Part shown: positions 1 through 64,000 of the stretch, piece after piece
Layout of the letters: every line of letters begins with the position of its first letter
How positions within the stretch are numbered: the first letter of the stretch is position 1
Assembly: GCA_964603655.1 (NCBI GenBank)
Contig: CAZRVZ010000045.1
Location: 790-64,789, forward strand
From: an uncultured Pseudobdellovibrionaceae bacterium
Lineage (GTDB): Bacteria; Bdellovibrionota; FAC87; UBA2466
Reading direction: 5' to 3'
DNA: 64,000 nt
Translations under genes and position numbers: made by a program
Notes under the pieces: model-generated
Seen by the model: only the letters and a program-made list of their open reading frames with translations
What the model was told of the DNA's origin: nothing
Databases searched by the model: none

Positions 1-1000
1 GTTCCACCGCATCAACGGCCGTCTGGATTCGATTGCGCTCGGTAACGACTCCGGCGATATCACGGCACTTTCGAATGAGCTCCTGGTACTTGTACAAACG
101 CGCCTGATCGGCCTCGAGATTTTCGGCTATATCCCCCTCGAATTCTCGACTGATCCCAAAACTAAAAGTCTCCAGCGATTCGATCACTGCTGTCATTTTC
201 TCACAAACATCCCGACTCATTTTATTTGGGTCGTCCGATTTCCCGAGAACCAAGAGCCCCTTTTCAAGCTCCCGCAGAGCGGGCACCGCTCGGTTTTCAA
301 TCTGATCGACGCAAAAAGAAAGGGTCTCCCGGTCACGCTGAAGGCGCTCCCGCCGCGATACGCTTGCAGTCAACTCATCGAACTCCGCTTGGCTCGGGTT
401 AAATTTATCCAGCTCGGCGAGACGAAATTGTAGATAGTCCAAATTCGACGCGTTCTCCCCAGACGCTATCACCAGGGACCGGATCTCTTTAACCAAATCG
501 GCAACCTTATCGTAAATCATGCCAATCTCGCCTTTGAGCTCGCTGTGTTTTCCCAATCGATCGAGGTACTCCACGTGAGTGCCGGCATCGAGGAGACGCT
601 GGTTCTCATGCTGGCTAAAAATATCGATCAGACATTTTGATATTTCCCTTAGGGTGACGAGCGTCACGCTCACGTCATTGATCCAAGCCTGGCTCTTTCC
701 GCTCGCGAGGACCTGCCGTCTCAAAACTATCTCATCAAGAGTCGGAATTCCGAATTTTTCCATTTCACCATGAACTCTATGCTGCGAATTCACGTCGAAA
801 ATTCCAGAGACAATCGCAGCCGGCCTTCCTTCTCTAACCAGTTCCGATCCGGCCTTTGTTCCCGAGAGAAGATTTAACGCGCGAATGAGAATGGATTTAC
901 CGGCTCCGGTCTCACCGGTGATCACGTTAAATCCAGGCGAAAATTCTACCGACAGAGAATCGATAAGTGCCAGTCCACTGATCTCAAGGCGCGTGATCAT
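1..1000 (-). CDS. recN: DNA repair protein RecN, N-terminal part; gene runs off the window start
   Basis: Minus-strand translation from ATG at 998-1000 gives MITRLEISGLALIDSLSVEFSPGFNVITGETGAGKSILIRAL. This is the typical RecN N-terminus with a Walker A motif. The ORF stays open to position 1. Confidence 0.8.
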   Translation of the reverse strand, partial: MITRLEISGLALIDSLSVEFSPGFNVITGETGAGKSILIRALNLLSGTKAGSELVREGRPAAIVSGIFDVNSQHRVHGEMEKFGIPTLDEIVLRRQVLASGKSQAWINDVSVTLVTLREISKCLIDIFSQHENQRLLDAGTHVEYLDRLGKHSELKGEIGMIYDKVADLVKEIRSLVIASGENASNLDYLQFRLAELDKFNPSQAEFDELTASVSRRERLQRDRETLSFCVDQIENRAVPALRELEKGLLVLGKSDDPNKMSRDVCEKMTAVIESLETFSFGISREFEGDIAENLEADQARLYKYQELIRKCRDIAGVVTERNRIQTAVDAVE

Positions 1001-1047
1001 TTCCTCACTCTACTTGATGGGACAAAGAAGTGGCAAAGAGGCACAAC

Positions 1048-1683
1048 CTACCGAATACACATCGCGGCAAGGCGTCCGTCCATTTTGTAGGTAATGGCGC
1101 TTGTCGTAACGGACGGGTTAAACGCCCACGCCTGGTGGTTGGGCTCGATATCGCGCGTCCAGATATTGGCAAAAGGGTATTGGCTCCCGGTCAAGCCCTC
1201 CTGTTCATTTAGAAACGTACCTATCGAAGAGGTTGCGTTAAGATAAACGAAATCCCTGGTGAGCTCATCTCGACTCGGGAGCATTGCACTTAATTTTTGG
1301 CAGGCCTCGTCCGCTCTCCACCACGACTGCTTTCCGGGCACGAAAAAATACTCGTGCTGCCCATTTTCAGTTCGCCACGGCCCGTACTCCAACCCCGTCT
1401 CCGTCTCCTCAAACTCCTCACACCGAAAACTGGAATAACAGTGCGCCGTCCAAACCCGGTTCTGATAGTAGGTTTGGCAATGCCCAGAGTTTGCAACGAG
1501 CGAGGGGGTTGCCTCAAAGCCTAATTGAGTACATTGAAAACGCGCATTGGCGAACAGTTGGCTCCTGGCGTCATGCGTCGCAATATTCCCGGCGACGTAA
1601 GACTGCGCTCTACCGTCGGCTCGAATGATGGGATTGTTGGCACTAGCCACCGATGCGATAAAAAGAACCAAGAAAATTTTCAT
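1048..1683 (-). CDS. secreted C-type lectin-like domain protein
   Basis: N-terminal signal peptide MKIFLVLFIASVASA. The C-terminal WWRADEACQKLSAMLPSRDELTRDFVYL resembles the C-type lectin fold signature with conserved Cys residues. Confidence 0.45.
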   Translation of the reverse strand: MKIFLVLFIASVASANNPIIRADGRAQSYVAGNIATHDARSQLFANARFQCTQLGFEATPSLVANSGHCQTYYQNRVWTAHCYSSFRCEEFEETETGLEYGPWRTENGQHEYFFVPGKQSWWRADEACQKLSAMLPSRDELTRDFVYLNATSSIGTFLNEQEGLTGSQYPFANIWTRDIEPNHQAWAFNPSVTTSAITYKMDGRLAAMCIR

Positions 1684-1746
1684 AACCCTCCAAACCTTAC
1701 CCTCTGTAATTAGAGAATGGCCGGCGGGTCGTCACGACTCGTTGTG

Positions 1747-2667
1747 TCAATCAACGATCAAACGAAACGACTCATCTTTCAGTCGTTGGTAAAGCTCAGG
1801 CGACTTACCCTTGGATACCGTAGCCTGGCGAACGCCATCTTTCCCGCAAAACTCCGCACTCACGTGGCCGGAATGTTTTTTTACCTGCCCGATTACGCGC
1901 TCGCCAGAAATCACCTGGTCCTGGCGACCCAACCGGTCCATGACCAAAAAGCTGATCGGCAGTGACCGGAGATCAATTCCAAGTCGAGTAGCGGCAGTTC
2001 TCCAGAACTCGGTTTGAAAGGCTACGAGAGGGATTGCCCCAAAAAAATGGCACCAGGAATCGCCCTTAACGAGCGGGCATGCGCTCGAATGAGTACAGGG
2101 AGCGACCACTTTGAGCGGGAGTTTTTCCCGCACACCCGAAAGTCTCTGGCCGTTTTCCTTGTCACCCGGCTCCACCCAGATAATCATGCGTGCGGTTTTT
2201 AGGTTTTCCAAGAGGACGTCCAGATCGTTCTTACTGAGTTCCGACAACACGTGACTCACGATTACAATTGAATCTTCCCAGCGAATTTCACCGTCCACAA
2301 TCTCCATGGTCAGACCCTTACTGCGCCCATATTCACCGACCGTTCGATGGGTGAACTCTCTAGCCAATGCAGATCGATCCCAACATTGATAGCTCTTCAC
2401 TTCGAATCGTGATAAAAATGCCCGACTGGCTATCCCGGTCCCCGATCCCCATTCTACGAGGTGCAAATCACCAGTGCTGACCCATTCATTCAACGAGATC
2501 TCATTTAAAACATTTTCCCATTTCCATAAAATGCGCTGTCCCAGCGTGCGATCGTATAGTTCCAGAAGTTCCCGAGTCCAGTAATCGACGCCGGTGTCAC
2601 GATCCAAAAAACGGCTGCGAAGCCGGCGAAGGCTTTCCCATTCCTCGTGACTGATGAAGTCTTTCAT
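1747..2667 (-). CDS. class I SAM-dependent methyltransferase, Rsm22-like
   Basis: VEWGSGTG glycine-rich SAM-binding motif plus a C-terminal Cys cluster (PCTHSSACPL) typical of bacterial Rsm22-family methyltransferases. Confidence 0.5.
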   Translation of the reverse strand: MKDFISHEEWESLRRLRSRFLDRDTGVDYWTRELLELYDRTLGQRILWKWENVLNEISLNEWVSTGDLHLVEWGSGTGIASRAFLSRFEVKSYQCWDRSALAREFTHRTVGEYGRSKGLTMEIVDGEIRWEDSIVIVSHVLSELSKNDLDVLLENLKTARMIIWVEPGDKENGQRLSGVREKLPLKVVAPCTHSSACPLVKGDSWCHFFGAIPLVAFQTEFWRTAATRLGIDLRSLPISFLVMDRLGRQDQVISGERVIGQVKKHSGHVSAEFCGKDGVRQATVSKGKSPELYQRLKDESFRLIVD

Positions 2668-3260
2668 GGAATCTGCGGTAGGGCGTCGGCCACGCGTTTC
2701 ACGGAATCCGGAAAGACGCTCAGATCAAGTGTGGTAGCGCGCGCGTAGTGTTTGAGATCCCTTAAGCACACGGCCCGCGCGGCGGTCATCACGTCCGTGG
2801 CCAGCGCGCATTTCCTCAGAAACTCCGCCCCGACCGGAACCAATTTGACGTCCCCATCCATCGCATCGGCAATGGCACCTAGCTCATCTGCGACGTCGAT
2901 GACTTCGCTCGGCGTGTGGTGAAAATCGGTCCGGCCTTTTTTCTTAATCTCAGCCATTCGCGGCAGCCGTTTCCACGCCCTTTCGATGAGCAAAGAGAAC
3001 TCGGATGGTGGAGAAACCTCATTGGGTTGGGCTTTGATGGCAGAATTCGTCGGTACCGGCATCACGACCACCTTTGCGGGCCTTGCAACTTCCAGCAATC
3101 GCGGCAACGGTAGCACAGCCGAAGCTAGCTCCTGTTTTTCTAGGGCCTTCATCTTACCTGCGACGGGACTCGACCTCGGCTCATCATCAAAATAATGACC
3201 CACCAAATAGGTGACATACACAATAATGGCCCCGGCAATAATCAACTTCGTTTTTCTCAC
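2664..3260 (-). CDS. hypothetical membrane-anchored protein
   Basis: 198-aa ORF with one N-terminal TM helix (LIIAGAIIVYVTYLV). It overlaps the neighbouring genes by 4 nt, a sign of translational coupling. Confidence 0.4.
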   Translation of the reverse strand: MRKTKLIIAGAIIVYVTYLVGHYFDDEPRSSPVAGKMKALEKQELASAVLPLPRLLEVARPAKVVVMPVPTNSAIKAQPNEVSPPSEFSLLIERAWKRLPRMAEIKKKGRTDFHHTPSEVIDVADELGAIADAMDGDVKLVPVGAEFLRKCALATDVMTAARAVCLRDLKHYARATTLDLSVFPDSVKRVADALPQIP

Positions 3261-4171
3261 GGAATTGCCTCCGGCCGCGGGTCCCGCATGATCGCCGTGG
3301 GAAGCGTGCGGGTCAGCAGATCGGCAATATTTAAGTCAAGCGCGCGAGTCTCTTTGCTGGAACACCAGGTACAAATAGCGCGCAGCCTTTCCAAAATCAC
3401 ACGCCCCACTGGATACGGGCCGTTTAGGCTATCATCGCACGCGTACTCGCCCTTTAAATTTCCATCGATACACTTCTTGTGCAAGAATGCTGCGTGGGTG
3501 CCGTTACCATCGCAGTGCCTTGCCTCGTGAAAGAGCGTTCCCAATCTGAAATACGAACTGACATCATCCTTGGAACTCCCGCCGGGCGTCTTATCGAGAG
3601 TAAATAGACCTTTGCCGATCATAAACAACCCCACCCGGGGTGACTTAATGTAGAGTTTTTCAGAGGAGAGTTGCAGTGAGTACAACTGCTTATTGTCTTT
3701 TCCAGTAGTGTATGACCCGGCACCCACGTTTCGCATGATAATCGTCGACCCCCAGGGATCGATAGATTCCGAAAGAGACGGCGTGTACGGCACGTTGGAT
3801 CGCTCGACCGTTTTATTTTCCTTGAATGTCTCGCCCACGACATGGTGGTAACGGGCCTGCATCCAACTTCTTAAGTCCTCGTTGGAAAAGCTCGCAATGT
3901 TTAAAATGTCCTTATCCGTTGATAGATCGGTGAAGCCAACATCGGACAGAATCTCTAGATCCTTTTCCATCAGCTCCACCTGCCACTCGGGCACACTGGC
4001 ATCGTAGTTCACCACTACCTTGTCGACGCTCTTTTCGCCCGACCCGCTGCGATGGCCCTTATTGAAGATGCCCCGGATAATGCCGCAGCCCGAGGTCAAA
4101 CAGAGCGTGAGAATCAGCGCAACAATCGGATAGCGGAATATGGAAGCTCGCTTATGCATCTTTAAGGTCAC
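3257..4171 (-). CDS. lipoprotein, putative zinc metallopeptidase (HEXXH)
   Basis: Signal peptide with lipobox LTSGC. Contains the motif LFHEARHCDG, an HExxH zinc-binding signature. Confidence 0.4.
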   Translation of the reverse strand: MTLKMHKRASIFRYPIVALILTLCLTSGCGIIRGIFNKGHRSGSGEKSVDKVVVNYDASVPEWQVELMEKDLEILSDVGFTDLSTDKDILNIASFSNEDLRSWMQARYHHVVGETFKENKTVERSNVPYTPSLSESIDPWGSTIIMRNVGAGSYTTGKDNKQLYSLQLSSEKLYIKSPRVGLFMIGKGLFTLDKTPGGSSKDDVSSYFRLGTLFHEARHCDGNGTHAAFLHKKCIDGNLKGEYACDDSLNGPYPVGRVILERLRAICTWCSSKETRALDLNIADLLTRTLPTAIMRDPRPEAIP

Positions 4172-4323
4172 CTAAGAGGTGAATACAGCCTTAGGTATCA
4201 TGACTGCAATCATAAGGCCCAGCACGGAGCAGAGCCCAGGCACAAAACACACAGGAAATCACCCCCGCGGACCCCGCATCAGCCACGCTGGCTAACAAAA
4301 ATTGTCACCGGCCCGCAGACCGG

Positions 4324-6336
4324 CTACTTGCCGCCGTAAAAGTGCGACCAAAAAGGGGCGACACTTTCCAGCGTACTCCCGCCCATAACCTCGATGCGCC
4401 GTCGGTCACTGGATATTTTCCAGGGTTGATCGACATATCCCCTAAAGGCCGCGATATCCCGGCCACGATCGATGAGCGCCCAGGCCCACGGTTCATTGAT
4501 ACTCTCTGTGGCAGCGTATTTGGCAAACAGGGCCTTCATCTCGTCCACCTCTCTGAGCGCCTTAATGCGCTGAAGATCCGAGAGAAGTTTAATAGCAACC
4601 TCACGGCACTTGTCATAATCGACAACTGCGAGCACCTGATTTCCCGGCGTCACCACGACGCCGCCGTCTTTGGACACCCAGGCAATTGCCTTGGCTTCTA
4701 GTAGTTTAGAAATCAAGAGAAACCGACCCCTAACGTGGGCCTGTGCCAAACTCTTGGACCGCGAAACGGCCGCCGAAAAATCGATCGCGAGATAAAGATC
4801 CCACAGCGTTTTCTTCAGACGGTTAAGCGTCACCGCATCAGCAACGACACCGCTTTCGATCAACTTCGGGTCGGTGCCAAATACCAGGCCCGTCAGATCG
4901 GCCCGCTCCTCTTCGAGCGATGCCCCGAGTGACCCCAAGGCCACGCTCGGATCCAACCCGTCGGCATATTTTTTGGTATCGTAGGTGCCAGACCCATGGC
5001 CGATAATCTCGTGCAATAACACGTGCACCGTTTTTCCCGTATCGTAGAGTTCCATGATGTCTTTTACCCGGTCAGCAGTCGTAAACGCCTCGACCACCTG
5101 AGCCCGCATTGCCTTGGCCTCCGGGTCCTCGGCCTGGCCCGGCATTGGCAAGCGGATGACGTTTTTGAAACCAATGTCCTTTCTAATGTCCTCATAATTG
5201 GGAAGATTAAATCCACCAGTTCGAATGGGCGACACCTCTTCAAAATAATACCCCATAATCGCAGGCGGGGAATAATCGGCCGGGAAGGTTTTCTTGTAGG
5301 CCTTTAATTCACCCTCGACCTCGAATTCATAGGGCATCTGGTTTTCAAAATACTGGGCGTTTTTCGCCAGCGCCGAAGATTTTTTAGTCACGTCGCGATC
5401 TACGATCAGCACGTAGTTCTCCCACGAACCAATCCGATTGAGCCAGTCATCATACGTTTCCACCCAACCGATCATGAGATCGATAGTGGAATCGGTGCGA
5501 TCCTTTAGCCACTCGATATTAAACTGCCTAAAATCGGCCTCATCACCGGACACCAGATATTTGAGAAAGTAATCTATCTGGTTCCTCTGCCGCTCTGTGC
5601 CCGCGAAATTTTTCGCGAGCCTAAGGTGGTGATCAATTTCCTTAAGCTTTTTTCCCACCACGCCGGGACTCTTCACCGTGTGGAGATCGCACTCGAGGTC
5701 GAGCTCGCCGCGCACCACTCGGCAATTCAGCGAAGGTTTGAGCGTCTTATCCAGAGCCTTATTGACCTCATCCTTTGAAATGCCCTTTTCGTAAAAGTTT
5801 CCACCTGTCTCCTCGAGGCGATCCGCATCGGTGACTGGTTTTCGCTTGAGCTCATAGGTAGGAACGAGCATCAAATCGAGCGTCTCCTTTTCAGACGCTG
5901 GACTGAGCGGGCCAAATATTTTAAAGATTTCGCCCAACTGCTCTCGAGACACTTTGGTCAAAACATACTTGGTTTGCGAACGCATGTCGTAGGGGCCGTA
6001 GTTATCCAGAAATTTGGCGGTATAAACCAGGTACTCACCAAAGGCCTGAGGTCCCAGCAGAGTCTTGGTGTCGTTGATATGGGCCCTTGTCAGAGAACTG
6101 GTCAGGGCGTCCCGAATGACCAGCGCGTGGCGATGGCTTTCATGATACATGAGACTTCGCCCGGCACGGGCCGCGTTCATGAGATGAAAGGCCAGATTTC
6201 TTTCCTGTGAGGTCAACCGCTTCCAAACCTCAGCCCGCGGTAACGAACTCTCCACCCGCACCGAATCCGGCAACTGGGCCGGGGCCGAAGCCTGCGCCAT
6301 CGCACAAATGAGCGTCATCAATAGGTTAATAATCAT
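4324..6336 (-). CDS. secreted M49-family dipeptidyl-peptidase III
   Basis: Signal peptide. HEIIGHGSG (the HExxGH motif) followed by EEERADL (the EExRAE motif) are the two zinc-binding motifs of peptidase family M49. Confidence 0.7.
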   Translation of the reverse strand: MIINLLMTLICAMAQASAPAQLPDSVRVESSLPRAEVWKRLTSQERNLAFHLMNAARAGRSLMYHESHRHALVIRDALTSSLTRAHINDTKTLLGPQAFGEYLVYTAKFLDNYGPYDMRSQTKYVLTKVSREQLGEIFKIFGPLSPASEKETLDLMLVPTYELKRKPVTDADRLEETGGNFYEKGISKDEVNKALDKTLKPSLNCRVVRGELDLECDLHTVKSPGVVGKKLKEIDHHLRLAKNFAGTERQRNQIDYFLKYLVSGDEADFRQFNIEWLKDRTDSTIDLMIGWVETYDDWLNRIGSWENYVLIVDRDVTKKSSALAKNAQYFENQMPYEFEVEGELKAYKKTFPADYSPPAIMGYYFEEVSPIRTGGFNLPNYEDIRKDIGFKNVIRLPMPGQAEDPEAKAMRAQVVEAFTTADRVKDIMELYDTGKTVHVLLHEIIGHGSGTYDTKKYADGLDPSVALGSLGASLEEERADLTGLVFGTDPKLIESGVVADAVTLNRLKKTLWDLYLAIDFSAAVSRSKSLAQAHVRGRFLLISKLLEAKAIAWVSKDGGVVVTPGNQVLAVVDYDKCREVAIKLLSDLQRIKALREVDEMKALFAKYAATESINEPWAWALIDRGRDIAAFRGYVDQPWKISSDRRRIEVMGGSTLESVAPFWSHFYGGK

Positions 6337-6474
6337 GGGTCACCTCCACTTAAGTGTATTTGCAATACACATTTAAGCTTTCACGTTTAGGAGGCACAAC
6401 CTACCACATACAGGAGGTGAGAATAAAGTGAAGACAACAAAGGTGAGACATCGGAAACGCTCGAGCTAGATCCC

Positions 6475-6906
6475 TCAACCAATCGGATCGCTAGGTCTTA
6501 GTGCTGGAAATCTCCAGAAATCCCTATCGTGCGTAAAAATTTTCGAGATGCCATTGGCTTCAAGGACAGAGGCTATCACAGCGTCTGGTACGAGTTTCCC
6601 CTTAATCGCCAAGCGCTGACTCAGGTTCACAAAAATCTCCCACGACGTTTCGTCCGGAGCCAGGACAGTCGCACCTAGCGCATCACAAACACTACGCACG
6701 TTTTCTAGTGCGATTTTCGGCGGGAGTGGATTCTTAAAAATGCCGGGGTGAGTAGAAATACGAAGGAACCCGTATAGCGTATCCCAAACAAAATGGCAGT
6801 CACCCTCCCCGATCTGATTATCCAGAAACTCTCTTGCCTTTGCATGGAACGGACTATCGCTATCGGTAGCATACAGCAGGATATTAATATCTATGGAGTA
6901 CTTCAC
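6475..6906 (-). CDS. vapC: type II toxin VapC (PIN-domain ribonuclease)
   Basis: 143 aa starting MKYSIDINILLYATDSDSPFHAKAREFL, with PIN-domain acidic residues. It overlaps the upstream antitoxin ORF by 4 nt. Confidence 0.7.
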   Translation of the reverse strand: MKYSIDINILLYATDSDSPFHAKAREFLDNQIGEGDCHFVWDTLYGFLRISTHPGIFKNPLPPKIALENVRSVCDALGATVLAPDETSWEIFVNLSQRLAIKGKLVPDAVIASVLEANGISKIFTHDRDFWRFPALRPSDPIG

Positions 6907-7151
6907 TTTCGAGGATCGGTATCGAGTTTTTTATACAGTTCATCCGAATCGTTATAATCGATTTTCGCTTTCATCGATTGGCTGTGCCAATCAATCTTTT
7001 TCGCCCGCTTGGGCACACGCACGGCTGTCGTTTTTAAGCCGATTTCCATGAGACTGGACATGACCTTGCCCATGGCCCTACCCTCTTGGCGAGCCAGTTC
7101 TTTTACGGCTTTGAGCAGCGACGGGGCCAATGAAATCGTCGTTCGCTTCAT
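6903..7151 (-). CDS. vapB: type II antitoxin VapB (ribbon-helix-helix/CopG-like)
   Basis: 82-aa ORF MKRTTISLAPSLLKAVKELARQEGRAMGKVMSSLMEIG, the ribbon-helix-helix pattern, sitting immediately upstream of and overlapping the PIN toxin. Confidence 0.6.
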   Translation of the reverse strand: MKRTTISLAPSLLKAVKELARQEGRAMGKVMSSLMEIGLKTTAVRVPKRAKKIDWHSQSMKAKIDYNDSDELYKKLDTDPRK

Positions 7152-7234
7152 TTATCCATTGTGGCAAAAGTGATGTGATGATGTCAATACTAGTGATGCT
7201 CTGATGCGTAAAAAATAGAGTAAAGAACCGGCTT

Positions 7235-8953
7235 CTATTCGAGCGGGCACTCCGTCCAGCTCTCCACCTGAAACTGCGGATCCAGTTGCCGGCGGATGTT
7301 GGTTGCCGCGCAGTGCCCCCGAAACAGCGCCTCTTCGAAGGCGGGTGTGCCGAGGTTATTGTTGGCAAAATAGATGCGCCCAAACGGCGGACGCATCTGG
7401 GCCGCTTTCGTAAAATGGCCCGGTTCAACCGTGTGCAGCGAAAACGGCCAACGATACGTTTCCACCTTCTTAACCTCAATTTTCTGATTCCACTCACGTT
7501 CGAGAAGTGGGTTAAAAATCTCTGTCAGACGATTGGTGGCGGTGACAGCCTGCGCGCGGGCTGCCTCGAACGAAAAACCGGCACCCACCCAGTTCGGAAG
7601 CAGTGGATTGTAAACGGTCAATATGCCAACCTCGTCTTTCGGGTGCGATTTAAAATCGCGCATACCTTCATAACCGCGAATGGAGGGATCCTGCCACCGA
7701 GCATTGATGACATCGGTAAAGTCGCTAGGGTCAAAGTTCGCGGCCCGCACCCAGGTATCGTAAGTCGCCCGGTACGGATGCCCCTTTGTCCAAACATTGT
7801 GAATTGCAAAGTGGGCGTATTGCAGCTCCTTAAAAAGTTTGAATTGTTCGGGCGCCTTTTGTTCCAATCCGGAGATGAGTGTGGTCGCAAGCTTTAGCTG
7901 TGCAGCAAACACCACGAATTTGGCCCTGGCGCTAAAGCCATTTTTACCCTCTGTAAAACGGACCTCCACAGCATCCAAGCCGTTTTCAATTCCGATCACG
8001 GTCGCCCCATTTCGCAGAGTTACGGGCGTCGCGTTCAGCATTCCAATAATTTTTTCCGCGGCGATGCCCGTTCCAATTTCGGATGCAAAACGCGTATCAA
8101 TTTCGGAAATATAAAAATTGGCGAAAGCCATTGCCGACAGGTGGGAAGTGGGCGCCCCCAGTGCCGAACGAGCAAATTGATCTAGAAACTGAATCACATC
8201 CCGCATTGGGTCCTTGGCATCAACCCGAGGGTCCGCCTTTAATTTATTCAAAAGCGCACGTGATTGGGCGTCGGACCGGGTACTTGCCCGACGGGGCATG
8301 GACCGAATCCAAGAAGCAGCACTAATTTTGTCGAGCGCTTTACGGGGCGCCTTTTCCATCGGCTGATTTGGAATCAGCCCCTGCTTATCCGCAATTTCCA
8401 ATTCATGTTTAAAAAGCGCAAAGCTGGATGGCAGTGTCTCAAGTACCGTTTCATCCTCCCACAACCCCGGGTATAGTTTTCCGTTCCATAAATAGGAATC
8501 GATGGGTTCGGGAATGGAATATTTATTTTCATAATCCCCCAAACCAATCCGCTCCAAAATCTTTCTCTCTTCGGCGTAGGCAGGTGTCCAATAGGCGGCG
8601 CCTCGGCAATAACGAATACCGTTCTCAGTTCCCCCGGCTGCAAGCCCACCCATGACCGCCTCTTTTTCCAGCAGAAGTACCTTAAGGTTAGAATCGCCCA
8701 GATAAAGAGAAGCCGAAAGCCCGGCTAACCCGCCCCCCACGACTATCGCATCGTATTGCTGAGGCAAGGGAGTAAACGGACCATTCACCGACTGTGCAAA
8801 GGATGCTTCGTCAGCGCCCAGCACTTCGACCGGGTACTGCGAGTACTCTGTCGAAAAGGCCTGCCAGGCAAAGGAAACGAGTAACCACACCATATAAACC
8901 TCACCGTTCTTATTGATACAGCTGGCTATAATGACCATGCAATGGCGCGTCAA
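7235..8953 (-). CDS. FAD/NAD(P)-binding oxidoreductase (amine oxidase/desaturase-like), probably secreted
   Basis: DAIVVGGGLAGLSASLYL...LLLEKEAVMGGLAAGG is a Rossmann dinucleotide-binding motif. The start could instead be the internal ATG at 8893 (MVWLLVSFAWQAFS, a signal-like segment). Confidence 0.55.
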   Translation of the reverse strand: MTRHCMVIIASCINKNGEVYMVWLLVSFAWQAFSTEYSQYPVEVLGADEASFAQSVNGPFTPLPQQYDAIVVGGGLAGLSASLYLGDSNLKVLLLEKEAVMGGLAAGGTENGIRYCRGAAYWTPAYAEERKILERIGLGDYENKYSIPEPIDSYLWNGKLYPGLWEDETVLETLPSSFALFKHELEIADKQGLIPNQPMEKAPRKALDKISAASWIRSMPRRASTRSDAQSRALLNKLKADPRVDAKDPMRDVIQFLDQFARSALGAPTSHLSAMAFANFYISEIDTRFASEIGTGIAAEKIIGMLNATPVTLRNGATVIGIENGLDAVEVRFTEGKNGFSARAKFVVFAAQLKLATTLISGLEQKAPEQFKLFKELQYAHFAIHNVWTKGHPYRATYDTWVRAANFDPSDFTDVINARWQDPSIRGYEGMRDFKSHPKDEVGILTVYNPLLPNWVGAGFSFEAARAQAVTATNRLTEIFNPLLEREWNQKIEVKKVETYRWPFSLHTVEPGHFTKAAQMRPPFGRIYFANNNLGTPAFEEALFRGHCAATNIRRQLDPQFQVESWTECPLE

Positions 8954-9128
8954 TGCAGGTGCCTAAATTCCGTTGGCAGGACTTAAACTCGGTCGCGCCT
9001 TTTTTTATTTAATCCAGTTTCCTTAAGGGGCTAGGCGTAGTCTTTTTTGAAGTTCTTGCCACTACCGCAGTGGCAGGGCTCATTGCTGACAGGCTGCCGT
9101 TTCTGTTACCCTTTCACACTGCCTCTGC

Positions 9129-10493
9129 CTACCTCAGCCCCAGCTCCTTCATTTTGAGCTGAAGCCCTTTGCGGCTCATGTTCAGGTGTCTCGCAGCATG
9201 GGTGACATTTCCGTCCGTTTTACCCAGCGCCAATTCAATAGCTTTGGTCTCCACTCGTCGGGTCACATCTCGAACCTGGTCCTTTAACGATGTGTGGGCC
9301 GTGTTTTGGCTCTCTAGAAACCGTTTGTCCTCAAATTCCAAAACCTCTTCCGGCAGTTCCTCCGCTACAATGTTTCCCGTTTCGTTAATGACCACCAACC
9401 TCTCGATGGTATTTTCGAGTTGGCGAATATTTCCAGGCCAAGGAAACTGGCATAACAGTTCGAGCGCCTCGGGCGTCACGGTACAACTCGAACGTTTGAG
9501 CTGACCCGCCATTTTTTTAACGAAAAACCCGACCAATTGAGGAATATCTTCTGGTCGTTCTCTGAGCGGGGGCAAATGCACCGGCACAACGTTGAGTCTG
9601 TAAAACAGATCTCCCCGAAAGCGACCGTCCCTTACATCGGCCTCCAGATCACGATTCGTGGCGGTCACCAACCTGACGTCGACCTTCAGTGTTCGTACGC
9701 CTCCCACACGCTCAAAGGACTTGTCCTGAAGCACCCTCAGGAGTTTTACCTGCATCTCAACTGGCATTTCGCCTATTTCGTCCAAAAAAAGCGTCCCGCC
9801 GTCGGCAAGTTCAAAGCGGCCAGGTTTCGTCGCAACCGCCCCGGTGAACGCTCCCCTTTCATGGCCAAACAACTCGCTTTCCATGAGCCCGGGTGGAATC
9901 GCGGCACAATTTATTTTAATGAATGGCCCCGATGCGCGATTACTCTTGTCGTGTAACCCTTGAGCGATCAGCTCCTTGCCGGTGCCGCTCTCGCCCGAAA
10001 TAAGCACTGTAGACTCAGTGGCGGCTACCTTTTCAATCAAACTAAACACTTTCATCAACTTTTCATGTTTTCCGATCATGGGAACGGGTTCCGAGCCCTG
10101 GCAATTGCCCGAAGGGGAACTGTGAAATGCGTACGTCTTGACAGCTTTGGAAATCACCCTCACCAGCTCACTGCGATCAAACGGTTTGGTCAGGTAATCA
10201 AACGCTCCCTTTTTCATGGCATCCACTGCAGAATCAACCGTTCCGTGCGCGGTGAGAATGATAAACGGAATCGGGAGTCGTTCTCCCACCACCCACCTAA
10301 GTAATGACAAACCATCTTCCCGGTCGAGCTTCAAGTCAGATAGCACTACCTGAATAGATTCGCGCCGCAGTGACTCGCGGGCCTCGGCAACCGACTCGGC
10401 AGTCGTTACTTCGAATCCCTCGAATTGAAGCATTCGACTTAAAATAGTTCGAATGTTGTCTTCATCATCAACAATCAATATTCTCGTCGCCAT
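9129..10493 (-). CDS. sigma-54-dependent response regulator (NtrC family)
   Basis: Receiver domain (ILIVDDEDNIR...DLKLD). AAA+ domain with GESGTGKELIAQ Walker A and an ESELFGHERGAF (GAFTGA-type) motif. C-terminal Fis-type HTH. Confidence 0.85.
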   Translation of the reverse strand: MATRILIVDDEDNIRTILSRMLQFEGFEVTTAESVAEARESLRRESIQVVLSDLKLDREDGLSLLRWVVGERLPIPFIILTAHGTVDSAVDAMKKGAFDYLTKPFDRSELVRVISKAVKTYAFHSSPSGNCQGSEPVPMIGKHEKLMKVFSLIEKVAATESTVLISGESGTGKELIAQGLHDKSNRASGPFIKINCAAIPPGLMESELFGHERGAFTGAVATKPGRFELADGGTLFLDEIGEMPVEMQVKLLRVLQDKSFERVGGVRTLKVDVRLVTATNRDLEADVRDGRFRGDLFYRLNVVPVHLPPLRERPEDIPQLVGFFVKKMAGQLKRSSCTVTPEALELLCQFPWPGNIRQLENTIERLVVINETGNIVAEELPEEVLEFEDKRFLESQNTAHTSLKDQVRDVTRRVETKAIELALGKTDGNVTHAARHLNMSRKGLQLKMKELGLR

Positions 10494-12633
10494 ATTTCTC
10501 CCTGGAATTTTTTCCTATCGGCAGAGCGCCTCGCGCCTCTTTTGAGATTGGAATGTGAATTACAAATCGCGATCCTGTGCCGGCTGTGGCACCACCTGCC
10601 GCCAACGACACTCTTGCGGAGTGCGCCGTGATAGTCCCGCCCATACCCTCAATCAAGCGACGGCAAATGGCCAGCCCCAAACCAGTTCCCTTTGGCTTGG
10701 TCGTATGAAACGGCAGAAAAATTCGAGGCATTTCCTCCTGTGGAATTCCCGGGCCGTTGTCTAAAACTTCGATCTCGAGCTGTGGCTTTCCCTCCCCCAA
10801 GAACTCCGCACCCCACCCCTCTAGAAGCTTATAGATAGGCAACTGATCCTTAAGACCAGAAAACGGCCTTGGCCTAAGCTCCTTGAGGCTAACGGTAATT
10901 TCGGCGGCGCGGCCGCTACCGCTGACAGCCTGAATTGCATTGAGAAACAGATTGACCAGAACCTGTTTGAGCGCCTCGGGATCCACGGGCAGGCGAACAG
11001 TAGGTGCGCCGCGAATCTCAATCTTCGCATCGCTTTGAAACAAACGCATGGTGTGCTCAACCACCTGAAGGGGATCGCATACCGCTAGCGGAGGGCTTCG
11101 CCTAGGCTTGGCATAGTCCAGAATATTGGTCACCACATCGGAGAGCCGGTCCGTTTCCTCAATGATGATGCGAATAAACTCGCTGCTATCGACATGCGGA
11201 TCGCGCAACAACTCGGCGGCCCCCCGGATGGCGCCCAGAGGGTTCTTAATTTCATGTGCCAGTCCCGCGGCCAACTCTCCTACAGCAGCCAACTTCTCTC
11301 GATTGCTCGTCCGCTCGAAGATCAGTGAGTTTTTGAGTATCACCGCAATCTGGCGCGACACTGGAAAAAACAGGCGCAGCTGATCATTAGTAAGAAGGAT
11401 CACTTCACCCATGCTGGCTGCGCAAAACCCGACCATTCTGGAATCGTGGGTAAAAGGAACCACAACATCAATGCCGAGCCGTCTCATCGTTTCAGTCACC
11501 GATTCGCAAAACCGAATCGGAGAGGTGGAGTGAAATGACTCCCGATCGTTTTCCACTGTTTCCAGCACAAATGGACGACCCCGACGAAGAGCAATGTATT
11601 CAACCATCGGACCGCTTGCCGAAATTTCTCGAACTCCACCCACCTCGGCAAAACTCAAACCATCGGCTTGAACCAAAAAGAGCGCGGCATCCTTTACACC
11701 CAAAGATTTTTTCAAGGTGTGTGTGATCCGGACACTCAACTCGCTCGAATCCACAATTCCCATCAAATCACAGGATAGAAGGCCGAGTTCTCGTTCCAGA
11801 GCATTGTGCCTCTCCAAGAATAGCCTTCGGGTCACTCGAGAGGTAAAGTTTCGAATCGGATCAAACAATATGATGATTCCAAATGACGCAATCAGGGTAT
11901 TAAAGAATAAAAGCCCGGGCCGGTCTCCAACCCAGCTCACCAATAGGAAATAAAATGACGCCAGAATTACGGCAATTCCACCAAAAAGCGCGACCTTGGC
12001 GACGACCTCCTGGGCCGTCATCAGTTCTCGCTGAATGAATAGCTGAAAGATAAAAACGAGATAAAGCGTTCGGGCCAGAGTTCCGAGCTCGGGGACACCG
12101 AATCCCGACACCTCGAGCACGTTGGTTAGGTGAAATCCCAATACGAAAACGGCGCCCCAGACCACATGACGGTAACGCGTTTTCTCCCGAGGCAGGAGAC
12201 TCTCGCGCTCGGCCCGGGCCAGAGTGCCCACCCACAAAACGGCTGGAAAAATAAAACAGAGCTCACTCGCAATTCCTACAAGCCACTGGGTCGTTGCATA
12301 CCGGTTTGACAACATCCAAGCCACGGCTGCCGCAAAAAGCGGGAGATAAAACCATGTCCATTTTCTCAGCCTCTTGCGCTCTTGTGGAATGAGCTCCGAC
12401 AAGAACCACAGTGCGGCCGGCCCCAGACCAATATTCACCAACGAATGAAAGCGACCGGGCTCGGCTCCTCCGAAACCCTCCACTACCCGAAACGCGTCCG
12501 AAACAAACAGCAATGACGAGAACGCTCCGAAGGCGATGCAGAGGCGACTCTGAAAATTTCTCATGAGGGCCGCGACACAAAGGCTGATGTCCACAAACGC
12601 CGCAATAATCGCGCTGATACTTCCAATCCCCAT
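10468..12633 (-). CDS. sensor histidine kinase with polytopic N-terminal membrane domain
   Basis: At least 8 predicted TM helices. HisKA H-box LAHEIKNPLGAI. HATPase_c with D/G boxes (DNGPGIP, GTGLGLAI). Overlaps its cognate regulator by 26 nt. Confidence 0.8.
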   Translation of the reverse strand: MGIGSISAIIAAFVDISLCVAALMRNFQSRLCIAFGAFSSLLFVSDAFRVVEGFGGAEPGRFHSLVNIGLGPAALWFLSELIPQERKRLRKWTWFYLPLFAAAVAWMLSNRYATTQWLVGIASELCFIFPAVLWVGTLARAERESLLPREKTRYRHVVWGAVFVLGFHLTNVLEVSGFGVPELGTLARTLYLVFIFQLFIQRELMTAQEVVAKVALFGGIAVILASFYFLLVSWVGDRPGLLFFNTLIASFGIIILFDPIRNFTSRVTRRLFLERHNALERELGLLSCDLMGIVDSSELSVRITHTLKKSLGVKDAALFLVQADGLSFAEVGGVREISASGPMVEYIALRRGRPFVLETVENDRESFHSTSPIRFCESVTETMRRLGIDVVVPFTHDSRMVGFCAASMGEVILLTNDQLRLFFPVSRQIAVILKNSLIFERTSNREKLAAVGELAAGLAHEIKNPLGAIRGAAELLRDPHVDSSEFIRIIIEETDRLSDVVTNILDYAKPRRSPPLAVCDPLQVVEHTMRLFQSDAKIEIRGAPTVRLPVDPEALKQVLVNLFLNAIQAVSGSGRAAEITVSLKELRPRPFSGLKDQLPIYKLLEGWGAEFLGEGKPQLEIEVLDNGPGIPQEEMPRIFLPFHTTKPKGTGLGLAICRRLIEGMGGTITAHSARVSLAAGGATAGTGSRFVIHIPISKEARGALPIGKNSREKYGDENIDC

Positions 12634-12698
12634 TGCTAGCTAACTATCACGACCACCCTTAGGGTGCCAACGTCGGGTACCAAACACGCGGAAGACGT

Positions 12699-14231
12699 TT
12701 ACGCTGGGGGAAAAATGCCGGTAGCCTTGCAGGTATTTCGGTACAGAATTCCGCCAAAGCCTCGCACGTAATAAGGCGATTCCCATCCAAAAATTTTGAA
12801 CCGCTGCACGCTTCGATGATCAGCCACTAGCTCATAACAACTGGGTGTCCAGTAGCACATACCGCTTCGCGGCAGAGCCTCCGCCCGCTTCGAGAAGACC
12901 TGAAAGGTTTGCGATTCGCTAATCCAGGCATAGTCGTAATGGGTGTGAACGGACCGGCAGACAAAATCCAAATTGTCCCCGGCCCCAGTCGGAACCGAAA
13001 AAAAACTATCGGCACCGATCACCAATCGCGCTCCTCTATCCGTATATGGTTTTAGCAGAACTCGAACTGCGGAAAGCCCCTGACTGTCCACTCGCGTAAT
13101 ACCGTCAAAACACAGCTTCCCCTCGCGACCCAGCATCAACGAAATACTGGCCACCAGCCCACAGATCATTAACAGTGCGGTTAGTTTCGAGCGAACCAAG
13201 ATTATTTTGGATAGGAGAACAATCATTAAAAGGCAGCAGCTAAACCATAAATATAACGGTTCAATCGAAAACACTATTATAGAAAGAGCCGCACAAACTA
13301 TAGCGCAAATTAATAACTCCATCTGATGACTCACCTTCACCGCGTACCACCAGGCATTGAGTCCAATGAGTATGCCCAGACACAAAAAAAACGGCGCCCC
13401 CATCATCACCGACTGTTTCAAGTGAAATAGAAAAGACGCCACCCCACTGGTCCCCATTCGTGCATGTTCCGACCGATTGGCATACGGAAGTGCATTATAT
13501 TTAACGCCAATCAAAAAGCGTTCCAGCGCCGTGGGATCAACCCAAAGAACCGGTGCAATCACCAGTCCAAATACCCCGAGCGATACCAATCCAATAACTA
13601 CCAGCCTCCTCGGGTTTCGCCGTATCCACCAGAAAACGTGTAACACCGCCGCAAATAGACCGGCGGTCGGGGAGACGGCCGCCGCCAATCCCAAAAGTAC
13701 TCCCCCCAAGACCGCCCCCGATAGCCAACCGCCGCGCTCCAAAACTTCCGTTACGTAAAGACTCGTTAAAGCAAGGACAAACCCCATTTCATCAGGGCGG
13801 TCCTCATTGTTGGGAAGCCAGGTAGAAATCCATAGAAATAAAAAAACTGCGGACAACTTGGTTGAGTTTTCAAATGTCGATTTGCCCACTAATCGGCTGA
13901 TCCAGAGCAAAATGACAAGAGCCCGGGCTAATCGCCATAAACTATCAAACAAAACCGAGGTACCATAGTGGTTACCGAAACACTTCACCCAAACGCCGTA
14001 AATAGTCGGAAAAAGAGGCGGGTAGAAGGCGTAAACTTCACGGGTGTCGACCGCAGAATTGGGCATGTTGACGCTAGTGAGTGTGCCGCGCGTCGCCAAT
14101 TCTACCCCGGGTAACTTGAATTGAAAAATATCGGGTCCCGGAAACCGGGTTTCAAAATAGATTATAAAACCCTGTGCGACGCACCACGCTAGAAGAAAGC
14201 CGATACACAGGATTGTCGTTCTGTTACGCAT
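12699..14231 (-). CDS. polytopic membrane protein, putative GT-C-type glycosyltransferase-like
   Basis: 510 aa with about 12 TM helices and a soluble C-terminal domain. Its architecture resembles the ArnT/PMT/DUF2029-like families. No decisive motif. Confidence 0.35.
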   Translation of the reverse strand: MRNRTTILCIGFLLAWCVAQGFIIYFETRFPGPDIFQFKLPGVELATRGTLTSVNMPNSAVDTREVYAFYPPLFPTIYGVWVKCFGNHYGTSVLFDSLWRLARALVILLWISRLVGKSTFENSTKLSAVFLFLWISTWLPNNEDRPDEMGFVLALTSLYVTEVLERGGWLSGAVLGGVLLGLAAAVSPTAGLFAAVLHVFWWIRRNPRRLVVIGLVSLGVFGLVIAPVLWVDPTALERFLIGVKYNALPYANRSEHARMGTSGVASFLFHLKQSVMMGAPFFLCLGILIGLNAWWYAVKVSHQMELLICAIVCAALSIIVFSIEPLYLWFSCCLLMIVLLSKIILVRSKLTALLMICGLVASISLMLGREGKLCFDGITRVDSQGLSAVRVLLKPYTDRGARLVIGADSFFSVPTGAGDNLDFVCRSVHTHYDYAWISESQTFQVFSKRAEALPRSGMCYWTPSCYELVADHRSVQRFKIFGWESPYYVRGFGGILYRNTCKATGIFPPA

Positions 14232-14395
14232 TACCGATGAATGATTGGATAGATTACCACAGTTGACCTGCTCTCTCTAACTCATCGCCCGCACCGAAAT
14301 CACAGCCCCTGAGCGGCCCCTCAACCGCTTAATTGAATAAAAGTAAGAATTAGCTCATAATTCAGAGTAGTCCTTCCTTATTCAAGCCATATCCT

Positions 14396-15373
14396 GTGAG
14401 CCTGTTTAAACTTAAAGTTAGCGCTCCCAATGTGCGCGTGAATATTCCAACGCGCGGCCTCAATCTCGACACCCAGTCGCGTTGTATCTGGGCGGTAGGC
14501 GGCGGGAAGGGCGGCATCGGAAAGACGCTTCTCACCTCCAATATCGCAGTCTATCTCAGCTGGTTAAATAAGCGCGTGGTCGTGGTCGACATGGATCTCG
14601 GCGGAGCCAATCTTCATACGAGCCTCGGAGTCGATCCGCCCTCACGCACCTTAAGCGATTTGGTACTGGGACGAGTCGAGAATATTTCAGAGATCATTCA
14701 ACCAACGCCCCTAAAGAATCTTTCTCTAATTAGTGGCGCCCAGGACCCTGTTGGAATCGCAAATATGCGGCACATGCAAAAAGCTCGACTCCTCAGAAAG
14801 TTTCGTGAAATCGACGCCGACTTTGTACTACTCGATCTGGGCGCTGGAACGGCGACGAATACCTTGGATTTTTTTCTGCTGGCAGACAAAAAAATTGTTG
14901 TCGTAACGCCAGAGCCCACGAGTATCGAAAATGCCTACCGATTTATCAAATCGGCCTTTTACCGAATGCTTCGATCCTCTACCTCATCGCCTTATGTAAG
15001 ACAGCTCATTGAAACCGCCATGGATGCCAAAAACTCCCGCGGAATCAAGACTCCCAAGGATTTACTTAGCGAGGTGGCCCGACTCTCACCGACGGACGGT
15101 CACGACCTCGAAAACCGGATGCGCCAGTTTTCCATCTCGCTGATTGTAAACCAGGTTCGAATCAAGGCCGAATCCGATATTGGCAAATCGGTACAGATGG
15201 TCTGCGAAAGGTATTTCGGCATGTCCGTTGATAATCTTGGATACCTCCCCTATGATAACGCTGTTTGGCAATCCATTCGTCGGCGCAGGCCGTTTCTGCT
15301 TGAAGCGCCGAACTGCACCGCAGTCATTCATTTGGAGGAGATTTTACGCAATCTACTTCGACCGAAATCATGA
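14396..15373 (+). CDS. MinD/ParA-family P-loop ATPase
   Basis: Deviant Walker A GGGKGGIGKT. VVVDMDLG (Walker A') and LLDLGAG (Walker B) MinD/ParA/FlhG signatures. The N-terminal extension of about 30 aa leaves the start uncertain. Confidence 0.7.
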   Translation: MSLFKLKVSAPNVRVNIPTRGLNLDTQSRCIWAVGGGKGGIGKTLLTSNIAVYLSWLNKRVVVVDMDLGGANLHTSLGVDPPSRTLSDLVLGRVENISEIIQPTPLKNLSLISGAQDPVGIANMRHMQKARLLRKFREIDADFVLLDLGAGTATNTLDFFLLADKKIVVVTPEPTSIENAYRFIKSAFYRMLRSSTSSPYVRQLIETAMDAKNSRGIKTPKDLLSEVARLSPTDGHDLENRMRQFSISLIVNQVRIKAESDIGKSVQMVCERYFGMSVDNLGYLPYDNAVWQSIRRRRPFLLEAPNCTAVIHLEEILRNLLRPKS

Positions 15374-15987
15374 AAAAGCAGAACGATACCTTTTACGAGC
15401 TGCTCAAGGTACAGCGCACCGCCAATGTCGCTGAAATTGTTGCGGCATATCACACAGCGCGAAGCGCTTTTTCCAAGGACTCGGTGGCCACCTACTCTCT
15501 TTTTTCGGCCGAAGAAATCCAAATTGAGCTCACCCAACTCGAAGAGGCCTACCTCACACTCTCCAATATCGATAAAAAGCGAGAGTATGACAGGCGCCTG
15601 ACACTCAAGGGGCCGGAACTAGCCAAACAACCTGCCGCACTCAATCCATTAAGACAGGCCGGCGGCGCCGCGCCGAAACAGGACGAGCCCGTTGAGGCTT
15701 CGCCACCACCAGAACCACCGCGCACTGACGACATGTCCGGATCGTTTTTGAAACAAATGCGAATGCACTGGGGACTGAGCCTGGATGACGTCGCCCGCAT
15801 CACGAAGATTCCTGCGAAGTTTATTCGCTCAATTGAGGCCGAGGACATCAAAATGTTACCGGCACGCGTTTACGTTCAGGGATTCATCAAGAATTTGGCC
15901 ACCCTTTACAAGCTCGACCCCAAGACAACTGCTTCCTCCTATTTGAATTCCATCGACAGCCGAACGAAAGAAATTTGGAAAGAATAA
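15370..15987 (+). CDS. RodZ-like helix-turn-helix protein with J-domain-like N-terminus
   Basis: C-terminal FLKQMRMHWGLSLDDVARITKIPAKFIRSIE matches the RodZ/XRE HTH. N-terminal YELLKVQRTANVAEIVAAYHTARSAF resembles a J-domain helix but lacks HPD. ATGA overlap with the upstream ATPase. Confidence 0.45.
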   Translation: MKKQNDTFYELLKVQRTANVAEIVAAYHTARSAFSKDSVATYSLFSAEEIQIELTQLEEAYLTLSNIDKKREYDRRLTLKGPELAKQPAALNPLRQAGGAAPKQDEPVEASPPPEPPRTDDMSGSFLKQMRMHWGLSLDDVARITKIPAKFIRSIEAEDIKMLPARVYVQGFIKNLATLYKLDPKTTASSYLNSIDSRTKEIWKE

Positions 15988-16931
15988 TCGATCTCATTCT
16001 CACCGACTCGGGACGCCTAGACGCCGTCTTGTCAAAAATAATGGGCGTTAGCCGAGCACTCATCACCGAAAATATTCAAAGAGGCAACCTACTTATCAAT
16101 GGCAGCGTTATCACCAAGCCTAGTCAAACTGTTAAAGAGGGAGATAAGGCATCGGGGATTGTGAACGACCCGCGGCAACATTCCCTCGAACCGGTCGAGT
16201 CCAGACTAGACATTCTCTTTGAAGACGATGCACTGCTAATACTCAATAAGCCCCAAGGGGTCGTCGTTCACCCTGCGTCCAGCCATCGGGGAGACACGCT
16301 CGTTCATCACGTTCTCTACCATCTGAAATCGCTCCCTGATTTCAAAACTCTTTCGGATCTTCGCCCAGGCATCATTCACCGTTTGGACAAGGGAACCAGC
16401 GGTGTCATCTTAATCGCTAAGAATCGCCAGGCCCTGGATTTTGTTTCAAAACAATTCAAGGCTAGGACTGTCGATAAACAATATGAATGTCTCGTGTGGG
16501 GTACGGTTGGGGAGTCTGGCTCGTACACGCAAGCCATCGGACGAAGCACTCTGGATCCCAAGCGCATGAGCCTCAAGTCTCGCTCGCTCCGCGCCGCCAC
16601 GACTCACTGGAAACGACTCCACCTATTCAAACATTTTTCTCACCTCGAGGTATATCCGAAGACCGGCCGCACTCACCAGATTCGCGTCCACCTCTCCCAG
16701 GCGGGACACCCCATCGTGGGCGATGGGCTTTATGGCAGACCCAATATCCAAAAGAGAATTTCACCGCCCCCTGATGTCTCCGACTTAATCCAGACCGTAA
16801 CCGACACTTTTCTGCATGCACGCCACATCACGTTCGTTCATCCCGTTACGCTCTCACCGATCTCGATAGAGGCGAAAAGACCACCTCTCTTTGACAAAAT
16901 GCTAGACCTTTTAAATTCTTACGACCAATGA
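15975..16931 (+). CDS. rluD: RluA-family 23S rRNA pseudouridine synthase (RluD-like)
   Basis: S4 domain N-terminus. Catalytic HRLDKGTSGVILIAKN motif. GDGLYG C-terminal motif. Confidence 0.85.
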   Translation: MERIIDLILTDSGRLDAVLSKIMGVSRALITENIQRGNLLINGSVITKPSQTVKEGDKASGIVNDPRQHSLEPVESRLDILFEDDALLILNKPQGVVVHPASSHRGDTLVHHVLYHLKSLPDFKTLSDLRPGIIHRLDKGTSGVILIAKNRQALDFVSKQFKARTVDKQYECLVWGTVGESGSYTQAIGRSTLDPKRMSLKSRSLRAATTHWKRLHLFKHFSHLEVYPKTGRTHQIRVHLSQAGHPIVGDGLYGRPNIQKRISPPPDVSDLIQTVTDTFLHARHITFVHPVTLSPISIEAKRPPLFDKMLDLLNSYDQ

Positions 16932-17542
16932 TCAATTATGGATTTGAGTTTGAAAAAAGGGGCCAGTCACCAGCGCTCATCGAGCAGACTCACGGAAACA
17001 CGGCCGTGTTGGCGTGGCACGAGAATCCGCCACCAAATCCCCTACCAATCGCTGATGCGATCTATATTTCTAAACCCGATTACCCTATTTACATATTCAC
17101 CGCCGACTGCCTACCCGTACTCATGCACGGTTCTTCCCCGGACGATCCTATCGCCGCGATTCATTGCGGCTGGCGTGGAGCACTGGCACAAATTGTGACC
17201 AAGACGCGTGATGCAATAAAAATACCACCGGAAAGACTGCGTGCCATCTTGGGTCCGTGCATCCGCGCGTGCTGTTTTGAGGTAAAATCGGATTTTATCG
17301 AGGCATTTCAAACTCGCGGTTATAGTATTAACCGCTATCTGGACCGGCGGAACCTGAAAGACTACTTTGATCTTTCGCGGTGGGTAATTGACACTCAGCT
17401 GGCTAATATTTCACCGACTGGAATCACCCAAGACGGTCGTTGCACAGTTTGCCATGCCGACCGGATGCCAAGCTTTCGTCGGGATAAAACGACTGACCCG
17501 CGAATTCGGGCGTGGATTTGCAAGACCTCGCCCACGCCATAA
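16928..17542 (+). CDS. pgeF: purine nucleoside phosphorylase/laccase-domain protein YfiH/PgeF
   Basis: ADCLPV and HCGWRG motifs. C-terminal CTVCHADRMPSFRRD Cys/His site. The rluD-pgeF pairing is conserved. Confidence 0.8.
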   Translation: MINYGFEFEKRGQSPALIEQTHGNTAVLAWHENPPPNPLPIADAIYISKPDYPIYIFTADCLPVLMHGSSPDDPIAAIHCGWRGALAQIVTKTRDAIKIPPERLRAILGPCIRACCFEVKSDFIEAFQTRGYSINRYLDRRNLKDYFDLSRWVIDTQLANISPTGITQDGRCTVCHADRMPSFRRDKTTDPRIRAWICKTSPTP

Positions 17543-17930
17543 CTAACGCATCCCCCACGCCCCCATAATACCGGCGTCTTCGTCCAACTGCCTCAAATCC
17601 CACACTCCTGTAAAGGGCGATGGCTGGCGCATTAGATTCAGCCACCTCGAGTGATGCTGCATGAACTGTGTCTGATGCCAACCAGACACTCACAATCTCT
17701 TTCCCCAGGCCCAGACGCCGCTGTCCTTGGCTCACGGACACCGCGATGATATCCAGTGCACCCTGCACCAATAGCGCCAGCCCGAAGCCCTGAGCTTCGT
17801 CGTCTCTGCGACACTCCAGGTTAAAAGCACACGCGTGGTTTAAGAAAAACTGCAAATCACGACGGGAGTAGTTTTCAAATCCAATCGCCGCGACGGCGTT
17901 GAGATTGCCAGGTGCCAGTGGCCCAATCAC
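17424..17930 (-). CDS. rimI: GNAT N-acetyltransferase (RimI-like)
   Basis: QGQRRLGLGKEIV acetyl-CoA-binding motif and YRSVGFE. A C-terminal extension of about 40 aa overlaps the pgeF 3' end. Confidence 0.6.
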   Translation of the reverse strand: MIGPLAPGNLNAVAAIGFENYSRRDLQFFLNHACAFNLECRRDDEAQGFGLALLVQGALDIIAVSVSQGQRRLGLGKEIVSVWLASDTVHAASLEVAESNAPAIALYRSVGFEAVGRRRRYYGGVGDALVMAWARSCKSTPEFAGQSFYPDESLASGRHGKLCNDRLG

Positions 17931-18580
17931 CCGCCCCCTCCCAATAGATTAACCACGGCATACTTTTCCTGCAGGAAACGTATCCACTGAGCCAGCGATT
18001 TTTCCACCTGCTTTTTCTGCAACAGCGTTCGAATACCGGCGCGCTGTGACTCCAAAGTTTCGGTCTTAATCTTGTTATTCTGTTCGAAGTACCGCTCAAC
18101 TTCGGTATCGGTAATGATGGGGGTGAACGTTTCGATCTTTTTCTCCAAAAACTCCTCGACCTCCAGTCGCCGCCAAACAGCATCGACAACATCGGCCTCA
18201 GTCTTTCCATAGGTCACAAATAACTTGCGCCAATCCTTGGTATTCTTTTTTAGAGTATTCCATTGCCCGACGGCCTTCGAACGCAATGAAAAATCTATCT
18301 TAAGGCTCTTCATCTCACCCATGACCATCTGCTCAAACAAAAGCCGATTCACCCCCCGTTTGAGATCCTCAATAGCTACCGGCTGTAATGAAAACCCCTT
18401 GCCATCTACCAGATTTCGGATGTTTTGGAAAAAATAGGCATCCTGGACCGTGTAAAGATCATTGCCAACTGCGGCGGCGGTTCCAGCGATGACCACCCTA
18501 CCTGGCGTTTCAGACGGGGCACCAATCAAGGCGAATCCAAATAGGAACGCTAGTAGTCCAAAATGCACGGCATTACCCAT
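17927..18580 (-). CDS. periplasmic SurA N-terminal-domain-like chaperone protein
   Basis: Signal peptide MGNAVHFGLLAFLFGFALIGAPS. Helical, chaperone-like body. ATG at 18580 overlaps the ridA stop (ATGGGTAA). Confidence 0.4.
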   Translation of the reverse strand: MGNAVHFGLLAFLFGFALIGAPSETPGRVVIAGTAAAVGNDLYTVQDAYFFQNIRNLVDGKGFSLQPVAIEDLKRGVNRLLFEQMVMGEMKSLKIDFSLRSKAVGQWNTLKKNTKDWRKLFVTYGKTEADVVDAVWRRLEVEEFLEKKIETFTPIITDTEVERYFEQNNKIKTETLESQRAGIRTLLQKKQVEKSLAQWIRFLQEKYAVVNLLGGGG

Positions 18581-18953
18581 CGACTTCCGCGATGGATTCG
18601 ATCTCAACTAAGACCTGTTTGGGAAGTTCCGCCACCTCAACTGTCGACCGGGCCGGAAAGGGGCTTCTAAAGTGCTTGGCGTAGACTTCATTAAATCGGG
18701 CAAATTCACTCATATTCTTTAAAAACACTGTGGTCTTGCAAACCTGGTTCAACGAAGAATTACTTGCCTCGAGGAGTCCTCGAATATTCTTAAGGACCTG
18801 CTCGGTCTGCTCCTCGATGGTTGTACCAACAATTTTCATCGATACCGGATCAAGCGGGATCTGACCTGATAGAAACACAAGGTTTCCCACGCGCACAGCC
18901 TGCGAATAAGGACCAATCGCAGCCGGGGCGAGTGCTGTTGAAATAGGCTTCAC
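18573..18953 (-). CDS. ridA: RidA/YjgF-family reactive-intermediate deaminase
   Basis: APAAIGPYSQAV...GQIPLDP...ARSTVEVAELP, the classical RidA sequence. Confidence 0.8.
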   Translation of the reverse strand: MKPISTALAPAAIGPYSQAVRVGNLVFLSGQIPLDPVSMKIVGTTIEEQTEQVLKNIRGLLEASNSSLNQVCKTTVFLKNMSEFARFNEVYAKHFRSPFPARSTVEVAELPKQVLVEIESIAEVDG

Positions 18954-19315
18954 GAACTCTCCTTTTCTTTGGAATTAAAAGACAGTTTCATTTCCACTTT
19001 GACATCGTGAGACTCCAAAAAACGGCTCATTTCGCGTGTGAGATCGATTTTCGCCAGAACTTTTCCAAATTCTCGACCGAAAGTTGCATAAAGGTCCTCC
19101 TTCTTTTTGCCAACATTATCGAGAATCATACCCATCAATTCCTTGGGAAGCTTAAGATCCTTGAGTTGAGTCCTGATCATATCCTCGGTCAAAAAAACGG
19201 TGGCAATTCCCGACAACGCCATTTCACGCATAAGCTCCGTCCACCAGGGCTTATCGCTCTGCGATTTTTCGCCAGTATGCTTTTCATTTTCGGTTACACT
19301 TTTAGGATCATCCAC
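18950..19315 (-). CDS. hypothetical protein
   Basis: 121-aa charged, helical ORF translationally coupled (4-nt overlaps) within the rimI-glpX minus-strand operon. Confidence 0.35.
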   Translation of the reverse strand: MDDPKSVTENEKHTGEKSQSDKPWWTELMREMALSGIATVFLTEDMIRTQLKDLKLPKELMGMILDNVGKKKEDLYATFGREFGKVLAKIDLTREMSRFLESHDVKVEMKLSFNSKEKESS

Positions 19316-19745
19316 GTGGTTTCATCTCCATCGCCCTCTTTTCAAATCGGTCAAACATCGCGGGCAGACTTACCTCAGTCAGTTTTCGCGTCACCCATCC
19401 AGGCACCAGAAAACCGAAACCCACCTCGAGCTCGTAGTGAACCTGTACGCCACCGCCCACCTCGGTCAATTTCCAAACTCCCCGATTGTCCTTAAAAAAA
19501 TTACTCTCAATCAACTTCCAAGAAACCTGGTTCGGTTTCACCAGCTTAAACTCGAGGACGTAATTGAATCTCTTGATGACCTCTAGCTCAAACTGCACTT
19601 TAACGACATCGGTTCCCGCACCTTTAGCGATGCGGGCCGACACCACCTCTGGCAGAAATGCGGGATAGTTTTCAAAATCGGTAATGCAGGCATAGAGTGA
19701 CTGCATCGATACTACCATCTCCTTGTCCCTAACAACACTAGCCAC
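19308..19745 (-). CDS. SRPBCC-family protein (RatA/CoxG-like)
   Basis: 145 aa with the YACITDFENYPAFLPEV...W.L pattern of the RatA/polyketide-cyclase SRPBCC fold. Confidence 0.6.
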   Translation of the reverse strand: MASVVRDKEMVVSMQSLYACITDFENYPAFLPEVVSARIAKGAGTDVVKVQFELEVIKRFNYVLEFKLVKPNQVSWKLIESNFFKDNRGVWKLTEVGGGVQVHYELEVGFGFLVPGWVTRKLTEVSLPAMFDRFEKRAMEMKPRG

Positions 19746-19749
19746 GTGT

Positions 19750-20709
19750 CTACCAACCGTATCTGGGTTTTGTTTGAAAATAGTGGGACGCCTGAATATC
19801 GCGAATCGTTCCTGTCTCTGATCGCATCACCACCGAATGAGTGTGTGCGCCTCCTGCAAAATACCTCACTCCCTGCAGATAACTTCCGTTGGTAATGCCG
19901 GTCGCAATGAACATGACGTTACCGCGCGCCAGATCGGTCATTTCATAAACCCGATTTTCGTTTTCAATTCCCATACTGCGCGCCCGATTACGCTCCTCGT
20001 CACTTCTAAATTTCAAAATCCCCTGAAAATCGCCCCCCATGCACCTCATGGCCGCAGCAGCTATCACGCCCTCCGGAGCACCGCCTACTCCCATCAGCAT
20101 ATCCACGCCGGTCTCCTCACGCGCGGTGGCAATTGCCGCTGAGACATCTCCGTCACCTATCAAACGAATTCTCGCTCCAGCACGGCGAACCTCCGCAATC
20201 AGATCCTGGTGGCGAGGTCTATCCAGAATAATAACCATGAGGTCGGTGACATTTTTTCCGGTCGCCGTGGCCACCGCCCGCAGGTTCCACGATGCCCCCT
20301 TCGTGATATCGATAGAGCCTTTGGCACGCGGGCCAACGGCAAGCTTGTCCATATACGTGTCGGGCGCATGAAGAAAATTACCGGCCTCGGCCGCAGCGAT
20401 TACCGAAAGGGCCTCGCTTCTTCCCAGAGCCGTGATCGTTGTACCCTCCAGCGGATCGCATGCAATATCGATCTTTGGTCCCTTTCCGGGACCCACCTTT
20501 TCGCCAATAAACAGCATGGGCGCCTCGTCCCGCTCCCCCTCACCTATCACGATGGTCCCGTCAAAAGGGATGGAATCGAAAGCCTTTCGCATTGAATCCA
20601 CGGCAGCGGCATCGGCAGCCTTCTCCTCACCCTTGCCAATCCACGGAGCTACTGCCAATGCGGCAGCTTCGGTAACACGCACAAACTCCAGGGCTAAATT
20701 TCGGTCCAT
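19750..20709 (-). CDS. glpX: class II fructose-1,6-bisphosphatase GlpX
   Basis: Full-length match to the GlpX pattern (EAAALA...GEGERDEAPML...DPLEGT...). Confidence 0.85.
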   Translation of the reverse strand: MDRNLALEFVRVTEAAALAVAPWIGKGEEKAADAAAVDSMRKAFDSIPFDGTIVIGEGERDEAPMLFIGEKVGPGKGPKIDIACDPLEGTTITALGRSEALSVIAAAEAGNFLHAPDTYMDKLAVGPRAKGSIDITKGASWNLRAVATATGKNVTDLMVIILDRPRHQDLIAEVRRAGARIRLIGDGDVSAAIATAREETGVDMLMGVGGAPEGVIAAAAMRCMGGDFQGILKFRSDEERNRARSMGIENENRVYEMTDLARGNVMFIATGITNGSYLQGVRYFAGGAHTHSVVMRSETGTIRDIQASHYFQTKPRYGW

Positions 20710-20915
20710 CTGGCTTCCTTTCGCTCATTACAATGATTTGGCACAATATACCAAAGGCCGGGTGCAAAGACCAATGGTGCCGGGCAAAAGCCCAGCACCA
20801 TTGTTTGGGGGGAAATGGGGCGGGGCTGCCAAAGGCATCCCCGGAAACAGTGTCTGCTAAAGGACGAGCGGAGTGTCTTTATGTGACACGCGTTCTCAGG
20901 TATTAAATAGGGTGA

Positions 20916-21293
20916 ATGGAAGATGATGAATTAAGGTTACTCCGGGTATATAAGGACCGCCTCAAAGACCGACGCCAACTGCGCTTCAGACGCAAGTTCA
21001 GGGATGATATCCCCGAACACCTTTCCAGAATAATCAAACAGTTTTTCCGGCAAACACCGGAAAGCGCCCAGCAGATGAGCCATTCGCAGATCCTAATCGC
21101 CTGGCCACGTATCGTGGGTGAAGCCATCGCCCGCCATTCATCCGCCAGGCGGATTCAAGGAGAAAGGCTTTTCGTCCACGTGCTAGATCCCCTCTGGCGA
21201 CAGGAACTGGCGTTTCAAAAAAGCACTCTTCTAAAGCGCTTGCGCGATGAATTTCCCCAGGTTCGCATTCGGGATATTTTTTTTACAGCATAA
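20916..21293 (+). CDS. DUF721/DciA-like protein
   Basis: ILIAWPRIVGEAIARHSSARRIQGERLFVHVLDPLWRQELAFQKSTLLKRL matches the DUF721 (DciA) core. Confidence 0.55.
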   Translation: MEDDELRLLRVYKDRLKDRRQLRFRRKFRDDIPEHLSRIIKQFFRQTPESAQQMSHSQILIAWPRIVGEAIARHSSARRIQGERLFVHVLDPLWRQELAFQKSTLLKRLRDEFPQVRIRDIFFTA

Positions 21294-21316
21294 GGACTAT
21301 TTTAAACGCCTCGCTC

Positions 21317-21751
21317 TCACAACCCTGTACTGCCAAAGCCCCCGGCACCCCGCGCCGTATCGCCAAGCCCCTTTGAGTCCAACCAATCGATGTGCTCGGT
21401 TCGGGAAAGCACCAATTGCGCAATCCGCATTCCATGCTCCAATACAACGTCGGTTTCACTTAAATTAACCAGCAGCACACGAATCTCTCCCCGATAGTCG
21501 CTGTCAATAGTTCCGGGAGCGTTGATCACCGTCAGCCCGTGTTTTATCGCCAGACCGCTCCGAGGCCGAATCTGGATTTCAAATCCCCTGGGAATCTCAA
21601 ACGCCAGGCCGGTAGGAATCGCCTGCCGGTGCATTGGCTTTAACGTGACAGGTGCCTCGAGACAGGCGCAGATATCACACCCGCTTGCAAATTCAGTTTG
21701 GTAAACTGGAATCGCCGCTCGCTCATGAATTCGCATAATTCGCACAATCAT
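21317..21751 (-). CDS. dut: dUTP diphosphatase
   Basis: Conserved dUTPase motifs (AIPTGLAFEIPRGFE; GTIDSDYRGEIRVLLVN; IAQLVL). Confidence 0.85.
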   Translation of the reverse strand: MIVRIMRIHERAAIPVYQTEFASGCDICACLEAPVTLKPMHRQAIPTGLAFEIPRGFEIQIRPRSGLAIKHGLTVINAPGTIDSDYRGEIRVLLVNLSETDVVLEHGMRIAQLVLSRTEHIDWLDSKGLGDTARGAGGFGSTGL

Positions 21752-21764
21752 AACGCCTCCATAT

Positions 21765-23051
21765 TCATAAAACTCTCAGGGCCTGCGCGGAAATGTTCCG
21801 ACGCCCCATTGTTAAAACACTTTCCTTCTTTTTTTGAAAAATGTGTCCGGCCATTCGCTCAACTCCGTCTGACGTCACCCGGTCGACAGCATCAATCACC
21901 TCGCCGACGCCCAAGTACCTGCCAAAAATCAATTGATTGCGACCCAGAGACTCCTGCCTGCTATCCATAAACTCCGAGGACAGAAGAATCGATCCACGAA
22001 TTTGCCCCTTGACGCGATCCAAGTCCTTTTCTGCAATCGCTTGAGTTCTGAGACGTTCCAACTCCCGTGCGACTATATTTAGATATGACTTCACCGACTT
22101 GGGTTCCAGCGCTGCATAAATGGAAAGTACCCCGCTCTCGGTAAACGGCATCAGTTCTGCCTCAACGGAATAGGCCAAACCTTTCTTTTCCCTTACCTCC
22201 TGAAAAAGTCGACTACCCATTCCACCGCCGAGGTAGACGCAGAGAACGAGAGCATCGTAACGATCCTCGTCCCTGAGGCCCAGAGCTTCGTAACCAATCA
22301 GCAGGTGTTGCTGCTCGATATCAGCGACTACGCTCCGCCTTGCGGCGCGAAACCTCGACGGCAATCGTGCTCCTGGAAATGTACGCTGTCCCGACCTGTC
22401 CTCACCCAAATGACGAAGCGCGAAACTCTCTAGACTCTTCAAATCATAATTTCCAGCGATGGCCAATACCATCTTTTCCGGACAATAGTTGTCCGAGTGA
22501 AACTGGGCCAATTTAGACAACTTAATTTTTGAGATGGTTTTTTTGGACCCAATCACCGGTTGACCGAGTGGCTCCCCTTTCCAAACCATCGAGGCAAAGA
22601 GATCAAAGACCCGCTCGTCAGGTGCATCCTCAAGCATTGCAAGTTCCTGTAACAACACCCGGCGCTCCCGATCGAAATCCGTCTTTTCAAATGCAGGACT
22701 CAGTGCCAGATCAGCCAGAACCTCGACCGCGAGTTCCAAATCATCCTTCAGAACCGTAGCGTGAAAACAGGTGAACTCTCGGTCCGTAAATGCATTCAGG
22801 TCCCCTCCACGGGACTCCAAAACGGTCGCGATCTCCTCAGCTGTTCGCCTCTTGGTCCCCTTAAAAACCATGTGTTCGATGAAATGGCTGGCGCCATTTT
22901 CGTTCGGGTCCTCGTACGAACTCCCCAGCCGAACCCACAGTCCTACAGAAACGCTGCGTGCGTAAGAGTGCCGTTCAGCAACAACCCGCAATCCGTTATC
23001 CAAACTAAAATGGTGATATTCCCCGAATTGATAACGTTTATTCTTCGTCAT
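21765..23051 (-). CDS. M16-family zinc peptidase (insulinase/PqqL-like)
   Basis: Inverted zinc motif HFIEHMVFKGT. N-terminus MTKNKRYQFGEYHHFSLDNGLRVV. The start ATG is embedded in the pnp stop (GATGACGAAGAATAA). The longer listed 711-aa ORF is a read-through of the pnp repeat region. Confidence 0.7.
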   Translation of the reverse strand: MTKNKRYQFGEYHHFSLDNGLRVVAERHSYARSVSVGLWVRLGSSYEDPNENGASHFIEHMVFKGTKRRTAEEIATVLESRGGDLNAFTDREFTCFHATVLKDDLELAVEVLADLALSPAFEKTDFDRERRVLLQELAMLEDAPDERVFDLFASMVWKGEPLGQPVIGSKKTISKIKLSKLAQFHSDNYCPEKMVLAIAGNYDLKSLESFALRHLGEDRSGQRTFPGARLPSRFRAARRSVVADIEQQHLLIGYEALGLRDEDRYDALVLCVYLGGGMGSRLFQEVREKKGLAYSVEAELMPFTESGVLSIYAALEPKSVKSYLNIVARELERLRTQAIAEKDLDRVKGQIRGSILLSSEFMDSRQESLGRNQLIFGRYLGVGEVIDAVDRVTSDGVERMAGHIFQKKKESVLTMGRRNISAQALRVL

Positions 23052-26046
23052 CACGTTGGTAACGGGGCGGAGCGTAGGGCGCGTCATCCTCGTTCCATTG
23101 TGGCGAACGCCCGCCTCTATCGGCAGCGCCTCGATCAGCACCACCTCTATCGGCAGCGCCTCGATCAGCACCACCTCTATCGGCACCGCCTCGATCAGCA
23201 CCACCTCTATCGGCACCGCCTCTATCGGCACCGCCTCTATCGGCAGCGCCTCGATCAGCACCGCCTCTATCGGCAGCGCCTCGATCAGCACCACCCCTAT
23301 CGGCAGCGCCTCTATCAGCACCCCCTCTATCAGCACCCCCTCTATCGGCACCACCTCGACCAAATCTATCGTTTGCGTTGCGATCCCGAGTCTGGCCTTC
23401 TCGCGGTCGATAGTCGCGCGGCTGATAATCCCCTCGATCCGGACGATCTCGCCTCGGTCCGCGATTTCCACGGTCGCTTCCGCCTCGGTCTTGATAATTG
23501 CGGTCGTTGAAGTTCGGTTCAGTACCGAAACGGTCCTCTCCACCACGTCCTGTACCTGTACCTCTATACGGTGCGGGCCCCCGTTCACCCCAAGCTGCTC
23601 GACCGGGACCACCGCGTCCCTCACTACGCGGACCGGCATCCCGATGTCCGCCACCACCTTCGCGATACCCACCTCGTCCTGCACCCTCGCGAGGACCATC
23701 AGACCGTGGTCCACTACTCGGCCGTCGGGAATCCCGACGCGGTCCACCGTCTTGTCGGTCTCTATTAGAAATTCGGCGAGCCTCTCGCAAAGGTCGGTCC
23801 TCGGGATCCCGAACGAGAGAGCTGTTATCCATTTCGGTTTCCGAATCTGCAAAATAATCGCCCGGTGCCGTCGGCTTAATTTCGGTGGATGCCGCAGCAT
23901 TGGGGTCTGCTTGTGTAGGAGTCGGCACAGCCGGTGCCATTGCAGCTCCCTCCCTAAGGAGAGCCTTGCGGGAAAGCCTCATCTTGCCACTGGACTCCAC
24001 CTCAAGACACTTCACGCGAACGGTATCTCCAATTTGAACCACGTCCTCGACTCGCCTAACCCGTTGAAGGTCCAACTCGGAAATATGGCATAACCCTTCC
24101 GTTCCCGGAATAATTTCAATAAAGGCACCGAAATCAGCAATTCGCGTAACCTTACCTTCATAAATCCGACCAGCCTCCGGCTCCTCCACGATTCGCTTGA
24201 TAATTTCAATCGCCTTTTGAGCGCTCGCATCGTCGACTGAAGCGATATGAACACTCCCATCGTCCTCGATATCGATCTTAACGCCCGTCTGCTCGATGAT
24301 CCCGCGAATAACCTTTCCTCCACTGCCGATCACCTCTCGAACCTTATCCGGCTTAACCTTGATGGTGTAAATTCGAGGTGCATAGGCTGAGACACTTTCG
24401 CGCGCCTTTTCGATCACCTTACTCATCTCTCCCAGAATATGGAGACGGCCTTCGCGAGCCTGTTCGAGCGCCTGTTCCATGATGACACGGCTCACTCCAC
24501 CAATTTTCAAATCCATCTGAAATGCGGTAACTCCATCGGCGGTGCCGCATACCTTGAAATCCATATCTCCCAAATGATCCTCATCACCCAGAATGTCGGA
24601 GAGAATGGCGACCCGTTCACCTTCCTTAATGAGTCCCATAGCGACTCCCGCGACCGGTTTCGCAACCGGAACGCCCGCATCCATCAGCGCCATTGAACCA
24701 CTGCAAACTGTCGCCATTGACGACGATCCATTGGACTCAAGCACTTCGGAGACGATTCTCACCGTGTACGGAAATTGCTCTTTGGGCGGCATGATGAAGG
24801 TCAACGCTCGTTCGGCCAAAAAACCGTGGCCGATTTCTCGTCTTCCCGGACCCCGAAGCGGTCTGGCCTCTCCCACGGAGAAAGGAGGAAAGTTGTAATG
24901 GAGCATGAACGCCTTTTGATAAATCCCAGTAATTGAATCGATTTTTTGTTCGTCATCGGCGGTTCCCAATGTCACCGTTGACAACACTTGAGTCTCACCG
25001 CGGGTAAACAGCGCCGAACCATGCACTCGCGGCAGCAGGCCGGTCTCGCAACTGATCGATCGGATCTCATTGTAAGGGCGACCATCGATGCGAGTCTTGG
25101 TGTTTAACGTGTGCTCGCGTGCATAAGTCGCCTTGAGTTCCTCAATGTAAATGGGCACCATTTTATTACGCGTTTCGTCCGCATCCGTTTTTGGCTCCTC
25201 AATTAGGAATTTTTCTTTCGCATTCGACTTAACCTTATCTAGCGCCTCATAACGGGCCAGTTTTTCACGAATCGCAAACGCAGACTTAAAGCCCGACAAA
25301 AGGGCCTTGCGCATATCGGTCTTAAGGGCCTCGTCACGCTTAGGGTGCTCATAGGCCCGTTTTTCCCGTCCAACCTTTGCCTTCAACTCGTCCTGCATGT
25401 CAAAAATGGCCTGCATCTGCTCATGTGCAAAATAGATGGCATCATTAAGAAGTTTTTCATTTACCTCTTTTGAACTCCCTTCGACCATCACGATTCCCGA
25501 TCGCCCTCCAGAGACCAGGAGATCCAAGGAACTATTGGCCTGGTCGGCTGGCGAAAAATTCATCACCATTTCGCCATTGATATGCCCAACACGTCCGCAA
25601 GCAATAGGCCCGGCCCAGGGTATATCGGAGATATGAAGCGCACAGGATGCACCAATGGATGCTAAAAGATCCGGCTCATTCACTCCGTCATTTGACAACA
25701 CAGTTGCAACGACGTTGGTCTCAAACATGTAATCTTCGGGAAACAAGGGCCGAATGGGTCGGTCGATGATTCGAGCGGAGAGAGTTGCTCGGTCCGATGG
25801 TCTCGCTTCCCTCTTAAAAAACCCGCCTGGAATGCGCCCGGCCGAATAATATTTTTCCTGGTAATCCACCGTCAACGGGAAGAATTCCTGATTTTCCTTT
25901 AATTTCTTACTCGATACCACGGTGACCAAGACCATCGTGTCGCCGTAACGACAAAGAACGCTTGCATCCGTCTGTTTAGCCATTTTTCCGGTTTGTAATG
26001 TTAAAGTCCGGCCACTGATATTTGCACTAACTTCTACGACTGACAT
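23038..26046 (-). CDS. pnp: polynucleotide phosphorylase with about 290-aa C-terminal Arg/Gly/Asp-rich repeat tail
   Basis: Complete PNPase core: two RNase PH domains, KH, and S1 ending in GKMRLSRKALL. An in-frame 1002-aa ORF continues through RG-rich low complexity and 16 GGADR/GAADR pentapeptides. Confidence 0.9.
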   Translation of the reverse strand: MSVVEVSANISGRTLTLQTGKMAKQTDASVLCRYGDTMVLVTVVSSKKLKENQEFFPLTVDYQEKYYSAGRIPGGFFKREARPSDRATLSARIIDRPIRPLFPEDYMFETNVVATVLSNDGVNEPDLLASIGASCALHISDIPWAGPIACGRVGHINGEMVMNFSPADQANSSLDLLVSGGRSGIVMVEGSSKEVNEKLLNDAIYFAHEQMQAIFDMQDELKAKVGREKRAYEHPKRDEALKTDMRKALLSGFKSAFAIREKLARYEALDKVKSNAKEKFLIEEPKTDADETRNKMVPIYIEELKATYAREHTLNTKTRIDGRPYNEIRSISCETGLLPRVHGSALFTRGETQVLSTVTLGTADDEQKIDSITGIYQKAFMLHYNFPPFSVGEARPLRGPGRREIGHGFLAERALTFIMPPKEQFPYTVRIVSEVLESNGSSSMATVCSGSMALMDAGVPVAKPVAGVAMGLIKEGERVAILSDILGDEDHLGDMDFKVCGTADGVTAFQMDLKIGGVSRVIMEQALEQAREGRLHILGEMSKVIEKARESVSAYAPRIYTIKVKPDKVREVIGSGGKVIRGIIEQTGVKIDIEDDGSVHIASVDDASAQKAIEIIKRIVEEPEAGRIYEGKVTRIADFGAFIEIIPGTEGLCHISELDLQRVRRVEDVVQIGDTVRVKCLEVESSGKMRLSRKALLREGAAMAPAVPTPTQADPNAAASTEIKPTAPGDYFADSETEMDNSSLVRDPEDRPLREARRISNRDRQDGGPRRDSRRPSSGPRSDGPREGAGRGGYREGGGGHRDAGPRSEGRGGPGRAAWGERGPAPYRGTGTGRGGEDRFGTEPNFNDRNYQDRGGSDRGNRGPRRDRPDRGDYQPRDYRPREGQTRDRNANDRFGRGGADRGGADRGGADRGAADRGGADRGAADRGGADRGAADRGGADRGGADRGGADRGGADRGGADRGAADRGGADRGAADRGGRSPQWNEDDAPYAPPRYQRDDEE
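23103..23350. repeat. 15-bp tandem repeat array (about 16 units) inside the pnp 3' end
   Basis: Units of ggcagcgcctcgatc / agcaccacctctatc repeat head to tail. All three frames stay open, which produces the overlapping spurious ORFs. Confidence 0.85.
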
Positions 26047-26074
26047 AGTTTTCCTTTATTGTGAGTAAGGATGC

Positions 26075-26341
26075 TTACTTGCGGATACTAAGACGTTCAA
26101 TCAACGACTGGTAACGACCTGAGTCTAATTCCTTCAGATAATCCAACAGACTTCGCCTTCGGCCTACCATCTTGAGCAGTCCTCTTCGAGAATGGTGATC
26201 TTTAATGTGGGATTTAAAGTGCGGGGTCAATTCATTAATCTTTTGCGTCAGTAAGGCAACTTGAATCTCCACAGAACCCGTATCTCGTTCATGGACGCGA
26301 TAGCCGCTGATGACTTCGTTCTTTTTCTCCTTCGTAATCAA
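26075..26341 (-). CDS. rpsO: 30S ribosomal protein S15
   Basis: 88 aa, ...[48 protein letters not shown]. Confidence 0.9.
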
Positions 26342-26437
26342 TTCACACCCTTTTGTATTATCAATTAGTTAAGTGCCTCTAATATCACCGCTTTTGAGGT
26401 TCGGCAACCCCAGAAACCAAGTTTAACAAAGAACCTG

Positions 26438-27196
26438 TTAGGAATTCTTATACCCGGCCGCATTGCACGCCCTGAGATACCGAACGTAGTTCCCATAACC
26501 CTTTTCTAGATTCTCCTCGACGCTTTCCGAGAAATGGGAAAGCGTCATGCTCTCATCGACCGAAAATCCACCACACATGAGCCGTCGCAATTCCACAAGA
26601 TGAGCGCGCGTGCCGAGTTTAGCGCCAATTTCCTGAGCAAGGCTCCGAACATACGTCCCTTTCGAACAGTGTACTTCGAAATCAACATAGGGGGATTCGA
26701 ACCCAAGCATGTCAATCCGGTACAGCTTGACCGGTATCGGACTCAATTTGACTCGGATGTCCTGACGCGCAAGTTCATACAGCCGCACGCCGTTAATTTT
26801 TTTAGCGCTAAATGCCGGCGGCACCTGCTCCCAAACCCCCTCAAACCCCTTGATTACCGAGGCAATCCGGTCTGACGACAGGTCCGGAATGGGCATTTTT
26901 TCAGTAACCTGACCGGTACGGTCCATTGTATCGGTGTTGGACCCGAGCTCAAGTCTTGCTCGGTACACTTTATCTGCGTCGAGAATAGACTGCGACAGCC
27001 GCGTGGCTCGTCCCAAAAGAAGCACCAGTACCCCAGTAGCAAACGGATCGAGACTCCCGGTGTGTCCTACCTTTTCACCACCCGCCAGGCGCCTTACTTC
27101 TCTTACAATGTCAAAACTCGTCGGCCCTGGAGTTTTATCAATAACTAGAAGTCCTTCACGCCTTCTAGAGTTTTCCTGATGATTGCTCAATCTCAC
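26438..27196 (-). CDS. truB: tRNA pseudouridine-55 synthase TruB
   Basis: GHTGSLDPFATGVLVLLLG catalytic motif. The start is probably GTG at 27196 or TTG at 27190, not the far-upstream ATG, which would overlap rbfA by 83 nt. Confidence 0.8.
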   Translation of the reverse strand: MRLSNHQENSRRREGLLVIDKTPGPTSFDIVREVRRLAGGEKVGHTGSLDPFATGVLVLLLGRATRLSQSILDADKVYRARLELGSNTDTMDRTGQVTEKMPIPDLSSDRIASVIKGFEGVWEQVPPAFSAKKINGVRLYELARQDIRVKLSPIPVKLYRIDMLGFESPYVDFEVHCSKGTYVRSLAQEIGAKLGTRAHLVELRRLMCGGFSVDESMTLSHFSESVEENLEKGYGNYVRYLRACNAAGYKNS

Positions 27197-27524
27197 TAAA
27201 TATTCCCATAATTCTTTGAACGCCAACTTCGTGCGTATCACAAACAAATCGCAGCTCCGGAAGCACTTTGAGATTTAATGCGTCGCTTAACTGACGCCGA
27301 ATAAAGCCTCTGGCCCTTTCCAGCCGCCTCAAAGCATCTTCTGGCACGCCGGCACTATCCACGGAACCCAAAAACACCCTGGCAACCTTTAGATCGCTGC
27401 TTAAATCGACCTCGTTCACCCGCAATCGTTGCAATGCTGGGTCTTCAATTTTTTCAGCGAGTAGCCGCACCAACTCGGAATGGATCACGCGCGCAACGCG
27501 CTTCGGCCTTCTGACATCGCTCAT
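27165..27524 (-). CDS. rbfA: ribosome-binding factor A
   Basis: [22 protein letters not shown]...VNEVDLSSDLKVARVF. Confidence 0.85.
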   Translation of the reverse strand: MSDVRRPKRVARVIHSELVRLLAEKIEDPALQRLRVNEVDLSSDLKVARVFLGSVDSAGVPEDALRRLERARGFIRRQLSDALNLKVLPELRFVCDTHEVGVQRIMGIFSEIEQSSGKL

Positions 27525-30106
27525 AGACTCCGTTTTACCTCTTCTTTGACAAAAACTTCGAACTGATCACCCATTTTTACATCGTTAAAGTTCTCAAGTC
27601 CAATGCCGCACTCAAACCCCTGAGCCACTTCCCGCACATCTTCCTTAAACCGCTTCAGGCTTGAAAGTTTTCCTTCATAAACCACCCGGCTGTCCCGGAG
27701 AAGTCTCAAAAACGATCCTCGAATTACCTTTCCGTCTAATACCGCGCTCCCCGCAATCGTACCAAACTTGGTAATATGGAAAACGCTTCGTACCTCGGCA
27801 CGACCAATCACCTTCTCGTGCGTCTCAGTCCCTAACATCCCCTCCAGGAATTTTTTCAGATCGTCGAGCATGTCATAGATAATGGAATATGACTTTATCT
27901 GTACCTTTTCAGCGTCAGCCAAATGCTGCGCCTTTAGATCCGGACGAACATTAAAACCAACAATGATTGCGCCACTCGCGGCCGCCAGCATTACGTCGGT
28001 CTCAGTAATTCCCCCGGTACCGGAATGCAGGAGTTTAGCCTTGACCTGATCCCGAGGTAACTTGCCAATTGCCTCGCGCAGGGCCTCCGTGGATCCCTGT
28101 ACGTCGGCCTTAACAATAATCCGCAACTCCTTTTCCTCGGTAACCGCGGCCAGAATTTGTTCCAGTGTCGCCTTGGGACGCGCCTCTGTGTTCTTTTCCC
28201 TGAGTTTGATGCTGCGTTGATCGATAAGTTCTCGGGCACGTCGGTCATCGGCGACTACATTAATCTCATCTCCGACATTGGGAACACTCGAAAGTCCCAT
28301 TACCTCAACACTCGTACTGGGATGAGCCTCATCCAGCTTTGCCCCCGTGGAATCGGTCATGCCTCGAATTTTTCCAATGCTCAGGCCGCAAACCACCGTA
28401 TCACCGCGCTTCAGAAGTCCCTGCTGCACCAGTACAGTTGCAATCGGCCCACGCGCCTTATCCAGACGAGATTCAATAATTGTTCCTTTAGAGGGCGCTG
28501 TTAGGCTCGCCTTGAGCTCCAACATCTCCGCCTGAAGCAGGACATTTTCCAGAAGAGTATCGACCCCCTTTCGGGTCTTGGCTGAGACGTTCACATAGAT
28601 CGTATCGCCGCCCCACTCCTCAGGGTTCAATCCGTGCCCAGCGAGTGTCTGCTTAATCCGATCGGGATTGGCATCGGGAAGATCCGTTTTATTGATCGCA
28701 ACAAGGATCGGCACGTTGGCTGCTTTGGCGTGGTCCACTGACTCCAACGTCTGTGGCATAACCCCGTCCACCGCCGAAACCACCAGGATAACCAAATCAG
28801 TAACCTTTGCGCCCCTGGCCCGCATTGCGGTAAATGCTTCGTGACCTGGGGTATCTATAAAAGTAATTCGCCCCTTTGCTAAGGTAACCGTGTAGGCACC
28901 GATGTGCTGAGTAATTCCGCCAGCCTCACCGGCAGCCACGTCCGTCTTTCGAATGGCATCGAGCAACGAGGTTTTACCGTGGTCCACATGCCCCATTACG
29001 GTAACGACCGGGGGTCGACTCTCACCCAAACTGGTCTCAGCAATTTGCTGCGGCAAAAAATCACTCTCCTTGAATATGAACTGCTTCACCTCAAAGCCAT
29101 ATTCATGAGCACAAAGTACAGTGGTGTCATGGTCTAAGGTTTCATGAATCGTGGCTGTAACACCCATCGTAAGCAGTTTAGCCATGGCTGCTTTTGCTTT
29201 AATCCCCAAGGCCTTAGCCAAATCAGCCACGGAGATCCGCTCTCCCATTTCGATGACTCGCTTATGCTCAGCGGGGGTAGTAATCAACGTCTTTTGAACC
29301 GGTCGATTCAACCCGGTTTTCTTCTTTTTTGTGGCATGAATTAGCTCTCGTTTTAGATAATCCGCACTCCGAAAAACCTTATCGTTTCGCTGCAACCCAC
29401 GCTTTTTTCCATCTTTGGAAGAATCCACCGCACTGACGCTGGCGATTTCAACTTCTTTTAGCCGCTTCGGCCCTCCCTTGGCTTTATCGTTAGCGGATGC
29501 CTCCGCAGGTTTGGCCGCCTTAGCAATCTCTACTTTCTTCTCGGGCTTAGGCCCAACCACCTCGCCCAAGTACTGCTCGGTCCCAACCTTTTTAATGATG
29601 GAACGAAACGATTTGCGTTTTATATCCGCAGATTGTAATCCGGCCGGGAGTTGTTCGACCTCACCCTCAACAAGTGGCATTGGCGACTCCGACGAGCCGT
29701 CTTCTACTGCCAGAATAGTTGTTTCAGCGACCGACGGGGCGTCTGTTACTAACGAATCATCCACCAGCTCGGTTTCCATATCAACTGGTCGGCCCGCCTC
29801 CGGAGCTGGCTGGTCCACCTCGGCACCAGCTTTTGCCCGTCGCCGGATGACAGATGTTCCAACACGTTTCTCGGTCACCGATGGCTTTGCGTTTGCCAAC
29901 GGCTTTACGTTGACGGGAGCACCGGCACCCTTGCCGAACGGCCGATTCTTTCTAAAATACTCACGAATGGTGCGCACCTCCTCGCTGCCCAATACATTCA
30001 TCGGGTTCTTTACGTCGACCCCCAGGCGTTGAATGACATCAACCATCTGCTGGTTTTCTATCCCCAGTTCCTTTGCCAGTTCATATACCTTCAGTTTAAT
30101 TGCCAT
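27521..30106 (-). CDS. infB: translation initiation factor IF-2
   Basis: G domain [24 protein letters not shown]. Low-complexity N-terminal region. Confidence 0.9.
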
Positions 30107-30109
30107 CGG

Positions 30110-31639
30110 TTACTCTTGATCCTTGCGAGGGATGGTCGTCGTGTCAGTTCCATCGGTTGAGCTAGCTATTGCGTCGGTTGCAATAGTCATTGCGTCGGCA
30201 CCGTCGGTCGCAGTAGCCACTGCGGCAGTTGCGGCGGTCGTTTCCTCAAGAGCAATACGATCGAGTGCTTCCTGTTTCTGAGTCTTTTCCTCGTGTGCCT
30301 TTACCTCCGCCTTAAGCCGTTCAAACACCTGATCCGCCGACAGTTTGGCGTTCATTTGGGCATTTCTCGCCGCCTCGGCCTGAATCTGTCGAAGTCGGGC
30401 CAATTCTCCCGAGGCAATAAATGCAGCCGCCCCCACTTTGAGCTCCTTGGCTTTTTCAGGCGTACAGCCGGGAACCTGACAAAGCGCCTCCACTTCGCCA
30501 GTCGATATCTGTTCAACTGAATAACCGTACTGGTAAAACGAAACGATAAGCGTATCATTCATTCCGGCAATTTTTGCGAGCAGTGACTTAGCGTCCTCTT
30601 TGCGTTTTGCCATCCTGGATTCGGACAGAATATCCAATTTCCAACCGGTCAGAATCGAGGCTAACTTGACATTCTGTCCTCGTTTTCCAATCGCAAGGCT
30701 CAATTGACTGTCACCCACCACTATCGCCATCGAGTGATTGTCTTCATCGATAACGACCTTTGTCACCTCGGCAGGCGCCAACGCGTTACACACAAATCGA
30801 GTCTCGTCTTCATCCCAAGGAACGATGTCGATCTTCTCGCCTCGAAGCTCCTGCACTACGTTTTGAACGCGAGCTCCCTTCACTCCAACACAGGCCCCCA
30901 CGGGATCTACGTCGGAGTCGGTCGAGGTCACCGCAATTTTCGCCCTAATGCCCGGCTCGCGGGCGGCCATTTTAATCTGAACAATATCCTCCGCAACTTC
31001 GGGTACCTCTTGACGGAAAAGCTGAATAAGAAGTTCACGACAGGTTCTAGACAACACGATCTTGGGGCCGCGAGGCGTCTGCTGGACATCGATCAGGTAG
31101 CCCAAAACCCTGTCACCGGGACGAAATGTCTCCCCGGGAATCTGCTCCCTGGCGGGGAGTATGGCGTCCGTTCTCCCCAAATCCACCACCACGCATCCCT
31201 TCTCGATTCTTCGACAGACACCACTCACCACTTCACCCTTACGGACATTAAATTCCTTAAAAATAATGTCGCGCTCTGCGTCACGCACCTTTTGAATAAT
31301 GACCTGCTTCGCCGTTTGAGCAGCAATCCTTCCAAATTCCGATGAGTTTAACTTAATGCCGATACTATCTCCGAGAGATGCATCGGGATCCAATACCTTC
31401 GCCTGCTCTTGGCCAACTTCAGTCTCGGCATTTCCAACGATGTCAACCACCGTTTTAAACTGGAATAGCTCAATTTCGCCCAACTCTTCATTGAAGTGGG
31501 CCTCAATTTCCCGCTCCAATCCAAATTTCTTTTGGGCGGCCACCAACATTGCTGATTCCAAAGCCTCAACAAGGATAGCTTTTCCAATGCCTTTATCTTT
31601 TTCTACCTGTTCCAACACCCTACCGAGTTCCGATGGCAC
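30110..31639 (-). CDS. nusA: transcription termination/antitermination factor NusA (with Ala/Thr-rich C-terminal tail)
   Basis: N-terminal domain, S1 and two KH domains. The C-terminal 40 aa are ATAAVATATDGADAMTIATDAIASSTDGTDTTTI. Confidence 0.9.
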   Translation of the reverse strand: MPSELGRVLEQVEKDKGIGKAILVEALESAMLVAAQKKFGLEREIEAHFNEELGEIELFQFKTVVDIVGNAETEVGQEQAKVLDPDASLGDSIGIKLNSSEFGRIAAQTAKQVIIQKVRDAERDIIFKEFNVRKGEVVSGVCRRIEKGCVVVDLGRTDAILPAREQIPGETFRPGDRVLGYLIDVQQTPRGPKIVLSRTCRELLIQLFRQEVPEVAEDIVQIKMAAREPGIRAKIAVTSTDSDVDPVGACVGVKGARVQNVVQELRGEKIDIVPWDEDETRFVCNALAPAEVTKVVIDEDNHSMAIVVGDSQLSLAIGKRGQNVKLASILTGWKLDILSESRMAKRKEDAKSLLAKIAGMNDTLIVSFYQYGYSVEQISTGEVEALCQVPGCTPEKAKELKVGAAAFIASGELARLRQIQAEAARNAQMNAKLSADQVFERLKAEVKAHEEKTQKQEALDRIALEETTAATAAVATATDGADAMTIATDAIASSTDGTDTTTIPRKDQE

Positions 31640-31640
31640 G

Positions 31641-32120
31641 TTACTCCTCCTTCCATACCAAATTTGCCCGTCGTATCGACTGCACGGGAATAATCATCGT
31701 TCGTCCGTCAAAACCAATCTCAACCAATCCATCGTCGACCTTCACAATGGCGCCGCGAACATTCGCTCGACCCTCTTGTGGTTCACATAATCGCAGCTTC
31801 GCCTCAGCGCCGATTTGACGTTTGAAATCGGATTCGGTTCTCAAACGCCTATCGAGACCCGGAGAGGACACTTCAAGATCAAAAGGTCCAACGAATTTTT
31901 CGCTCTCTAACATCTTTCCGATAACCCCACTGGCCACACTACAATCATCCAAGGTTGCGCCAGAACTTCCCACTCTCTCTACAAAAACACCGATGCGGCG
32001 GTGTCCGACCAGTACGCAATCGACATCAACCACCAACAATGACAGCGGGGAAAGCACATTTTCAATTAACCTAATCAGGCGATTTTCAACTTCGCTTTTT
32101 AAAATCGTCAACACAAACAA
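31641..32120 (-). CDS. rimP: ribosome maturation factor RimP
   Basis: Position at the 5' end of the nusA-infB operon. VSSPGLDRRL motif. TTG or GTG start. Confidence 0.8.
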   Translation of the reverse strand: MFVLTILKSEVENRLIRLIENVLSPLSLLVVDVDCVLVGHRRIGVFVERVGSSGATLDDCSVASGVIGKMLESEKFVGPFDLEVSSPGLDRRLRTESDFKRQIGAEAKLRLCEPQEGRANVRGAIVKVDDGLVEIGFDGRTMIIPVQSIRRANLVWKEE

Positions 32121-32141
32121 AAAAAGCGGGCTAATGCCCGC
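32109..32141 (-). terminator. hairpin + U-tract (mrcA terminator or rimP-nusA leader attenuator)
   Basis: Minus strand reads gcgggcATTAgcccgc followed by TTTTTTTgtttg. The stem is 6 bp, all GC. The U-tract runs straight into the rimP start codon. Confidence 0.4.
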
Positions 32142-32243
32142 TTCCTCCAGAGAACTACGACTCAGAGTAAGTAGCAGTAAATGCCCTGAAGCACAAGTTT
32201 TTTAGTTCGGTCTCTGTTTCAGTTCCGCGGTATCCGAAACAGT

Positions 32244-34871
32244 TTACTGAAAGTCCTGACGCATGAGTTCCTCGTTCTCCGGTATCGGGTTGCCTTCCGA
32301 TTGGGTCGATTTCGACTCATTCGGCGACATCGGTTCGGAGGTCTTCATTCCCGGCTCCCGAATGCGAAGCACATTCGTGCCATTTATTCCAGGCACGGTA
32401 CCCTCGCGAAATGCCACCCGCGTTCGCTTCTGGCTTTCCGGCCCAGCCAGTAGACCCGACGACCTGTCAATCTGGGCAAAGGCAATACCCTCGGGAATCT
32501 CAAACTCCTGCGCCGGGTAATCCTTGACTACTTTGGTCATGTAATCCGCCCAAATCGGCGCCGAGACCCGGCCACCTGATTCGCCAGGATCGAGCGCCTT
32601 GTCCTTATCGTAGCCAACCCACACTCCGGTTATCACCGTCGGTGTATAGCCAATGAACCAAGCGTCACGGTGATCATTTGAAGTTCCCGTCTTACCCGCA
32701 ATGGCGCCGCCTACGACTGCTGCTCGACTACCGGTCCCCTCCCGAATCACTCCCCTGAGCATATCCGTCATAATGTATGCGGTCTGGGGAGATACGCGAA
32801 TAGGAGCACTCGTTTCTGTCGGAGAGGAACTGGGAACTGGAACATTTTTCTCTTCGGTCACCTCTCTTGCAGATTCAATGACATTCGCCTCTAAAGTTTT
32901 TCCGGTTTCATCCTCAACTTTACGGATAAACTGCAACTTAATGCCCTCTCCGAGCCGAGGAAATACCGCAAAGCTCGACATCAGCTCCTCCAAACTGCTG
33001 GACCAAGAACCGAGCGCGATCGTCAACTCCCGGGGTAGCACGGCCGTGATTCCGAATGATCTGGCATATTGAATCCCATAATCAATGCCGATTTCATTTA
33101 AGATCTTTATCGTCGGAATATTGAGCGATCGGATGATCGCCTGTCTGAGCGGAATATCTCCCTCGAATTTGTCGGTATAATTATGGGGACGCCAGTCTTC
33201 GGCCTCCTCGATTTTTGCACCATCCTCAAAGCCAACATCTGATTTAAACACTATTGGAGAATCGGAAACTAGCGATGAGGGTGAGAACCCTTTCTCCAGC
33301 GCGGCCGCATAAATAAACGGTTTAAACGTGGAGCCAACCTGTCGTTTCGCGTGTAACGCACGATTGAATTCACTTTGCTGAAAATCGGTACCGCCGATCA
33401 TGGATCTCACATAGCCAGTCTCCAGATCAAACGAAAGCATTGCGCCTTGGATCTCCGGTTCCTGTTCCAACGCCACCGTTACCAATCCGGTCTTTCGATC
33501 AATTTTCTCAACCCTCACATCGATCACATCGCCATCCTTGAACAATTGAGCGAATGACTTCACCGGCTTTTCATTGATAAGCACCCATTCGATGCCAGAC
33601 AAACCCATCTCCGCCTTGGTTAAACCAATCTGCAAGATAGCCCTGTCCCCAGTCGCCGACCTAGAAACGATTACGGCCTTTTCCACTCCGCCCTCCTTGA
33701 GCGGCGTCGAGCCAAAATACCCCTGGCCCTGAAGGTCGCTCAGATCAAATGGCAGGCGACGTGTGGAGGCATCAATCGTCGGGGGAAAGAGCCTTCTGGG
33801 TACCGCGCGATCGAGCACCGCCTCGTGATATTGAGCGGAAAAGGTCTTAATGGCCTCGGCCCCAGCCAGATTCTGAAAAACACCCCGCCACCCCATGCGC
33901 TTGTCGACCTCTCTCAATCCCTTTTCAAGAACCGCTTCAGCATGTTTTTGATTATCGTATCGTACGGTTGTCTGGACCTTGAATCCCCGGTTAAGTACCG
34001 CTTCCGCGCCGTACCGATTCATTAGATAGATTCGCACATATTCCGTAAAATACGGAGCAGCCTTCGCATTGATCTCTTCAAGACGATACAACACGAGAGT
34101 TTCCGCCGCTGACCGGTTCCTCTCTTCATCAGTAATTATTTTTTCCTCGGCCATTCGCTTTAAAACGTACGCCTGTCGCGTTTTCGTCTGGTGAGGGGTT
34201 CGGAACGGATCCCATTCGGTAGGTCGCTGTGGCAGACCCGCTAGCATCGCTGCCTCGGCTATCGACAGCTGTTCCACTGTTTTGTTGAAATAATTCCGAG
34301 CTGCCGCCCCAATTCCAAAGGCCCCGTGTCCCAAATAGATTTCATCCAGGTACAATTTTAAAATCTCGTCCTTGGTGAGACTGCGCTCCATTTGCCAAGC
34401 AAGAACCATCTCCCGAATTTTTCGCGTGATTTCCTTTTTTCGAGTCTCAAGAAGAATACTGCGCGCGACCTGTTGGGTAATGGTACTTCCGCCCTGGGCG
34501 TACCTGCCCTTTAACACGTTTGACATTACCGCTCGAGCAATGCCCGCCAAGTCAATGCCGCCATGTCTAAAAAAATTGGAGTCCTCTGCAGCAACAAATG
34601 CCAGTTTGACATGCATCGGAACCTTATCGAACGCAATGGGGTAGCGCCGCTGCGATGTAAACTCTCCTATTTTAATACCCTCTTCTGAAAAGACCTCGGT
34701 CGAGCGCGAATGGTGGTAGTTTTTTAATTGAGAGACGTCGGGTAACCCCCTCAGGGCCAAAAATAGAAAAAGTGAGCCACCGCCAAATCCGATAAACGCT
34801 AACGCCACGATCCCAACCGAGAACGTTTTTAAAAGCCCACGGACCATGGTGATGAATGGATACATAGACAA
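32244..34871 (-). CDS. mrcA: class A penicillin-binding protein 1A (transglycosylase/transpeptidase)
   Basis: N-terminal TM anchor. Glycosyltransferase-51 motifs (EDSNFFRHGGID). Transpeptidase STFKPF, SxN and KTG motifs. Confidence 0.85.
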   Translation of the reverse strand: MSMYPFITMVRGLLKTFSVGIVALAFIGFGGGSLFLFLALRGLPDVSQLKNYHHSRSTEVFSEEGIKIGEFTSQRRYPIAFDKVPMHVKLAFVAAEDSNFFRHGGIDLAGIARAVMSNVLKGRYAQGGSTITQQVARSILLETRKKEITRKIREMVLAWQMERSLTKDEILKLYLDEIYLGHGAFGIGAAARNYFNKTVEQLSIAEAAMLAGLPQRPTEWDPFRTPHQTKTRQAYVLKRMAEEKIITDEERNRSAAETLVLYRLEEINAKAAPYFTEYVRIYLMNRYGAEAVLNRGFKVQTTVRYDNQKHAEAVLEKGLREVDKRMGWRGVFQNLAGAEAIKTFSAQYHEAVLDRAVPRRLFPPTIDASTRRLPFDLSDLQGQGYFGSTPLKEGGVEKAVIVSRSATGDRAILQIGLTKAEMGLSGIEWVLINEKPVKSFAQLFKDGDVIDVRVEKIDRKTGLVTVALEQEPEIQGAMLSFDLETGYVRSMIGGTDFQQSEFNRALHAKRQVGSTFKPFIYAAALEKGFSPSSLVSDSPIVFKSDVGFEDGAKIEEAEDWRPHNYTDKFEGDIPLRQAIIRSLNIPTIKILNEIGIDYGIQYARSFGITAVLPRELTIALGSWSSSLEELMSSFAVFPRLGEGIKLQFIRKVEDETGKTLEANVIESAREVTEEKNVPVPSSSPTETSAPIRVSPQTAYIMTDMLRGVIREGTGSRAAVVGGAIAGKTGTSNDHRDAWFIGYTPTVITGVWVGYDKDKALDPGESGGRVSAPIWADYMTKVVKDYPAQEFEIPEGIAFAQIDRSSGLLAGPESQKRTRVAFREGTVPGINGTNVLRIREPGMKTSEPMSPNESKSTQSEGNPIPENEELMRQDFQ

Positions 34872-34935
34872 ATTAGATTAGCACCAATTTCAGTTCGCTT
34901 CTTGACGAAAACATTCTCGCAACTATCATAAAAAC

Positions 34936-35124
34936 ATGAAAAAAGTCCACTCACCTCAAGAACTTAGCGTCGTTCCGGTTACCGTGAATCTCAAGTCGTA
35001 TATCTTGAGAGACCTCAAGGCTATGGAAAAAAACACCAAAAAATCGGTGGATGATCTCGTTACCACCGCGTTACTCATGTTTATCGCAACGCATAATGAT
35101 TTTCTGGGCAGGCCGAGGTCTTGA
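34936..35124 (+). CDS. small ribbon-helix-helix-like protein (possible regulator)
   Basis: 62 aa. VTVNLKSYILRDLKAMEKNTKKSVDDLVTTALLMFI fits a beta-strand then helix-turn-helix (CopG/ParD) pattern. It sits at the island boundary. Confidence 0.3.
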   Translation: MKKVHSPQELSVVPVTVNLKSYILRDLKAMEKNTKKSVDDLVTTALLMFIATHNDFLGRPRS

Positions 35125-36732
35125 TTACTTTTTCGGAACGAAATTAAACCCTTTGCTCTCCCCGTTGCTCTCCCCGTTGTTCTCCCCGTTGCTCTCCCCG
35201 TTGCTCTCATAGATCTCATCAGTCTCTTGAGGCTGCTGCGACTGAGGCTCCGCCACCCGAGACTCAGCAACGGGCAATTGACCAAAAAGCTGCCCCCCGC
35301 TGACTACCAAATCGGGAATAATCTCCTCTTCCCAGCGCTCCAGAGGAATACGGTCGAGTCCAGGGTTTTCCTTGCGACTAAGACTAACCATCTTCGTGAA
35401 GAAACGCTCCAAAAACTCGTCAGACAACAAATCTTTTCCACGCTCCCTGAGTCCGAGCGATTTTCCTTCGCTCTCGAGCTCCAGGAGACTTAATAGCGCA
35501 ACCCCAGACACTATTTGGAGACTGGCCTGCTGGAGTCCGTTCTGAAATGTCTGCCCGTTCTTTTCCATGGCAAATGGACACTGGTAAAATCTCAGGCGGG
35601 GGTGGCTTCTCCATGCGGCGATAAACATGGATAAAAGCGGTTTTGGAAGTAGATCGGCCATCGTTGAAATATAAACTTCGCGGTGTTTCTGGCGAACGGC
35701 TTCACCCTGTTCGAGACGGGTTTCCTGAGCCAGCTGGGCATCGTAATACCGTGAAATCGCGATACTCGTGACCGGAATGGCAAGGAGTAATGCCGGCAAT
35801 GAGGCTCGTCGCCAATATTTACCGGTACGGGTGATCGAACGTGCCGCAGAGCTTTTGACGTTTCGAATTGCACTTAGAGTCAATTCGAGGTGCAGCGCGC
35901 GCGCCCCGGGCGTGGACCCGATTTTGATCGTCTGTCCCTCACCAACAGGAAGGTAGTCAACAATTCCACCGGCATCCTTAAAAATGGCATCCGTACTTTT
36001 CGGGTGCGGAATCTGGCGCCGACTCGCGGCCTTGACTATCTCCCCGACGCGCTGGGTTTCCATGGCGCTTCGCAGATTCTCATAAGCGTTCGAATGAAGC
36101 TCCATCGCTCTTTCAATCGTAGGGCGACCACTCGTTGCGTCCCCGGGTGAATCGACACCCGAAGCGATATCCGCTCCAAGCTTTAGGGCCTTACCTCTCA
36201 CCGACGAACTGATACGGTCCGATTGCAGCCATACATCCAACTCATCTTTCGACAGCTGCGTCAGCGCCGCGGCAAGTCCCTTCTCTGCCCGGATCCAGTC
36301 CTTATAAAGATCCACAAATTTCGTTGGTTTTGAACCCGCCTCTCCGACGCTTTTAAAATCGAAGGAATTTGTCGCTAAATCTTTCAACGTCGCGATCTCA
36401 TGATTCCATACCGCGACATTCATGCGCATCCGGCGCCACGCAATTGCGTACACAATCATCTCCAGTGCGCCCGCGGACACTCCCATGTAAAAGGACTGCG
36501 GGTCTTTCCACGCAAACTGCAAAAACTCCGTAGGAATGCTCGTCCATTTCGATTTGTTATCGGACACCACGGCCCGTCTCTCGGCGATTTTATTGCGTTC
36601 CATCTCAATGGACTGGTGCAATCGATTCAGTTCGGTAAGCAGGCTCTCGCTCTGCTGTGACGAAGTGTCTTCACACACCGATAGAGACCCCAGACAACCC
36701 ACAAGAACCCAAGCTGTCAGTCGACTGCGCAT
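35125..36732 (-). CDS. secreted hypothetical protein with internal hydrophobic segment and C-terminal (SNGE)n repeats
   Basis: Signal peptide MRSRLTAWVLVGCLGSLSV. Hydrophobic stretch ASLPALLLAIPVTSIAI. C-terminus ESNGESNGENNGESNGESKG. Confidence 0.5.
   Translation of the reverse strand: MRSRLTAWVLVGCLGSLSVCEDTSSQQSESLLTELNRLHQSIEMERNKIAERRAVVSDNKSKWTSIPTEFLQFAWKDPQSFYMGVSAGALEMIVYAIAWRRMRMNVAVWNHEIATLKDLATNSFDFKSVGEAGSKPTKFVDLYKDWIRAEKGLAAALTQLSKDELDVWLQSDRISSSVRGKALKLGADIASGVDSPGDATSGRPTIERAMELHSNAYENLRSAMETQRVGEIVKAASRRQIPHPKSTDAIFKDAGGIVDYLPVGEGQTIKIGSTPGARALHLELTLSAIRNVKSSAARSITRTGKYWRRASLPALLLAIPVTSIAISRYYDAQLAQETRLEQGEAVRQKHREVYISTMADLLPKPLLSMFIAAWRSHPRLRFYQCPFAMEKNGQTFQNGLQQASLQIVSGVALLSLLELESEGKSLGLRERGKDLLSDEFLERFFTKMVSLSRKENPGLDRIPLERWEEEIIPDLVVSGGQLFGQLPVAESRVAEPQSQQPQETDEIYESNGESNGENNGESNGESKGFNFVPKK
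35153..35208. repeat. 12-bp tandem repeat (about 4.7 copies, ttgctctccccg)
   Basis: Direct repeats seen in the sequence. They encode the SNGE repeats at the 3' end of the 535-aa gene. Confidence 0.8.
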
Positions 36733-36870
36733 CTTTAAAACCCCAAAAAAAGACGTGTTGAGAACTCGGGTTTTATCCTGTTTTCTCCCGTTGATTCAAT
36801 GGGTTTGCAGTCAATGTATTGATTTACCAAACCTTTTTTTGCTAAAACTCTCTTCGCCCAAACAATCACC

Positions 36871-39800
36871 ATGTACCGAAACCCTATCATTTCAATGTTC
36901 ATTTTCGTCTGGGTATTGTTTTTCTGGGCACTACCGAGCCTAGCCGCCGACTCGCCTGTCGCGGAGCAGATTGCCCGCATGGAATCGCAGGTCGCAGAGT
37001 TGCAAAGGCGAATGCCGGTCACGGAGTCCGAGCGCAAGACCATAACCGGTTTGGCCGAAACGGGAATCACGCAATCGGCGAACCTGCAGGCGCAACTCGT
37101 GAAAGAGTGGGACGGGTTTCTGATTCGGCTCCGAGTTCCGGATAATGAGCGGACCGAGTTTAATAAACTGTTTAGCTCCGACGCGGCAGATTCAGGCCAT
37201 CTGGCAGCCTTTCCGGGTACCATCACGCTCCTCAGAGCCCATGTACTTCAAGGAAATCAAGCGCCGATGCAGATGGGACTCGAGCTGATGGTCGCTGGTC
37301 TTCGCATGACCCATTACCGGCTCGTTTGTTTTCACGCCCTGCAATCCGCTACTGCGAGTCCACCCATCCCGCTCGCTGATTTCGATAAGCTACTTCTTTC
37401 GCATTATAGCCAGCTCGCTCTTCTTTTCTCGCTGTACCCGGAATTCCCGGAAATTCTTATGGGTGCTCTCAGAAATAAAACAAACCAGCTGGACTTTTCA
37501 AAACTCATTCCCCTTCTAAATATTTTTTCTACTGGCCCACCCATGACAACCCTGCCGGCGGAATTCGCTGGGCCTGGTAAATTCAGTGCGACTAAGTTGG
37601 CCAACCTACTTGGTATTGGTGAAGGTACTCTGAAGGGCGTGCTCAATGCCGTCGCCACCGCTGAAATAACCACCCAGGAGTTGGAGCACTATCACCTCAC
37701 CCATTATCCACAGTCGGCAAAGCAGGAGGTTCTTGAACACCTGGCGGTCGTGCTCAGGAATGTTCCAGGGCTTCGTGAATGTGTGAATCTCACGAAGTCA
37801 TTTTCAGATAGCCAATCCAAGCCCACAAGCTACAGCGATTTCGAAGGAGCGCCCTGTGATTTCAAGGCTTACGAGGGTGCACTTCGGCGCTATGTTGGTT
37901 TTTACCGCGCCAATCAGGGGACAACGCTCCTTCCAACACTCGAGGATTTCTTTAAGACTTCAGCCGATAATTTTCGAACTCAGAGCGAGATGCGTGACGC
38001 GCTTGGGTCCCATATTTTAACCGACGCAACTGATGACTTTAAAAAACAATGGCCAGCCATCGAAGATCGAATCTTTCAAAACCCCGATACCATTGAACGC
38101 TGGAAAACAACCGACGCTCTTACGCTCACACGGGATCTTAAGGATGTACTATCCAATTCTGGCATTCAGATACAGGAAGGCTTAGACATCAATTACTCCG
38201 AAAACCTCAACCAGGCCGAACATCTCGTTTCCAACCTTAAAAACATGGACACCAACGCCCGCACTTCAGCCGGTGAAATTGTGTCGATAGACTCCCAAAC
38301 GCCCTGCGAGACATTTTTGAGAAAAGACCGATCCGATAATCGGGTCATCCAGACCGTTCGCCAAGCCGAGAGCTACCCGAGCGCCGAGGAGTCTAGCCAC
38401 GGCTTTGCTCGGCTGGTCCGACTTTTTGAGGTAAAGCTTTCTAATCTAGCGACTATTCAAAACCCAGAGACGGTTCACGTCACACTGGCCGGACTCCTAG
38501 GGCAGACCATTCGCGCGCAATTACTGACCAATTACGTTCAGACACAACTCCTCTTGGGAGCTCGATTAAACCGGGACCTGAAACTTCCGCGATCGCCATT
38601 TATTCAATTGATGGAAAATCGATACGGGTACTTGAGCGCCGAGGCGATTATGGCTCAGGCAGCTGACGTTGGAGCCACGGTCATAGGTGATCCCTTTCGC
38701 AAAGACTTTCGCACCAAATTATTGAGCGCGGCAAACCAAATACAAAAACTCGACGCTCTGATCACAAGGCTTAATACCCGCGCTGAGGCTGCGCGCATGG
38801 CCCCGCCCGGACTTTCAAAGATCCTAAATATTCCACCTGAGTTTACAGGTGAGACGGATAAGAGTCAGGCGAGCCAGATGAATCAGGCCCTCATCGACCT
38901 AGCAGGTTATGTTCGGTGGGATTTTGTCGAACGCCACAGCCCCGGTAAAACCATCCATGCACTCCGAAAAATCAATTCTGCCACGCGCCTATCGATTGAT
39001 CAGTTCAAGGAACAGATCGATTGGTACTCGGGCATTGAAAACGGGCGTGTCACTCGCCCCCCTCGTTACACCGATTTTATAGGTCGAGAAGAGCTGGACA
39101 TACTTCAAAAACACCCCGTGCTCCAGGGCATGCTCATCAATCATGTCGACGCTATCATGGATGGCCCCAGAGATTATGCCGTCTGGACACGCGACCTACT
39201 CATTTCCAGGTACCCAATGCTCACTCATGTCGATGCCTCTTCGGGCCGTAAAACCGACCTCTGGAGAAACTATCGGGACCAGGATTTTGATAAAACCCTA
39301 ACAAGCCATCTGACCATGATTCAAAAGACGCTGACCCTCTTTCTCGCTGAGACGGATCTGGATACGTTTTTTAATTCGGCGATTCATAACGGAGCCCTTC
39401 TGGATTATGTGCTCCGCAGGCACCCCGATCAGAAACTGGCTAGTTGCACTGAACAACGCAGGGTCGAGGCAATTCGACTGCGCAATGAACGCATCGTGAC
39501 TGGCCTTAGTTCGCTCGCGCTAAGTTTAAGTTTAATTCCCGAGGTGGGTCCAGCGGCCGCGTTTATTCCCGGTGTTATCGCCGTAGGAATTACCGCCTCG
39601 GAAAACTCGAAGGCCAGAATGGCCGCAGCGCAGTCCCATGCCTACCAAATCGCTTCACTCGCTCAGCGATCCGATTCGGACCGCGCGCTGGACCCGGTCT
39701 ATCAGCGAAAACTGGAGGATCAGTATTTGGTTGCTCAGGTGGAGCATGTGCTCAGTATCGTAGGACTTGCCAGCGCCGGCACCATCCGCTTCTCCCGAAT

Positions 39801-40605
39801 GGCGAAGTTGTTAGGGTCTTTCGAACGTGCCATGCAGTTCAACCGGCTAAGGACAGTTCGTTTCTTTCGGGGCTGGAGGGCTACAAGCGCCGCACCATGG
39901 GTAAAGTCACTCGCGAGTTCAGGCACCAGGCTGCCCGCATTGCGCTTCGGATTAAGAGTTTTCGACATCACAAAACGATCAGGCCAAACCGCCCGTGACT
40001 TTTTCTTTTACCCCTTTCACCGTCTGGGGTTGACCGCACCCTTCGGCTCCAACTGGCGACTGCTTTCTCAATTGAATCCGGGATTATCTCGTACAAAGCG
40101 GGTTTCGATTCGACTCTGGCATTCGGTGGAGGACGGATCTCATATCATCGGTAATCTGCCACTCAGTCCCATAGGCCTACAATTTGGATCGGGTACCGCA
40201 GGGCTGTATCTGCAAGGTTATACTCTCTACGAACTCGGCAACTGGGGCTTTCAGACGTGGAGGGCCTACCAAGCCGCCGCCCGAGAGCTGGTCGTTGCAC
40301 GACTGCACGAAACGCTCCACTCAGAGCAGCCCAATTCTGAGTATATCGATCTTATCGATGCGGTTTACTCGGGCTCACTCACGGTCGAGGAGGCGGCTCG
40401 AGTAATCGAAACCAGCAGAAGTTTTGGGTTTGAAGAGGCGTTGACCGATGTGGTGAAGTCAAATGGCGCCATTGAAGCTCGAAACTCACTAGATTCCGCC
40501 AGAAAGGCTCTAGAATCACAACCAAAGTCGCCCGATCCAATTCACGAATATGCAAAGGCTCGTGCGCTCACACAGATGAGAAAAATCCTCGACCAAATCC
40601 ACTAG
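36871..40605 (+). CDS. large secreted hypothetical protein (1244 aa) with bilobed hydrophobic segment
   Basis: Signal peptide MYRNPIISMFIFVWVLFFWALPSLAADS. No recognisable catalytic domain. Hydrophobic pair LALSLSLIPEVGPAAAFIPGVIAVGITA near aa 870. Isolated HETLH near the C-terminus. Confidence 0.6.
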   Translation: MYRNPIISMFIFVWVLFFWALPSLAADSPVAEQIARMESQVAELQRRMPVTESERKTITGLAETGITQSANLQAQLVKEWDGFLIRLRVPDNERTEFNKLFSSDAADSGHLAAFPGTITLLRAHVLQGNQAPMQMGLELMVAGLRMTHYRLVCFHALQSATASPPIPLADFDKLLLSHYSQLALLFSLYPEFPEILMGALRNKTNQLDFSKLIPLLNIFSTGPPMTTLPAEFAGPGKFSATKLANLLGIGEGTLKGVLNAVATAEITTQELEHYHLTHYPQSAKQEVLEHLAVVLRNVPGLRECVNLTKSFSDSQSKPTSYSDFEGAPCDFKAYEGALRRYVGFYRANQGTTLLPTLEDFFKTSADNFRTQSEMRDALGSHILTDATDDFKKQWPAIEDRIFQNPDTIERWKTTDALTLTRDLKDVLSNSGIQIQEGLDINYSENLNQAEHLVSNLKNMDTNARTSAGEIVSIDSQTPCETFLRKDRSDNRVIQTVRQAESYPSAEESSHGFARLVRLFEVKLSNLATIQNPETVHVTLAGLLGQTIRAQLLTNYVQTQLLLGARLNRDLKLPRSPFIQLMENRYGYLSAEAIMAQAADVGATVIGDPFRKDFRTKLLSAANQIQKLDALITRLNTRAEAARMAPPGLSKILNIPPEFTGETDKSQASQMNQALIDLAGYVRWDFVERHSPGKTIHALRKINSATRLSIDQFKEQIDWYSGIENGRVTRPPRYTDFIGREELDILQKHPVLQGMLINHVDAIMDGPRDYAVWTRDLLISRYPMLTHVDASSGRKTDLWRNYRDQDFDKTLTSHLTMIQKTLTLFLAETDLDTFFNSAIHNGALLDYVLRRHPDQKLASCTEQRRVEAIRLRNERIVTGLSSLALSLSLIPEVGPAAAFIPGVIAVGITASENSKARMAAAQSHAYQIASLAQRSDSDRALDPVYQRKLEDQYLVAQVEHVLSIVGLASAGTIRFSRMAKLLGSFERAMQFNRLRTVRFFRGWRATSAAPWVKSLASSGTRLPALRFGLRVFDITKRSGQTARDFFFYPFHRLGLTAPFGSNWRLLSQLNPGLSRTKRVSIRLWHSVEDGSHIIGNLPLSPIGLQFGSGTAGLYLQGYTLYELGNWGFQTWRAYQAAARELVVARLHETLHSEQPNSEYIDLIDAVYSGSLTVEEAARVIETSRSFGFEEALTDVVKSNGAIEARNSLDSARKALESQPKSPDPIHEYAKARALTQMRKILDQIH

Positions 40606-40639
40606 AGTCACGCGCCACACTTTGAGTTAAACTATTTTT

Positions 40640-41716
40640 ATGAAACGATACCGTCTAGTCTTCCTGGTATTACCTCTCTTATTAGTCCAGTGCAGGTCCA
40701 CACCAACGGCGATCCCGAAGGACCGAGAAGTAACGATCCTTTTTCAGTCAAACCGTTATGGGAACCTCGAAACCTGCGACTGCCATACAAACCCATTTGG
40801 GGGAATCGATCGCGAACACAACGCCACCCAAGACATCAGAAAACGCACTCCGAACATTCTGATGCTGGACTCCGGAAATCTGTTCGTTCCATCGGACCGC
40901 GGAGCGCCGCTCGAGTATTATCAAAAACGCGCCAAACGCCTCGCTCCCATTTTTTTCGAGTTAGGACTCGATGTTTTTGCCCCGGGGCCGAACGATCTGC
41001 TACTGGGAGCAACTGGTTTAAAGGAATTATCAGCCTCGAACTCATTTCGCTGGGTCGCCACAAACATCCGCACAGCGGATGGCTCAGAACCATTCCCTCT
41101 AATCTTAACCTTAGAAAGAGCCGGAATCCGGTTTGCCATAATATCTGCATCCCCCACGTCCGTTAGCACCGACTGGAAGATCCTGGACCCCCTCCAAACC
41201 CTGGAAAAAATGATCCCCGAGGCGGTAAAGGCGTCCGACTTTGTGATACTGCTTTCGCAGCTCGGCAACCCTATCGATATCCAGATAGCCGAACGCTTTC
41301 CCCAGATACAACTCATCGTCGGTTCCGACTCCATCCTGTCAACGGATCGACCCCAATGGTTTGCAGGCCACACACTTATCGTTGACCCCGATCTCAATGG
41401 CTATCTTCTGGGAAAACTGGCCTTAAAACTAAAATTACCGATAAAAGGGCTGTATTCTCCGGTCGATCTCGAGATCAACGAATCACTCCTAAAGGAATAT
41501 CAAGAACGGGCGTCTGCAAAAGATGGAAAACGTTACAAGGACTACGCTGACAAATTAAAATCGCAGAGCCAGCTAAACATCCCCGAACCAGGAAGTATTT
41601 ACGACTTCGAGCTCATTAAGCTCGATGAAGCGCGATTTGGGCTCCCGAAGAATCGATTCACTCAGCACATTTTAGACATGAAGGCGTGGGTTCGAAAGGC
41701 AGCGCTCAGGAAATAG
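40640..41716 (+). CDS. lipoprotein, degenerate 5'-nucleotidase/metallophosphoesterase-like
   Basis: Lipobox LLLVQC. GGIDREHNATQDIRKRTPNILMLDSGNLF aligns to the UshA-type N-terminal domain. The NDHH metal site is replaced by SNRYGN, so the protein is likely non-catalytic. Confidence 0.4.
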   Translation: MKRYRLVFLVLPLLLVQCRSTPTAIPKDREVTILFQSNRYGNLETCDCHTNPFGGIDREHNATQDIRKRTPNILMLDSGNLFVPSDRGAPLEYYQKRAKRLAPIFFELGLDVFAPGPNDLLLGATGLKELSASNSFRWVATNIRTADGSEPFPLILTLERAGIRFAIISASPTSVSTDWKILDPLQTLEKMIPEAVKASDFVILLSQLGNPIDIQIAERFPQIQLIVGSDSILSTDRPQWFAGHTLIVDPDLNGYLLGKLALKLKLPIKGLYSPVDLEINESLLKEYQERASAKDGKRYKDYADKLKSQSQLNIPEPGSIYDFELIKLDEARFGLPKNRFTQHILDMKAWVRKAALRK

Positions 41717-41810
41717 AGAAATGATCGGATGCATTTTTACCCGAAGACTCTAGGGAATACCCCTCGCTCCAAAGGGTCGCGTGAAACGCATGCCTACTAA
41801 TAACGGTAAA

Positions 41811-42614
41811 CTAATTCAGCTCAGGCTTTCCGGTCAGAACACAGCTGCGAACCCCAGCCGGTTCAATGGCATCAGCAGCCCCTGCTCCGGAAAGTGCGGC
41901 GCGGAGGTTAGTGCTAATCGCATGAAGGCGACCATCCCGATAAGGCATGGCGTCATTCGGAAATCCTAAAAAAGCATCCCGAGCGAATTGGACTGTAAGT
42001 CCACGTCCGAGCAATTGTAGCCGATCCATTTCCACAACACTCGCGACGTTGTTAGTCCTACAAAGCGCCCGATCCGTGCAAAGCTTAGCACCTTCCTCGG
42101 CCGCTCCTAACAAGCTTGCAACTGAAGCTTGGTTAGCAACATCAGATGGCGTGGTCGGAGTGCGAAATCGATCGAGCGCTTGAGGCGCCAACCGATCGAT
42201 GATTGCCAAACGATCAGTTGACCGAGGCTGGGGCAGACCCGGCTTCGTTCCCATCGTGACCAGCTCGTTCATCGATACGACGGCATTGCCACCCGCCAAG
42301 GATTGGATCTGTTGGACAAACTCCATTCCACTCACACCGTTTGCCTTAAGTGTCTTGGATAATTCCGTATAATTAACTGTTCTGAGGTTCCCAGCCAGTC
42401 CTCGGCTTTCTAACGATCGGACGGATCCAAAAAGCACGGCCCCTTCGGAACCCAGAGCCTCTATCGCCTGCGTTTTGGAAGTTATGGTTCGCCCGATTAT
42501 CCTTTGAAAAACCTGTACCGTCTTTTCGACGCCGATCTCAGCAGGTGCCAATATATCAGCGACCGCGAATTGGATGAGAAGCATTGAAACTAGAACCGTT
42601 GCCCCGTGAAACAT
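41811..42614 (-). CDS. secreted hypothetical protein
   Basis: 267 aa with an N-terminal hydrophobic signal/anchor MFHGATVLVSMLLIQFAVA. No recognised domain. Confidence 0.45.
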   Translation of the reverse strand: MFHGATVLVSMLLIQFAVADILAPAEIGVEKTVQVFQRIIGRTITSKTQAIEALGSEGAVLFGSVRSLESRGLAGNLRTVNYTELSKTLKANGVSGMEFVQQIQSLAGGNAVVSMNELVTMGTKPGLPQPRSTDRLAIIDRLAPQALDRFRTPTTPSDVANQASVASLLGAAEEGAKLCTDRALCRTNNVASVVEMDRLQLLGRGLTVQFARDAFLGFPNDAMPYRDGRLHAISTNLRAALSGAGAADAIEPAGVRSCVLTGKPELN

Positions 42615-42861
42615 TTAAACCTCCACCAGATTCAGTTGTTAAGCTCGTCTTATGACACAGCGTATTAATGGCATCAAGCAGAAATGTGACCTATTGCGTC
42701 TTTAGCTCGATGTCTTCTTAACTCATTGATATTTCAAATATTTATTTCAGTACTTAGCATACTCATTTTTTGCCTAACGGATTGATGTTGTGAGTCATTT
42801 TACTGTATCCTCCTCGGCACCGTAAAACTGGAGAAAAGCCATCCGCACCCTTAAAGAAGTA

Positions 42862-45800
42862 TTGATTCGCGTGCTTTGCACCTATCTGAGCGTCTTTTTG
42901 GCGATGCCTCCAAGCGTCTGGGCCGAACCATTCGATCAGATGACGCAGAAGGCACACATTGCGCAGTTGGAGAGCAAAGCGCCCAGCTGGAACGACGAAC
43001 GCCTCAAGGTATATCAGGCATTTCTGCTCGCATCCTGGAAGCTATCGGCTCTTTTGAGAGACCCACGCCTGGGAGCGATTGCGCTCATCCGGGAATCCGA
43101 AGATCGCGTCCTATTGTCAGCCTACAAAAATTGCCCAAGCCCGTGGAAAGAGGCGCCCGAATCATCTGAGATAAATTCAACCGTCACATCCCTCATTACA
43201 AATGTTCAAACGGCTCTGAATGCCCTATTCGAAAATCATGTTCTAGAAATTGGGTCCGTAGAGATCGAAACGGCTCCGGAAGGTCCACTCACGACACCGA
43301 CCGTGGAGTCGGATTTAAACGGAGCCATCTGCATTCCAGCCACTTTGATTTCTCATTCCTCAACTCACGATTCGCTGGACTCGCTTATCGCCTCAACCGA
43401 ATCAGCAATCCAGAGTGTTCAGAGGCCAATACACACACTGCTCCTGTCTAAAGTTACTCATGGTGGCATCGTAACCAATTTGGAAGTCCGTCGCTGGATA
43501 TCCTGGCTTGTGGGACTGCGGGAACTCTCGGCGCACACGATACATTTGCAGCCCAATTTGCCATCCAACGGTGGCGTTCAGGCGGCTCGTTTTTCAAAAA
43601 AGGTGGGGGACAAACTTTCCCTCGCGTATCGATCGGCAAAAAACACGCTGCTCACGCTGGGTGCTGCTAAAAATGACTTACCTCGATTTGAACCGTGTGT
43701 CGGTGAAAATCAAACGTCCGATTTCTTGTGCCTAATCGTGCCACCGCCTTCCGCCTTAGAGCAGGCTCGTGACAGGATCTTTCACCAGGCTCGGGAAAGG
43801 GCATACGACCACGGCAAAGGACTGGAGGCCATGCGTAGGTATAGCCTCATTATGAAGGGCGTTCCGGAACGCGCAGTCATCAGCCTTGCGCTCGGAAATG
43901 AAAACCCGGAGCTCAAACTTCCGGCATGCATGGGTTCGTCCGATGGGGCACTCATGCAGGATGTCTACCGCGAAAGCATTCAAACGGCCGCTAAATCGAG
44001 AGCAACCAATCAATTCCTCCAAGCGCTCGACCGAGTCAGCGCAAAGTATCGCGATAATTCCCTAGCACCACCAATCCCCAAAACGGACGAGATTTACACT
44101 GAAGGGCACACAATCGCGCTGTCCTTATTTATGACGGCTTTACAAAACCAACGTGAGGCTTCGGGTAGAGTGGCGAGCCATCTCGATACCTACAACTTTC
44201 GCGATTTTTTTCACAGCCAGCGGTTCTTAGATCAATTTCCCGACCATCTGAGTGGCAAACTAAAACTCACCCTCGCCTTTGTGAATGATGAGCTTTCTGA
44301 ACTAGCACCAGAACGGAGAACGGCCTTTCTCACTGGGCACATAACTGACACGATCCGTTATGTGCTGCACGACTCCCTGCTTAATTTTATTTTGGTAGTT
44401 GCAAGCGACCTCGGCATCGATGAGCAAGCAATAGCTGCAGAGTGGGAGCGCACGTTTGGTGCCCAATGGCAGTCCATTCTGGAGGATCCGCTGCTTCGGG
44501 CCGATATCTCTCAAATGGCGGAGACCGTGACCGCCCACATTAATACTAGTACGACGGCCCAACCGACCAACACGTTAGAGTGGTCGAATCAGAATCTTAG
44601 GACCTATGTGGACGCCCTTTCCGAGCAAGCGGTGCGGGCGGCCCACGCCGATGAAACCTACCGGTTCATGGAGAGTTTGTCTGAGTGGAAAAATGGCGGG
44701 GAGTCGGTCCTTTCCGGACCGCAGACCTATTATTGGAACCGCAGCGGCATTCACTTTTCACCGGTAGAGCTCAAACCCGAGCGCCCCAGCGATTATCGTC
44801 ACCTAAAGGAGCCCCTTAAATCCTTGGCCGAGGCTCACCGTAAAGCGCTGATCGACCGCCTTCAGTCGCAGGGATTTAACAATGAATTTGTACGGGCCCG
44901 ATTCGCTCTGCCCACGACGGATGCGCTAGCCGATCGTATCCTGGCCTATTTTGACCAGCTCGTCGCAGCGGACCCCAAGAAGTTTGAGGCCGACAGAATG
45001 CAGCAGAGGCAACAGGCATTTCAGCCATTACTAACCTGGCTCAACTCACCCCACGCGCGGGCTCAGTATGATGCCGCTGCCGGGCGGCTCTCTACCGAGA
45101 TTTTGGAGGCCGATTTGCGTCCATTCCTGGAGCAGGTTCCGAGCAGAGAATCGGCGCAATTCACAGCTTGGGAAGCTCAACTAAAGGCGGTTTTAAAGAC
45201 GATGTCGGACACCAAGACCTTTCGAACCCCTCCCGATACAGAAACCATTCTTAAGGTGAACAGTCGGTCCGACAACCGACTCCGCGAGTCGATTTCCAAT
45301 CTGCTCCGGGAAGTGACAGAACGAGGCTATTTTTCGGACCTGGAAACTGGGCTCCAAAAGTGCCTAAACGAACCCGAGAAATGCACGAGTCTACTAAAAT
45401 CAGTGCAGACTATTTTAACCAATCCCGCCCTAGAGCAATTGTACGAATGGCGGGTGATATCCCATTCGCTCAATCACGGTATTAATTTTCTGAATTACTT
45501 CGGGGCTGATGGAGACGTTTATGCCCCCCCACCCGTTGCGTCGCCTGTGCCAGAACTCGTGATATCGCTACGCGCAAAACTGAACGACATTTGGTTCGGT
45601 TTTCCTGGCTCGCCACCGAAGCATCCATCGGAGCATCCTTTGGGTCTGGCCAAGGAAGTTGATGCACTTTTAGTCGCCCTTTCCAAATCAGCACACGTGA
45701 ACCGGACTGGGGAATTGGATGGCTTTCACCAAAGTCTACTGGCGGACTTCCAACCGACAATTTCCAAAACCATTTCCGAAATGCACGCATTTCATCGTTG

Positions 45801-48800
45801 GCACGGTCATATTAAATCTTTGCTTCCGATGCTGACCGTTCCTGTCGATCGATTAACTCCGGCACTTTGGGAACAGGCAAGAACACTTATCCTAAACGAG
45901 CTTTCATACCTGCAGGGCGTTCGATTGCCGTTTTTAAACGCCCCCTCGGATTTGGACTCGTCACGAGCGCTGCTTCTCGATTTCTCGACCTATCGTAGTC
46001 GTCTTAATCATCTAGCCCGTATCGTGCTCAATCAGGGAACCGATCCGGCCGAGATTATTCACCAGGCCGAGGACGCACTCAGAGGTCTTCGCGCCATTAC
46101 CAAACCCACCGAGATGGTTCAACGCAGGATACGAATTCTGGGATCCCAGTTATCGGACGCCAAAAAGGACTTGTCAGCGTATTCAGAACTCCGGGGACTC
46201 GTTCGTCACTATATCCCCGCTCTCGCCGAGTCCAAGCAGGCTCTAACAATGGATATGGGCTCGCTCGGGCTCACCGAACGTTGGAATGCCTACTTCGAGG
46301 ATCAACTCCTCGACAAAAATGCTCGCGTCACGCTCAAGGATCTCAATTCATTGATCGCCAAATCGCAGTTCAATCAGCCAGTGGAACCACTTGACCCTCT
46401 GAATAAATCGACTATCGAAACCATTCTCAAGGATTCCATCAGTTATTTTACAAAGCTTCAGGCAGACCCGCTCACCGAGTCTTTTTTTCACCGTGAAGCC
46501 ATTCGTCATCGCATCCAAGGCCTCCCCGATTACACTTTAAGCCACGTACCTGGTAATATCGCTGGGCCTGCACTTTTTATGGCCGGGCTCAAGGTCGTCC
46601 ACGCGCGACTCATGCCGTATCTGATGCCTCGCGGATCGACGAATGAGGAGCTTTATCAGAAATTCGTTCGCGCCTCGGTTTCGACAGGGTCAGCGACTCA
46701 GTTAGATAATCTGATCGCCATCCTGCCCAGCCCCCGAGAGGTAACGACTTCGTTACTGTCTGAGGCGCAAGAAATCTTACGCGCTCTTAACGACAAAAAT
46801 GAATCGGCACAAACCAACTTCAGGGCATTTGCTCGCTCGCTCACCGATCTGAGTGCTTCGCGGCTGAGTACTCCGGAGCTGAGTACTCCGGAGCTGAGTG
46901 CTCCGGAGCTGAGTACTTCGGGGTTTGCTCCGTTCCTGGATTCTGAAGGAACCGAGGTTTCCATCAGCTCGACCGGACCCCACTCGGAGTTGGCGTTTCC
47001 TAAGGGTATAGATACTGAACTGTCGTTTCTTAATCGGGTCATTTCAAACCTATCAGTGAGTCATCGTTCGTCGCTACTGAGTCGGGCGGGGGTGGAAACT
47101 CCAGACACCAAATCTGCTGCAGAGCTACTCAATCGACTCAGTCCAAACGACAGGTCCCGCGTATACCGACACCTCTTGACCGAGGTGGAACGCAGTATTT
47201 CAACCCACGCGAGCATTTCTACAAACCCGGTTGCCAAGGCGCTATTTCCGCAGGGGGACACGCAAGAGACACTCAGCCCGACCTGGAACGCAGATTTGGA
47301 GCGGGCCATAGCCTTCTATGAAAAAAAGTCATCCCTACTACGCAAAGGGCAAACCCCAGCGTTGACTCGACTCATCGCCTTGACCCTTTTTGAGTACCTT
47401 GCACCCATTGGCTTTCGCTTCTCGGAAAAACAACTGGTCCAGAATGCTAAGATTCCAATCGATGTTAGTCGCGATCAATTGAGTCAAGCGCCGACTGCTG
47501 TTTTAAATCATTTTATTCAGGATGTCCGTTACCGCTACTATCAGGAGGTCGCTAGCAAGTCGGGGTTTTCAGCTTTTTCAAAAAGCACATCTATAGATGA
47601 TACGAATGACATTACGAAAATAGGTCCTGAAACCGCGACACTTCGTTTACTCTTGCGTCGCACTGTCATTCCACTGTCATATGCTCTCGCTGTTATTTCG
47701 GCTGAAAGTGAAGCTCTCTTACCCTTTTGGGCAAAGTGGAAACCCGGATCCACTAGTCACCTGGCGAAAGATTTTACAGAGTGGTTTTCTAAACTTGCAT
47801 CCTTAGATTCGCTCCGTTCGTCGTGGGGTCAACCCAATTCACGCGGCATTTCGAGTCGACACCCCAGTCTCTCGAGCTTTTCGAAGTCCAAAGAATATCG
47901 CCATCTCATGGTTCATCTGGTTTCGCTCGACGCCAATCAAACTGTTTCCGATGGGACGGGAAGTTATCCGGCACTTTTGGCTCAGCTCAATTGGAGCATC
48001 AACCGGAGTGGACGTACGTTCGATAGGACCGCGCGACCCATTCCAGCACCCCCGACCTTCAGAGAGCTAGACTACCTGGTCCGTCATCTCATCGACGTTA
48101 TTGGAATCGATCTCAAACGGTTCGATTCCTGGAGGCAGCTACTCGATACCCATCAAGGTGCTCCACCGGAATTGTGGGCACTGGCCTCGCGCAGTTTGCG
48201 CGATTCGATCTCGGAAGTTGGACAGGGTGGGTTTCTCGGCGTGAAGATTGCAGCACCACAGTCAGAAAGTCCACACACGCTTTTTGGAAACCATGGTTAT
48301 ATTCCGTATCCTGTCGTCAATGCGTCTGAGAGAGAACTATTTTGTGCCACTGACGACCTGACTGATTGGCTGGGTCGAGCCGAACAGCGGCTGCACCCCC
48401 CACACACCCAGTGGCTCAGATTTGAACGGGACGCATCCATATCCCAAAAGTCCCGGCTGGATAATGAAGTGCGGGGCCAAAAAGAGTACAGCCTCTATCA
48501 TGAGATTGCCCAGATAGAATCGGATGACATGGTGGGTCTTCAGGATACTATCGATGGAAACCCTACAATCAGAAATCGATTTCAATCGCGCTGGGATCGC
48601 TGGAATGCACTACCCTTTGGAACCGCAGTCTTGCCGGCAGTCGAACTCAACTCTTTGCAAGCACAGCTGGCCAAGGACAATATTTCCTCTAAGCAATCGG
48701 AACTCGAACGCATCTTCCGAGTACGCGAAGCATTGGTCGATTTTCGCCGCACGTTGAATGAAATCAATCTACAAGAAGGCGTCAACTGGTGGAGAGAGTC

Positions 48801-51800
48801 GCGCAATCTCTTCACGGGTGATCTCGAAAATCAATTGAATCTGGCGCTGGCGCAGTTTGGAAAACAGATCGCAACCGAAGGTTGGACCGACCGATTCCCC
48901 CGGTTCCCCCAGTTCCCAATGGCCGGTCGGAATTCAAAGGGAACCTTTGCCGAGCGCCGTCGAAGTAGTATCGGGAGCGCCATCTTTCACGCTTCGCGTG
49001 CGGTGCACGATACCTTGTATAAAGGTAGATCTCCGGAAGATACGGCTCGCGTTCGGAAGATTCTCGGCGTGATGGACACCCATTTCACGCGGTCGGTTGA
49101 AGTGGGGAGCGTTCGCAAAACTCTTGAAACCACGGCCAAGAATTTGGATGAAACCTTGGCTCGTCTTTGCCTGGCCGATTTTTCTGCCATTCATTCCAAT
49201 GATGACTTTAAACGCAGCAAAGATTCGATCCTCGCCTCCGGACTTCCATTCTTTGACAGTCACCAGCAACAACTTTTTACGGATTCTCAGATGCTTCCCA
49301 GCGGGTCACAGGAAACACACAATCGTCTCATCACCTTGTCACAGGAGATTTCCGATCGCGCAAAACTCATGAAAAACATCGAGTGGGGTTTTAACGCGCT
49401 GATGGTCGTTTCATTAGTAGCCCTTGTCGCTGGAAAGAGCTCACCTTCACTGTCCCACTGGGTTCTGGCAACGGGCGCAAGACGAACCACCGCTGCAGTC
49501 GCGGCCTCACTCGTTACGATCTTGTGGGTTGGCATCGAGGCGAATGGCTATGCCGAGGATTTCCACGTTGTCCCGCAGGATCTGCGCGATAAGCTCCACA
49601 TTCGCGACTCCCAATTCAGCGGGAACAACACCTTCCTTTCACCACAAAATGCTGCAGCCCTTTTTGATGCGATCCGCACCAACGACCAAGCCCAAGTAAG
49701 TGGGTTCCGATGGACATTCCGAGTTCTTGCCGCACTCGCCGGATTTCAACTTTTGCGTCCTTGGCTGAAAGCAGCACTCGGTGGTCCGGGTTATCTGCAG
49801 AAAGTAATCAGGCATGATTTCCGTGGCATTGCCAATTCCCGGCTGCGCCATGACCTACTCACATTAGGACAGGGCAAATTTCCCAACGCGATCGCTCACC
49901 TCGAACAGTTGAGTCCGATGGAGGCGCAAGAAAAGGTGGTAGGTGCGTACCTTGCGGAACTAGGTGCCACCCGAACAGGTTCGGGAGTCTACCGCATCTC
50001 TAACACCACCGCGCGCCGACTCTCGGAAGATGCCACTCGGCAGCTCAAGCAATTATCCAAACAATTGGGAATAGACCCTAATGATTTTGGGGCCCTCTCG
50101 GATGAATCCTTAAATTTACTGTCTCCTAAAAGGGTGATGGAGGAACGCGCAAAGTCTCTGCCGCGACTGAGAGATCTTCGTTATTGGGCTGGTCGTTTTT
50201 CAGGCAACACGACCTTTCACCAGGATGAACTAATGGATGGGGTTCTCGCCATCGTCGGCGTCCAGTCAAGTATCACGTCTCGCTATGTACCGCTCTGGCT
50301 TCGCTTTTTCGGGGTGGAATACCCGACTCCCACATCACTTTCACTCTCGAAACTTCAGCGCCTCAACCAGGCGCAGCTGGATATTTTGAGTTATTACCAC
50401 CCTCGCGTCAGATACGCCCTGGCTCAACTATCGGAGGCCTCTGGCCGAACTATTCAGCCCTGGGAAATTTTTGTGCCCTCCAAGATGGCGTCTTGGACAG
50501 CGCCCAAACCCATGCGCATGCTCCTTGGCTCTGTAAAAACTCGCGCCGTTTCGGCCTCCAATGCGTTTTTGGACAGAGCCCCGTATCTTTATGAATCCCC
50601 CGAATCACGGGCTCTGGTGTCACGACAACTCCAGCGGGAGGTATTTGAAACGGCTCTCCTGGAGACGGGAGAGTCCCCGATAGCCTCTTCACTACCGTCT
50701 GAAATCCTGGATCAGGCAGCGCGCTTACGATTGGAGTATGGACGTACTCGTTTTAATTTATTAGTCGAAGAGTATTTGATTGCCGAGGGGCTCTCGCTGC
50801 CATCACACGAAAAGACTCAGCTCGAGCTACTGGGCCAACTGGTGGGTTGGGATGCATCCGCTAGAGATCTGATCCTTATCCATATTCGGTCCAAAAACCC
50901 AAGGCAGTCGGTAACCGAAACTGACATCCAGGAAGTCATCGTCGCAATGATAGACCCCAAACACCCCCGGTTTGCCGAACTGAATCGAGTGCTCCCAAAA
51001 ACCGAATCGGAGTTTCACCCTGGTACGGATGCTCCTTTTACAGAAACCGATTTGATTGATGGCCCGCTCGATCTTTCCGAGCACGCGCTAAAGCTCCGCA
51101 CTATTTTAAAAGATTATCATCCCGACACGCGCCTGCTTCAGGCCATCGCGCGATCGGACTACTCCCAAATGGCGTCAGCCCTCACGGCAAGGAGAGTTGC
51201 TCAGTTTACATCTCAAACCATGGGGACACCGGACGCAGCGGCAGATACAATGGCGGAACCAGGTGGTGAGGGCTCGCCGCGAGAACCAGAGTCACCAGTC
51301 CGACCAAGCGTCCGCCCTGCACCCAAACCGAAAATGGATCTGGCATCGATTCCCCCGCCAAGAAACGAAGCCGAGATACTTAAAGAGCGTCTGGCTGATT
51401 TGGAAAAAGGAATCCTCCCAACCGATGTGCGCGAACCGCATCGTTTGATTTCAAAGCACAATCTATTTCAAGTAGTCGATAGAACTCTACTGGTCGCACA
51501 CGCACCCAGTCACAAGAACCACATCGTAATCAACCTTTTCGCTGAGGGTGTTAGACCAGAAGGAATCGATTCGGCGCTGGGGGAATTGATAACTCACGGT
51601 CTGGCTACCGACGAAATCATCGCGGCCTATCGATACGCGTCTGATAGTCTACGCACTTTGGAGATAATAGCCCAAGCTACGGAAGCTGGAGTGGTTCAGC
51701 CATCCGAGAAGACACAACTCTTCGAGTGGTGTGTAAAGATGTACCTCGGACACCCGGAAAAATTGGCCGCGCGCGCGATGACCCCCAGCGAGTCGGCTTC

Positions 51801-53409
51801 AATACTTGGCCTTTCCGCTTTGCGTGCCCCTCAATACTCCGCCCAGACCGTGAACTTGGCCGCGGAGAAAGCAGCGGGTCGCCAAATAAATCAATCTTTT
51901 ACCCGACAGGCCAGCCGGGCCTTCGAGCTTACGCGCGACGGACAGATTCAGTCGCTACGGGATATCTCGGATGCCCTTCATTTTCCATTAGAATATTTCG
52001 ACCGCCCCGAGCTCGTGACCGGTGTACTCCACAGAATTGTTTCCTACAACGCTCGGGCGGAGCGCACATTAGCTAAACTTTATCAGGGTGCGTTCCACGA
52101 CTCGGTCGAAGATGCCCGTGTGGCACTGGTACTAGCTGATTCAAAAACTGCCAACATTACAGCCCGAATTACCGACCGGATTCGAACCTTACGTGAAGAG
52201 ATTTCGGGACGAATAGAGTTGTCCGAAAATCGGGCCATCCACGAAGAGGCTATCCGACGCCTTGAGAGAGCTCAGCACATTCTGGAATCCCCAGAAGGGA
52301 CTTTTCCGGCAAAGTACATTGCACCTAAAGTGTTTCCAGACGTTCCTCGCTCGCTCACAATATCCGAATCCTCTGCCGAAACTACTGAGTTGTTTAATAC
52401 CCATTGGGAAAACCTCATGAAAACACTGCCTGCCGAGAGACAGGCAGAACTGGGGCCACTCCTCGGTGCACTTCCAACCCAGAGTCTCAGTGGCGCTCGG
52501 CGCAATTTGTGGAAAGCGCTCGGGGCACAGCAGTTCGCTTTCGGCTCGCCGGAGCACCACCTTCAACGCAAAGCGCTTCGGCTTATTCATTCCCACTTTC
52601 TTGTCGAACAGGCAAAGCAGACCGGCTGCGTAGTAACCGATGCAGAGGTGACTTCCCTCTTTGATTCGCTGGTCCGCCACTATGTTGAGAGGGATTCCAT
52701 CCATTTTGAATTGTCAGTCGATGAAGCTGAGATTCTGATCTCGGCCAGTACCCGCTTGCGCACATCCCAGCTGGAATTTGGCAAAAATCATGAGCGCCTC
52801 GAGGAATTTTGGAAGGCACTCTCACTAGAGGGGCATTTAATAGGAAAGGGCGAAGGAAATATTTCCCAAGCACTGCACGACCAGCTCGCCCTTGCGGCGG
52901 AAACGGTCAAGGCAACACTGTATCCCGGCAAAGAGCTGTCTATTCGCCATTTCGGTTATTATGATTTGGAAACGCTCTTTCTGAGTAGCTATTCTCGTTT
53001 GCCGCTCGAGGTAGTGATCGAACCGGAGATTTTAGCCAATCGGAAACTAGTTTATCTGTTCCTGGACGGACCGGGAGTAAAGCGAGCATCGGAATTAAAG
53101 ACGAAAGGTGATTGGGTCATCGAACTCTTCACCGATGGCGCTCCATTTTCCGAAAAATTAGCCGAGACCGCCGAGTATCAGCTCGCTCAATACGAAATCT
53201 GGCGACGGCTTAAGTGGAATGCAGATCTTCCCCCGGGGCCGGCCAGAGACCGAGGTCAACAGATCCTGGAGCACGCGCTAGGCCGATTTGGCGCGTCTCC
53301 AAAGGTGGAACCCTCACTTCCAAAACTCGAGCGGCCACGACGAATTATCGTCCCCTCGGAGAATACACCCAAACCTCAGCGGCTGATTTTACCGAAGGAT
53401 TTTCAATAA
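42862..53409 (+). CDS. giant secreted hypothetical protein (3515 aa)
   Basis: Uninterrupted 10.5-kb ORF. Signal peptide MIRVLCTYLSVFLAMPPSVWA. Predominantly helical composition. Internal TM-hairpin-like pair near aa 2170-2230. A 15-bp repeat encodes STPELSTPELSAPELS. Preceded by a 247-bp AT-rich promoter region. Confidence 0.7.
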   Translation: MIRVLCTYLSVFLAMPPSVWAEPFDQMTQKAHIAQLESKAPSWNDERLKVYQAFLLASWKLSALLRDPRLGAIALIRESEDRVLLSAYKNCPSPWKEAPESSEINSTVTSLITNVQTALNALFENHVLEIGSVEIETAPEGPLTTPTVESDLNGAICIPATLISHSSTHDSLDSLIASTESAIQSVQRPIHTLLLSKVTHGGIVTNLEVRRWISWLVGLRELSAHTIHLQPNLPSNGGVQAARFSKKVGDKLSLAYRSAKNTLLTLGAAKNDLPRFEPCVGENQTSDFLCLIVPPPSALEQARDRIFHQARERAYDHGKGLEAMRRYSLIMKGVPERAVISLALGNENPELKLPACMGSSDGALMQDVYRESIQTAAKSRATNQFLQALDRVSAKYRDNSLAPPIPKTDEIYTEGHTIALSLFMTALQNQREASGRVASHLDTYNFRDFFHSQRFLDQFPDHLSGKLKLTLAFVNDELSELAPERRTAFLTGHITDTIRYVLHDSLLNFILVVASDLGIDEQAIAAEWERTFGAQWQSILEDPLLRADISQMAETVTAHINTSTTAQPTNTLEWSNQNLRTYVDALSEQAVRAAHADETYRFMESLSEWKNGGESVLSGPQTYYWNRSGIHFSPVELKPERPSDYRHLKEPLKSLAEAHRKALIDRLQSQGFNNEFVRARFALPTTDALADRILAYFDQLVAADPKKFEADRMQQRQQAFQPLLTWLNSPHARAQYDAAAGRLSTEILEADLRPFLEQVPSRESAQFTAWEAQLKAVLKTMSDTKTFRTPPDTETILKVNSRSDNRLRESISNLLREVTERGYFSDLETGLQKCLNEPEKCTSLLKSVQTILTNPALEQLYEWRVISHSLNHGINFLNYFGADGDVYAPPPVASPVPELVISLRAKLNDIWFGFPGSPPKHPSEHPLGLAKEVDALLVALSKSAHVNRTGELDGFHQSLLADFQPTISKTISEMHAFHRWHGHIKSLLPMLTVPVDRLTPALWEQARTLILNELSYLQGVRLPFLNAPSDLDSSRALLLDFSTYRSRLNHLARIVLNQGTDPAEIIHQAEDALRGLRAITKPTEMVQRRIRILGSQLSDAKKDLSAYSELRGLVRHYIPALAESKQALTMDMGSLGLTERWNAYFEDQLLDKNARVTLKDLNSLIAKSQFNQPVEPLDPLNKSTIETILKDSISYFTKLQADPLTESFFHREAIRHRIQGLPDYTLSHVPGNIAGPALFMAGLKVVHARLMPYLMPRGSTNEELYQKFVRASVSTGSATQLDNLIAILPSPREVTTSLLSEAQEILRALNDKNESAQTNFRAFARSLTDLSASRLSTPELSTPELSAPELSTSGFAPFLDSEGTEVSISSTGPHSELAFPKGIDTELSFLNRVISNLSVSHRSSLLSRAGVETPDTKSAAELLNRLSPNDRSRVYRHLLTEVERSISTHASISTNPVAKALFPQGDTQETLSPTWNADLERAIAFYEKKSSLLRKGQTPALTRLIALTLFEYLAPIGFRFSEKQLVQNAKIPIDVSRDQLSQAPTAVLNHFIQDVRYRYYQEVASKSGFSAFSKSTSIDDTNDITKIGPETATLRLLLRRTVIPLSYALAVISAESEALLPFWAKWKPGSTSHLAKDFTEWFSKLASLDSLRSSWGQPNSRGISSRHPSLSSFSKSKEYRHLMVHLVSLDANQTVSDGTGSYPALLAQLNWSINRSGRTFDRTARPIPAPPTFRELDYLVRHLIDVIGIDLKRFDSWRQLLDTHQGAPPELWALASRSLRDSISEVGQGGFLGVKIAAPQSESPHTLFGNHGYIPYPVVNASERELFCATDDLTDWLGRAEQRLHPPHTQWLRFERDASISQKSRLDNEVRGQKEYSLYHEIAQIESDDMVGLQDTIDGNPTIRNRFQSRWDRWNALPFGTAVLPAVELNSLQAQLAKDNISSKQSELERIFRVREALVDFRRTLNEINLQEGVNWWRESRNLFTGDLENQLNLALAQFGKQIATEGWTDRFPRFPQFPMAGRNSKGTFAERRRSSIGSAIFHASRAVHDTLYKGRSPEDTARVRKILGVMDTHFTRSVEVGSVRKTLETTAKNLDETLARLCLADFSAIHSNDDFKRSKDSILASGLPFFDSHQQQLFTDSQMLPSGSQETHNRLITLSQEISDRAKLMKNIEWGFNALMVVSLVALVAGKSSPSLSHWVLATGARRTTAAVAASLVTILWVGIEANGYAEDFHVVPQDLRDKLHIRDSQFSGNNTFLSPQNAAALFDAIRTNDQAQVSGFRWTFRVLAALAGFQLLRPWLKAALGGPGYLQKVIRHDFRGIANSRLRHDLLTLGQGKFPNAIAHLEQLSPMEAQEKVVGAYLAELGATRTGSGVYRISNTTARRLSEDATRQLKQLSKQLGIDPNDFGALSDESLNLLSPKRVMEERAKSLPRLRDLRYWAGRFSGNTTFHQDELMDGVLAIVGVQSSITSRYVPLWLRFFGVEYPTPTSLSLSKLQRLNQAQLDILSYYHPRVRYALAQLSEASGRTIQPWEIFVPSKMASWTAPKPMRMLLGSVKTRAVSASNAFLDRAPYLYESPESRALVSRQLQREVFETALLETGESPIASSLPSEILDQAARLRLEYGRTRFNLLVEEYLIAEGLSLPSHEKTQLELLGQLVGWDASARDLILIHIRSKNPRQSVTETDIQEVIVAMIDPKHPRFAELNRVLPKTESEFHPGTDAPFTETDLIDGPLDLSEHALKLRTILKDYHPDTRLLQAIARSDYSQMASALTARRVAQFTSQTMGTPDAAADTMAEPGGEGSPREPESPVRPSVRPAPKPKMDLASIPPPRNEAEILKERLADLEKGILPTDVREPHRLISKHNLFQVVDRTLLVAHAPSHKNHIVINLFAEGVRPEGIDSALGELITHGLATDEIIAAYRYASDSLRTLEIIAQATEAGVVQPSEKTQLFEWCVKMYLGHPEKLAARAMTPSESASILGLSALRAPQYSAQTVNLAAEKAAGRQINQSFTRQASRAFELTRDGQIQSLRDISDALHFPLEYFDRPELVTGVLHRIVSYNARAERTLAKLYQGAFHDSVEDARVALVLADSKTANITARITDRIRTLREEISGRIELSENRAIHEEAIRRLERAQHILESPEGTFPAKYIAPKVFPDVPRSLTISESSAETTELFNTHWENLMKTLPAERQAELGPLLGALPTQSLSGARRNLWKALGAQQFAFGSPEHHLQRKALRLIHSHFLVEQAKQTGCVVTDAEVTSLFDSLVRHYVERDSIHFELSVDEAEILISASTRLRTSQLEFGKNHERLEEFWKALSLEGHLIGKGEGNISQALHDQLALAAETVKATLYPGKELSIRHFGYYDLETLFLSSYSRLPLEVVIEPEILANRKLVYLFLDGPGVKRASELKTKGDWVIELFTDGAPFSEKLAETAEYQLAQYEIWRRLKWNADLPPGPARDRGQQILEHALGRFGASPKVEPSLPKLERPRRIIVPSENTPKPQRLILPKDFQ
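46864..46920. repeat. 15-bp tandem repeat (about 3.7 copies, gagctgagtactccg) inside the giant gene
   Basis: Direct repeats seen in the sequence. They encode (STPEL)n. Confidence 0.75.
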
Positions 53410-53717
53410 TCCAACAGCCTCTGTTGAATGCCGAAACACCTGGATGCGAATACAGCACCGCCAACTATTTGATAGGACGCCGATTATTAAATAATTGTTA
53501 GTGCGCGATCTAGCATACGACAGATCGAGTGCCGTCCACTACCGTAGACTAGGCAGTAGAATTACTTGGCACTGCCATTGCAGTAATAAAATATTGAGAA
53601 TTTATTTCGGTGCTCTAAAGCATTTTTGAGCTGAGCGACACTTGAAGCAGACCGTATGTGACACTGTTCCTGAGTAGCGTGCGTAGCACCGGATTTAGTT
53701 TGGTCCCCTATCCCCCA

Positions 53718-53805
53718 TGAATTGGTGAATTGGTACCAGGTACCTTTCAGGACTGCATTATTTAACACAGTCCTGAAAGGTACCTGGTACCAATTCACCA
53801 ATTCA
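53718..53805. repeat. perfect 38-bp inverted repeat (12-nt loop), hairpin/cruciform and likely bidirectional terminator
   Basis: tgaattggtgaattggtaccaggtacctttcaggactg ...cattatttaaca... cagtcctgaaaggtacctggtaccaattcaccaattca. It abuts the ppsR stop. A T-run (cttttt) follows 14 nt downstream on the plus strand. Confidence 0.8.
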
Positions 53806-53810
53806 CTAAT

Positions 53811-54641
53811 TCACCTCACTTTTTCGGGGAAACTATTGCGAATTACCTTCTCGACTTCGGCGGCAGTTTCCTCAAGTGCTTTTCCGGTAACATCGAACAC
53901 AGGCCAACGGCGATTCTTCTTAAATACCTCTTTGCAATATTCGATCTCTTCCACTACATGGTCCAAATTCGCGTACTTGGCCTCTGGGTCCTCGCCCATC
54001 TTTACCAAGCGCTCTCGGCGAATGCGCACCAGCGTATTGGCGTCGATGATAAGGCCGACCACCTTTTTTTGATCGATCTGGCCTAACGCCTCGGGTAGCG
54101 GAATTCCGTTCACTAACGGAACATTGGCGACCTTCCACCCTTTGTAGGACAGGTAGATGGAAAGTGGAGTCTTACTCGTCCGGGAAAGCCCTACCAAAAC
54201 AATATCGGCGGCCTGAAGGTTATCGGGATATCTGCCATCGTCGTGTTTTACGGTGAACTCGATGGCCTCAATTCGTCTGAAATAGTACTCGTTCACCTGA
54301 TGAAAAAGCCCCGGCTGAGAGTAGGGATCCTTTGTGAGATAGCGGCCGAGCACCTCAAGCACCGGCCCCAGAAGATCGACGCTGGGAACTCCTGATTGAG
54401 AGGACAATCCCGCGATAAATGTTCTTAAGGAATCGGAAACCACCGTATACACGATGATCGCCTTGGTCTGGTGAGCCTCTTCAAAAATGCTGGCAACCTG
54501 AGCCTCGGTTCGGATGTTCTTGTACCTGGCAATTTTTAGGCCTTCGCGCACATACTGCACCAGAGCCGCCTTAATCATCTGATCGGCTGTTTCGCCGGTA
54601 CCGTCGGACAGAACAAATACCGTAAGTCCTTCACTCATCAT
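53811..54641 (-). CDS. ppsR: PEP synthetase/pyruvate-phosphate dikinase regulatory protein (PSRP, DUF299)
   Basis: FVLSDGTGETA N-terminus and the P-loop-like GLSRTSKTPLS, typical of the kinase/pyrophosphorylase YdiA family. Confidence 0.8.
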   Translation of the reverse strand: MMSEGLTVFVLSDGTGETADQMIKAALVQYVREGLKIARYKNIRTEAQVASIFEEAHQTKAIIVYTVVSDSLRTFIAGLSSQSGVPSVDLLGPVLEVLGRYLTKDPYSQPGLFHQVNEYYFRRIEAIEFTVKHDDGRYPDNLQAADIVLVGLSRTSKTPLSIYLSYKGWKVANVPLVNGIPLPEALGQIDQKKVVGLIIDANTLVRIRRERLVKMGEDPEAKYANLDHVVEEIEYCKEVFKKNRRWPVFDVTGKALEETAAEVEKVIRNSFPEKVR

Positions 54642-55600
54642 TCACACTCACCATTCACACTCATACTGGCATACTCATACTGGAGCCTCTCGCCCCTGGC
54701 AAAACGAATCGCCTCGCTTATACAAATTGCAGACATTCTCGAACGCGCGCTCAAAGTGGCCGACCCAATATGCGGAAGACACAAAGCGTTTGGCATCTGA
54801 GTCAGCGCTCTTTCAATATGCGGTTCAAACTCATACACATCCAGTCCAGCATAGAAAGTAGGCATCTTTTTCAAATGCGCTGCCAGCGCTCGCTCGTCGA
54901 CAATAGGACCGCGCGCCGCATTAATCAAGATCGCCCGGGGATTCATAATTCTGAGCTCCTTGGCGCCAATATAATGATGGGTCGACGCGTTGAGGGGGCA
55001 GTGAATCGATACAATATCACTTTCTTTCAATAGTTTTTCCTTGGAAATGTGCCGATAACGACACCGCTGCTTAGGGCCCGTGTAGAAAACTTCGGCACCA
55101 AATGCCTCAAGCCGTCTGGCAACTGCCCTTCCGATACGCCCTAAACCCACTAGCCCGACAGTCGCCCCTTGAAGTTCTACACCTAAGAAATCATTCGGAC
55201 CGAATCCCACGAACTTTCTATCGCCTGTTAGCCGCATCGCCGCCGGCAATCGACGAGCACACGCCAGAATCAACGTCAGGGTCAAATCGGCCGTCGCATC
55301 GGTCAGGACATTGGGGGTGTACGTGAGTCGGATTCCACGCCGCTTAAGCAGCGCGACGTCAATGTGGTCCAAACCAACGGAAAACGAAAAAATTGCTTTG
55401 AGTCGATTGGCCGATGCGATGGCCTTCGAATCAATTCGATCGGTAACCGTAACAACAGCTGTATCGGCGGTGTTTAAGAGCGCCCTGAGCTCGAGAGATG
55501 AAAGCGGCCGACCCTTCTCCACCTCGACAACCTTGTCATAATAGGGTGCCAACTGAATTATGGGCTCCGCCGGGAATTTTCGCGATAACACGATTCGCAT
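54638..55600 (-). CDS. D-isomer-specific 2-hydroxyacid dehydrogenase (glyoxylate/hydroxypyruvate reductase-like)
   Basis: NAD-binding GLVGLGRIGRAVARRLEAFG. Catalytic R...E...H pattern. Confidence 0.8.
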   Translation of the reverse strand: MRIVLSRKFPAEPIIQLAPYYDKVVEVEKGRPLSSLELRALLNTADTAVVTVTDRIDSKAIASANRLKAIFSFSVGLDHIDVALLKRRGIRLTYTPNVLTDATADLTLTLILACARRLPAAMRLTGDRKFVGFGPNDFLGVELQGATVGLVGLGRIGRAVARRLEAFGAEVFYTGPKQRCRYRHISKEKLLKESDIVSIHCPLNASTHHYIGAKELRIMNPRAILINAARGPIVDERALAAHLKKMPTFYAGLDVYEFEPHIERALTQMPNALCLPHIGSATLSARSRMSAICISEAIRFARGERLQYEYASMSVNGECE

Positions 55601-55611
55601 GGGTTCACGGA

Positions 55612-56868
55612 TTAACGTTTGAGTTGATTGGCATCGGAGCGCATGATCTTAATTCTAAACCAGGTACCGTCCTCTAGGAACTTGGTTTCGAGTACCTTCG
55701 ATATCTCATAGATACGCGACTGCAACTCAGAGTCACGATAGGGAACCACAAACTCCATTTCGATCATATCGCGCTCAAAAAAACCGTAAATCGCGTCCCG
55801 CAGGCGTTTCATATCCTCCGGCGAAAAAGATGAAACGGCGAGACTGTCGATATACTTTCGCTCAACTATTTTAGGAAGAAAAATGTCCTTAACCTTATCG
55901 GCCTTATTGAACACCAGAAATCCAGGCTTTTCTCCGGCACCAATTTCAGCTAGTACCTCTTCCGTCACCGCCATCTGTTCTTTAAAACATGACGCAGAGA
56001 GATCGACGACATGTAGCAGAATATCGGCGTCGATCACCTCGGCAAGAGTTGATTTAAATGAGGCGACTAGGGAATGCGGCAATTTCTTGATAAAACCGAC
56101 GGTATCGCTTAGCAAAATGGGCGGACGCGTTTTCGGATCAATAACTCTAACGGTCGAATCCAGTGTCGCAAATAATCTGTCGTCGACGTAAACCTCTCCG
56201 ACCGTCAATCGATTCATGAGAGTCGATTTTCCGGCGTTGGTGTAGCCAACGATAGCGACTCTGAGAAACCTGTCGCGGTGGTGGCGCTGAACCGCTCTTT
56301 GCTCCGAGAGCGTTTCCAGTTCTCCCTTCAGTCTGGCGATTCTGGAGCGGACCTGGCGCCGATCGAGCTCAATTTGACGCTCCCCCACGCCACGCAGTCC
56401 GATTCCGCCCCGTTGCCGTTCCAGATGGGTCCAGCGGCGGGACAAATGCGTGGATAGATATTCCAAGGTAGCCATTTCGACCTGCGTTTTAGCCTCCCTG
56501 GTCCTCGCATGCTTGGAAAATATGTCCAGAATAATGCCGGTGCGATCGATAACTCGGCATTCGGTTCCGTTCTCGAAGTTCTTCTGCTGAGTTCCGCTGA
56601 GCTCACCGTCAAAAACCACAAGATTAGCATTGTTCTGGGTAATGGCTTCCAGGATCTCAGCAACTTTACCCGAGCCGACATAGGTCGAGGGGTCTGGTCG
56701 ATTCCGCTTTTGGATAAACCGCGCGATAACCTTTCCACCGACCGTCTGTACCAGGCGCTCGAGCTCCTCCAGACTGTTAGCTACCTCATCATCGGTCTGT
56801 TCAGGGAATTGAACGGCGACAGCGATGGCGCGCTCCTCTTCGACATTTTGACGATATCTTTGCTTCAT
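55612..56868 (-). CDS. hflX: GTPase HflX
   Basis: HflX N-domain plus G domain (AIVGYTNAGKSTLMNRLT, DTVGF, NKAD). Likely start is MKQRYRQN at 56868, not the upstream in-frame ATG at 56955. Confidence 0.85.
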   Translation of the reverse strand: MKQRYRQNVEEERAIAVAVQFPEQTDDEVANSLEELERLVQTVGGKVIARFIQKRNRPDPSTYVGSGKVAEILEAITQNNANLVVFDGELSGTQQKNFENGTECRVIDRTGIILDIFSKHARTREAKTQVEMATLEYLSTHLSRRWTHLERQRGGIGLRGVGERQIELDRRQVRSRIARLKGELETLSEQRAVQRHHRDRFLRVAIVGYTNAGKSTLMNRLTVGEVYVDDRLFATLDSTVRVIDPKTRPPILLSDTVGFIKKLPHSLVASFKSTLAEVIDADILLHVVDLSASCFKEQMAVTEEVLAEIGAGEKPGFLVFNKADKVKDIFLPKIVERKYIDSLAVSSFSPEDMKRLRDAIYGFFERDMIEMEFVVPYRDSELQSRIYEISKVLETKFLEDGTWFRIKIMRSDANQLKR

Positions 56869-56871
56869 TAA

Positions 56872-57053
56872 GGGCTCGCCCAAAAATAACTTTACATTTT
56901 GGCGCGCAGATTGGGGGCAGATTTGGACGAGCCGATTGAACGAAACGGGAAGCATACCTCAGGCGGTATGTTAAGCGTTTCGTGAAAGAGGGTCGTTCAA
57001 AGATGGCTCCAAGATGCGATGTCCAAAATGTAAAGTTATTCTTGGGCTAGCCC
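56872..57053. repeat. 182-bp imperfect palindromic element with 31-bp terminal inverted repeats (MITE-like or structured sRNA locus)
   Basis: gggctcgcccaaaaataactttacattttgg (56872-56902) pairs with its reverse complement at 57023-57053, with 2 mismatches. Nested inner IRs acgaaacg/cgtttcgt and catacc/ggtatg share one symmetry centre at 56961.5. Confidence 0.6.
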
Positions 57054-57086
57054 TAAGGCAATGTTTCAATCACGCTATAAAACAAT

Positions 57087-57491
57087 CTACGATTCATTAA
57101 CGTGGACTAACGCCGAAACCAAGGATAACTCCGTTTTAAATAATAACGACCGAATACCCTCCAGTGCTTGGGAATTCTCGGACATGAACAATAGTTTTTT
57201 CCACTCGTTTTTCACTGCGGACGCAGCTACGAGTTCGATTCCCAACGCCGGAGCCTCCCCAATCTTCTCCAGACACAGCAGCGCAAATGGCAATCGCCGC
57301 ATCGTAGGCACAAACACAGGACCTGCATCACCATTCATCACAAAGCGCGATAGCGTGCCGCCCATCTGCCAATCGATCAGGTGCAGATCTCTTCCATGAA
57401 TGGGGAGACTTCCTACGCGACGCGTAAATCCGATCCATACGCAGTCCCACGCGGTTAGAAGAGAATCTCTCTCGAGAGAATCAACTTTCAC
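57087..57491 (-). CDS. hypothetical protein
   Basis: 134-aa ORF co-directional with nusB and hflX. Preferred over the overlapping plus-strand 112-aa low-complexity ORF. Confidence 0.3.
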   Translation of the reverse strand: MKVDSLERDSLLTAWDCVWIGFTRRVGSLPIHGRDLHLIDWQMGGTLSRFVMNGDAGPVFVPTMRRLPFALLCLEKIGEAPALGIELVAASAVKNEWKKLLFMSENSQALEGIRSLLFKTELSLVSALVHVNES

Positions 57492-57913
57492 GGCACCTTG
57501 TTGGGTTGCGGGTGTTTGAGGCGAACAGAATCTAATACTGCGTTGACGAATTTCGGTGTATCCACCTCGCCGAAACTTTTGGAAAGCTCTATCATTTCAT
57601 TAATGGTAACCGCGGCTGGTATATCATCGCAATACAGAATCTCAAAGACTCCAAGTCTTAAGATATTGCGATCGACTCGGGCCATTCTATCCACTCTCCA
57701 CCCAGTCGCTGCGCCATTGATAATTTCATCGACGGCCTTTACGTTCTCAACAACACAGGCGATCAGCCGTTCCACAAAGCTCGTCTCAGCCCCGTGCGTG
57801 TCGAAGTTAAGCCTAAAATATTCAAGGCCGGTCTGAACCGTCAGCTCCTGACTATCAAGTTGGTAAAGAACCTGCAGTACCTGCGAACGACTTGTGTGGC
57901 GAGTGCTTTTCAC
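57488..57913 (-). CDS. nusB: transcription antitermination factor NusB
   Basis: [20 protein letters not shown]...[29 protein letters not shown]. Confidence 0.8.
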
Positions 57914-59139
57914 AGCTCTGCGTATATGGGAAAGCGGAGACAGACATCAGCGATCTCCTGCCTCATGCTCATTACATTTACTGGCGTTGTCAGAACCCGG
58001 AAGATCGCATCGGATAGCCACCGCATCTCATCCCCCCCCAATCCACGAGCCGTAATCGACGGCGTGCCTAAGCGAATCCCGCTGGTGACGAACGGACTCT
58101 CCGTTTCGAAGGGAACCGTGTTCTTGTTCACCGCGAGGCCCACCTCATCTAACATCCCTTCCGCGACCTTTCCGTTCATTTTTTTGGTCCTCAAATCAAC
58201 AAGCATGAGGTGATTATCGGTGCCCCCGCTGACCAACTCGAATCCCTTTTCCACCAGTCCGCCCGCAAGTATTTTAGCGTTTTCCACCACTCGCTTTTGG
58301 TATTCTTTGAACTCCGGCTTTAGTGCCTCGCCAAGCGCCACCGCCTTTGCGGCGATTACGTGCATCAGTGGGCCACCCTGAATCCCGGGGAAGATTTTTG
58401 AATTTACTTTTTTGGCAAACTCCTCCCGACACAAAATAAGCCCGCCCCGCGGACCCCGGAGTGTTTTGTGAGTCGTCGTAGTTACAAAATCAGCATGTGG
58501 AATTGGAGACGGGTGCAGCCCCGCCGCTACCAAACCGGCGATATGAGCCATGTCCACCATGAGGAATGCCCCAACTTCGCGAGCTATCTGACCGAATTTC
58601 TCAAAATCTATGATGCGCGGGTAGGCGCTTGCTCCGGCGACAATCAGACGTGGCCTGTGCTTGATAGCCAGCGCACGCAATTCGTCATAATCAATTCGGC
58701 AATCGCCCGGACGAACTCCATAGGGAACTATCTGAAACAGCAAACCCGAAAAATTGACGGGACTGCCGTGTGTTAAATGGCCTCCGTGGGAAAGATTCAT
58801 ACCCAAAATCGTGTCACCGGGCTTTAACACCGAAAGGTAGACCGCCATGTTCGCCTGTGAACCCGAGTGCGGCTGCACATTGACATGTTCACAGCCAAAT
58901 AATTTTTTGGCACGCGCGATCGCTATCAACTCGACTTCATCGACAAATTGGCAACCGCCATAATAGCGTTTTCCCGGATAACCTTCCGCATACTTGTTAG
59001 TCAAAACACTGCCTTGCGCCTCGAGCACTTCGCGGGAGACGATGTTTTCGCTCGGGATCAATTCCAGCGTAGTCCGTTGGCGATCCAGTTCGCGGTCCAT
59101 AGAGGCAAATACCTCTGGGTCTAATTTCCTGATGCTCAT
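57910..59139 (-). CDS. glyA: serine hydroxymethyltransferase
   Basis: PLP-binding region [14 protein letters not shown] and a full-length GlyA match. Confidence 0.9.
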
Positions 59140-59576
59140 GCTCGCTTTTCCAAAGATGACAGGAGTTCAATTCTTCGGGCATGACGTCCACCCAGAAATT
59201 GCGAACTCAAAAACGTGCGACAGATGTCGAGCGCAACCTCAGGACCGATAAGACGGGCGCCGAGACACACGATATTGGCATCATTATGCTCGCGTGAAAG
59301 CCTGGCCGCCGTTACATCGGTTACCACCGCGGCCCTCGCACCGAGTACCTTGTTGGCCGCAATTCCAATTCCGATACCAGAGCCGCAAACGAGAATGCCA
59401 AGCGCATTTTTGGAGACGACCTCTCGAGCCGTGAGATCACCAAATTCCGGATAATCGCAGGATTCATCGCTGTGGCAGCCACAGTCGGAAAACTCCCATT
59501 GATCACTCTGTAACTTTGTAACGAGATATCTTTTCAACGCGAAACCCGCATGATCCGAACCGACAAAAATCTTCAT
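59136..59576 (-). CDS. rpiB: ribose-5-phosphate isomerase B
   Basis: [15 protein letters not shown]...[16 protein letters not shown]. Confidence 0.85.
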
Positions 59577-60805
59577 GTACGCTTAAAGATCAGCGACGCA
59601 TTGGTCCCGCCGAACCCAAATGAATTGGTCAAAGCAAACTGAATTGTTTTCTCCTGTGGCGTATTCGGCACGAAGTTTAAGTCGCACTCAGGACTGGGAT
59701 TCTCCAGATTAATCGTTGGAGGGGCAGTCTGATTCGTTAACGCCTGCACACAGTACATCGCCTCGACCGCGCCAGCAGCACCGAGCAGGTGCCCAGTCAT
59801 CGATTTAGTAGAACTCACCATCAGTTTCCTCGCGTGATCCCCAAACACGCTCTTTAAAGCCTGAGTCTCCATGACATCTCCAATGGGAGTGGATGTACCG
59901 TGGGCGTTCACGTAATTAATCGCATCTGGTGCCAAGCCCGCGTCCTTTAGAGCTAGCCGCATACACCGTGCCCCGCCCTCACCGTTGGGACTCGGCTGGG
60001 TCATGTGGTAGGCATCGGCGTTAAGGCCGTAACCCACGACCTCGGCCAATAGTGTGGCTCCCCGTTTTTTTGCATGGTCAAACTCTTCCAGAATCAGTAC
60101 CGCAGCGCCCTCACCCATAACGAAGCCATCGCGATCGCGATCGAAAGGACGAGACGCTCTTTGGGGTTCCTCATTTCGAGAGGACAGCGCCCTGAGTGCG
60201 CAAAATCCCGCAACTCCCAATTCGCAGATAACCGCCTCAGCTCCGCCCGCGAGCATCACATCGACATCTCCGCGCTGAATCAGGCGATAGGCCTCTCCGA
60301 TACTGTGAGCGCTGGAGGAGCATGCGGTAGTGATGCAGGTATTAGGACCTCGAAATCCATATTTTATCGAAATCTGACCGGCTGCCATATTGGCTATTAC
60401 CATCGGGATAAAAAAAGGGGACACACGGCGCGGTCCCTTATCCACCAACTCTTGATACTGAGCCTGAATTTCGCCCAGTCCGCCCAGGCCGACACCGATA
60501 CAGCACCCGATTCGATCGAGATCTTCCCTCGACCGATCGATATCGCTCGCCGCAAAGGCCTCATCAGCCGCCACTAGGGCAAACTGAATGAAACGCTCCA
60601 TCTTCTTGATCTCTTTTATCGGGATATGTTTTTCGGGCTCGTACCGCTTCACTTCACCGGCAATTCTGCAACTGTACTGCGAAGCATCGAACAGCGAAAT
60701 GGGGCCAATTCCAGAAGCTCCCTGCATGAGGGCATTCCAGTTCTCGGGAGCCGTCGATCCAATGGGACTAATGGCCCCGATGCCGGTGACGACTACGCGA
60801 CCCAT
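59573..60805 (-). CDS. fabF: beta-ketoacyl-ACP synthase II
   Basis: Active-site TTACSSS (Cys), HGTSTPIGD and GHLLGAAG (His/His). Confidence 0.9.
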   Translation of the reverse strand: MGRVVVTGIGAISPIGSTAPENWNALMQGASGIGPISLFDASQYSCRIAGEVKRYEPEKHIPIKEIKKMERFIQFALVAADEAFAASDIDRSREDLDRIGCCIGVGLGGLGEIQAQYQELVDKGPRRVSPFFIPMVIANMAAGQISIKYGFRGPNTCITTACSSSAHSIGEAYRLIQRGDVDVMLAGGAEAVICELGVAGFCALRALSSRNEEPQRASRPFDRDRDGFVMGEGAAVLILEEFDHAKKRGATLLAEVVGYGLNADAYHMTQPSPNGEGGARCMRLALKDAGLAPDAINYVNAHGTSTPIGDVMETQALKSVFGDHARKLMVSSTKSMTGHLLGAAGAVEAMYCVQALTNQTAPPTINLENPSPECDLNFVPNTPQEKTIQFALTNSFGFGGTNASLIFKRT

Positions 60806-60810
60806 AATGA

Positions 60811-61044
60811 TTAGTTAACCTTGGTCTTGATATAATTGACGACGTCGTTGACCGTCTTGATTTTTTCGGCGTCTTCATCGGGGATTTCCAGGTCAAATTC
60901 CTCTTCCATCGTCATTACCAATTCCACAATATCCAAGGAGTCGGCACCCAAATCGTCAATAAATGAGGCCTCTGGTGTCACACTCTCCGCATCGACACCC
61001 AACTGCTCGACAATGATGCCTTTCACCTTTTCGTCTACTGACAT
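60811..61044 (-). CDS. acpP: acyl carrier protein
   Basis: 77 aa with phosphopantetheine attachment site [13 protein letters not shown]. Confidence 0.9.
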
Positions 61045-61065
61045 ATCCGTCTCCTCAAATGGTTG

Positions 61066-61100
61066 AAAAAAGTAGGGGCAACTCTACCCCACAAGATTTA
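61066..61100 (-). terminator. putative rho-independent terminator after the C11 peptidase gene
   Basis: Minus strand reads GTGGGGtagagttgCCCCTAC followed by TTTTTT. The stem is 6 bp with one G-U pair. Confidence 0.35.
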
Positions 61101-61129
61101 CCTAAGCAAGCCGAGGTTCTCTTTGCCAT

Positions 61130-62797
61130 CTACTTGAAATACTTCTGAAAAATAAGGGCTCCCCAGTTTAACATTTTTGAAAACCGGGTATCGGCATAGG
61201 CCAAGGGGCCAAAGACCCACGCTCCATTTACCAATGCATAGTTTTCAAGGAGAACCGGGTCCAACTCGGTTTGAATCTGTAATGCTAACCCTCGGTTTCT
61301 GGCGGCACCAGAGGTATGTCCCTGAAAAACATAGGCAGAGGTTTTCGCAAAACTTTCCTGAATATAGTACGTCGCGGCTTGAGTAATTCGCTCGCTCGAA
61401 AGAATCTCACCGCGCGGTCCAAGCCACTCGACCCGCGCCCACAGCGACCCCGCAATAAATGGACGCAGAGAAAGCGGCTCTCCGGCCGCAGGAAGCGCGG
61501 CAATATCCTTCATTTTCACGGCAAAAAACCTTTCGCCATAACGATCGTAAACCGTCCACTGGGCACCCTCGATCGCCTTAAGTCTTGGATTTAGGTATTT
61601 AAACTGCTCCTGTGCAGCAGTGAGGGCGACACTCTTTTCAGCCACCTCGTCCCCTTGAACCCACACCCTAAGATACTTTGCGCTCGCTGGAACCCGTAAG
61701 GAATGGAATAGCCCGTCCGGAGCCTCGGTGACCCCGAGTTGCCCCAGAAGTTCGCTAGCCCTCTGAGGGAGATCCGAACCCACTCCATAACGAGCCACAC
61801 CTTCCAATAGTTCGGTGAGGTCGATGTTTCCCATGAGATCCTGATGCACGCTATTTTCTTCTTCGAGAAAAATCTTGCCAAAATTTTCAAGCCCTTTGAG
61901 ATCACCCACAAATTTCCACAATGGATCCAGTGCCTGGAGCCGAATGCCAAAGAGTCCGATGGCGGACAGGTCCCCCTCGTCAGCCACCTGCGATCCGCCG
62001 CGAGCAAACGACCTCAGAAGGTCCCGCCCGGATAAGCGGATGAGAGTCTCAAGATCACCCCAGGAATGTCTGAGCATCGCTTCATAATCAAAAGACATGT
62101 AACTCATCTGAGTACTGGCTGCGGTTAGGTAATGGGCTAGGTTTCGCAGAGAGTAGGCAATCTCCATAACCCCCCCGCGGCAGGTATCCATCACTACCCA
62201 ATCTAGCTTCGCTCCGCCCAATGACTCAGCCAGAGACTCAGAAAGACTGGTCTCCAGATCGTTGATCGGCATGAGACTGAAATTTCTTTCGGGAGCCGTC
62301 GAATGGGCCGCAAATCCTGGACGGAAGTCCTGCATCACTCCTCTCCACCCCCACGAGTGGCCAAGTAGAAATAATGCAGTGTGATCGGCAGGGTAATTCG
62401 CCATGCCCCACCGCACAAAATGGGCGAGTTCCTGCCCCGAGGCCGAATCACTCTCTTTGTCGCCCCGCCAAACTATCGGTGACGCAATTTTTAACGTCGA
62501 ATAATCCCCGGGAATTACCGGGCCGGGAAAATGGCCAATCTCATACCGCACGGCCGGCTCCTCAACCATCATTTCTCCCGACTCGTCAAAATGAAAATCG
62601 GCGTGGGCGACAATCCAACGATCATCGGTTGACCCTACTTGTTCCATCTTTCTGAGGGGGACTCGGGAGTAACGATCGATCTCGGCCTCATCACCCGCGA
62701 CGTAGACCAACACGGTCCACGCTTTTTTAGGCTGAGCACCGGTGGCTGAAATACCCATTAAGAATGAAAATACGACCACTAGCCAACCCATGTTCAC
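61130..62797 (-). CDS. secreted clostripain-like cysteine peptidase (family C11)
   Basis: Signal peptide. WTVLVYVAGDEAEI (C11 N-terminal motif). LLGHSWGWRG (His). VVMDTCRGGVME (Cys) catalytic dyad. Confidence 0.55.
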   Translation of the reverse strand: MNMGWLVVVFSFLMGISATGAQPKKAWTVLVYVAGDEAEIDRYSRVPLRKMEQVGSTDDRWIVAHADFHFDESGEMMVEEPAVRYEIGHFPGPVIPGDYSTLKIASPIVWRGDKESDSASGQELAHFVRWGMANYPADHTALFLLGHSWGWRGVMQDFRPGFAAHSTAPERNFSLMPINDLETSLSESLAESLGGAKLDWVVMDTCRGGVMEIAYSLRNLAHYLTAASTQMSYMSFDYEAMLRHSWGDLETLIRLSGRDLLRSFARGGSQVADEGDLSAIGLFGIRLQALDPLWKFVGDLKGLENFGKIFLEEENSVHQDLMGNIDLTELLEGVARYGVGSDLPQRASELLGQLGVTEAPDGLFHSLRVPASAKYLRVWVQGDEVAEKSVALTAAQEQFKYLNPRLKAIEGAQWTVYDRYGERFFAVKMKDIAALPAAGEPLSLRPFIAGSLWARVEWLGPRGEILSSERITQAATYYIQESFAKTSAYVFQGHTSGAARNRGLALQIQTELDPVLLENYALVNGAWVFGPLAYADTRFSKMLNWGALIFQKYFK

Positions 62798-62853
62798 CCC
62801 CGAGCAATGAAAGGTTGCATTTTCGAATCGATCCGTTTGAATTTCAACGAGAA

Positions 62854-63522
62854 ATGTCGTGGAAAAACCTCAATCAGCAAATAATTAAGTGTCAGCGATG
62901 CCCCAGGTTACTAACGCATTGCGTCTCGATCGCTCGTCAAAAGAAACGGCAGTTCGCAGGCGATGTTTATTGGGGACGTCCGGTTCCCGGCTTCGGAGCC
63001 GGAGACGCTTCACTCTGGATTATCGGATTGGCTCCAGCCGCTCATGGCGCCAACCGAACCGGCCGCATGTTTACCGGTGATAGTAGCGGAGACTGGCTCT
63101 TTTCGGCCCTCAATCGGGTAGGTCTTGCGCGACTCGGCACCTCTCAATCAAAACTCGACGGTAATGCATTAATACACACCTATATTTCGGCAGCTGCCAG
63201 GTGTGCGCCACCAGACAATCGCCCCACCCCGTTCGAACTGAAGAATTGTTTTCCCTATCTCGAGGAAGAGTTGCGACTCCTCTCCAATCTACGGGTCATA
63301 CTGCCGCTCGGCAGAATTGCTTATGATTCCACATCGCGGCTACTCAAAACAATTTATCCCGAGCTCCGCCCACCGAAATTCGGCCATGCAGTGGTTTATG
63401 ACGTCGGACCGTTACATGTATTGGCGTCGTACCATCCCAGTCGACAAAACACCCAGACAGGACGTCTGACGCAAACAATGTGGGATGGAATTTTCTCGAA
63501 GGCGAAAGAGTTGTTGGGCTAG
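62854..63522 (+). CDS. uracil-DNA glycosylase superfamily protein (family 4/5-like, Fe-S type)
   Basis: CQRCPRL Cys motif and GLAPAAHGANRTGRMFTGDSSGDWL motif. Start taken at MSWKN; the longer upstream ORF would overlap the C11 gene. Confidence 0.65.
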   Translation: MSWKNLNQQIIKCQRCPRLLTHCVSIARQKKRQFAGDVYWGRPVPGFGAGDASLWIIGLAPAAHGANRTGRMFTGDSSGDWLFSALNRVGLARLGTSQSKLDGNALIHTYISAAARCAPPDNRPTPFELKNCFPYLEEELRLLSNLRVILPLGRIAYDSTSRLLKTIYPELRPPKFGHAVVYDVGPLHVLASYHPSRQNTQTGRLTQTMWDGIFSKAKELLG

Positions 63523-63544
63523 ATGGATGGAAATTGGGTGCCAG

Positions 63545-63886
63545 CTATTTCGGCCATTCGACGAGTTTACCAGGCACTAAGACTATAGGTGAGCTCTTCC
63601 ATGCCTTTTCAAATTCGATGCAATAGGTCTTCGCGTCGCTCTGATCGATTACAAGCAGCACGATTGAAAATTGGCTGGCATTTTTCAAGGTAGTAGCTGC
63701 CGATTTATGAAACCGACGATCTCGGGTCAAGATCCCATCAAACTTATACTCGATTGCTTTGGCGGCCAGCGCCCCATTTTCCAACATATCCCAGTTCAAT
63801 TCTAGGGCCGTTTGGCAGGTGATTCCTAATTTAGATAAGACGCCCTTGAGCTTTCGAGGAACGTTATGATCAAGCAGCAATGTCAT
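63545..63886 (-). CDS. DUF5615-family (PIN-like) toxin component
   Basis: 113 aa MTLLLDHNVPRKLKGVLSKLGITCQ. Its start ATG is embedded in the stop of the upstream DUF433 ORF (AAATGA), the typical DUF433-DUF5615 pair. Confidence 0.5.
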   Translation of the reverse strand: MTLLLDHNVPRKLKGVLSKLGITCQTALELNWDMLENGALAAKAIEYKFDGILTRDRRFHKSAATTLKNASQFSIVLLVIDQSDAKTYCIEFEKAWKSSPIVLVPGKLVEWPK

Positions 63887-64000
63887 TTTTGAAATTCTTG
63901 GTCAGTAACGCGGCAAATCGCAAAACATCGGGTACGGACCCCGTCGGAAAGTTTCCATAATCTTCATTGATCTGTTCGGGGGTCATCCCGTCCGCGAGAC
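63870..64000 (-). CDS. DUF433-family antitoxin-like protein, C-terminal fragment; runs off the window end
   Basis: Minus-strand translation ...LADGMTPEQINEDYGNFPTGSVPDVLRFAALLTKNFKNDIAA* matches the DUF433 C-terminal consensus. Confidence 0.5.
   Translation of the reverse strand, partial: LADGMTPEQINEDYGNFPTGSVPDVLRFAALLTKNFKNDIAA

Follow-up and report, generated by a model that had tools for sequence, protein, structure and literature searches.

The hflX locus and its palindrome

In the window, by which we mean the whole 64-kb stretch of DNA analysed, nusB, a small 134-aa open reading frame (ORF134) and hflX follow one another on the minus strand, and a 182-bp palindrome lies between the last two. 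The features of this interval, in order of coordinate, are:

55612-56868, minus strand: hflX, 418 aa, with Pfam domains GTP-bdg_N, GTP-bdg_M and MMR_HSR1 (record P0003)
56869-56871: TAA (TTA on the minus strand), read as a target-site duplication and abutting the hflX ATG (from the sequence; matching flanks in the family)
56872-57053, minus strand (invariant 18-mer / CATC-repeat end first): very probable MITE, 182 bp, non-autonomous and non-coding (family profile match)
56872-56902: terminal inverted repeat adjoining hflX, GGGCTCGCCCAAAAATAACTTTACATTTTGG (repeat search; terminus common to about 45 genome and at least 120 metagenome loci)
56905-57018: inner imperfect palindrome, 54-nt arms and 6-nt loop, with subterminal CATC/GATG-type repeats (repeat search, folding)
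57023-57053: terminal inverted repeat adjoining ORF134, reverse complement GGGCTAGCCCAAGAATAACTTTACATTTTGG (repeat search)
57054-57056: TAA, second copy of the target-site duplication (from the sequence)
57087-57491, minus strand: ORF134, small protein, conserved and lineage-specific; 4-nt overlap between its start and the nusB stop
57488-57913, minus strand: nusB (Pfam NusB, 1.3e-32)

The recorded 418-aa protein P0003 (100% identity and coverage) starts at ATG 56868-56866 (minus strand), and the conserved HflX N-terminus, RYRQN..EEER, begins three residues past this codon; the palindrome does lie directly 5' of hflX, as an earlier note on this DNA had it. The hflX frame also extends 29 codons into the element (56869-56955, minus), as far as an ATG at 56955 near the hairpin tip, yielding a 447-aa ORF that exists only because that frame meets no stop in the palindrome. 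An N-terminally extended HflX of this length is conceivable but unlikely, since GAGG stands only 1 nt before ATG 56955 and the recorded protein is of 418 aa; annotation should mark the palindrome as a repeat or mobile element, the 447-aa extension of hflX not being credible.

The long imperfect palindrome is real. A repeat search of the window returned outer arms of 32 nt at 56871-56902 and 57023-57054, 94% complementary, the terminal inverted repeats of the element being 31/32 nt with 2 mismatches, and inner arms of 54 nt each at 56905-56958 and 56965-57018, 70% complementary and separated by a 6-nt loop. The single symmetry centre previously ascribed to it was essentially right, the centres of the outer and inner arms falling at 56962.5 and 56961.5, one base apart. 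Each strand folds into one long hairpin, the plus at -113.5 kcal/mol (z -14.4) and the minus at -89.2 kcal/mol (z -11.3), and none of 200 shuffles folded as well. In the 64-kb window the 18-nt core of these terminal repeats, AATAACTTTACATTTTGG, is present at just two sites, the two ends of the element, against a chance expectation of 0.01.

What the earlier note had missed is a direct repeat of TAA, at 56869-56871 and 57054-57056, that brackets the element at 56872-57053. On the minus strand the sequence reads ...CATTGCC TTA, then the element itself (GGGCTAGCCC...GGGCGAGCCC), then TTA ATG AAG... Terminal inverted repeats with a 3-bp direct duplication are the signature of cut-and-paste transposon insertion, and we therefore read the element as an insertion. 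MITEs are 50-500 bp long and are mobilised in trans (PMC10969869); at 182 bp the element falls inside this range, and it holds neither a transposase gene nor, by the ORF list, any ORF of 50 aa or more wholly within it. A scan of 56500-57500 revealed no sigma-70-like promoter in or around the element and no terminator at it; a U-tract after the hairpin is absent on either strand.

Empty sites in relatives and the question of hfq

Three related lineages (L087/88/89, from GCA_016196825.1, a 'Deltaproteobacteria bacterium' MAG; L090; and L094) encode HflX proteins 76-78% identical to that of the window and keep the gene order acpP-fabF-rpiB-glyA-nusB-ORF~130-hflX. In none of the three is there a palindrome between ORF~130 and hflX: the spacer is -11 to +19 nt, the ORF~130 stop overlapping the hflX ATG in L087 and L094 and lying 19 nt before hflX in L090. 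This synteny without the element makes them empty sites. In the window the spacer between ORF134 and hflX is now 218 nt, and taking out the element with one TTA leaves about 33 nt, of the same order as in the relatives; the sequence that natively preceded position -3 of hflX has been displaced 185 nt upstream. Two other assemblies of this species (L091 and L093) also have the element, and in both the contig stops inside it; since nowhere in the element are 31 consecutive nt self-complementary, the breaks may point to additional copies in those samples, a hint that is suggestive only.

The earlier note had offered two possibilities, a MITE-like insertion or a structured sRNA or leader, and the empty sites bear on both. 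A cis-regulatory leader, attenuator or riboswitch-like structure specific to this locus and controlling hflX would suit a very stable hairpin placed immediately 5' of the gene with its base 3 nt from the AUG. But that structure is missing at the same position in the three related lineages, it is bounded by a target-site duplication, it has homologues along its entire length among repeats dispersed through unrelated contexts, and it has neither a U-tract after the hairpin on either strand nor a match in Rfam; we accord this explanation a very small probability. The Rfam scan, run at E values up to 10 for the window copy and at gathering scores for 16 family loci, returned two chance-level matches only for the former and tRNAs only for the latter. 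A conserved single-copy regulatory RNA at this locus is thus refuted by its absence from three lineages and from Rfam, and the MITE stands, on the terminal inverted repeats, the 3-bp duplication, the full-length homology to a multi-copy family and the empty sites in relatives. We are confident that the 182-bp palindrome is a MITE, inserted at TTA directly before the hflX start, and neither a substitute for hfq nor a conserved leader. Only this species has the insertion, which lies 3 bases ahead of the hflX start codon and is an event of an ordinary kind.

In many Proteobacteria hfq is linked to hflX. This linkage, and nothing else, speaks for the palindrome being the remnant of, or the replacement for, a lost hfq gene, and the locus had indeed been described as one where hfq would be expected. 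That expectation fails in this lineage: the relatives without the element have ORF~130 abutting or overlapping hflX and no hfq there, so that there was never room for the gene and none is to be expected here. The accompanying statement that no Hfq-like ORF lies between nusB and hflX is correct, Pfam detecting no Hfq/Sm domain there or elsewhere in the window and tblastn of three Hfq sequences against the window giving a best E of 1.2. With no Hfq similarity in the window, and with the element's sequence being that of a mobile family, the probability of an hfq remnant or replacement is vanishingly small; the striking palindrome is, we are confident, selfish DNA, neither the missing hfq nor a new riboregulator.

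ORF134 had been set down as belonging to no recognisable family. As regards sequence libraries this is so, for neither a Pfam family nor a PDB entry matches it by sequence, but it is a conserved gene: its counterparts between nusB and hflX in the relatives share 41% and 31% identity with it, and in a set of 1.84 billion proteins its homologues make up 36 representative clusters. AlphaFold, given 30 homologues, returned a confident model (pLDDT 87, pTM 0.83); the natural structures that resemble it most are macrodomains (DarG, PARP9, PARP14, TTHA0132) and the leucine aminopeptidase N-domain, at TM 0.60-0.66. ORF134 is accordingly predicted to be a conserved small protein with an alpha/beta macrodomain-like fold, not an Sm protein, and the model suggests that it may represent an unannotated macrodomain-like family linked to hflX. 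The idea that it is a hidden Hfq was ruled out by the fold prediction and fold search.

A dispersed family of related elements

Genomes, one per species, were scanned for the exact 18-mer core, which matched at 86 loci; about 45 of these have the extended terminus, TWA followed by GGGCnCnCnCAAAAATAACTTTACATTTTGG, and GGGCnCnCnCAAAAATAACTTTACATTTTGG is the start of hundreds of 150-200-bp non-coding elements in other genomes. The hosts are Desulfobacula, other Desulfobacterota, Pseudomonadales, Lentisphaeria, Terriglobia, Holosporales and Saprospiraceae MAGs, with copies on up to 7 contigs per Desulfobacula MAG; contig ends hold several family copies, as with assembly-breaking repeats. A metagenome scan gave at least 120 loci with the terminus. 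The family is abundant (on at least about 70 contigs from one metagenome sample among the matches listed), breaks assemblies and crosses phyla. The check for other copies that the earlier note had suggested thus finds them dispersed in other genomes and metagenomes, with one copy in the 64-kb window. One MITE copy is present in the plasmid collection, on a Desulfosarcina BuS5 plasmid and with no transposase nearby; viral contigs yielded 10 chance matches to the 18-mer and no family members.

An inverted partner terminus was located for 26 genome copies. They measure 126-306 bp, mostly 155-189 bp, apart from one 669-bp derivative, and lengths in the family cluster at 157, 179 and 202-203 bp (179 and 202-203 for metagenome copies). 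The same triplet, TTA or TAA, stands on both flanks in 20 of the 26, where chance would give 1/64, and matching TWA flanks are found in most metagenome copies bounded at both ends; both TTA and TAA flanks occur with the same element orientation, in genome and metagenome copies alike. Beyond the triplet the flanks are mutually unrelated in both sets of loci, and the position is intergenic in 36 of the 39 family copies with enough flank.

The window copy belongs squarely in this company. A nhmmer profile of more than 60 family members has a single match in the window, 56872-57053, at E 1.2e-25 on the minus strand and 1e-21 on the plus. Identity is 76% globally, over the whole length, with a 178-bp copy in L152, and about 70% with the abundant 179-bp subfamily; other subfamilies have the same hairpin architecture with different sequence. 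Arms of the window copy's exact type had no matches in the JGI metagenome scan. Neither Rfam nor a 2024 review of prokaryotic MITEs has an entry for the family, and a literature search on the repeat sequence itself and on bacterial MITEs with TTA/TAA duplications brought no match. The MITE family with GGGCnCnCnCAAAAATAACTTTACATTTTGG termini seems to be undescribed and unnamed, and a proper description of it, including its transposase and the strand bias set out below, would enrich the catalogues of bacterial mobile elements in a modest but useful way.

Some copies depart from the common form. The 669-bp member (L079 4856-5524) has good termini and TTA/TTA flanks and contains a 122-aa ORF (MKKPNFNYDEVSDTLYVSFEPGEK...), so that here the MITE transports a passenger gene. 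In L010, L175, L159, L127 and L150 there are TWA-flanked 'micro' derivatives of 40-70 bp, in which one terminal repeat is folded back on the ~10 nt at its own outer end; deletions may have produced them, or they may be footprints of excision. Four copies (L118, L123, L160, L173) have TTA on one flank and TAA on the other, as is expected in a few copies from recombination between copies in opposite target orientations. Copies of the 179-bp subfamily in L105, L113 and L186 are broken about 130-330 nt in by a second repeat (…CCATAAATAGGGATTTTTGTT.AAGATCAAG…CCATTTATGGATGGACAC), which suggests that in that metagenome a further small mobile element sits within the MITE.

The family can be set beside the known small palindromic repeats of bacteria. 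Membership of the Correia, ERIC or RUP families is ruled out by the 3-bp duplication, with TTA and TAA in both orientations, and the window element presumably bears no sequence resemblance to the consensus sequences of these three. Correia elements of Neisseria (CREE/NEMIS) are likewise bacterial MITEs, of 100-160 bp with terminal repeats of about 26 nt, often beside gene starts and co-transcribed, and their RNA hairpin is a substrate of RNase III and can change the expression of neighbouring genes (PMC2649163, PMC10969869). They differ in being of unrelated sequence, in duplicating TA where the window family duplicates TWA, and in being confined to Neisseria; their effects on expression are measured, whereas that of the window element is inferred. 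The ERIC/IRU elements of enterobacteria are also imperfect palindromes (about 127 bp), intergenic and transcribed, with orientation-dependent RNA effects (PMC10969869), but they too are unrelated in sequence and duplicate TA, and they belong to one family of Gammaproteobacteria while the window family spans several phyla. REPINs and REP-BIME are similar as short intergenic palindromic repeats in many copies (PMC3116915); they are moved by the Y1 enzyme RAYT and lack long terminal repeats and target duplication, and the TWA duplication of the window family, in both orientations, argues against such a mechanism.

More generally, movement of the hairpin as single-stranded DNA by an HUH/Y1 enzyme, whether as an IS200/IS605-derived PATE, a REPIN moved by RAYT or an integron attC site, would be in keeping with an imperfect palindrome that folds better on one strand. 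Such elements, however, have no long terminal inverted repeats or target duplication and take one orientation relative to a short target motif, whereas here an identical triplet stands on both sides, and for a given orientation of the element it may be either TTA or TAA, which excludes insertion in the strand-specific manner of IS200/IS605 elements or REPINs; there is also no attC core (GTTRRRY) at the ends and no cassette context. We regard movement of this sort as highly improbable.

Mobility, strand-specific folding and possible consequences for hflX

TWA is the duplication triplet of IS5 and PIF/Harbinger elements, and Tourist-like elements have GGGC... termini and subterminal repeats, whose resemblance to the GGGC/GGCC ends and CATC repeats of the window family is a lead, not a test. 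Tourist-like MITEs (PIF/Harbinger, e.g. mPing) and the IS5 family (IS1031, ISL2 and IS427 groups) are like the window family in small size and lack of coding capacity, and the 3-bp duplications and AT-rich targets of PIF/Harbinger and IS5 elements match its TTA/TAA duplication and AT-rich target (PMC4122938; PMC12730594). The window family differs in being found in bacteria and in that the whole element, not just its ends, forms one hairpin. To judge from the sequence, the element is probably moved by a transposase of the IS5/PIF-Harbinger type, the one feature from which we draw this assignment being the 3-bp TWA duplication. A DDE transposase of this kind, supplied in trans, would bind the conserved termini and make 3-bp staggered cuts at TWA targets; the non-coding 182-bp element would then have inserted at TTA before the hflX ATG, duplicating the triplet. 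A TA duplication of IS630/mariner type with an extra terminal base was ruled out by the occurrence of TTA and TAA in the same element orientation.

Membership of the IS5/Harbinger group is that of a candidate, no transposase gene of this type, or of any other, being found flanked by the family's termini, either in the 1.16 Mb of sequence surrounding family copies or in the plasmid collection. The search for autonomous elements, which in the 1.16 Mb sought fuzzy inverted partners at 300-4000 bp and TWA-flanked GG... inverted repeats at 600-3500 bp, returned just the 669-bp L079 derivative with its 122-aa passenger ORF. Long copies that had appeared unpartnered proved to be truncated or interrupted by another repeat, and L021 was a false lead.

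The two strands of the element are not equivalent in folding. In 38 of 39 metagenome copies the strand opposite to the 18-mer orientation is the more stably folded (mean -82.1 versus -59.6 kcal/mol), with an advantage of about 20 kcal/mol and more G.U pairs, and the same bias is present in most genome copies, including subfamilies with interiors that no longer align. At the window the better-folding strand is the plus, antisense to the operon and hflX. Both-side changes that preserve the pair are seen at 20 of 35 consensus pairs. This family-wide bias is not predicted by a plain cut-and-paste model. Selection of the better-folding strand within host mRNAs was considered and dropped, since a crude neighbour-gene test gave no bias in the orientation of elements relative to flanking genes (8 versus 9 co-directional).

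One explanation, compatible with the element being a MITE, is that the family bears a functional single-stranded structure on one strand, an element-borne sRNA or an ssDNA intermediate, the window copy being a mobile RNA gene or structured module read from the plus strand. The bias in metagenome and genome copies alike, the excess of G.U pairs, the pair-keeping double changes and the better folding of the plus strand in the window are all in its favour. Yet neither the window copy nor the 16 family loci match Rfam, no sigma-70-like promoter lies in or around the window copy, and orientation relative to flanking genes is unbiased; a transposase binding both ends would likewise maintain compensatory change, and copies inherit the bias of their master copies and hence are not independent observations. 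We think it unlikely that the family bears such a structure. A broader proposition, that these elements form a cross-phylum superfamily of undescribed Tourist-like bacterial MITEs, with an 18-nt core invariant from Bacteroidota through Acidobacteriota to Desulfobacterota and the whole hairpin kept foldable on one strand, is speculative and, in our view, unlikely. If it were true, foldability on one strand would imply a strand-specific step, either an element-encoded structured RNA or an ssDNA stage, which would lie outside the textbook cut-and-paste model for IS5/Harbinger elements.

For hflX itself the MITE insertion may have consequences. A nusB-ORF134-hflX transcript would carry a hairpin of about -89 kcal/mol with its base 3 nt before the hflX AUG, which should hinder ribosome access to hflX and break any coupling to ORF134. 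At the hairpin base, the 31-bp near-perfect duplex would be offered to RNase III, making a possible processing site; in Correia elements RNase III cuts at the terminal repeats (PMC10969869). Lowered initiation of translation and such a processing site are proposed by analogy with Correia elements and ERIC (PMC10969869, PMC2649163), and the expression of hflX would more probably have been lowered or altered than helped. With a MITE 3 nt from the start codon of an operon gene for a ribosome-associated GTPase, the locus is a clean natural case that could serve to test how such hairpins affect translation.

Three other features of the neighbourhood deserve mention. Between hflX and the kinase/pyrophosphorylase gene (53811-54641, minus) this species has a D-2-hydroxyacid dehydrogenase gene (54638-55600, minus); in L087, L090 and L094 it is missing, and hflX directly adjoins the kinase/pyrophosphorylase gene. 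A second, unrelated palindrome of 88 nt lies at 53718-53805, starting 5 nt downstream of the kinase/pyrophosphorylase stop; its 43-nt arms are 95% complementary (-70/-75 kcal/mol), and the palindrome includes tandem GAATTGGT units. It has no T-run and no obvious target duplication, and no other copy of it occurs in the window or in the other loci analysed; the Logan contig L091 ends at its centre. On the plus strand, 42862-53409 is a giant ORF of 3515 aa, and in the relatives a gene of comparable size (3379 aa) lies close to this locus, on its other side.
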